Shown here: positions 1 to 10,296 of the stretch, one piece after another
How the letters are laid out: the number at the start of each line of letters is the position of its first letter
How positions within the stretch are numbered: position 1 is the stretch's first letter
Assembly: GCA_035288565.1 (NCBI GenBank)
Contig: DATDZZ010000076.1
Location: 1 to 10,296 of the forward strand
Direction: 5' to 3'
Source: an archaeon
GTDB lineage: Archaea; Iainarchaeota; Iainarchaeia; Iainarchaeales; DATDZZ01
DNA: 10,296 bases
Position numbers and translations under genes: made by a program
The notes under the pieces: model-generated
Databases searched by the model: none
The model's input: only the letters and a program-made list of their open reading frames with translations
Told to the model about the DNA's origin: nothing

Positions 1-630
1 GGAGGCTTTGTAATGGTGGGGGTAATTTTAGGAACCCAAGTGAAGATGACTTCCTCAAAGCAGACTCCAAAGCTCTTAATTGACAATGCAGGAAAAAAAG
101 TGGCTCCTTTTGCTGAAGCCACCGGTGCAAGAGCAGGCTCCCTGCTTGGTGATGTGCGTCACGATCCGTTGCAATCGTTCATTGACGAAAGCAACTTCGC
201 TGTATTTTTAGACAATGAGTGGAAGAAGTTTTCTTTTGAAGAGCTTTGGAATTTAATGTCTGAAAGGCACCCTGATCTCATTGAAAAACACGAAAAAGGA
301 TATGAATCAATTTATTTCCCTGATGAGGAAAAAATTTATACTTATGGCAGTGATGAAAAAGGCAATGTTGTGAGAACAAGAATCTATTTGATTAACAGGA
401 GGCCTTACAAAGATAAAGTAATTAAGATCAAAACAAAGGATGCCTCCATAACACTTACTCCTGAGCATGAAGTTTTTACAGAATTTGAAAGCAAGAAGGT
501 ATTAGATATTTCAAATAAAGACAAAGCCCTCAGCTTGAAAATTAAGCATGGCCAAAATGATAGTGAAGAATTAAAGTTGCAAAAAAAGAAATTACCTCAA
601 GACATTCAAACTGTTTCTTCTTCATTTTAA
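1..630 (+). CDS. lonB: Archaeal LonB protease, N-terminal fragment (5'-partial, frame open to window start). It is fused to an N-terminal intein half and stops with TAA at 628-630.
   Basis: The translation ...KLLIDNAGKKVAPFAEATGARAGSLLGDVRHDPLQ matches the conserved LonB AAA+ segment that precedes the HDPFQ|SGGLGTPAH motif. After Q54 the sequence switches to an intein-like sequence (SFIDES...ITLTPEHEVFT). The same frame (frame 1) resumes LonB in the ORF at 1741. Confidence 0.85.
   Translation, partial: GGFVMVGVILGTQVKMTSSKQTPKLLIDNAGKKVAPFAEATGARAGSLLGDVRHDPLQSFIDESNFAVFLDNEWKKFSFEELWNLMSERHPDLIEKHEKGYESIYFPDEEKIYTYGSDEKGNVVRTRIYLINRRPYKDKVIKIKTKDASITLTPEHEVFTEFESKKVLDISNKDKALSLKIKHGQNDSEELKLQKKKLPQDIQTVSSSF
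175..627 (+). other. N-terminal intein splicing half (IntN, ~151 aa): Ser1, block A (SFIDESNFAVFL), block B (ITLTPEHEVFT), plus a ~45-aa tail.
   Basis: The extein motif DPLQ is interrupted exactly where LonB homologues read DPFQSGG. Block A-like and block B (TxxH) motifs are present. The ORF then ends, and no endonuclease or C-terminal blocks follow in this frame. Confidence 0.75.
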
Positions 631-649
631 GTAAATTGCAGGTTACTAA

Positions 650-667
650 TTTTTTTGTTTTTACTTT
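650..667 (+). terminator. Oligo-T tract (TTTTTTTGTTTTTACTTT) just after the stop of the LonB-N/IntN ORF. Likely archaeal terminator.
   Basis: Archaeal termination occurs at oligo-dT runs. A T7+T5 run begins 20 nt after the TAA. Confidence 0.45.
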
Positions 668-694
668 GAGGGGAAATCTGCTCTTTCCAAATTG

Positions 695-704
695 CTTTAA
701 ATTT
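695..704 (+). promoter_or_regulatory. TATA-like box (CTTTAAATTT), centred ~26 nt upstream of the HEG ATG at 726. Consistent with a leaderless transcript.
   Basis: AT-rich TATA-like element at the canonical archaeal spacing from the start codon. No Shine-Dalgarno motif in between. Confidence 0.4.
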
Positions 705-725
705 GAAAAATCAATTTTTTAATTG

Positions 726-1685
726 ATGATATTAGTAACAGATCAAGACATTGTTAATACATATTCCCATTATGACAGGCTTTCGTGTCAAAAATATTTA
801 GAATATTTAAAACTAGTAAAAGAGAACCCTTCGTTTGGCTATAAGCGTTGTTCAAAGATTTTGGGCATTCCTATGGGGAGATGCAGGTGGTGGCATACAA
901 AAAGATCCAAAAGAGGAAAGCCTTTGCCTTTGAAAACAGTTGACAAATTAAAGGAAGCAGGTTTTCTTCCCTTTAAATCAAATCACAGATATGCTGAAAG
1001 TATTTTTAGAATTTATGGGACATTATTAGGTGATGGGGGAATTGATTGCAGATTAAATACGATGTCGTTTATTTCTTCAGTCAAAGAAAATGTTGATTTA
1101 TGGGTAGAAGATTTAGTCAAAATTTTTCCTTTTATAAAAGAAAAAATAAATTTACGAGAGGGCGGAGAATATGGCCATTCTTATTGTATGCGGACTTATG
1201 ACAGGGCGGTAATAAGGTTTTTTGTGGCTTTGGGTGTCCCGGTTGGCGATAAGATGATAGTTCATTATTCTATTCCCGCTTATTTTAAAAATTTAAATAA
1301 AATAAATGTGAAAAGTTTCTTAGACGGTTTGTTTTCAAGTGAAATAGCCATTCCCAGAGCTGTTATTTCAAGAAAAACAAATTTTTTTAAAAATTTTAGT
1401 TTTAGCTTAGGGAAAACTATTGCTCTTGAGAAAGACCATTTAATATTTTTAAAAGACATTCAAAGGCTGACAGAAAATTTAGGAGTTAAATTCACCCCCA
1501 ATCTTAGAAAAGACGCAAATCATAAAAGAAAAAGAAAGGATGGAAAAGAATCTAATGGATGCAGAATTTTTTTTAGGTCAGGAATTCCAAACGTGTTAGA
1601 ATTTCAAAAGTTATTTCCATTAAAATATAGTGCTGAAAAGAAATTAAAATTTGATGAAGAAATTAAGAAAGCATTAAGCAATTAG
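726..1685 (+). CDS. Free-standing two-motif LAGLIDADG homing endonuclease with an N-terminal HTH-like extension.
   Basis: LAGLIDADG motif 1: IFRIYGTLLGDGGI, with the catalytic Asp in place. Motif 2: KSFLDGLFSSEIAI, with a catalytic Glu in place. The N-terminal segment CSKILGIPMGRCRWWHTKRSKRG resembles transposase/resolvase-type HTH (..LGIs..tvyrW..). The frame (frame 3) differs from the flanking lonB pieces. The first in-frame ATG is at 726, and the track's 723 is a TTG. Confidence 0.85.
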   Translation: MILVTDQDIVNTYSHYDRLSCQKYLEYLKLVKENPSFGYKRCSKILGIPMGRCRWWHTKRSKRGKPLPLKTVDKLKEAGFLPFKSNHRYAESIFRIYGTLLGDGGIDCRLNTMSFISSVKENVDLWVEDLVKIFPFIKEKINLREGGEYGHSYCMRTYDRAVIRFFVALGVPVGDKMIVHYSIPAYFKNLNKINVKSFLDGLFSSEIAIPRAVISRKTNFFKNFSFSLGKTIALEKDHLIFLKDIQRLTENLGVKFTPNLRKDANHKRKRKDGKESNGCRIFFRSGIPNVLEFQKLFPLKYSAEKKLKFDEEIKKALSN

Positions 1686-1703
1686 TTTTTAGTTTAAGTT
1701 TTT
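1686..1703 (+). terminator. T-rich tract (TTTTTAGTTTAAGTTTTT) directly after the HEG stop.
   Basis: Oligo-T runs immediately 3' of the TAG at 1683-1685. Confidence 0.35.
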
Positions 1704-1709
1704 ACATAC

Positions 1710-1719
1710 TTTTATATAT
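1710..1719 (+). promoter_or_regulatory. TATA-like box (TTTTATATAT), ~27 nt upstream of the ATG at 1741. Leaderless-type promoter for the IntC-LonB C-fragment.
   Basis: A strong TATA-like element at canonical spacing. An in-frame TAG at 1690-1692 lies upstream, so translation must initiate at 1741. Confidence 0.45.
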
Positions 1720-1740
1720 TTCACATATTCATATCTAATT

Positions 1741-1857
1741 ATGAAAATAATTAAAAGTAAGGTGGAAGAAAAAAAACAGTTAGACTATAATGGTTTTGTT
1801 TATAATGTCACAACTGAAACAGGAAATTTGTTCGTTGAAGATATTTTAGTTAGCAAT
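1741..1857 (+). other. C-terminal intein half (IntC, 39 aa): [39 protein letters not shown]. Blocks F/G. Terminal Asn followed by +1 Ser.
   Basis: Block F-like ([13 protein letters not shown]) and block G (ILVSN|S) motifs are present. The penultimate residue is Ser, not the usual His. It is followed immediately by SGGLGTPAH, which completes the LonB motif interrupted at 174. Confidence 0.75.
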
Positions 1858-3156
1858 TCAGGAGGGCTCGGAACTCCCGCACATCTAAGAGTTGAACCGG
1901 GTTTAATTCACAGAGTTAACGGCGGAGTTCTTTTCCTGGATGAAATTGCTACTCTTTCAATGAAGGCTCAGCAGGAACTTCTTACTGCAATGCAGGAAAA
2001 AAAATATGCAATTACCGGCCAGAGTGAAATGAGTTCAGGCGCTTTAACTAGAACTGAAGCAGTGCCATGCGATTTTGTTTTAGTGGCTGCAGGAAATTAT
2101 GAGGACTTGGAGAAAGTTCATCCGGCTTTAAGAAGCAGAATAAGAGGCTACGGATATGAAATTCATATGAATGCTGACATGGATGATTCAATTGAAAACA
2201 GGGAAAAAATTGTTCAGTTCATTGCACAGGAAGTTGTAAAGGACGGAAAGATTCCTCATTTCGGCAGGGAAGCAGCTGAATTAATTGTTTTCGAGGCAAG
2301 AAGAAGAGCTCAAAGAAAAAATAAGCTGACTTTAAAGCTGAGGGATTTAGGCGGGCTAATAAGAGCAAGCGGTGACATCGCAAAAGAAAAAAGCCATGCA
2401 ATTGTTGAGCCTCAGGATGTTTATGAAGCTAAAATGAATGCAAGGACTTTAGAGCAGCAAATGGTTGGAAAGATTATTGAAAATAAAAGAGACTATGATG
2501 TTTACTTGACTGAAGGTTCTGCTATTGGAAGAGTTAATGGCTTGGCTGTTTCAGGAGACGGGGACGCTGGAATGATTCTTCCGATTGAAGCAGAAATTGC
2601 GCCGGCAGCTTCTCAAAGCGAGGGAAAAATTATTGCAACAGGAAAGCTGGGAGAGATTGCAAAGGAAGCAGTTCAGAATGTTTCAGCTTTAATTAAAAAG
2701 CTTTCAGGCAAGGACATTTCAAAGCACGATCTTCACATTCAGTTTCTTCAGACTTATTCAGGAGTTGAAGGGGATTCCGCAAGCGTTTCAGTTGCAACAG
2801 CAGTAATTTCTGCGTTGGAAGGCATTCCAATAAAGCAGAGCCTTGCAATGACTGGCTCTTTAAGTGTGAGAGGAGAGGTTCTTCCTGTGGGTGGAGTGAC
2901 AAGCAAAGTTCAGGCAGCAATTAAAGCAGGCTTCAAGGAAGTAATTGTGCCTAAATCAAATTTAGAGGACATTATTCTTGAAAAAAATGAGTTAAGCAAA
3001 ATTAAAGTAATTCCTGCTTCTTCTTTAAGCGAAGTAATTGAAAACTCTTTTGTTAAAAGCGAAAAAAGAAACAGGCTTTTAAGGAGCTTAAAAAAATTCA
3101 TTAAAATAAGGGTTCCGAAAGTACTGGAAGCAGCAGGAAAAAAAACCCTGATTTAG
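1741..3156 (+). CDS. lonB: IntC plus the LonB protease C-terminal fragment (AAA+ Walker B through the Ser-Lys protease domain).
   Basis: After IntC: [34 protein letters not shown] (Walker B) ... [11 protein letters not shown] ... [13 protein letters not shown] ... [15 protein letters not shown] ... [29 protein letters not shown] (catalytic Ser/Lys region). It matches Thermococcales LonB closely along the whole length. Confidence 0.9.
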
Positions 3157-4376
3157 GAAAGCAGTAATCTTCCTTCCCTTAAAAAGAATTCAGCTCTTTT
3201 CAGTTTCCTTAATTTCCTTGTTTTAATTAACTTGAAATCAACTGTCTGCTTTTCCCTGTTAATTTTTTCAATCTTTCCAAGAAAAACTCCTTCATGGCTG
3301 TAAACAGGCATTCCGATTAAAAGCCTTGTAACTTTGTTTCTGATGTCAAGCATGTTAGAGAACTGGAACGCAGCATATAGTACTGTAAAGCTTGAAATTA
3401 TTGTAACTAAAAACAAATTCAAGTCAGCTGCTCCAATGAAAACCTGTCTCCCTGAATCCAAAATAAACCAGATAAGTACTGCTGAAACAACTGACCTGAA
3501 ATAATTTCTCAGCCTGAAAGCTTTCTTCAATAAAATTGCGTCCACCGATCTTCCGAAAAAGAAAATCAATGAAGAAATCACTGTAAATAAAATTATTTCA
3601 TAAATTGTTTGAATTCCCCTGAACACTATTTGTTCCCTGAACAGGCTTGTATAAGTGTCGTAAGCTGAAAAAAACCCAAAAACAAATACAAGTATTGAAG
3701 CAAGGTAAAGAGGAAAGCTTGCTCTGTGAGTGGAAACAGAGCCTGAAACAAATTTAATTAATTTATTTATTCTGCCAATAATTCCGAATCCGTAAAGCAT
3801 TAATAATGCTCCAGCCAGCCCTAAAACTAACTGCGATCCAAAGGTAGGGCTTGCCAAGTAAAGCAAAACAATTATTCCAGGAACTCCAAATACAAGTTTC
3901 TGAAGAGTAGGGTCGCTTAAAGCCTCTTTGATTGTAAAGATAGTTGACTCAATCTGCTTGGCCTGCTTTACAATAATCATTTCCTTTGAAATAATTCTTG
4001 CCCTGCTCTGCAGAATCGGAATCACTTGATCATCTTCAGCTCCGTCGGTAACCAAAACAAATCCGTCAGCCGGAAATTTTTCGAGAACCTGATCCAATTG
4101 CTCATTAATTTTTTTATCGGCTTCAAAACTAATTTTTCCTTTTCCCGTTAAAGTAGCGATTTCAACATTAGGGTAAAGTTTTTTCAGTTCATCTAACGCT
4201 TTCACTGCCCCAAAAATTGAGTTGGAGTCAGTGTCTCCAGGGTCTTTTGTTGCAAGCTTAACTGCTGCCTCAATATTTTTTTTTCGTCCAAAAACCGGAC
4301 CGGTAACGCCTGCCTTTTTTCCTAAATCATCGTCCCTGTCAACGCACACAACAAGAACATTTTTCACTTTATCCAT
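3153..4376 (-). CDS. DUF373 family archaeal integral membrane protein.
   Basis: The N-terminus [28 protein letters not shown]... is the hallmark opening of archaeal DUF373 proteins. It is followed by several hydrophobic TM segments. It is convergent with lonB and overlaps it by 4 bp. Confidence 0.65.
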
Positions 4377-4436
4377 AACCTATATTAATACTGAAATTAT
4401 ATATAAATAATAAGGATTGCCTCCTTCGGTGAACAA
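4377..4436. promoter_or_regulatory. Divergent intergenic promoter region. It has a TATA-like TTATATATAAAT (~4397-4408) and a GGTGA RBS 4 nt before the stomatin ATG.
   Basis: A 60-bp AT-rich spacer between divergently transcribed genes. The SD-like GGTGA lies at ~4428-4432. Confidence 0.4.
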
Positions 4437-5444
4437 ATGAAAACAGAGCAGATGAAGCAATTGATCTTTATTGGAATAATAATTTTAATTGCTTTAGCCC
4501 TATGGATGCTTGTTTTTTATTCACAGCAGATTTTCATTAACCTTCCATGGATTGTTCTTCTTTTAGCTGTTGCGGTAATAATGTACAGCTATGAATTCCT
4601 GATTGTTTTAAAGGAATATGAAAGAGCAGTTGTTTTCAGGATTGGAAAATTCAACAAGGTAGCGGGCCCTGGATGGGTTTTCCTTCTTCCAGGAGTTGAC
4701 TCCTATTCTAAAGTTGATTTAAGAATCCAGACATTGGATATTCCTCCTCAGGATGTAATAACTAAAGGAAACATTCAATTGAAAATTGATGCAGTTATTT
4801 ACATGAAAGTGAAAGAAGACAAGGATTCAGTCAAGAATTCTGTAATAAAAGTTGATGACTATAAAAAAGCAGCCAGATTGTATGTCGGCTCAATCATTCG
4901 TGATGTTATCGGCGGAATGGATTTAAATGTCTTAATTTCAAATGTAGAAGACTTAAATGAAGAGCTAAAAACCCAGTTAGTGAGCATTTCAAAGGAATGG
5001 GGAGTGGAAATCCAGTCAGTTGAACTGCAGGACATTAAGATTCCCAAAGAAGTATTGGATTCAATGCACTTGCAGAAAGCAGCTGAGCAGAAAAAGCTTG
5101 CAAGAATGCATGGAGCTCTTGCGCATAAAGCAGAAATTGAGGCAGTGCAGGAATCAGCAGGAGAATTAAGCGATAAAGCGCTTGCATATTATTACATTAA
5201 GGCACTGGAAAAAATGGCTGAAGGAAAAGCAACAAAGCTTGTTTTTCCAATTGAAATTTCCAGGTTAGCTGAAACCATTTCAGGAAAAATGGCCGGAGCA
5301 GTTAAACCAAAAGAAGGCCAGTCAGCCGAGCAGTTAATTCTTGAAAACAAGGAAAAAATAGCTGAATTGTTTGGAGCAGATCTGGCAAATAATTTAATTA
5401 AAGCAGTGAAAGAAAAAAAGGAAAAAAAATCAGCAGTTAATTGA
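4437..5444 (+). CDS. SPFH/Band-7 (stomatin/prohibitin-like) membrane protein.
   Basis: An N-terminal TM segment is followed by EYERAVVFRIGKF...GPGWVFLLPGVD...IPPQDVITKGNIQLKIDAVIYMKV, the characteristic stomatin SPFH core. The C-terminus is a coiled coil rich in A/E/K. Confidence 0.88.
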   Translation: MKTEQMKQLIFIGIIILIALALWMLVFYSQQIFINLPWIVLLLAVAVIMYSYEFLIVLKEYERAVVFRIGKFNKVAGPGWVFLLPGVDSYSKVDLRIQTLDIPPQDVITKGNIQLKIDAVIYMKVKEDKDSVKNSVIKVDDYKKAARLYVGSIIRDVIGGMDLNVLISNVEDLNEELKTQLVSISKEWGVEIQSVELQDIKIPKEVLDSMHLQKAAEQKKLARMHGALAHKAEIEAVQESAGELSDKALAYYYIKALEKMAEGKATKLVFPIEISRLAETISGKMAGAVKPKEGQSAEQLILENKEKIAELFGADLANNLIKAVKEKKEKKSAVN

Positions 5445-6383
5445 AATAAAGTAAGCCTCAATCACTGCTCCAATGAAAATCAATGCAAAAGCCATTAAGG
5501 AAATTGCAACAGCATCCTTTAAAATTAATTTTAATTCATCTTTCTCTTTCAATGATTTTTTGGTTATTGCAACTGAAAGTATTCCCCCGGCAATTGCTCC
5601 GACAAAGAATCCAGTAATTTCAAAAATTCCATGAGGAACCAATCCAATGGCATTAATCAATCCATGAATGAATGCAGGAAAAATTGAAAGAATTCCGTAC
5701 TGGCTGGAGTAAAGAGGAATTGAAGCTATTGCATCCTGCCCTATTTTCACTCCAATTATTGAAGCATTCCATGCAATCAAAAATAAAGCTCCTGCTCCAT
5801 AAACCAATGAGAAAATTATTGCAAGAAGCAATACAATTGAATTGTTTTCAAAAATCAAAAACAAGTAAGTGTAAAAGTCCTTGCATCCTTCAGCAAGCAG
5901 ATTTCCAGTTAAATTTAATGTGGAGCTCCCATCAATTGAAGATTTTAAATCCGATATTGCCCCCAAAGTATTCTCCTGCTCTTCAAAAACACCCCCTCTT
6001 ACAGGAAGGCCAAAGCAGATAGAGTCAGTTGAAAGGCAGAGAATTGTTTCCTCTTCAGGCAAAGCAAAATACCATAAAGAGTAAGCGAAAACCAATCCAA
6101 GAAAAAACCATGCATAAATTGAAATCAGGTTCCTGTGCCTTGAAAGAAATCCAGCAGCTTTTCCAGGCTTTTTTGCTTCAATTGATTCCTCTAAAACAAA
6201 CAATTTGGTTATCGTGGGCATTGAAGCAATAACTGCAAATGCTATGTGGAGAAGAGATGAATTTGACGGAAAAACCCAGTTGCTCAGCCAAATTGCCGCG
6301 CTTGCAAGAACAAGGCCTTCAACAAACATTATTTGCGGAAACTTTCTGATCACTTTAATTGAAAGAAAATTCTCCAATACCAT
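5430..6383 (-). CDS. Polytopic membrane protein, probably SpoIIM/DUF95 family.
   Basis: Multiple TM helices. Motifs IFENNSIV and LVPHGIFEITGFFVGAIAGG resemble the conserved (I/L)FxNN and PHGxxE(l/i)pa signatures of the stage II sporulation protein M-like (DUF95) family. There is a large hydrophilic loop between helices. It is convergent with the stomatin gene and overlaps it by 15 bp. Confidence 0.5.
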   Translation of the reverse strand: MVLENFLSIKVIRKFPQIMFVEGLVLASAAIWLSNWVFPSNSSLLHIAFAVIASMPTITKLFVLEESIEAKKPGKAAGFLSRHRNLISIYAWFFLGLVFAYSLWYFALPEEETILCLSTDSICFGLPVRGGVFEEQENTLGAISDLKSSIDGSSTLNLTGNLLAEGCKDFYTYLFLIFENNSIVLLLAIIFSLVYGAGALFLIAWNASIIGVKIGQDAIASIPLYSSQYGILSIFPAFIHGLINAIGLVPHGIFEITGFFVGAIAGGILSVAITKKSLKEKDELKLILKDAVAISLMAFALIFIGAVIEAYFISINC

Positions 6384-6470
6384 TAAATCACGCTTTTAAA
6401 ATTTCTTCTCAAGGTTAATTTAAATAACTTTCTTTAATAAATTAATCTATTGCACTAGTTTTTGATTGAA
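6384..6470. promoter_or_regulatory. AT-rich divergent promoter region between the DUF95-like gene (-) and csl4 (+).
   Basis: AT-rich spacer with TTTAAATAA / TTTAATAAATTAAT motifs. Confidence 0.3.
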
Positions 6471-6950
6471 ATGAATAAACAGAGATTTGTTGTTCCAGGA
6501 GAATTTTTGACTGTTGCAGAAGAATTTTCTGCAGGAAAAAACACCTGGGAGGACGAAAAAGGAAATGTTTTTTCTTCTGCTTCCGGTTCATGCAATTTCA
6601 ATAAAGAAGAATATGAAGTGAGTGTTGATTCAAGCAAGACAATTTCATTGATTGACAAAGGATCAATTATTACAGGCCAAGTTGTTTTAGTCAAGTCATC
6701 AATTGCAATAGTTGAAATCTTTCATGCAGAAAAGGATTCACAGCCAAGGATTCTGAATGAAGGCAGAGGAGTAATCGGGGTATCAAATGCAAGCCCTAGA
6801 TATGTAAAGTCAATGGAAGACGAATTCAAAGTCGGCGACATTGTGAGAGCAGAAGTTTTGTTTGTTGAAAAAGGAAATGTAGAGCTTACAACTAAATTCA
6901 ATGGATTGGGAGTAATAAAAAAAAGATCTGCTTTTGTGAAAAGCTTTTGA
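6471..6950 (+). CDS. csl4: Exosome complex RNA-binding subunit Csl4-like (N-terminal domain plus S1 domain, no C-terminal Zn-ribbon cysteines).
   Basis: MNKQRFVVPGEFLTVAEEFSAGKNTWEDEKGNVFSSASG... matches the FVLPGDxLxxxEEFxxGxGTYxxxGxIYSAxxG opening of archaeal Csl4. The S1-like core is ...GQVVLVKSSIAIVEI...GDIVRAEVLFVE. It sits immediately upstream of rpoL, as in the conserved archaeal csl4-rpoL arrangement. ATG 6471 is preferred over the TTG at 6462. Confidence 0.6.
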   Translation: MNKQRFVVPGEFLTVAEEFSAGKNTWEDEKGNVFSSASGSCNFNKEEYEVSVDSSKTISLIDKGSIITGQVVLVKSSIAIVEIFHAEKDSQPRILNEGRGVIGVSNASPRYVKSMEDEFKVGDIVRAEVLFVEKGNVELTTKFNGLGVIKKRSAFVKSF

Positions 6951-6959
6951 GGTGAATTA

Positions 6960-7235
6960 ATGAAAATAACAGTTACGAAAAAAGAAAGCAATTTGCTTGA
7001 ATTTACTTTAAAGGGAGAAAGGCACACTTTCGCCAATCTGCTGAAAACCAGGCTGGTAATGGATGCAGATGTTGATTTCGTGTCATATAAATTAAAATAT
7101 CCTTTAGATGATGAAGCAGAATTTGTCTTGAAAACAAAGAAAAAGGATCCAAAAAAAGTCCTGCTTGACGCATGCACTGCAATTCAGGATGAATTAAGCG
7201 ACTTTGAAAGCAAAATAAAAAAAGCAATCAAGTAA
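6960..7235 (+). CDS. rpoL: DNA-directed RNA polymerase subunit L (Rpo11).
   Basis: MKITVTKKESNLLEFTLKGERHTFANLLKTRLVMDADVDFVSYKLKYPLDDEAEFVLKT matches the conserved EDHTLxNLLRxxLxxDPxVxFAGYxxPHPL core of Rpo11. A GAGGTGA RBS lies 6 nt upstream, overlapping the csl4 stop. Confidence 0.82.
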   Translation: MKITVTKKESNLLEFTLKGERHTFANLLKTRLVMDADVDFVSYKLKYPLDDEAEFVLKTKKKDPKKVLLDACTAIQDELSDFESKIKKAIK

Positions 7236-7254
7236 ATTCATTTAATTAATTCAC

Positions 7255-7274
7255 TTATTTTTTTCTTTTTTTTT
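7255..7274 (+). terminator. Long oligo-T tract (TTATTTTTTTCTTTTTTTTT) after rpoL.
   Basis: T7 and T9 runs 20 nt after the rpoL stop, archaeal-type terminator. It also overlaps the AT-rich promoter region of the next gene. Confidence 0.5.
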
Positions 7275-7281
7275 AAAATTA

Positions 7282-8151
7282 ATGTTTATAAAATCTTTCA
7301 ATGTGATTTCTTCAATGAAGCTTCTTAATTCATTTTACGAAAAAATTGTTTCAAAAAAAATCAGAAAAACAGTTAATGAAATAAAATTCAGGCTCAGATG
7401 GCTGGATCCATTCACTTACGTTGACTTGTTCTTGATGCCCAGAATTAATCCGAATAAAAACAAAAGCATTGAATCAATTGTATACCTTATTAGTGCATTG
7501 GTTTTTGCATTCCTTTTATACAATTTGCTTGGCCTGCTTTTCAGCACTCAGACTCCTTTAGTGATTGTTGTATCAGATTCAATGGTTCCGAACATGTTTA
7601 GAGGAGATGTAATTGTTTTAATTGGGTCAACAGGGCCTGCAGTCAATGCAGATGAAATTAACTTAAATGAAAATATTGAAGGAAAGTTTTTCTCTGAATT
7701 CGCTTCAGTTCAATATTATTCTTCAGATAAATTCAATGAAGAGATTTCCAAAATTGTTTTCAGTTCAGGTGAAGAGCTTTTAATTCCAAGAGAATCAGGA
7801 AACGATGCAATTGTTTACACTGAGCAGAGAAGAGGAATTCAAATAATTCACAGAGTTATTGCAAAAATTAAAAGCAGCGGCAAGTATTATTTTTTAACTA
7901 AAGGAGACAATAACCCAACAATGGATCAGGACTGCGGGCAGGTAAAAAATGTATTTATTCCTGGAACAGATGTCAAGGCAATTGCTTCAGAAAAGCAGTG
8001 CATTTCTCTCTACCCCATTCTGGAAAATAAAGTTGACGGAAAAGCTGTTTTAAGGATTCCTTTAATCGGCTTCATTAAACTGCTTTTAATTGACGATCCC
8101 CTGCAGATATTGGGAGGGTGCCTTCAAAAAAACAACTGCAGACTACCATGA
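7282..8151 (+). CDS. Archaeal-type signal peptidase I (S26B/Sec11-like). Start codon uncertain: alternative ATGs at 7315 and 7435.
   Basis: TM anchor IVYLISALVFAFLLYNLLGLLF. Box B: VVSDSMVPNMFRGDVIVL, with the catalytic Ser. The catalytic His is in IQIIHRVIA. The archaeal/eukaryal GDNN box is TKGDNNPTMDQD. A TTTATAAAA element at 7285-7293 could be a TATA box for a leaderless start at 7315. Confidence 0.78.
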   Translation: MFIKSFNVISSMKLLNSFYEKIVSKKIRKTVNEIKFRLRWLDPFTYVDLFLMPRINPNKNKSIESIVYLISALVFAFLLYNLLGLLFSTQTPLVIVVSDSMVPNMFRGDVIVLIGSTGPAVNADEINLNENIEGKFFSEFASVQYYSSDKFNEEISKIVFSSGEELLIPRESGNDAIVYTEQRRGIQIIHRVIAKIKSSGKYYFLTKGDNNPTMDQDCGQVKNVFIPGTDVKAIASEKQCISLYPILENKVDGKAVLRIPLIGFIKLLLIDDPLQILGGCLQKNNCRLP

Positions 8152-8188
8152 TTTAAAAGTTTCTCTTTTTCTATTAATAGGTGAATTG

Positions 8189-8938
8189 ATGGTTAAATTA
8201 ATTTTAGATGACGCCCAGGAATTCAAGAAAGCTGTTGACGCTGTCTCTGTTTTAATTGATGAAGCCGAATTCATTGTTGATGAAAAAAGATTCGCTTTAA
8301 AGGCAACTGATCCAAGCCAGATCTCAATGGTTGACTTTGAATTGGATAAAAAAGCCTTCAAAAGCTATGAAGTAAAAAAGCCGACAAAAATCGGATTAGA
8401 TTTAAGCTATTTAAGCCAGGTAATGGGCAGAAGCAAAGCAAAAGAATCTCTTACAATAGAATTGGATGAAAAAGACTCAAGATTAAATATTACTTTTGAA
8501 GGCAATGCCAAAAGAAAATTTTCAATTCCGTTGCTTGACTTAAGCTCAACAGAGCTTCCTAACCCGAAAATTAATTTTGATGCAGAAATTAAAATGAATG
8601 CAGGCCTTCTTCAGGATGCATTGAAAGACGCTTCACTGATTTCAAATCACTTGACTTTAGGGGTTACAAGCGATTCATTTTTTGTGAATGCAAGTTCAAG
8701 CAAAGGAGAACTAAACAATGTTTCTCAGAAAAATGATTCAGATTTAAAGAAGCTTGAAGTAAAAAACGAGTGCAGTGCAATGTATCCATTGGACTTCCTT
8801 TCAGACATGCTTAAAGCGGCTTCTTCTTCGGATGAAATAGATTTATTTCTTAAAACAGATGCTCCAATAAAAATTTCCTACAAAATAGGCAGGGCGCAGA
8901 TTATCTACTTTTTGGCTCCAAGAATAGAGACAAGCTGA
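8189..8938 (+). CDS. pcn: DNA polymerase sliding clamp PCNA (paralog 1).
   Basis: MVKLILDDAQEFKKAVDAVSVLIDEAEFIVDEKRFALKATDPSQISMVDFELDKKAFKSYEV... and the C-terminal ...IIYFLAPRIETS are colinear with archaeal PCNA (ATDPSxV, LAPR motifs). A GGTGA RBS lies 5 nt upstream of ATG 8189. The track ORF from 8090 is an N-terminal over-extension overlapping the peptidase gene. Confidence 0.9.
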   Translation: MVKLILDDAQEFKKAVDAVSVLIDEAEFIVDEKRFALKATDPSQISMVDFELDKKAFKSYEVKKPTKIGLDLSYLSQVMGRSKAKESLTIELDEKDSRLNITFEGNAKRKFSIPLLDLSSTELPNPKINFDAEIKMNAGLLQDALKDASLISNHLTLGVTSDSFFVNASSSKGELNNVSQKNDSDLKKLEVKNECSAMYPLDFLSDMLKAASSSDEIDLFLKTDAPIKISYKIGRAQIIYFLAPRIETS

Positions 8939-8982
8939 CTCGAATTCAATTCAATTCTCAGAATCAGGATTTACTTATTATG

Positions 8983-9183
8983 GCCAGGTATTGAGCTTCA
9001 GCGAAGATCGTGTGTTTTCGCCAACCTTTTCTTAAAAGGTTGCAGGATCGAGCGCAAGCGAAGATCGTGCTTCGGTTCACTCGCTCGAAAGCGAGTAAGT
9101 GGACGAGGAGGGAGCCGCAAGATAAACATCTTTGAGGCCTTACCACCCTGGCTCCCCTCTGAACCGTCATTTGAAACGGTCTG
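8983..9183. ncRNA. GC-rich, hairpin-dense island in an AT-rich genome. Possible structured ncRNA or repeat element of unknown class, strand undetermined.
   Basis: A sharp local GC rise. Perfect hairpins: CAACCTTTT-CTT-AAAAGGTTG (9021-9043), CGAAG-atcgtg-CTTCG, CTCGC-tcgaaa-GCGAG, a long-range GGGAGCC (9110-9116)/GGCTCCC (9149-9155) stem, and ACCGT-catttgaa-ACGGT. An internal 13-nt direct repeat AGCGAAGATCGTG occurs at 9000-9012 and 9057-9069. No tRNA T-loop/cloverleaf was detectable. Confidence 0.3.
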
Positions 9184-9237
9184 ATTAAATTATTGAATAA
9201 ATGTTTAAATTTGTTTCTTTTACGCATTTACGTCATA

Positions 9238-9267
9238 TTTCTTTTTTTTTAAAGGGTTTTTTTGCTT
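9238..9267 (+). terminator. Oligo-T terminator (TTTCTTTTTTTTTAAAGGGTTTTTTTG).
   Basis: T9 and T7 runs downstream of PCNA1 and the GC-rich island. Likely ends the + strand transcript(s). Confidence 0.5.
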
Positions 9268-9395
9268 TGATTAATGAAAAAAAAGAAAAATAGCCAGTGA
9301 GCTGGTTTTAGATTCAAGAATTTCAGATAACCGGATAAAGCCAGATTTCTTTGAATTAAAAGAATAAGTTAAAAAACTTCAAAGAAATTAATTTA

Positions 9396-10127
9396 ATGGG
9401 GATAAACTTGATTGAATTAAAGCGAGCAATGTTGTGGCAGAAAGTAATTGCATCAATTTCTTCTTTGATAAGTGAAGGAAATTTAAGGTTCTCAGATAAA
9501 GGGATTGGCTTCAAGGCAATTGATCCAAGCCAAATAGTTTTAGTTGATTTCTTTTTAGATAAAAAGAATTTCGAAAAATATGAAGTAGAGCCTTCTCTTA
9601 TCGGAGTGGATTTAGCTGAATTAAATAAAATAATGCAGAGAGCTTCAACTGAAGACAGGCTTTCAATGGAGTTAAGCGAAAGCGAGCTAAACTTGAATCT
9701 GGAAGGAGACCTTTCAAGGCACTTCAAACTTCCATTAATTGACTTAAATGAAGATGAAATTAAAATCCCTGAAGCAAGCTTTGAAGCAAAAATTGAAGTG
9801 AATGCAAGAAACCTGAAAGAAGCATTAAAGGACGCAGCCTTATTCGGCTCAAGCATTATATTAAAAGTTTCAAAAGGAAAATTAATGCTTGAAGCAAGAG
9901 GAAGCCAAGGACAGTTAAAAACAATTGTTAAAGGGGCAAAAGCATCTGTTGCAGGAAAAGACGAAATAGTTTCCAAGTATTCATTGAATTACTTAATCAA
10001 TATCTTGAAAGAAGCTGAAAACGAAAAAAAAGTTTTCCTTGAAATAAAATCTGATTCTCCAATAAAAGTTTCCTATAATTTAGGGGAAAGCACAATCCAG
10101 TTCCACCTTGCGCATATGATCATTTAA
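9396..10127 (+). CDS. Second, divergent PCNA sliding-clamp paralog.
   Basis: MGINLIELKRAMLWQKVIASISSLISEGNLRFSDKGIGFKAIDPSQIVLVDFFLDKKNFEKYEV... is colinear with PCNA1 over the full length (roughly 35-40% identity by eye). Shared blocks: IDPSQ, FxLPLIDL, LKDAxL. The C-terminus ...FHLAHMII replaces the usual LAPR/K motif. Confidence 0.85.
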   Translation: MGINLIELKRAMLWQKVIASISSLISEGNLRFSDKGIGFKAIDPSQIVLVDFFLDKKNFEKYEVEPSLIGVDLAELNKIMQRASTEDRLSMELSESELNLNLEGDLSRHFKLPLIDLNEDEIKIPEASFEAKIEVNARNLKEALKDAALFGSSIILKVSKGKLMLEARGSQGQLKTIVKGAKASVAGKDEIVSKYSLNYLINILKEAENEKKVFLEIKSDSPIKVSYNLGESTIQFHLAHMII

Positions 10128-10296
10128 GCCGCCGTCCAGCCGGCGAGTCTGGGTACACGTATTTCGCTTCGCTCAATACGTGGAGTGCATAGTGCCTAAC
10201 TCACGCAAAAGATTCCGCTCGCCGTCCCGTCCGCCGTCCAGCCGGCGCAACCTTTAATAAAGGTTGGCGAAAAGCACTGCATTAAGCAGTGCAAGC
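10128..10296. repeat. Second GC-rich hairpin-rich element, related to the 8983-9183 island. It runs to the window edge.
   Basis: Direct repeat CCGCCGTCCAGCCGGCG at 10129-10146 and 10232-10249. Hairpins CACGTATT-tcgcttcgctc-AATACGTG (10157-10183), CAACCTTT-aat-AAAGGTTG (10249-10267) followed by GGCGAAAAG, and GCACTGC-attaa-GCAGTGC. The CAACCTTT..AAAGGTTG+GGCGAAAA module and the GTATTGAGC..GCGAA module both recur in the first island in inverted orientation. Confidence 0.4.

Follow-up and report, generated by a model that had tools for sequence, protein, structure and literature searches.

A fractured lonB gene in the Iainarchaeota, with split-intein halves on either side of a free-standing gene for a predicted LAGLIDADG endonuclease

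Genes fractured by a split intein whose halves flank a free-standing endonuclease gene were described by Dassa, London, Stoddard, Schueler-Furman and Pietrokovski in 2009 (NAR 37:2560; PMC2677866) at 26 loci from ocean metagenomes that are probably viral. The hosts were eight DNA synthesis and repair enzymes and the endonucleases were GIY-YIG or Vsr-like, "not known to be present in inteins", while fracturing that involves a LAGLIDADG endonuclease was only a prediction (PMC2677866). The locus described here shares with these genes the split intein and intervening free-standing endonuclease gene, a downstream half that has its own Met and, in two-piece relatives, an overlap between the endonuclease and downstream ORFs. 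It differs in that the host is a protease gene, lonB, carried by a cellular archaeal chromosome, in that the endonuclease is of the LAGLIDADG type and has as its homologue the domain that contiguous inteins at the same site carry in frame, and in that empty, contiguous, two-piece and three-piece stages all occur within one gene family. No published report of a fractured lonB was found, and the present case extends the known "fractured gene" arrangement to a LAGLIDADG endonuclease, to cellular archaea and to Lon.

Among other described systems, 10 LonB inteins were listed for Euryarchaeota by Novikova et al. 2016 (PMC4760082). Contiguous, endonuclease-containing LonB inteins have the same host protein and, in three cases (P0076, P0171 and L067), the same insertion site, splicing blocks and endonuclease family, but they are single ORFs that splice in cis. 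Split inteins lacking an endonuclease gene (cyanobacterial DnaE, Nanoarchaeum equitans PolB, gp41-1 and NrdJ-1) resemble the lonB intein in being split where cis-inteins hold the endonuclease domain and in having an IntC of ca. 39 aa, and the lonB intein profile matches the NrdJ-1 intein structure; unlike them, the lonB cassette retains an endonuclease gene and its halves are linked at one locus. Finally, the cysteine-less split intein of Aes123 PolB1 (PMC11923092) has in common with the one studied here Ser1, Ser+1 and the complete absence of cysteine from IntN and IntC, but its host and lineage are unrelated, the activity of the lonB intein is predicted, and many relatives of the latter have Cys1 or Thr1.

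The window, i.e. the whole stretch of 10,296 nt that was analysed, carries this locus at positions 1-3156, where ORF translation gives three successive coding sequences (Table 1). LonB is interrupted at a conserved site between HDPLQ and SGGLGTP. The first ORF lies in frame 1, is open past the left edge of the window and stops at 628-630, its extein ending with ...GDVRHDPLQ at nt 174. The start codon lies upstream of the window, and in the closely related contig L001 the complete product (positions 3164-4330) has 388 aa, 237 of extein and 151 of IntN, and includes a Walker A motif (GVPGTGKS) and two hydrophobic helices that we read as a putative membrane anchor. The third ORF, again in frame 1, runs from an ATG at 1741 to a stop at 3154-3156; its intein part terminates in ...ILVSN, with the terminal Asn codon at 1855-1857, and passes directly into SGGLGTPAH, whose Ser is residue +1, followed by Walker B, the AAA+ lid and the Lon protease domain with its GDSAS motif.

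Table 1. Features of the fractured lonB locus in the window.
Feature	Position	Strand	Basis
lonB N-extein, 3' end	1..174	+	residues 180-237 of 237; TIGR00764 positions 142-195
N-intein (IntN, 151 aa) and stop codon	175..630	+	TIGR01445 intein_Nterm, E 2.8e-8
Spacer 1	631..725	+	oligo-T runs, upstream motif, TATA-like box
Predicted LAGLIDADG homing-endonuclease gene (319 aa and stop)	726..1685	+	AF2 fold, Foldseek, motifs
Spacer 2	1686..1740	+	oligo-T runs, TATA box
C-intein (IntC, 39 aa)	1741..1857	+	own ATG; blocks F/G; KlbA alignment
lonB C-extein (432 aa and stop)	1858..3156	+	TIGR00764, Pfam Lon_C, LonB_AAA-LID

Both extein pieces belong to archaeal LonB. The C-piece alone scores 640.7 bits against NCBIfam TIGR00764 (LonB; cut-off 516.6) and matches Pfam Lon_C and LonB_AAA-LID, its residues 33-451 aligning with profile positions 190-607, and the N-piece continues the profile exactly (residues 5-58 on positions 142-195). 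Uninterrupted relative P0070 reads straight through the junction (...GDVRHDPLQSGGLGTPPHL), so that nothing is missing from LonB between the two pieces, and the joined sequence is 70-77% identical to LonB proteins of 634-680 aa over 89-98% of its length. The anatomy given by the initial annotation, including the ORF limits, is upheld, and the two pieces are exactly colinear with uninterrupted LonB of relatives. Host-gene neighbours are cellular and encode DUF373, Band_7 and SpoIIM proteins, RNA polymerase subunit L, PCNA and ribosomal proteins.

The middle ORF, in frame 3, has an ATG at 726 (and a TTG at 723) and runs to a stop at 1683-1685; since the same frame has a stop at 720-722, it cannot extend further upstream. 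Its product begins with a helical domain of ca. 85 aa, followed by a first motif at about residues 94-105 (...IYGTLLGDGG; Asp103 at nt 1032-1034, Gly104 at 1035-1037) and a second at about residues 198-207 (...FLDGLFSSE; Glu206 at nt 1341-1343). The AF2 model (pLDDT 92.8, pTM 0.90) was matched by Foldseek to I-Tsp061I (7e-8), PI-SceI, I-DmoI and the TliVMA intein endonuclease, with a probability of 1.00 to I-Tsp061I, PI-SceI, I-DmoI, I-OnuI and I-SceI, and in 32 homologues G98, G102, D103, G104 and E206 are all invariant. The predicted fold thus supports a monomeric double-LAGLIDADG endonuclease, in agreement with the free-standing two-motif gene first proposed from the ORF and its ATG. Profile searches were less accommodating: Pfam LAGLIDADG profiles gave no match at E<=1, contrary to what that assignment would lead one to expect, and the only NCBIfam matches were to the endonuclease region of intein-containing RtcB (E 9.5e-17) and to RFC. 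The sequence is divergent, and membership in the LAGLIDADG family is therefore based on fold and motifs.

Among GTDB species genomes, at least 146 encode a member of this endonuclease family, most of them bearing the label Iainarchaeum or Woesearchaeota. The loci examined number 81 without redundancy and stem from as many as 79 species. In all 81 the endonuclease is at the lonB site, in the order N-extein, IntN, endonuclease, IntC, C-extein; 49 loci are in three pieces like the window, 27 in two and one is contiguous, the other four being cut by contig ends. In the two-piece form the endonuclease is still joined to IntN, giving an IntN of ca. 475 aa, and we know of no described natural split intein with such a fusion. 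The in-frame endonuclease domain of contiguous intein P0076 is a homologue of the free-standing enzyme. The coexistence of contiguous, two-piece and three-piece forms at one lonB site supports the suggestion, made when the locus was first annotated, that it represents an intermediate in how split inteins evolve.

The explanation that we consider best, and hold to be very probable, is that of a three-gene intein at lonB whose halves trans-splice to give full-length LonB and whose cassette homes. The first gene would supply the N-extein, with Walker A and the putative membrane anchor, joined to IntN; the second the homing endonuclease, counterpart of the endonuclease domain of same-site contiguous inteins; and the third IntC joined to the C-extein with Walker B, AAA+ lid and protease domain. 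The endonuclease gene and the C-piece would each be transcribed from their own archaeal TATA-type promoter into transcripts that are probably leaderless or have a short leader. After translation IntN and IntC would come together as a Hint fold and trans-splice the two LonB pieces, by an N-O acyl shift at Ser1, transesterification to Ser+1 and Asn cyclisation, yielding a LonB of ca. 669 aa joined as ...HDPLQ-SGGLGTP.... The endonuclease would cut intein-free lonB alleles, and repair would copy in the complete cassette, from IntN through the first promoter, the endonuclease gene and the second promoter to IntC, so that lonB would be broken in two at each invasion.

Several comparisons bear on mobility. 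The nearest neighbours of several fractured alleles are uninterrupted ones with 92-95% C-extein identity, and in two pairs (L090 versus L009 and L091 versus L016) syntenic DNA is 84-94% identical and the alignment breaks at the splice junction; intein-less alleles, which the initial annotation had envisaged as targets, thus exist in relatives, and the junction DNA of L090 and L091 provides candidates. On sequence identities, divergence of the cassette and of the host gene is incongruent in both directions, as in L022/L024 (N-extein 62% identical, IntN 88%) and in L012/L013 (90% and 51%, respectively). L028 and L038 have a degraded endonuclease and an intact lonB, which is what a homing cycle would predict. 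In the population of the window the endonuclease may be decaying, as suggested by a Gly104Val change at the invariant residue in four sibling assemblies and by strain SNPs in its gene, 4 of 5 of which are non-synonymous; this is a point against the preferred explanation. The comparisons among relatives weigh against the strongest competing view, namely that trans-splicing takes place but the cassette is immobile and vertically inherited, the endonuclease being retained because it serves the host, for instance in regulation by way of its N-terminal helical domain. Strong purifying selection on the endonuclease over deep divergence, a DNA motif conserved upstream of its promoter and the grouping of all Iainarchaeota-type three-piece loci in a single clade of a rough endonuclease-domain tree would fit that view, yet the interleaved alleles, the filled and empty sites in syntenic DNA, the incongruent divergences and the degraded endonucleases make it unlikely.

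The arrangement is widespread and apparently still mobile, although precise loss instead of gain could account for part of its sporadic distribution. We give about even chances to the wider proposal that an active homing cassette splits lonB into separately expressed genes at each invasion of an empty allele, with contiguous, two-piece and three-piece forms side by side in small-genome archaea (mostly labelled Iainarchaeum and Woesearchaeota), unrelated genes inserted later between the pieces and, in three species, a second split intein through which LonB would have to be put together from three polypeptides. If true, the family would be a natural and testable record of how split inteins form, and would offer ca. 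75 natural split inteins that are orthologous to one another, many with no cysteine at the junctions.

The splicing residues of the intein halves are conserved. IntN and IntC are on separate ORFs, as in split inteins, and IntC has its own start codon, in most loci an ATG that precedes the junction by 39 codons. IntN of the window scores 34.6 bits against TIGR01445 (cut-off 24.5), the Mja KlbA intein aligns with IntC through its C-terminal blocks, and a profile of the fused IntN+IntC alignment (A2) finds solved inteins, with Mja KlbA first (E 4.6e-19), then CDC21, RadA, NrdJ-1 and hedgehog Hint, so that the intein assignment made at the outset is supported. Each of 25 members searched matches Pfam Intein_splicing at E<=0.01 (the best at 4e-12), the halves of the window on their own reaching 17.5-19.8 bits, under the gathering cut-off of 35.8. 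In all of the ca. 75 loci residue 1 is a nucleophile (S, C or T; Ser in the window, nt 175-177); TPEH of block B (nt 457-468, IntN residues 95-98) is nearly invariant, with T95, P96 and H98 invariant in A2, and the terminal Asn and Ser+1 are invariant (...VSN followed by SGG in the window). The final ca. 30 aa of IntN form a tail without conservation, and no clear charge complementarity was seen between IntN (-4) and IntC (-2) of the window.

The penultimate residue of an intein is usually His. In the window it is Ser, and opposite the Asp of the C-terminal motif of KlbA all members have Asn; both would suit a situation in which the LonB fragments join non-covalently and the intein halves act as an affinity clamp devoid of splicing chemistry. 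Intein-derived interaction domains act in this way for split NrdA of phage Aeh1, and, as a precedent, assembly with no splicing is reported (PMC3045599). A mere clamp would have no need of catalytic residues, however, and their retention at every position across ca. 75 diverged loci counts against it, which renders this reading decidedly improbable and leaves trans-splicing as the preferred one.

A pseudogene in decay, or a contiguous intein disrupted by frameshifts that arose in sequencing or assembly, might be suspected from three ORFs in two frames over 3 kb of a metagenome contig and from the non-synonymous strain SNPs in the endonuclease. The three-ORF layout recurs on four other metagenome contigs (L001-L004) at 99.6-99.8% identity, and no indel separates them from the window over the positions in common (up to 9005). 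With five independent assemblies sharing an indel-free layout a sequencing artefact is not tenable, as had been anticipated, and all extein SNPs between the window and its sibling assemblies are synonymous. The 49 three-piece and 27 two-piece loci moreover come from different species, and dN/dS, well under 1 throughout, indicates that every part is under purifying selection: mostly 0.02-0.19 for the exteins, 0.09-0.28 in most pairs for IntN (maximum 0.55), 0-0.18 in most pairs for IntC and 0.05-0.22 in most unsaturated pairs for the endonuclease, with two pairs at 0.36-0.38. Together with the conserved start codons and promoters, the stops in every frame of the spacers and the other genes found between the pieces in relatives, these data already contradict such a reading, to which we attach very little credence.

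The endonuclease gene and the C-piece also appear to have their own expression signals. Past the N-piece stop there are oligo-T runs at 650-656 and 658-662, a conserved motif upstream of the endonuclease promoter at 669-684 (GGGGAAATCTGCTCTT) and a TATA-like box, TTTAAA, at 696-701; past the endonuclease stop, oligo-T runs at 1686-1690 and 1699-1703 precede a TATA box, TTTATATA, at 1711-1718. Both boxes begin 30 nt before the next ATG. Among relatives a TATA-like motif starts at -40 to -26 of the endonuclease gene in 33 of 42 three-piece loci (3.9 expected) and at the same distance from the C-piece in 30 of 43 (7.3 expected), whatever lies upstream. The oligo-T tract and TATA-like box originally noted at each junction are thus present, and the three independently expressed units deduced from them gain comparative support from the conserved boxes and from opposite-strand genes between the pieces in some relatives: L038 has AAA_14/DUF4143 and PanD genes there, L042, L083 and L037 have unassigned ORFs of 364-390 aa, and L052 has a Vsr gene along with a same-strand C5 methylase. 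Recoding into one polypeptide that splices in cis, by frameshifts or by the translational bypass that Dassa et al. raised for fractured genes (PMC2677866), has nothing specific in its favour beyond that suggestion and is the least credible reading, as it needs two frame changes and the crossing of spacers of 95 and 55 nt that hold stops in all frames, while spacers in relatives reach 3.8 kb and contain opposite-strand genes. Finally, in 16 loci of the two-piece form the start of IntC overlaps the endonuclease stop as ATGA, which implies translational coupling.

In the window, lonB is distributed over three ORFs: an N-piece encoding the LonB N-extein and an N-terminal intein half (IntN), an endonuclease gene, and a C-piece encoding the C-terminal intein half (IntC) and the C-extein. 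This layout, put forward in the initial annotation, was borne out by the positions, frames and stops of the ORFs, and upstream extension of the endonuclease ORF is barred by a frame-3 stop.

Coordinates of the lonB pieces and of other features of the window
Feature	Coordinates	Strand	Frame	Remark
N-piece ORF	enters at left edge; stop 628-630	+	1	
IntN	175-627			Ser first
CCGGAAA(N2-3)C(N)CTC motif	669-684			GGGGAAATCTGCTCTT
TATA-like box of the endonuclease gene	696-701			TTTAAA, 30 nt 5' of ATG
Stop upstream of the endonuclease ORF	720-722		3	
Endonuclease ORF	ATG 726; stop 1683-1685	+	3	
Endonuclease codon 104	1035-1037			Gly
TATA-like box of the C-piece	1711-1718			TTTATATA, 30 nt 5' of ATG
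C-piece ORF	ATG 1741; stop 3154-3156	+	1	
IntC	1741-1857			ends ILVSN; Ser+1 directly after
PCNA gene	8189-8938			
G+C-rich island	8982-9175			
PCNA gene	9396-10127			

N-piece residues 5-58 correspond to positions 142-195 of the NCBIfam LonB equivalog profile TIGR00764 and C-piece residues 33-451 to positions 190-607, with 640.7 bits for the C-piece alone (cut-off 516.6), and the uninterrupted LonB of a relative (P0070, 638 aa) reads GDVRHDPLQSGGLGTPPHL across the junction. The extein parts therefore abut exactly with no residues missing, in agreement with the colinearity that had been proposed. Sequencing or assembly frameshifts are excluded as the source of the split: none was found in four independently assembled metagenome contigs (L001-L004), which are 99.6-99.8% identical to the window, have no indels over the common window positions (up to 9005), contain the same three ORFs and encode an identical C-piece protein. 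The 5' end of lonB is absent from the window and was found in L001, where the full N-piece (388 aa, L001 3164-4330) is made up of 237 extein residues, including Walker A (GVPGTGKS), and the 151 residues of IntN; two hydrophobic stretches of this extein are read as a putative membrane anchor. The observation is confirmed and its interpretation as a fractured lonB is supported.

Profile searches corroborated the assignment of the two intein halves. IntN, with TPEH at residues 95-98, matches TIGR01445 (intein_Nterm) with 34.6 bits for a cut-off of 24.5, and IntN and IntC joined in silico match the KlbA mini-intein of Methanocaldococcus jannaschii (2jmz, E 1.3e-4) in both N- and C-terminal blocks. 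A fused IntN+IntC profile built from the sequences of 25 relatives has KlbA as its best-listed match (4.6e-19) and also matches the CDC21, RadA, VMA and TFIIB inteins, PI-PkoII, the naturally split NrdJ-1 intein and Hedgehog Hint domains; all 25 fused sequences match Pfam Intein_splicing. Across loci, intein residue 1 is without exception S, C or T, that is nucleophiles only, TPEH almost never varies, the terminal Asn of IntC and the extein Ser+1 are invariant, and IntC, counted from the first ATG in the C-piece, comprises 39 aa in most loci. The window's IntN and IntC contain no cysteine, and cysteine-less split inteins have been described as both rare and useful (PMC11923092). Charge complementarity between IntN and IntC gave overall no clear signal; the first 18 IntC residues carry about +3 in split forms versus -4, 0 and +1 in three contiguous forms, which are too few to conclude.

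Since a Pfam scan of the endonuclease detected no LAGLIDADG family at E<=1 and a PDB sequence search returned noise only, its identity was taken from structure prediction and Foldseek. The model, obtained with an alignment of 32 homologues (pLDDT 92.8, pTM 0.90), has I-Tsp061I as its top match (7e-8), followed by PI-SceI, I-DmoI, the TliVMA intein endonuclease, I-OnuI and I-SceI, and this predicted fold places the middle ORF with monomeric double-motif LAGLIDADG enzymes. Motif 1 IYGTLLGDGG (Asp103) and motif 2 FLDGLFSSE (Glu206) are invariant in homologues at 33-64% identity, among which an additional helical N-terminal domain of ca. 85 aa is likewise conserved. The separate two-motif LAGLIDADG ORF of the initial annotation is thus upheld by predicted fold, Foldseek and motifs, and not by Pfam profiles.

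Walker B, the lid and the protease domain (GDSAS) are all encoded by the C-piece and Walker A by the N-piece, so that, from the domain order of LonB, neither piece alone would be an active Lon. Trans-splicing is the best-supported mechanism predicted for the window's LonB: IntN and IntC would associate and then splice in trans through oxyester intermediates via Ser1 and Ser+1, with Asn cyclisation; the predicted product is a LonB of ca. 669 aa and ca. 73 kDa.

The window locus belongs to a large family, spread across several archaeal lineages, in which successive architectures of the same element are preserved. A database search with the endonuclease returned 69 clusters of 243-402 aa, none longer, whose source names, where present, are Diapherotrites or ainarchaeum MAGs. 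An exhaustive HMM search gave 1006 cluster representatives at E<=1e-3, with lengths mostly in the three architecture classes given below; the set also includes generic intein endonuclease domains in other host proteins, some of them much longer. With each GTDB species represented by a single genome, a scan found relatives encoded in at least 146 genomes, from which 79 loci were retrieved; their record titles, as deposited, are mostly Iainarchaeum and Woesearchaeota, with Nanoarchaeia, Nanoarchaeota, Micrarchaeota, Parvarchaeota, some "Methanosarcinales" and one Chloroflexi contig.

Loci were classified by tblastn of five segments together with stop-to-stop ORFs, and the order N-extein, IntN, endonuclease, IntC and C-extein was found at the same lonB site in every locus examined. 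Among 81 non-redundant loci, 49 are three-piece as in the window, 27 are two-piece, with N-extein, IntN and endonuclease in one ORF (IntN part ca. 475 aa) and IntC and C-extein in a second, one is fully contiguous (L067, an intact 1164-codon ORF) and four are cut by contig ends. Two further contiguous proteins, P0076 (1135 aa) and P0171 (1136 aa), came from the LonB search; both carry an endonuclease domain in frame, to which the whole length of the window's free-standing protein is homologous (33% identity, E 2e-42). The same site holds a different, unrelated intein in archaeon GW2011_AR10 (P0149) and in P0187.

Other LonB inteins were encountered in these loci. In three species, a second one lies in the C-extein between EAVP and CDF, in the VLVAAGN region (L008 6098-9176, L007 6902-10091, L029 8134-11255), and is itself two-piece, IntN2 being joined to a related endonuclease domain and IntC2 to the remaining extein in an overlapping separate ORF; LonB is there in three extein fragments and two predicted trans-splicing reactions would be needed. 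A third, contiguous intein occurs in the Walker A region of the N-extein (L005 2775-4994; also L048, L087 and L031), with Pfam Intein_splicing and LAGLIDADG_3, and therefore inteins occupy at least three sites of LonB in these lineages.

That the pieces form three independently expressed units rather than one error-broken ORF, as initially proposed, gains comparative support from upstream boxes and intervening genes. In three-piece loci a TATA-like box stands at a fixed distance 5' of both downstream genes (for example TATTTAAT, ATTTAAAC, GATTATAAA and GTTTATAAAT). The motif TT[TA][AT]A[AT], starting 26-40 nt before the start codon, was found upstream of the C-piece in 30/43 loci (7.3 expected from shuffles) and of the endonuclease gene in 33/42 (3.9 expected). 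Its presence does not depend on the distance to the end of the preceding gene, be it 22 nt or 3.8 kb, and it is conspicuous in G+C-richer genomes. In the window, oligo-T runs follow each stop; in L001, a TATA-like box stands at ca. 3130, 5' of the N-piece. A scan for sigma-70 promoters and intrinsic terminators, which performed at chance level and is inapplicable to archaea, was replaced by this anchored comparison. Separately, a conserved motif CCGGAAA(N2-3)C(N)CTC lies ca. 45-60 nt 5' of the endonuclease ATG, just before the TATA-like box; most loci of the Iainarchaeota type (L009, L010, L015 and L038 among them) have it at that position, and it may represent regulatory DNA or a coding-sequence remnant.

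Unrelated genes lie between the pieces in several loci: AAA_14/DUF4143 and PanD genes on the opposite strand in L038, ORFs of 364-390 aa without Pfam match, likewise on the opposite strand, in L042, L083 and L037, and a same-strand C5 DNA methylase with an opposite-strand Vsr gene in L052; in L045 and L051, 1.9 kb separate the N-piece from the endonuclease gene. A single transcript or a single recoded polypeptide should therefore be impossible in species with such genes. In 16 two-piece loci the IntC ATG overlaps the endonuclease stop as ATGA, a mark of translational coupling, which suggests an operon for the two-piece form, as against separate promoters for the three-piece form. Many Iainarchaeota loci (L026 7147-7845, L044 7080-7772, L029, L032, L033, L011, L036, L021) have, 3' of the endonuclease gene and 5' of the C-piece, an ORF of ca. 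230 aa resembling Zn-dependent phospholipase C (Zn_dep_PLPC-like), which may be cargo carried in the cassette; the L038 and L052 genes named above are inserted in the same interval.

Intein-less lonB alleles were found in relatives: of the 120 LonB proteins that best match the joined exteins, 113 lack any interruption (617-680 aa), with source names, where present, of Diapherotrites or Micrarchaeota MAGs. Several fractured loci have their closest C-extein match in an uninterrupted allele (L009/P0151 and L016/P0089, 95% each; L019/P0147, 94%; L034/P0113, 92%). The contigs of P0151 (L090) and P0089 (L091) have a window-like neighbourhood, with Lactamase_B upstream and DUF373 and Band_7 downstream, and match L009 and L016, respectively, at 80-94% nucleotide identity to either side of the splice junction, where the alignment breaks; these two pairs compare a filled with an empty site (around 5575 in L090 and 5618 in L091).

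Cassette and host gene have not diverged in step, and the mismatch goes both ways: L022/L024 share 62% identity in the N-extein, 88% in IntN and 71% in the endonuclease, L012/L013 share 90%, 51% and 54%, and L013/L018 share 99%, 72% and 85%. Rate differences as the sole cause cannot yield both directions. The cassette seems to travel, or to be swapped, as one unit, and precise loss may contribute to the sporadic pattern. A rough NJ tree of endonuclease domains puts contiguous forms basal to Woesearchaeota-type split forms and Iainarchaeota-type three-piece forms in a separate clade; any direction of architectural change that we infer is conditional, as this tree, without support values, cannot fix it.

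Nei-Gojobori dN/dS, calculated for pairs with unsaturated dS, was 0.05-0.22 for most endonuclease pairs (L015/L016 0.08, L013/L018 0.12, L059/L062 0.05), with two outlying pairs at 0.36 and 0.38, one of which includes a frameshifted copy. Values were 0.09-0.28 for most IntN pairs (maximum 0.55), mostly 0-0.18 for IntC (0.27 in one pair) and mostly 0.02-0.19 for the exteins (0.28 in one pair). In the window's own population, all LonB extein SNPs are synonymous and 4/5 endonuclease SNPs are non-synonymous. Gly104, next after the catalytic Asp of motif 1, is invariant in 32 homologues and kept in the window, and is Val in all of L001-L004; the endonuclease may be starting to decay, or losing activity, in this population. 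It has clearly decayed in L028 (truncated) and L038 (frameshifted), in both of which lonB is intact.

The closest described arrangement is that of the fractured genes of Dassa et al. (2009), 26 probably viral ocean-metagenome loci for eight DNA synthesis or repair enzymes, with free-standing GIY-YIG or Vsr-like endonucleases, both stated as not known inside inteins; LAGLIDADG and HNH enzymes were only suggested ("could fracture genes"), and the model starts from a mini-intein invaded by an endonuclease (PMC2677866). In contrast, the window has the intein's own LAGLIDADG domain type, a cellular archaeal host and a protease gene. Contiguous LonB inteins are known from Euryarchaeota, with 10 in Novikova et al. 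2016 (PMC4760082). A full-text literature search of partial coverage, where absence is not proof, gave no report of a fractured lonB with a split intein and a free-standing LAGLIDADG enzyme.

The origin of split inteins from contiguous endonuclease-bearing ones has so far been modelled from few, probably viral, metagenomic loci with non-intein endonuclease types. Here, one cellular host gene presents several states, empty, contiguous, two-piece (endonuclease on IntN, coupled IntC) and three-piece with putative separate promoters, and later states with inserted genes or a decayed endonuclease at the same site, so that the order of steps and the fitness cost become testable. A quality-control protease, usually membrane-anchored, would depend on predicted trans-splicing in many species of small-genome archaeal lineages. 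The family also represents dozens of diverged natural split inteins of predicted activity, in which position 1 is Ser, Thr or Cys and position +1 is Ser, and has application potential.

The endonuclease family may fracture, or flank, genes other than lonB. Two free-standing homologues from the exhaustive HMM search were examined for such genes: one lies on too short a contig, and the other (L089 26-1018) is immediately 5' of an ordinary lysyl-tRNA synthetase (LysRS) gene, seemingly outside lonB, on a short contig where the upstream region is not visible.

Finally, the window was scanned for tRNA and Rfam families without a match. This includes a G+C-rich island of ca. 190 nt (no Rfam match even at E<=1) inside the A+T-rich spacer between two tandem PCNA paralogues, which are 37% identical to each other. 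The island folds better than shuffles (z -3.35), ca. 56 nt of it (window ca. 9013-9085) are absent from strain L001, and one hairpin shows a compensatory change between the window and L001 (CTCGC...GCGAG to CTCGG...CCGAG), which makes the island a candidate for an undescribed structured RNA.

Follow-up and report, generated by a model that had tools for sequence, protein, structure and literature searches.

Except in Crenarchaeota, PCNA generally counts as a marker present in one copy, also in recent replisome surveys (PMC12680538; PMC3914693). The stretch of DNA analysed here (the window, 10,296 nucleotides from an archaeon of the phylum Iainarchaeota) carries two PCNA genes in tandem, which raises the question of where the second gene came from and whether it still encodes a working clamp subunit. 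Our main reading, to which we give a probability of roughly 0.8, is that the pair arose long ago as tandem paralogues and has been inherited vertically, and that the second gene, PCNA2, encodes a functional, specialised clamp subunit with a rebuilt partner-binding edge. The genes concerned are the following:

6471-6950, 6960-7235 and 7282-8151, forward strand: Csl4, RpoL and a signal-peptidase-like gene, the upstream neighbours of PCNA1 (assigned with Pfam)
8189-8938, forward strand: PCNA1, canonical sliding-clamp gene, 249 amino acids, C-terminus YFLAPRIETS
9396-10127, forward strand: PCNA2, divergent sliding-clamp paralogue, C-terminus FHLAHMII

Both products scored above the curated Pfam cut-offs for PF00705 and PF02747 (20.3 and 23), PCNA1 with 57.4 bits for PCNA_N and 40.5 bits for PCNA_C and PCNA2 with 53.7 and 39.0 bits, respectively, and the two proteins share 37% identity over 241 residues (E = 4e-53). 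Reading frames, domains and identity thus confirm the original prediction of two diverged full-length homologues lying in tandem on the same strand, 457 bp apart. The spacer between them (8939-9395) measures 457 nt when PCNA2 is read from ATG 9396 (243 amino acids) and 469 nt when it is read from TTG 9408 (239 amino acids), the start suggested by its orthologues (M-IELK...) and by the NCBI prediction of 239 amino acids. The signal-peptidase-like gene encodes 289 amino acids, and its orthologue in contig L115 matches Peptidase_S26 weakly. Public records already label both clamp genes as PCNA; our literature search found no paper describing the Iainarchaeota pair.

More than 100 orthologues were found for each gene, with identities of 55-70% for PCNA1 within Iainarchaeota and 50-66% for PCNA2. 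Of 80 loci from species-level genomes, 56 have PCNA1 on the same strand within 6 kb upstream of PCNA2, and among the 48 with the full 6-kb flank the figure is 43; both genes were also present in all six further loci inspected, and in 5 loci no PCNA1 was found nearby despite 6 kb of upstream sequence. The pair occurs throughout nearly all of the DPANN phylum Iainarchaeota (Diapherotrites); the expectation that DPANN genomes carry one PCNA fails here, where the pair is the rule. The two families show similar evolutionary rates (mean pairwise identity 0.586 for PCNA1 and 0.572 for PCNA2, r = 0.77), and within single genomes the paralogues are 0.29-0.41 identical.

The surrounding gene order is RpoL, signal-peptidase-like gene, PCNA1, PCNA2, PriL, PriS, GINS51, S27e and aIF2alpha. 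In 73 of 80 loci the gene after PCNA2 is PriL, with PriS, GINS51, S27e, eIF2alpha and PAC2 behind it, and synteny of Csl4, RpoL and the signal-peptidase-like gene is kept in 34-46 of 80 related loci. A more divergent subclade also has the order PCNA1, PCNA2, primase, with gaps of 1-5 nt, and the two clamp genes are directly adjacent (1-150 nt) in this subclade and in about ten species. Most genomes have 0.3-5 kb of unrelated genes between them (for example RpiB-like, K-channel-like and membrane proteins), some on the opposite strand, and co-transcription of PCNA1 and PCNA2 is therefore not conserved. We also considered a gene or RNA conserved between the PCNAs phylum-wide and rejected it, the gaps ranging from 18 nt to 5.4 kb with unrelated contents. 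The locus matches the PPsG (PCNA-PriS-Gins15) cluster of archaea that Berthon, Cortez and Forterre described in 2008 (PMC2643942) and that also includes S27E, aIF-2alpha and Nop10, in that PCNA is followed by primase subunits, GINS51, S27e, aIF2alpha (and Nop10) and PAC2; in Iainarchaeota, however, the PCNA slot holds two tandem paralogues and it is the divergent PCNA2 that adjoins primase.

For PCNA1 and PCNA2 alike, the nearest relatives of solved structure are PCNAs of Thermococcales (about 155 bits for PCNA1 in phmmer, with full-length matches). The AF2 model of PCNA2 (pLDDT 87.7, pTM 0.83) superimposes in Foldseek on Thermococcus and Pyrococcus PCNA with TM scores of 0.88-0.91, that to Thermococcus being 0.90, and an rmsd of about 2 A, and in this model PCNA2 has the two-domain pseudo-symmetric beta-alpha-beta clamp fold. 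The two families differ at the edge where partners dock. The C-terminal LAP[KR] motif and the tail line the PIP-box groove, and the functional residues of human and Pyrococcus PCNA were assigned from published structures combined with an alignment. PCNA1 is a canonical clamp, with a LAPRIE tail that contains the LAP[KR] motif (P and R both 100% conserved in the family) and a strongly conserved interdomain connecting loop. All PCNA2 orthologues, on the other hand, end in LAHM[IL][LI]; the canonical motif and tail are replaced by LAHMIL followed by the stop codon (H 98%, M 100%). The prediction that PCNA2 lacks the LAPR/K motif and ends in FHLAHMII was borne out, the change being a substitution of LAPRIE(TS) that leaves the protein just 2 residues shorter, with no large truncation. 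At the extreme C-terminus P-R-x-E in PCNA1 becomes H-M-x-L in PCNA2, with loss of the acidic tail, Ser replaces Pro in the Q-pocket, and conservation of the interdomain connecting loop is 0.64 against 0.81 in PCNA1. Loss of LAP[KR] lowers the case for canonical partner binding by PCNA2 and leaves the case for a PCNA fold intact. Since its partner-docking edge appears rebuilt, PCNA2 would most likely bind other PIP-type partners than PCNA1 or a smaller selection of them, and it is likely to be a clamp subunit that still functions but has become specialised, with a change in partner binding.

We then compared the residues through which subunits would close the ring. R82 and R109, which we take to be ring-interface residues of Pyrococcus PCNA, are retained in both families (R82 100% in each, R109 100% in PCNA1 and 99% in PCNA2; Pyrococcus numbering). 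Pyrococcus D143/D147 mutants are monomeric, and the titles of PDB entries 1iz4, 1iz5 and 3a2f confirm the mutant sites; position 143 is D in 89% of PCNA1 and E in 100% of PCNA2, and D147 is 100% conserved in both. The families differ only at positions 84 and 139 (K84 to L/M and E139 to R/K), which presumably belong to the intermolecular ion-pair network of the Pyrococcus ring. We lean slightly towards rings able to mix PCNA1 and PCNA2, given the interface residues that the two have in common and the frequent adjacency of their genes; a separate PCNA2 homotrimer is about equally likely.

The alternative that survives best is that of two independent homotrimeric clamps, each serving its own enzymes (those of replication and of repair, for instance, or PolB and PolD), like the PCNAs of T. 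kodakarensis, which we rate somewhat short of even odds. PCNA2 keeps both ring-interface faces (R82, R109, E143, D147), the paired changes at K84 and E139 could equally mark a PCNA2-specific homotypic interface with a co-adapted PCNA2-PCNA2 contact, and in most genomes the genes are kilobases or fractions of a kilobase apart with no conserved co-transcription. The same shared residues, however, leave no obvious barrier to mixing, the genes lie 1-150 nt apart in the lineages named above, and the sole precedent for ancient, universally retained archaeal PCNA paralogues, that of Crenarchaeota, is heteromeric (PMC3914693).

Another alternative is an obligate heteromeric PCNA1/PCNA2 ring (2:1 or 1:2), which would be an independent analogue of crenarchaeal PCNA1/2/3 and which we regard as a possible, rather tentative reading. 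It fits with the retention of both paralogues throughout a phylum of small genomes, with their operon-like adjacency in several lineages, with partner-binding surfaces that differ while interface residues are shared, and with correlated evolutionary rates; our residue comparison, on the other side, revealed no interface specialisation that would enforce subunit order, and in a trimer of two paralogues one of them has to make a homotypic contact in any case. The subunits of crenarchaeal PCNA1/2/3 have different partner-binding surfaces (PMC3914693; PMC4894655), and the crenarchaeal genes (Sulfolobus, Aeropyrum, Metallosphaera) resemble the Iainarchaeota pair in being ancient paralogues present lineage-wide with differing partner surfaces. 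Unlike them, the Iainarchaeota paralogues are two and not three, stand in tandem beside primase, share interface residues instead of specialising them, and have an independent origin in DPANN. A still more specific proposal, which we hold to be doubtful, is that Iainarchaeota evolved a two-paralogue heteromeric 2:1 clamp independently of Crenarchaeota and of the eukaryotic 9-1-1, in which PCNA1 would provide canonical PIP docking and the primase-adjacent PCNA2 a rebuilt, hydrophobic site at its C-terminus that is reserved for one particular partner (for example primase or GINS).

Whatever the composition of the rings, our preferred reading of the pair as ancient tandem paralogues supposes that one PCNA gene was duplicated in place, inside the archaeal PCNA-primase-GINS-S27e-aIF2alpha cluster, and that this happened before the radiation of Iainarchaeota. 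Purifying selection would since have retained both copies, PCNA2 keeping the clamp fold and the ring-interface residues while its partner-docking edge was rebuilt and its interdomain loop relaxed. Of this, the fold, the intactness and synteny of the pair, its age and paralogy and the residue changes specific to each family are shown, and the altered partner specificity is inferred. PCNA2-type proteins are closer on average to the Iainarchaeotal PCNA1 family (mean distance 1.53) than to other PCNAs (1.92). In a neighbour-joining (NJ) tree of 160 PCNAs the PCNA1 family was monophyletic in 98% of bootstraps and the PCNA2 type in only 61%, and the two were never sisters (0 of 300 bootstraps), so the case for in-place duplication rests on adjacency and mean distances and not on topology; a sister relationship, which the tree did not recover, was dropped as evidence. 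Long-branch effects are likely in this tree.

The other origin to be weighed is that PCNA2 came in on a virus, a plasmid or an integrated element with GC-rich hairpins as its boundaries, and here the DNA around the gene had to be considered. It contains the following features:

8985-9094, no strand assigned: GC-rich hairpin repeat array, strain-variable (alignment of 10 same-species contigs)
9095-9160, forward strand: 66-nt hairpin (GTAAGTRGACGAGG ... GRCTCCCCTCT) upstream of PCNA2, conserved in three species
9162-9180, forward strand: small hairpin AACCGTcatttgaaACGGT, read from the sequence and present in the MFE and centroid folds
9181-9395, forward strand: AT-rich spacer before PCNA2, 23% GC (from composition and sequence)
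10128-10296, no strand assigned: second GC-rich hairpin repeat array, 57% GC, reaching past the contig end

The spacer core (8985-9180) has 51.5% GC and is followed by 23% GC in 9181-9395, and the 169 nt past PCNA2 have 57% GC against about 35% for the genes; the spacer and the region after PCNA2 each fold into several hairpins (z = -2.9 for each). In the first array, segment 9006-9092 is swapped for a different 31-nt hairpin in other strains, contigs L008-L010 break within the array, and the 57-nt module 9014-9070 has a 100% identical copy on the opposite strand of L002 (15426-15482). The second array also varies among strains, the window and several sister contigs end inside it, and its module 10130-10202 has 94-97% identical copies at L007 111-164, L002 13306-13375, L092, L103 and L104. 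An AACCTTT...AAAGGTT hairpin occurs at 9020-9043 and, in opposite orientation, at 10248-10268, and the two flanks share repeat material. A metagenome scan with an 18-nt repeat core gave 18 matches, 3 of them true copies and the others chance matches in unrelated GC-rich contigs; the copy number of these repeats is known from about 45 kb of sequence only. The claim that PCNA2 is flanked by related GC-rich hairpins therefore stands as regards the shared modules, and falls as regards a private pair or cassette boundaries, given the strain variation and genome-wide dispersal of the repeats.

These arrays resemble bacterial REP/BIME elements and the GC clusters of AT-rich yeast mitochondrial genomes, which are likewise short GC-rich hairpin modules in intergenic positions of an AT-rich genome, with many copies in both orientations, a mosaic structure and presence or absence among strains. 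The host here, by contrast, is a DPANN archaeon and no associated transposase was seen; the likeness is one of description, with no sequence relationship expected. The 66-nt hairpin is of another kind. It occupies the same place in L011 (374-442) and L114 (870-927), whose PCNA2 is 64-66% identical, and its 11-bp stem shows 88% pairing and a single compensatory change (C-G to U-A); a covariance model trained on the three species detected no further copy when run on 88 other loci, no Rfam family matched the element, and we regard it as a candidate small RNA or UTR element. Neither Rfam (gathering and E-value modes) nor ARAGORN detected a tRNA or other known RNA within the spacer or its surroundings. 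The AT-rich spacer has oligo-T tracts at about 9241-9250 and 9257-9263 in addition to A/T-rich stretches, and could hold a putative archaeal terminator and the PCNA2 promoter. The GC-rich element is a composite of strain-variable dispersed hairpin repeats and the conserved 66-nt hairpin. In this species the GC-rich DNA that surrounds PCNA2 has nothing to do with the duplication; it consists of dispersed mosaic repeats inserted in intergenic spacers, together with that locally conserved hairpin.

Import had in its favour that archaeal mobile elements are known to carry PCNA genes (PMC3914693) and that GC-rich repeats flank PCNA2 on both sides in the window, and we now consider it very improbable. 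The position and neighbours of PCNA2 are conserved in more than 80 species without these repeats, which occupy many other intergenic sites. The composition check for a foreign gene pointed to the host, GC3 (0.316 for PCNA1, 0.307 for PCNA2) and codon usage (r = 0.86 and 0.87) resembling those of the neighbours, and neither the window nor longer sister contigs contained integrase or viral genes. A tblastn search of a phage collection returned halovirus proteins as the best viral PCNAs, at 22-25% identity and with no close relative, and an IMG/VR scan found no relative of these PCNAs; the suggestion that a virus or integrated element brought one copy is refuted by core synteny, host-like composition and this distance. 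T. kodakarensis also has two PCNAs in a non-crenarchaeal archaeon, PCNA1 (TK0535) and PCNA2 (TK0582), and TK0582 is a dispensable gene of patchy distribution carried by the integrated element TKV3 (PMC3914693), whereas the Iainarchaeota pair is phylum-wide, syntenic and host-like in composition, without mobile-element context; PCNA2 does not have the features of mobile-element-borne PCNAs of the TKV3/halovirus type.

Least credible of all, despite the absent LAPR/K motif, is that one copy is a decaying pseudogene or the pair a recent in-paralog duplication, a view contradicted by an intact PCNA2 reading frame, 41 invariant residues across 24 orthologues, a confident AF2 model, family-wide conservation equal to that of PCNA1, and a paralogue identity of just 29-41% within every genome, so that of the suggestion of recent in-paralogs shared by related genomes the sharing holds and the recency does not, the split predating the radiation.

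A phylum-wide second PCNA in a genome-reduced DPANN lineage would constitute a second independent case of clamp subfunctionalisation, and the Iainarchaeota pair would offer a simple two-gene system for studying how homotrimeric clamps turn heteromeric or specialised. It also means that phylogenomic studies using PCNA as a marker may mix paralogues.

The window, a metagenome contig of archaeal origin, is identical to ENA ERZ27254752 k141_343188, and the Rifle aquifer sample ANAN16-1 yielded contigs near-identical to it. The ORF listing and Pfam bear out the original prediction of two diverged full-length PCNA genes on one strand, separated by 457 nt, of which the second does not carry the LAPR/K end; the two proteins are 37% identical:

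8189-8938, + strand: PCNA1, full-length, 249 aa, ending YFLAPRIETS
9396-10127, + strand: PCNA2, full-length, 243 aa, ending FHLAHMII

Translation of PCNA2 may start at TTG 9408 instead of 9396, because its orthologues begin M-IELK. Both genes are already annotated as PCNA in public records, and the pair is a case of PCNA paralogy, a known phenomenon. Outside Crenarchaeota, surveys of the replisome regard PCNA as essentially single-copy (PMC3914693; PMC12680538, from 2025), although the copy number may already be tabulated in the 2025 survey; the papers searched on PCNA in DPANN, Diapherotrites, Micrarchaeota or Iainarchaeum contained no description of the pair.

PCNA1 and PCNA2 belong to separate orthologue families, each of >100 clusters at 50-70% identity and, where named, assigned to Diapherotrites, Iainarchaeum or 'archaeon'. 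The C-terminus is LAPRIE plus 0-3 residues in all PCNA1 orthologues, and LAHM[IL][LI] with the stop codon directly after it in all PCNA2 orthologues. A survey with one genome per GTDB species, flanks of up to 6 kb and the depositors' own taxon labels returned 80 loci, essentially all from Iainarchaeota; AR10 (CP010424) and CP064981, both complete genomes, are among them. By family HMMs, 56 of the 80 have PCNA1 upstream of PCNA2 and on its strand (43/48 among loci with the full 6-kb upstream flank), and PriL comes after PCNA2 in 73. The conserved order runs DUF373, Band7, SpoIIM, Csl4, RpoL, signal-peptidase-like gene, PCNA1, PCNA2, PriL, PriS, GINS51, S27e, eIF2alpha and PAC2. Berthon et al. 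2008 (PMC2643942) described this PCNA-primase-Gins15-S27E-aIF2alpha cluster; here its PCNA slot is duplicated. When representatives were searched exhaustively, a more divergent PCNA2-type subclade also came up, whose C-termini are LAQMIL, LAHIML and LAPILL; three of its genomes keep the order PCNA1, PCNA2, primase, GINS, S27e, eIF2alpha (Nop10) with a PCNA1-PCNA2 gap of only 1-5 nt. It follows that the genes duplicated before the sampled Iainarchaeota diversified.

Several features of these neighbourhoods were recorded alongside. The divergent loci carry, between PCNA2 and PriS, a gene matching Pfam PriX, not DNA_primase_lrg (L109 8820-9686; L111 6726-7544; L112 6702-7529), and Nop10 after eIF2alpha. 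Insertions have recurred in the spacer between PCNA1 and PCNA2 (loci L052, L053, L058, L060, L069, L075, L079 and others), which holds an opposite-strand RpiB-like gene in several species and a K-channel-like or membrane-protein gene in others. The signal-peptidase-like gene, immediately upstream of PCNA1 in 46/80 loci, is in the window a 289-aa ORF (7282-8151) with motifs SDSMVP...GD and KGDNN and no Pfam match; its orthologue in locus L115 matches Peptidase_S26 weakly. Four contigs with the Iainarchaeotal PCNA1-PCNA2-primase cluster (L021, L042, L049, L057) sit in bins whose record titles name Methanosarcinales, Chloroflexi/Chloroflexota or Falkowbacteria, which likely reflects mis-binning or contamination in those MAGs.

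In a neighbour-joining distance tree of 160 PCNAs, the PCNA1 family (98% bootstrap) was placed among canonical archaeal PCNAs and the PCNA2-type sequences formed one long-branched clade (61%); the two families were never recovered as sisters. By mean distance, the group closest to PCNA2-type proteins is nevertheless Iainarchaeotal PCNA1 (1.53 vs 1.92). Tandem position and distance thus support in-place duplication, to which the topology lends no support, and the two are most simply reconciled if PCNA2 diverged at an accelerated rate early on.

The suggestion that a virus or integrated element brought in one copy did not hold: synteny is conserved, GC, GC3 (0.316 and 0.307) and codon usage against the other genes (r 0.86 and 0.87) are host-like, the best phage-collection matches are halovirus PCNAs at 22-25% identity, IMG/VR yielded no relative, and neither the window nor the longer sister contigs contain integrase or viral genes. 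Decay of PCNA2 was likewise rejected, given the equal conservation of the families across 52 species pairs (mean pairwise identity 0.586 vs 0.572, r 0.77; 0.29-0.41 between the paralogues inside single genomes), 41 invariant residues in 24 PCNA2 sequences, and a confident AF2 model (pLDDT 87.7) that superposes on Thermococcales PCNA at TM ~0.9.

The GC-rich element around PCNA2 is a composite of repeat arrays and a 66-nt hairpin:

8985-9094 and 10128-10296: arrays of short GC-rich hairpin modules, from same-species contig alignment and copies elsewhere
9095-9160: 66-nt hairpin (GTAAGTRGACGAGG...GRCTCCCCTCT), shared by three species, in each of them upstream of PCNA2

The spacer has a core of 51.5% GC (8985-9180) and an AT-rich part of 23%, and the 169 nt after PCNA2 reach 57% in a genome of ~35% GC. 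Other contigs of the species have a different 31-nt hairpin in place of 9006-9092 and vary in module content after PCNA2. Elsewhere in the organism's intergenic DNA, single modules of 50-75 nt reappear in either orientation at 94-100% identity, for instance between two lactamase genes, between PAC2 and MazE, and in contigs L092, L103 and L104. The repeat family is represented at L007 61-250 and at L002 13281-13380 and 15371-15482; the array sequences were absent from the relatives examined. Related GC-rich hairpins do flank PCNA2 on both sides, as first proposed, but their dispersal, strain variation and absence in relatives led us to reject them as ends of a PCNA2 cassette, and they behave like mosaic repeats of the REP/BIME or mitochondrial GC-cluster type. 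Many contigs, the window included, terminate inside such arrays, and the disputed junction downstream of PCNA2, followed by the uL3-uL4-uL23 operon in L001/L007 and by PriL-PriS-GINS51 in L002 of the same species, falls within one. Since PriL is the usual neighbour, the uL3 join is probably a chimeric, repeat-mediated misassembly or a strain rearrangement.

The 66-nt hairpin recurs at L011 374-442 and L114 870-927, in species whose PCNA2 is 64-66% identical to that of the window; there were no further copies in 88 other Iainarchaeotal loci and no Rfam match. Pairing in its 11-bp stem reaches 88% and includes one compensatory change, which, from three sequences, is at most suggestive of a functional RNA; the element could belong to a UTR or be a small RNA confined to the lineage.

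Elsewhere in the window, LonB (13-3156, +) is a fractured gene, as in L001/L007, L003, L004 and L005:

13-630, + strand: LonB N-part ending ...GDVRHDPLQ/S, then ~150 aa of intein-N-like sequence up to a stop codon
723-1685, other frame: free-standing 320-aa ORF with LAGLIDADG-like motifs
1741-3156, + strand: 38-aa intein-C-like leader (...ILVSN/SGGLGTPAH), then LonB C-part

In the relative L113 LonB is uninterrupted (618 aa), and blastp puts the break exactly at residue 209/210; the arrangement resembles a split intein whose homing-endonuclease gene stands apart.

We aligned both families to a Thermococcales PCNA and to human PCNA, with functional residues assigned after published structures. 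Judged from this alignment, ring-interface residues are retained in both families (Pyrococcus numbering): R82 and D147 are 100% conserved in each, R109 100% in PCNA1 and 99% in PCNA2, and position 143 is D in 89% of PCNA1 and E in 100% of PCNA2; PDB titles name D143A/D147A monomer mutants. Positions well conserved in each family but unlike between the two cluster at the partner-docking edge:

Differences between the PCNA1 and PCNA2 families (human numbering)
P253: PCNA1 P, PCNA2 H
K254: PCNA1 R, PCNA2 M
E256: PCNA1 E, PCNA2 L, the last residue
A208, Q pocket: PCNA1 P, PCNA2 S
L47: PCNA1 M, PCNA2 L
M40: PCNA1 T, PCNA2 I

No part of PCNA1 is better conserved than the interdomain connecting loop (mean top-residue frequency 0.81, against 0.71 for the whole protein), which in PCNA2 is below average (0.64 vs 0.73). 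The PCNA2 family alone shows K84 to L/M and E139 to R/K. The shared interface residues and the frequent adjacency of the genes allow mixed rings, but the 84/139 pair could instead mark a PCNA2-PCNA2 contact. The two arrangements are close in likelihood: we give two separate homotrimers somewhat less than even odds and a heteromeric ring of both proteins, as originally raised, about one chance in three.

These residue patterns suggest that PCNA1 probably acts as the general docking platform and PCNA2 as a ring-competent subunit whose docking site, rebuilt and more hydrophobic, would receive fewer or different clients. Because PCNA2 constantly adjoins PriL and PriS, primase or GINS would be an obvious client candidate, which is speculation.

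Follow-up and report, generated by a model that had tools for sequence, protein, structure and literature searches.

GC-rich islands on either side of an archaeal PCNA2 gene are probably clusters from a dispersed family of stem-loop modules

The DNA analysed here ("the window") is a stretch of 10,296 nucleotides from an archaeon of the Iainarchaeota. Towards its end the PCNA2 gene, with its stop codon at 10125–10127, is bracketed by two GC-rich islands: island 1 (8983–9183), between PCNA1 and PCNA2, and island 2 (10128–10296), directly 3' of PCNA2. The genome is ∼35% GC and the islands are at least 54%. An earlier note, made from the letters alone, had called them the only strongly GC-rich stretches in the window; they are its two longest GC-rich runs (9034–9186 and 10093–10282, at ≥54% GC in 50-nt windows), but in 200-nt windows they do not stand alone, since the coding bases 1–200 reach 0.485 as well. 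T-rich stretches occur only at the island ends. Island 2 runs on beyond position 10296: it is cut by the window end and continues in contigs L005 and L008 (contigs and loci are designated by L numbers), where it is ∼340–355 nt long in full and ends in GGAATGCC-TTTTATTTTATTCC, followed by the primase large-subunit gene. The features of the two islands are as follows.

8983..9005, plus strand: a module of the A type, represented by its 5' arm and core, CCAGGTAT-TGA-GC-TTCA-GC-GAA; island 2 has this type in reverse complement.
9006..9091, no strand: allele-specific block; the alignment breaks exactly at 9005/9092.
9015..9042, minus strand: H element, TTTTCGCC flank and hairpin CAACCTTTT-CTT-AAAAGGTTG, shared with 41 metagenome loci.
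9042..9070, plus strand: K module, GCAGGATC-GA-GC(GCAA)GC-GAA-GATCGTGC, with covariation across 11 variants.
9078..9101, plus strand: hairpin B, CACTCG-CTCGAAAG-CGAGTAAGTG.
9095..9160, plus strand: locus-specific conserved hairpin GTAAGTGGACGAGGAGGGAGCC...GGCTCCCCTCT, outside the repeat family.
9163..9180, plus strand: terminal hairpin ACCGTCATTTGAAACGGT, with AT-rich sequence after it.
10128..10145, plus strand: 'start' hairpin module GCCGCCGTCCAGCCGGCG, directly 3' of the PCNA2 stop codon.
10156..10182, plus strand: A' module, CACGTA-TTTC-GC-TTC-GC-TCAA-TACGTG, corresponding in type to the reverse complement of the A module in island 1.
10248..10273, plus strand: H element, hairpin CAACCTTT-AAT-AAAGGTTG and GGCGAAAA flank, in the orientation found in tRNA introns.
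10274..10296, plus strand: hairpin GCACTGC-ATTAA-GCAGTGC and the start of a further string of hairpins, cut by the window end.

The modules that recur are of at least five types (H, K, A/A', hairpins with UCUU loops and the 'start' hairpin). The H consensus is CAACCTTTT-NNN-AAAAGGTTG-GCGAAAA, and the island 1 copy reads on the minus strand as the hairpin followed by GGCGAAAA. K consists of an 8-bp outer stem with a G.G mismatch, a GA/GAA internal loop and an inner stem capped by a GNRA loop. The allele-specific block comprises half of K, H, a full K, a UUCG mini-hairpin and the tip of hairpin B. That 8-nt tip varies by allele (GCAGCAGC in L001), with pairing kept in both versions. In the short allele of L001 the A-type module closes as a hairpin (CAGGTAT...ATGCCTG), whereas in the window allele the 3' half of K stands in place of the 3' arm.

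Two modules had been reported as common to both islands in opposite orientation, and both are there, one copy per island: TTTTCGCCAACCTTT at 9015–9029 (plus) and 10259–10273 (minus), with 2 matches against 0.00 expected (200 shuffles), and GTATTGAGC-N3/4-GCGAA at 8988–9005 (plus) and 10163–10179 (minus), again 2 against 0.00. The shared hairpin is likewise found in each island, but its stems are unequal, with 9 bp in island 1 (CAACCTTTT-CTT-AAAAGGTTG, 9022–9042) and 8 bp in island 2 (10248–10266). The internal direct repeats also hold up: AGCGAAGATCGTG occurs in island 1 at 9000–9012 and 9057–9069, and CCGCCGTCCAGCCGGCG in island 2 at 10129–10145 and 10231–10247, the latter coordinates being those of a second copy of the 'start' module. 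AGCGAAGATCGTG is the 3' half of the K hairpin, which is thus present 1.5 times (half K, H, full K). An RNA pairing of ∼18 bp in three segments can be drawn between island 1 (8988–9012) and island 2 (10156–10179); it arises because one module type is present as inverted copies, and gives no support for a processing stem.

The hairpin structure of K is kept across its variants. In 11 of them 94% of cells are paired and both sides have changed in 7 of 12 pairs, which was matched by none of 500 shuffles, although in a repeat family templated palindrome formation, as well as selection, can produce covariation of stems. The covarying pairs support a plain helix with a 2×3 GA/GAA internal loop. A K-turn (L7Ae-binding) reading was rejected, since a register laid out by hand leaves the outer stem unpaired. 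The full island 2 of L008 folds strongly on either strand (z = −7.8 plus, −6.4 minus).

An identical PCNA2 protein is encoded by ten contigs, and outside the islands the alignments of the window to these contigs are 99.5–100% identical. The islands themselves differ by whole modules. The island 1 block is 86 nt in the window and 30 nt in L001, L003 and L007, a whole-block swap, and the island 2 alleles also differ at the module level. Island 1 lacks H in L001, L003, L007 and L008, and island 2 lacks it in L002 and L006; in six of the ten contigs one or other island is without H, and PCNA2 is unmoved and in the same orientation throughout. A clean pair of filled and empty alleles differing by a simple insertion was not found, the island alleles differing by replacement. 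The order of PCNA2 followed by the primase genes (priL) is kept in five related species (proteins of the relatives are labelled Diapherotrites or Iainarchaeum), and in none of the five do the window's H, K and A modules adjoin PCNA2. Four relatives have only a short gap after PCNA2 and L172 has a GC island of its own; nothing corresponding to island 2 is conserved in the relatives past the first hairpin, and the islands are wholly absent from the close relatives L176 and L179.

Among the explanations that had been offered for the islands, a dispersed genomic repeat family is strongly supported. In the same population the modules lie 3' of the stop codons of unrelated genes, in either orientation, as after the PAC2 and MJ0538-like genes of L002, and H occurs in 41 other metagenome contigs of 32–59% GC from several environments. 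The 57-nt H and K stretch of island 1 recurs, 100% identical and reversed, after the MJ0538-like gene (L002:15426–15482), and a 118-nt block of island 2 recurs at 99% identity after the MJ0538-like gene of another strain (L149). K(d) has sense orientation 3' of PCNA1 but antisense orientation 3' of the MJ0538-like gene. The 'start' and A' modules lie 3' of PAC2; the 'start' module also follows the stop codons of MJ0538 (L002) and of PCNA2 in L172, a relative with 66% identity. The contexts of H extend to tRNA spacers, the gene for ribosomal protein L3, sites flanked by direct repeats and tRNA introns. In L165 tandem K–H units, arranged as in island 1 and with a 57-nt period and four copies of H, lie between two tRNA genes, and in L132 a 27-amino-acid in-frame insert made of modules lies inside rpL3. 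The smallest unit is ∼29 nt (L133). No H element was found in the viral contigs searched, and the pattern GTATTGAGCN{3,4}GCGAA (14 specified bases) gave only chance matches in unrelated bacteria across genome contigs; these loci (L011–L130) were left out. A full-text literature search did not find the H sequence, and we found no report of REP-like repeats in DPANN archaea.

The hairpins thus follow many genes in essentially no particular arrangement, an outcome that the earlier note had named as speaking against its idea; they are nevertheless not intrinsic terminators. A promoter and terminator scan found no site with a hairpin and a T-run in either island. The modules sit between the stop codon and a T-rich stretch further downstream, and are therefore probably in 3' untranslated regions. 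A CRISPR array was also considered and rejected, given that H copies are spaced by 42, 51 or 57 nt and that the 'spacer' hairpins match one another exactly or almost so; each island of the window has a single H.

In four independent loci direct repeats abut the first base of H: 10 nt in L133/L134, 10 nt in L166, 19 nt in L168 and 19 nt in L171. The 19-nt repeat of L171 is a duplicated overlap of the rpoH stop and rpoB start, and both genes are therefore intact. Controls gave no repeat of 11 nt or longer except in a tandem array. About five of the ∼35 distinct loci are flanked in this way, by repeats of variable length, which is atypical for a single transposase.

H also heads introns that interrupt tRNA-Gly and tRNA-Ile genes (at 20/21, 37/38 and 59/60), and in L136, L137 and L151 it is followed within the intron by a module of the A' type (stem-TTTC...TCAA-stem). 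At five such loci ARAGORN called no tRNA before the intron was removed in silico; upon removal of the H-led insert all five gave perfect cloverleaves, of tRNA-Gly(UCC) in three cases, tRNA-Gly(CCC) and tRNA-Ile(UAU). L136 and L159, both among the tRNAs recovered in this way, have the same mature D-loop, AAUGGCUA, and a relaxed bulge-helix-bulge (BHB) motif can be drawn by hand at their junctions, with a 4-bp AUGG/CCAU helix, 3-nt bulges (CUA or CUC, and AAA) and the 5' arm of H as the inner helix. These inserts in other contigs accordingly interrupt a functional RNA that is restored when they are taken out. The window islands, by comparison, coincide with no recognisable RNA gene or coding sequence.

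Taken together, these observations make it reasonably probable that the islands are independent clusters of short GC-rich stem-loop modules belonging to a non-autonomous and selfish repeat family, dispersed in the small, AT-rich genome of a DPANN archaeon and in its relatives. Dispersal, modular build, allele turnover, residence in introns and flanking direct repeats are observed, whereas the mode of insertion, its enzyme and any advantage to the RNA are inferred. The modules would spread by insertion, sometimes duplicating 10–19 nt of target, and slippage, together with ectopic recombination or gene conversion among copies, would afterwards reshuffle them into mosaic, strain-specific islands. 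They would persist at sites where a stable hairpin is harmless, such as tRNA spacers and 3' UTRs; within a tRNA gene they would persist through removal as endonuclease-spliced introns, and occasionally they may persist in frame, in variable loops of proteins. Within an mRNA the modules would fold into stable 3' hairpins, with protection from 3'-to-5' decay as a possible by-product.

The alternative that fares best is that the modules function as RNA, within 3' UTRs and tRNA precursors, and are kept there by selection, with only occasional duplication and no mobility as DNA. As roles of this kind one may think of sites for a conserved RNA-binding protein or of 3'-end stabilisers. Several strand-specific features fit it. 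The asymmetric GA/GAA core of K is invariant while its stems covary, and H is kept, with its GGCGAAAA flank and a strand-specific, purine-rich preference for NRG in the loop, across hosts of 32–59% GC. Relative to the upstream gene H is in sense orientation at ∼24 loci and antisense at ∼9, and UCYU loops are sense in seven cases and antisense in one. Island 1 carries its GNRA and UUCG loops on the plus strand, which is the one that folds more strongly (z = −2.9, against −1.7 for the minus strand), and the position between stop codon and T-rich stretch is constant. The conservation of H across distant hosts, its NRG loop and the invariant core of K suggest recognition by a conserved cellular factor, and the elements may therefore be functional and not merely selfish; the sense bias of H likewise points to a constraint of some kind that acts on the RNA or is linked to transcription. 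Tetraloops of the GNRA and UUCG types, whose orientation might tell RNA-level from DNA-level selection, numbered 15, too few for a decision. We nevertheless think this alternative unlikely, because the same blocks occur in both orientations 3' of genes, near-identical strains gain, lose or swap whole modules while the genes are unchanged, L176 and L179 do without islands, insertions are found within coding sequence and, with target duplication, at a gene junction, and K does not fit the K-turn register as laid out by hand.

Rather improbable is the proposal that the modules are BHB intron-like elements that are excised by the tRNA-splicing endonuclease from any RNA, PCNA mRNAs included, and that spread as introns. 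It draws on the introns of tRNA-Gly and tRNA-Ile that H heads, on the relaxed BHB motifs of L136 and L159, and on a precedent, the transposition of tRNA introns in Thermoproteales, which in the account given in PMC4090602 (citing Fujishima et al., 2010) implies intron gain at the DNA level by an unknown mechanism. Our case differs from this precedent in that the H module is also found in 3' UTRs, tRNA spacers and coding sequence, that some non-tRNA copies of H have flanking direct repeats, and that the window contains neither a tRNA nor a strict BHB. A scan of the island sense strands for the strict hBHBh' motif gave no hits, against 2.6–2.8 expected in shuffles, although this is a weak test because it also missed the relaxed tRNA motifs. 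Further, the insert of rpL3 preserves the frame and has no stop, and L171 duplicates the stop/start junction, neither of which would be needed if the inserts were spliced, and the modules occur in both orientations relative to transcription.

We give a similarly low probability to the idea that island 1, island 2 or both are discrete genes for a structured non-coding RNA, such as a divergent SRP RNA, RNase P RNA or sRNA, with the repeats secondary. Both islands fold strongly, and the hairpin at 9095–9160 is present between PCNA1 and PCNA2 also in L172 and L178, thus in three species, with a compensatory pair. This 3' part of island 1 is, however, a locus-specific hairpin separate from the repeat family, with no copies at other loci; all the rest is strain-variable and built of modules shared with other loci, and island 2 lacks a conserved counterpart past its first hairpin. 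Nor does either island belong to a known RNA family, one of the possibilities raised initially. Rfam gave no match at the gathering threshold in the window and five longer loci and, at E ≤ 10, only noise (13–22 bits against cut-offs of 49–90), with no covariance-model assignment of island 1 to SRP or RNase P RNA, and a tRNA/tmRNA search found none in the window or in L001–L010. By eye, island 1 lacks the defining boxes of a tRNA, 5S rRNA, SRP RNA, RNase P RNA, C/D or H/ACA sRNA.

It is very improbable that the variation and apparent dispersal are artefacts of metagenome assembly, produced by chimeric joins at low-complexity GC hairpins. Many contigs do terminate within islands; L001 joins PCNA2 to the rpL3 operon, whereas priL is its neighbour in L002, L005, L008 and all relatives; and a stretch of ∼230 nt that is identical in L001 and L008 exceeds the k-mer of the assembler. 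Against this, the same alleles are seen in independent assemblies and pipelines (ENA samples, JGI, Logan), the mosaic differences are well below k = 141, and modules lie inside long, well-assembled contigs that carry H (130–173 kb and 1.16 Mb) and in otherwise intact tRNA and protein genes.

The idea of a small cassette, mobile or invertible, with PCNA2 as cargo and with the islands as its inverted ends or as att-like sites, which the opposite orientation of related modules on the two sides of the gene had prompted, deserves almost no credence: H is absent from one or other island in some contigs with an identical PCNA2 in place, the PCNA2–priL order holds in five relatives without the window's modules there, the modules also lie 3' of unrelated genes, the Pfam annotation of the window genes and of the L001 and L002 neighbours includes no recombinase, integrase or invertase, and the segment is neither inverted nor absent in any of the ten contigs. 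The bracketing of PCNA2 by the islands is incidental.

As mobile repeats, the elements by analogy most resemble REP/BIME repeats, Rickettsia palindromic elements (RPEs) and the GC clusters of yeast mitochondria. REPs and BIMEs are imperfect GC-rich hairpins of 20–40 nt downstream of genes, in mosaic clusters and in both orientations; REPs are tied to RAYT (IS200/IS605-type) transposases, make no target duplication and are species-specific. The archaeal elements, as counted in metagenome contigs, are similarly short, imperfect GC-rich palindromes, multi-copy, extragenic and mosaic, and both kinds are plausible stabilisers of mRNA 3' ends. They differ in that the hosts here are archaea, some copies are flanked by direct repeats and H is shared across divergent hosts; the 10–19 nt repeats at H (L133, L166, L168, L171) argue against an IS200/IS605-type mechanism. 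RPEs are palindromic repeats of ∼100–150 bp, found in frame in protein genes and in intergenic DNA. The 27 residues added to L3 in L132 recall their in-frame insertion, but this is the one coding insertion here and is outside the window, and RPEs are longer and do not form GC islands of 3' UTRs and tRNA introns.

The GC clusters of yeast mitochondria, of which GC42 is an example and which have relatives among the GC-rich palindromes of other AT-rich organelle genomes, are GC-rich and palindromic, move within an AT-rich genome, merge and shuffle, and make target duplications (PMC4478555); these duplications are AG or TAG. The elements described here are likewise short, mostly intergenic and strain-variable, with composite clusters, target duplications and occasional residence inside genes, and they share with GC clusters an AT-rich genome, turnover among strains and shuffling of units, a functional resemblance that carries no claim of homology. 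In contrast to the GC clusters, they have an archaeal and not an organellar host, longer duplications of variable length (10–19 nt) and different sequence families; they also form endonuclease-type tRNA introns, and no intron-encoded endonuclease or reverse transcriptase is known for them. Like MITEs they are structured, non-coding and of small size, and exist in multiple copies, some of which have target duplications; unlike MITEs, they have no terminal inverted repeats (L133, L166, L168, L171), have duplications of 10, 10, 19 and 19 nt, and have no identified parent insertion sequence.

If the islands are indeed clusters of a dispersed selfish repeat family, ultrasmall DPANN genomes, usually seen as streamlined, would hold fast-evolving, tiny GC-rich palindromes that dominate the differences between strains and break metagenome assemblies, and that can mislead binning and synteny calls, as with L001 and L002. 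A practical consequence is that H-led introns hide tRNA genes from standard finders, five having been missed by ARAGORN. We would go further only tentatively: it is possible, though we would not presume it, that DPANN archaea share the H-led modules as one family of active miniature mobile elements, which would also be the source of endonuclease-spliced tRNA introns. An H insertion would be harmless in a 3' UTR and tolerated in a protein loop, and in a tRNA gene the hairpin, together with a short segment complementary to the target, would form a splice-competent bulge-helix-bulge and hence survive. The finding of one element in 3' UTRs, tRNA spacers, the L3 gene and introns, in some cases with target duplications, would tie tRNA intron gain to concrete DNA under the repeat-family reading itself; if the more tentative reading is true, the H-led family would be the missing mechanism of the 'intron transposition' by which archaeal tRNA genes gain introns.

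The window has a GC content of ∼35% and encodes LonB, DUF373, Band-7, SpoIIM-like and Csl4-like proteins, RpoL and a tandem pair of PCNA paralogues. The features that concern us are as follows:

8189–8938, first PCNA paralogue (PCNA1), with PCNA_N and PCNA_C domains
9006–9091, variable block of island 1: K half, H, K, UUCG hairpin and tip of hairpin B
9095–9160, hairpin GTAAGTGGACGAGGAGGGAGCC...GGCTCCCCTCT in the 3′ part of island 1, between PCNA1 and PCNA2
9396–10127, second PCNA paralogue (PCNA2), with PCNA_N and PCNA_C domains

H, K, start, A and its reverse-complement type A′ are short hairpin modules; islands 1 (8983–9183) and 2 (10128–10296) are the GC-rich stretches on either side of PCNA2. 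Nucleotide identity between the paralogues is 73–82% in stretches (8576–8631 versus 9780–9835; 8852–8889 versus 10047–10084), and the tandem pair is also found in contigs of the relatives L172, L176, L178 and L179. Protein relatives of PCNA2 (53–66% identity) carry the labels Candidatus Diapherotrites, Iainarchaeum or Micrarchaeota, which makes the host a DPANN archaeon.

Both modules that the earlier note had described as shared between the islands are present, TTTTCGCCAACCTTT at 9015 (+) and 10259 (−) and GTATTGAGC-N3/4-GCGAA at 8988 (+) and 10163 (−), each with two matches against none expected, and the internal direct repeat of each island was confirmed in the sequence. No GC-rich run in the window is longer than these two islands, but the claim that they are the sole strongly GC-rich stretches does not stand: coding positions 1–200 match them in 200-nt windows. 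Sequence beyond 10296 in L005 and L008, contigs with an identical PCNA2 protein, shows that the window end cuts island 2, which is ∼340–355 nt long and closes with a T-rich stretch, followed by the primase large-subunit gene. Island 2 is also the end point of many contigs.

The PCNA2 protein is identical in ten contigs of independent assemblies. Window-to-contig alignments are 99.5–100% identical outside the islands, while the differences within them are of whole modules. In L001, L003, L007 and L008, a stretch of 30 nt stands in place of 9006–9091 and finishes a simple A-type hairpin. The first hairpin of island 2 exists in three versions, related through small deletions between GCCGTC repeats, and island 2 of L002 and L006 is a different hairpin string without any H. 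Only the window, L004 and L009 have H on both sides of PCNA2; L001, L003 and L008 have it in island 2 alone, and L002 and L006 in island 1 alone. PCNA2 keeps its position and orientation throughout the compared contigs, the order PCNA2, priL, priS, GINS, eIF2-alpha, PAC2 is kept in five related species, and in two of these, L176 and L179, the gaps are short, AT-rich and free of islands. The suggestion that the modules are ends of a cassette carrying PCNA2, or att-like sites, is therefore ruled out, the one-sided occurrence of H also speaking against it. One junction contradicts all other evidence: PCNA2 runs into the rpL3 ribosomal operon in L001 (10733–11210), and into priL in L002 (8293–8660), L005, L008 and all relatives. 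Either a chimera or a true rearrangement across ∼230 nt of identical repeat sequence may explain the L001 join.

Neither island proved to be a known non-coding RNA (no Rfam family at gathering threshold or E ≤ 10; none present in a tRNA/tmRNA search), nor does either hold a terminator-like hairpin-plus-T-run site. The proposal of a dispersed repeat family was borne out, as the modules follow unrelated genes in the same population and H recurs in metagenomes. In L002, start and A′ modules lie after the PAC2 stop codon (13300–13381), and a start module with 57 nt of H+K, which match island 1 at 100% in reversed orientation, follows an MJ0538-like gene (15380 to the end); in L149, another strain, the latter position holds instead a 118-nt block 99% identical to island 2. 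A single metagenome scan placed H with its flank at 41 loci in several environments, the contigs having 32–59% GC; a scan of viral contigs found no copy. In the nearest relative, L172 (PCNA2 66% identity), a GC island straight after the PCNA2 stop opens with the same hairpin type as island 2 (TTCGCCGTTCAGCCGGCGAGGCTGA), and GCCGAGCAGCCGGCGAGGCTGAA, a dispersed repeat peculiar to this contig, occurs there in either orientation. The islands at 1359–1528, 5415–5623 and 7698–7829 of L172 form a GC-rich family centred on CAGCCGGCGAGGCTGA(A), which occurs in both orientations, and they contain no H, K or A; the island habit therefore predates the particular modules. In a more distant relative, L177, a 115-nt GC-rich insert (11831–11946) lies between priL and priS, which overlap in L174; it holds an H variant (CAGCCTTTTGGGAAAAGGCCGGCGAAAAAA), and gene callers see a 42-aa ORF.

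H forms a 9-bp hairpin, C-AACCUUUU / AAAAGGUU-G; its 3-nt loop mostly reads NRG, and the hairpin is followed by GCGAAAA. Rare stem variants still pair (AGCC/GGCU), and the flank is almost always adjoined by a variable hairpin. The outer stem of K has 8 bp and often includes a G.G mismatch; next come the core TC-GA-G...C-GAA-GA, which is invariant, and an inner stem that is small and capped. Among 11 K variants, 94% of cells are paired and 7 of 12 pairs differ on both sides, which none of 500 shuffles matched, stem covariation inside a repeat family being a weaker sign of selection than covariation between orthologues. K was rejected as a K-turn, whose register its sequence misfits. Because A/A′ and K have a common GAGC...GCGAA core, there is a chimeric A/K hairpin at 8985–9012 and a repeated AGCGAAGATCGTG. 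Island 1 contains 1.5 K-H units, K-H being the unit of the tandem H + K array (57-nt period, four H copies) that fills the tRNA-Ser(GGA)/tRNA-Leu(AAG) spacer of metagenome contig L165 (3690–3905). The last H of this array overlaps the annotated start of tRNA-Leu(AAG) by 2 nt. On either strand, complete island 2 folds much better than its shuffles (z = −7.8 and −6.4), as expected of a string of palindromes. In L161 (∼1230–1320), one H is seemingly split by a start module and a second H (CAACCTTTTAAGAAAAGGT / CGCCGTTCAGCCGGCG / CAACCTTTAATAAAGGTTGGCGAAAA), which points to a nested insertion, or else to H copies recombining with one another.

Direct repeats run right up to the first base of H in L133/L134 and L166 (10 nt each) and in L168 and L171 (19 nt each), the smallest element so bounded being ∼29 nt (L133), and the 5′ end of a tRNA-Tyr gene is duplicated in L131 and L164. 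In L171 (∼2980–3110), where the rpoH stop overlaps the rpoB start, there is an insertion of an 86-nt element led by H, with the 19-nt junction (GGAGGGTTGTAAAATGAAT, gene strand) on either side; both frames are intact because this overlap is duplicated. The ribosomal protein L3 gene of L132 (8830–8920) carries an 81-nt in-frame insert, giving 27 extra residues, that consists of two H elements and linkers (AVTEGGFSPTFSQKVEGEARFSPTFSQKV); L3 of L001 is without it. Relative to the gene upstream, H is sense at ∼24 loci and antisense at ∼9, a bias and no rule.

Most simply, these sequences can be read as a family of small palindromic elements, GC-rich and non-autonomous. Such elements would insert at the DNA level, would then be shuffled through slippage and ectopic recombination, and would build up in places that tolerate hairpins. 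Among described systems, yeast mitochondrial GC clusters behave most similarly: in an AT-rich genome they move, merge, are shuffled and duplicate their targets (PMC4478555). Parallels also exist with REP/BIME repeats, with Rickettsia palindromic elements and with the tRNA introns that were transposed in Thermoproteales by an unknown mechanism (PMC4090602). Conservation of the H sequence across lineages, the strand-specific loop preference of H and the invariant, asymmetric core of K would fit modules that act as functional RNA, which we nevertheless consider unlikely. Intron-like excision of the modules from mRNAs may occur but is unsupported; strict scanning for BHB motifs, itself a weak test, gave none on the sense strand.

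Island 1 is a composite, with 9095–9160 outside the repeat family. No other copies of this hairpin and no Rfam match were found; counterparts occupy the same place in L172 (376–445) and L178 (∼870–930). Among these three species (PCNA2 64–66% identical) its ends are invariant (5′ GTAAGTRGACGAGG, 3′ CTCCCCTCT) and one stem pair changes compensatorily, from C-G to U-A. It could be a small RNA, or else a hairpin with a 3′-end or regulatory role in the PCNA1 transcript.

H-led inserts are also found within tRNA genes of metagenome contigs:

L159, L163 and L136/L170, tRNA-Gly(UCC), D-loop
L137, tRNA-Gly(CCC), 37/38
L144, probably tRNA-Gly(UCC), 37/38
L152, two T-loops

In all of them H is the first module and reads from hairpin to GGCGAAAA. 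These genes have one or two introns each, and non-canonical positions are D-loop 20/21 and T-loop 59/60. The L136 and L159 junctions can be drawn as relaxed bulge-helix-bulge motifs, both giving the mature D-loop AAUGGCUA. All five H-led loci spliced in silico yield perfect cloverleaves; ARAGORN, run on five H-led insert loci, detected no tRNA. ARAGORN misses these introns, and standard tRNA counts for these archaea will be too low.
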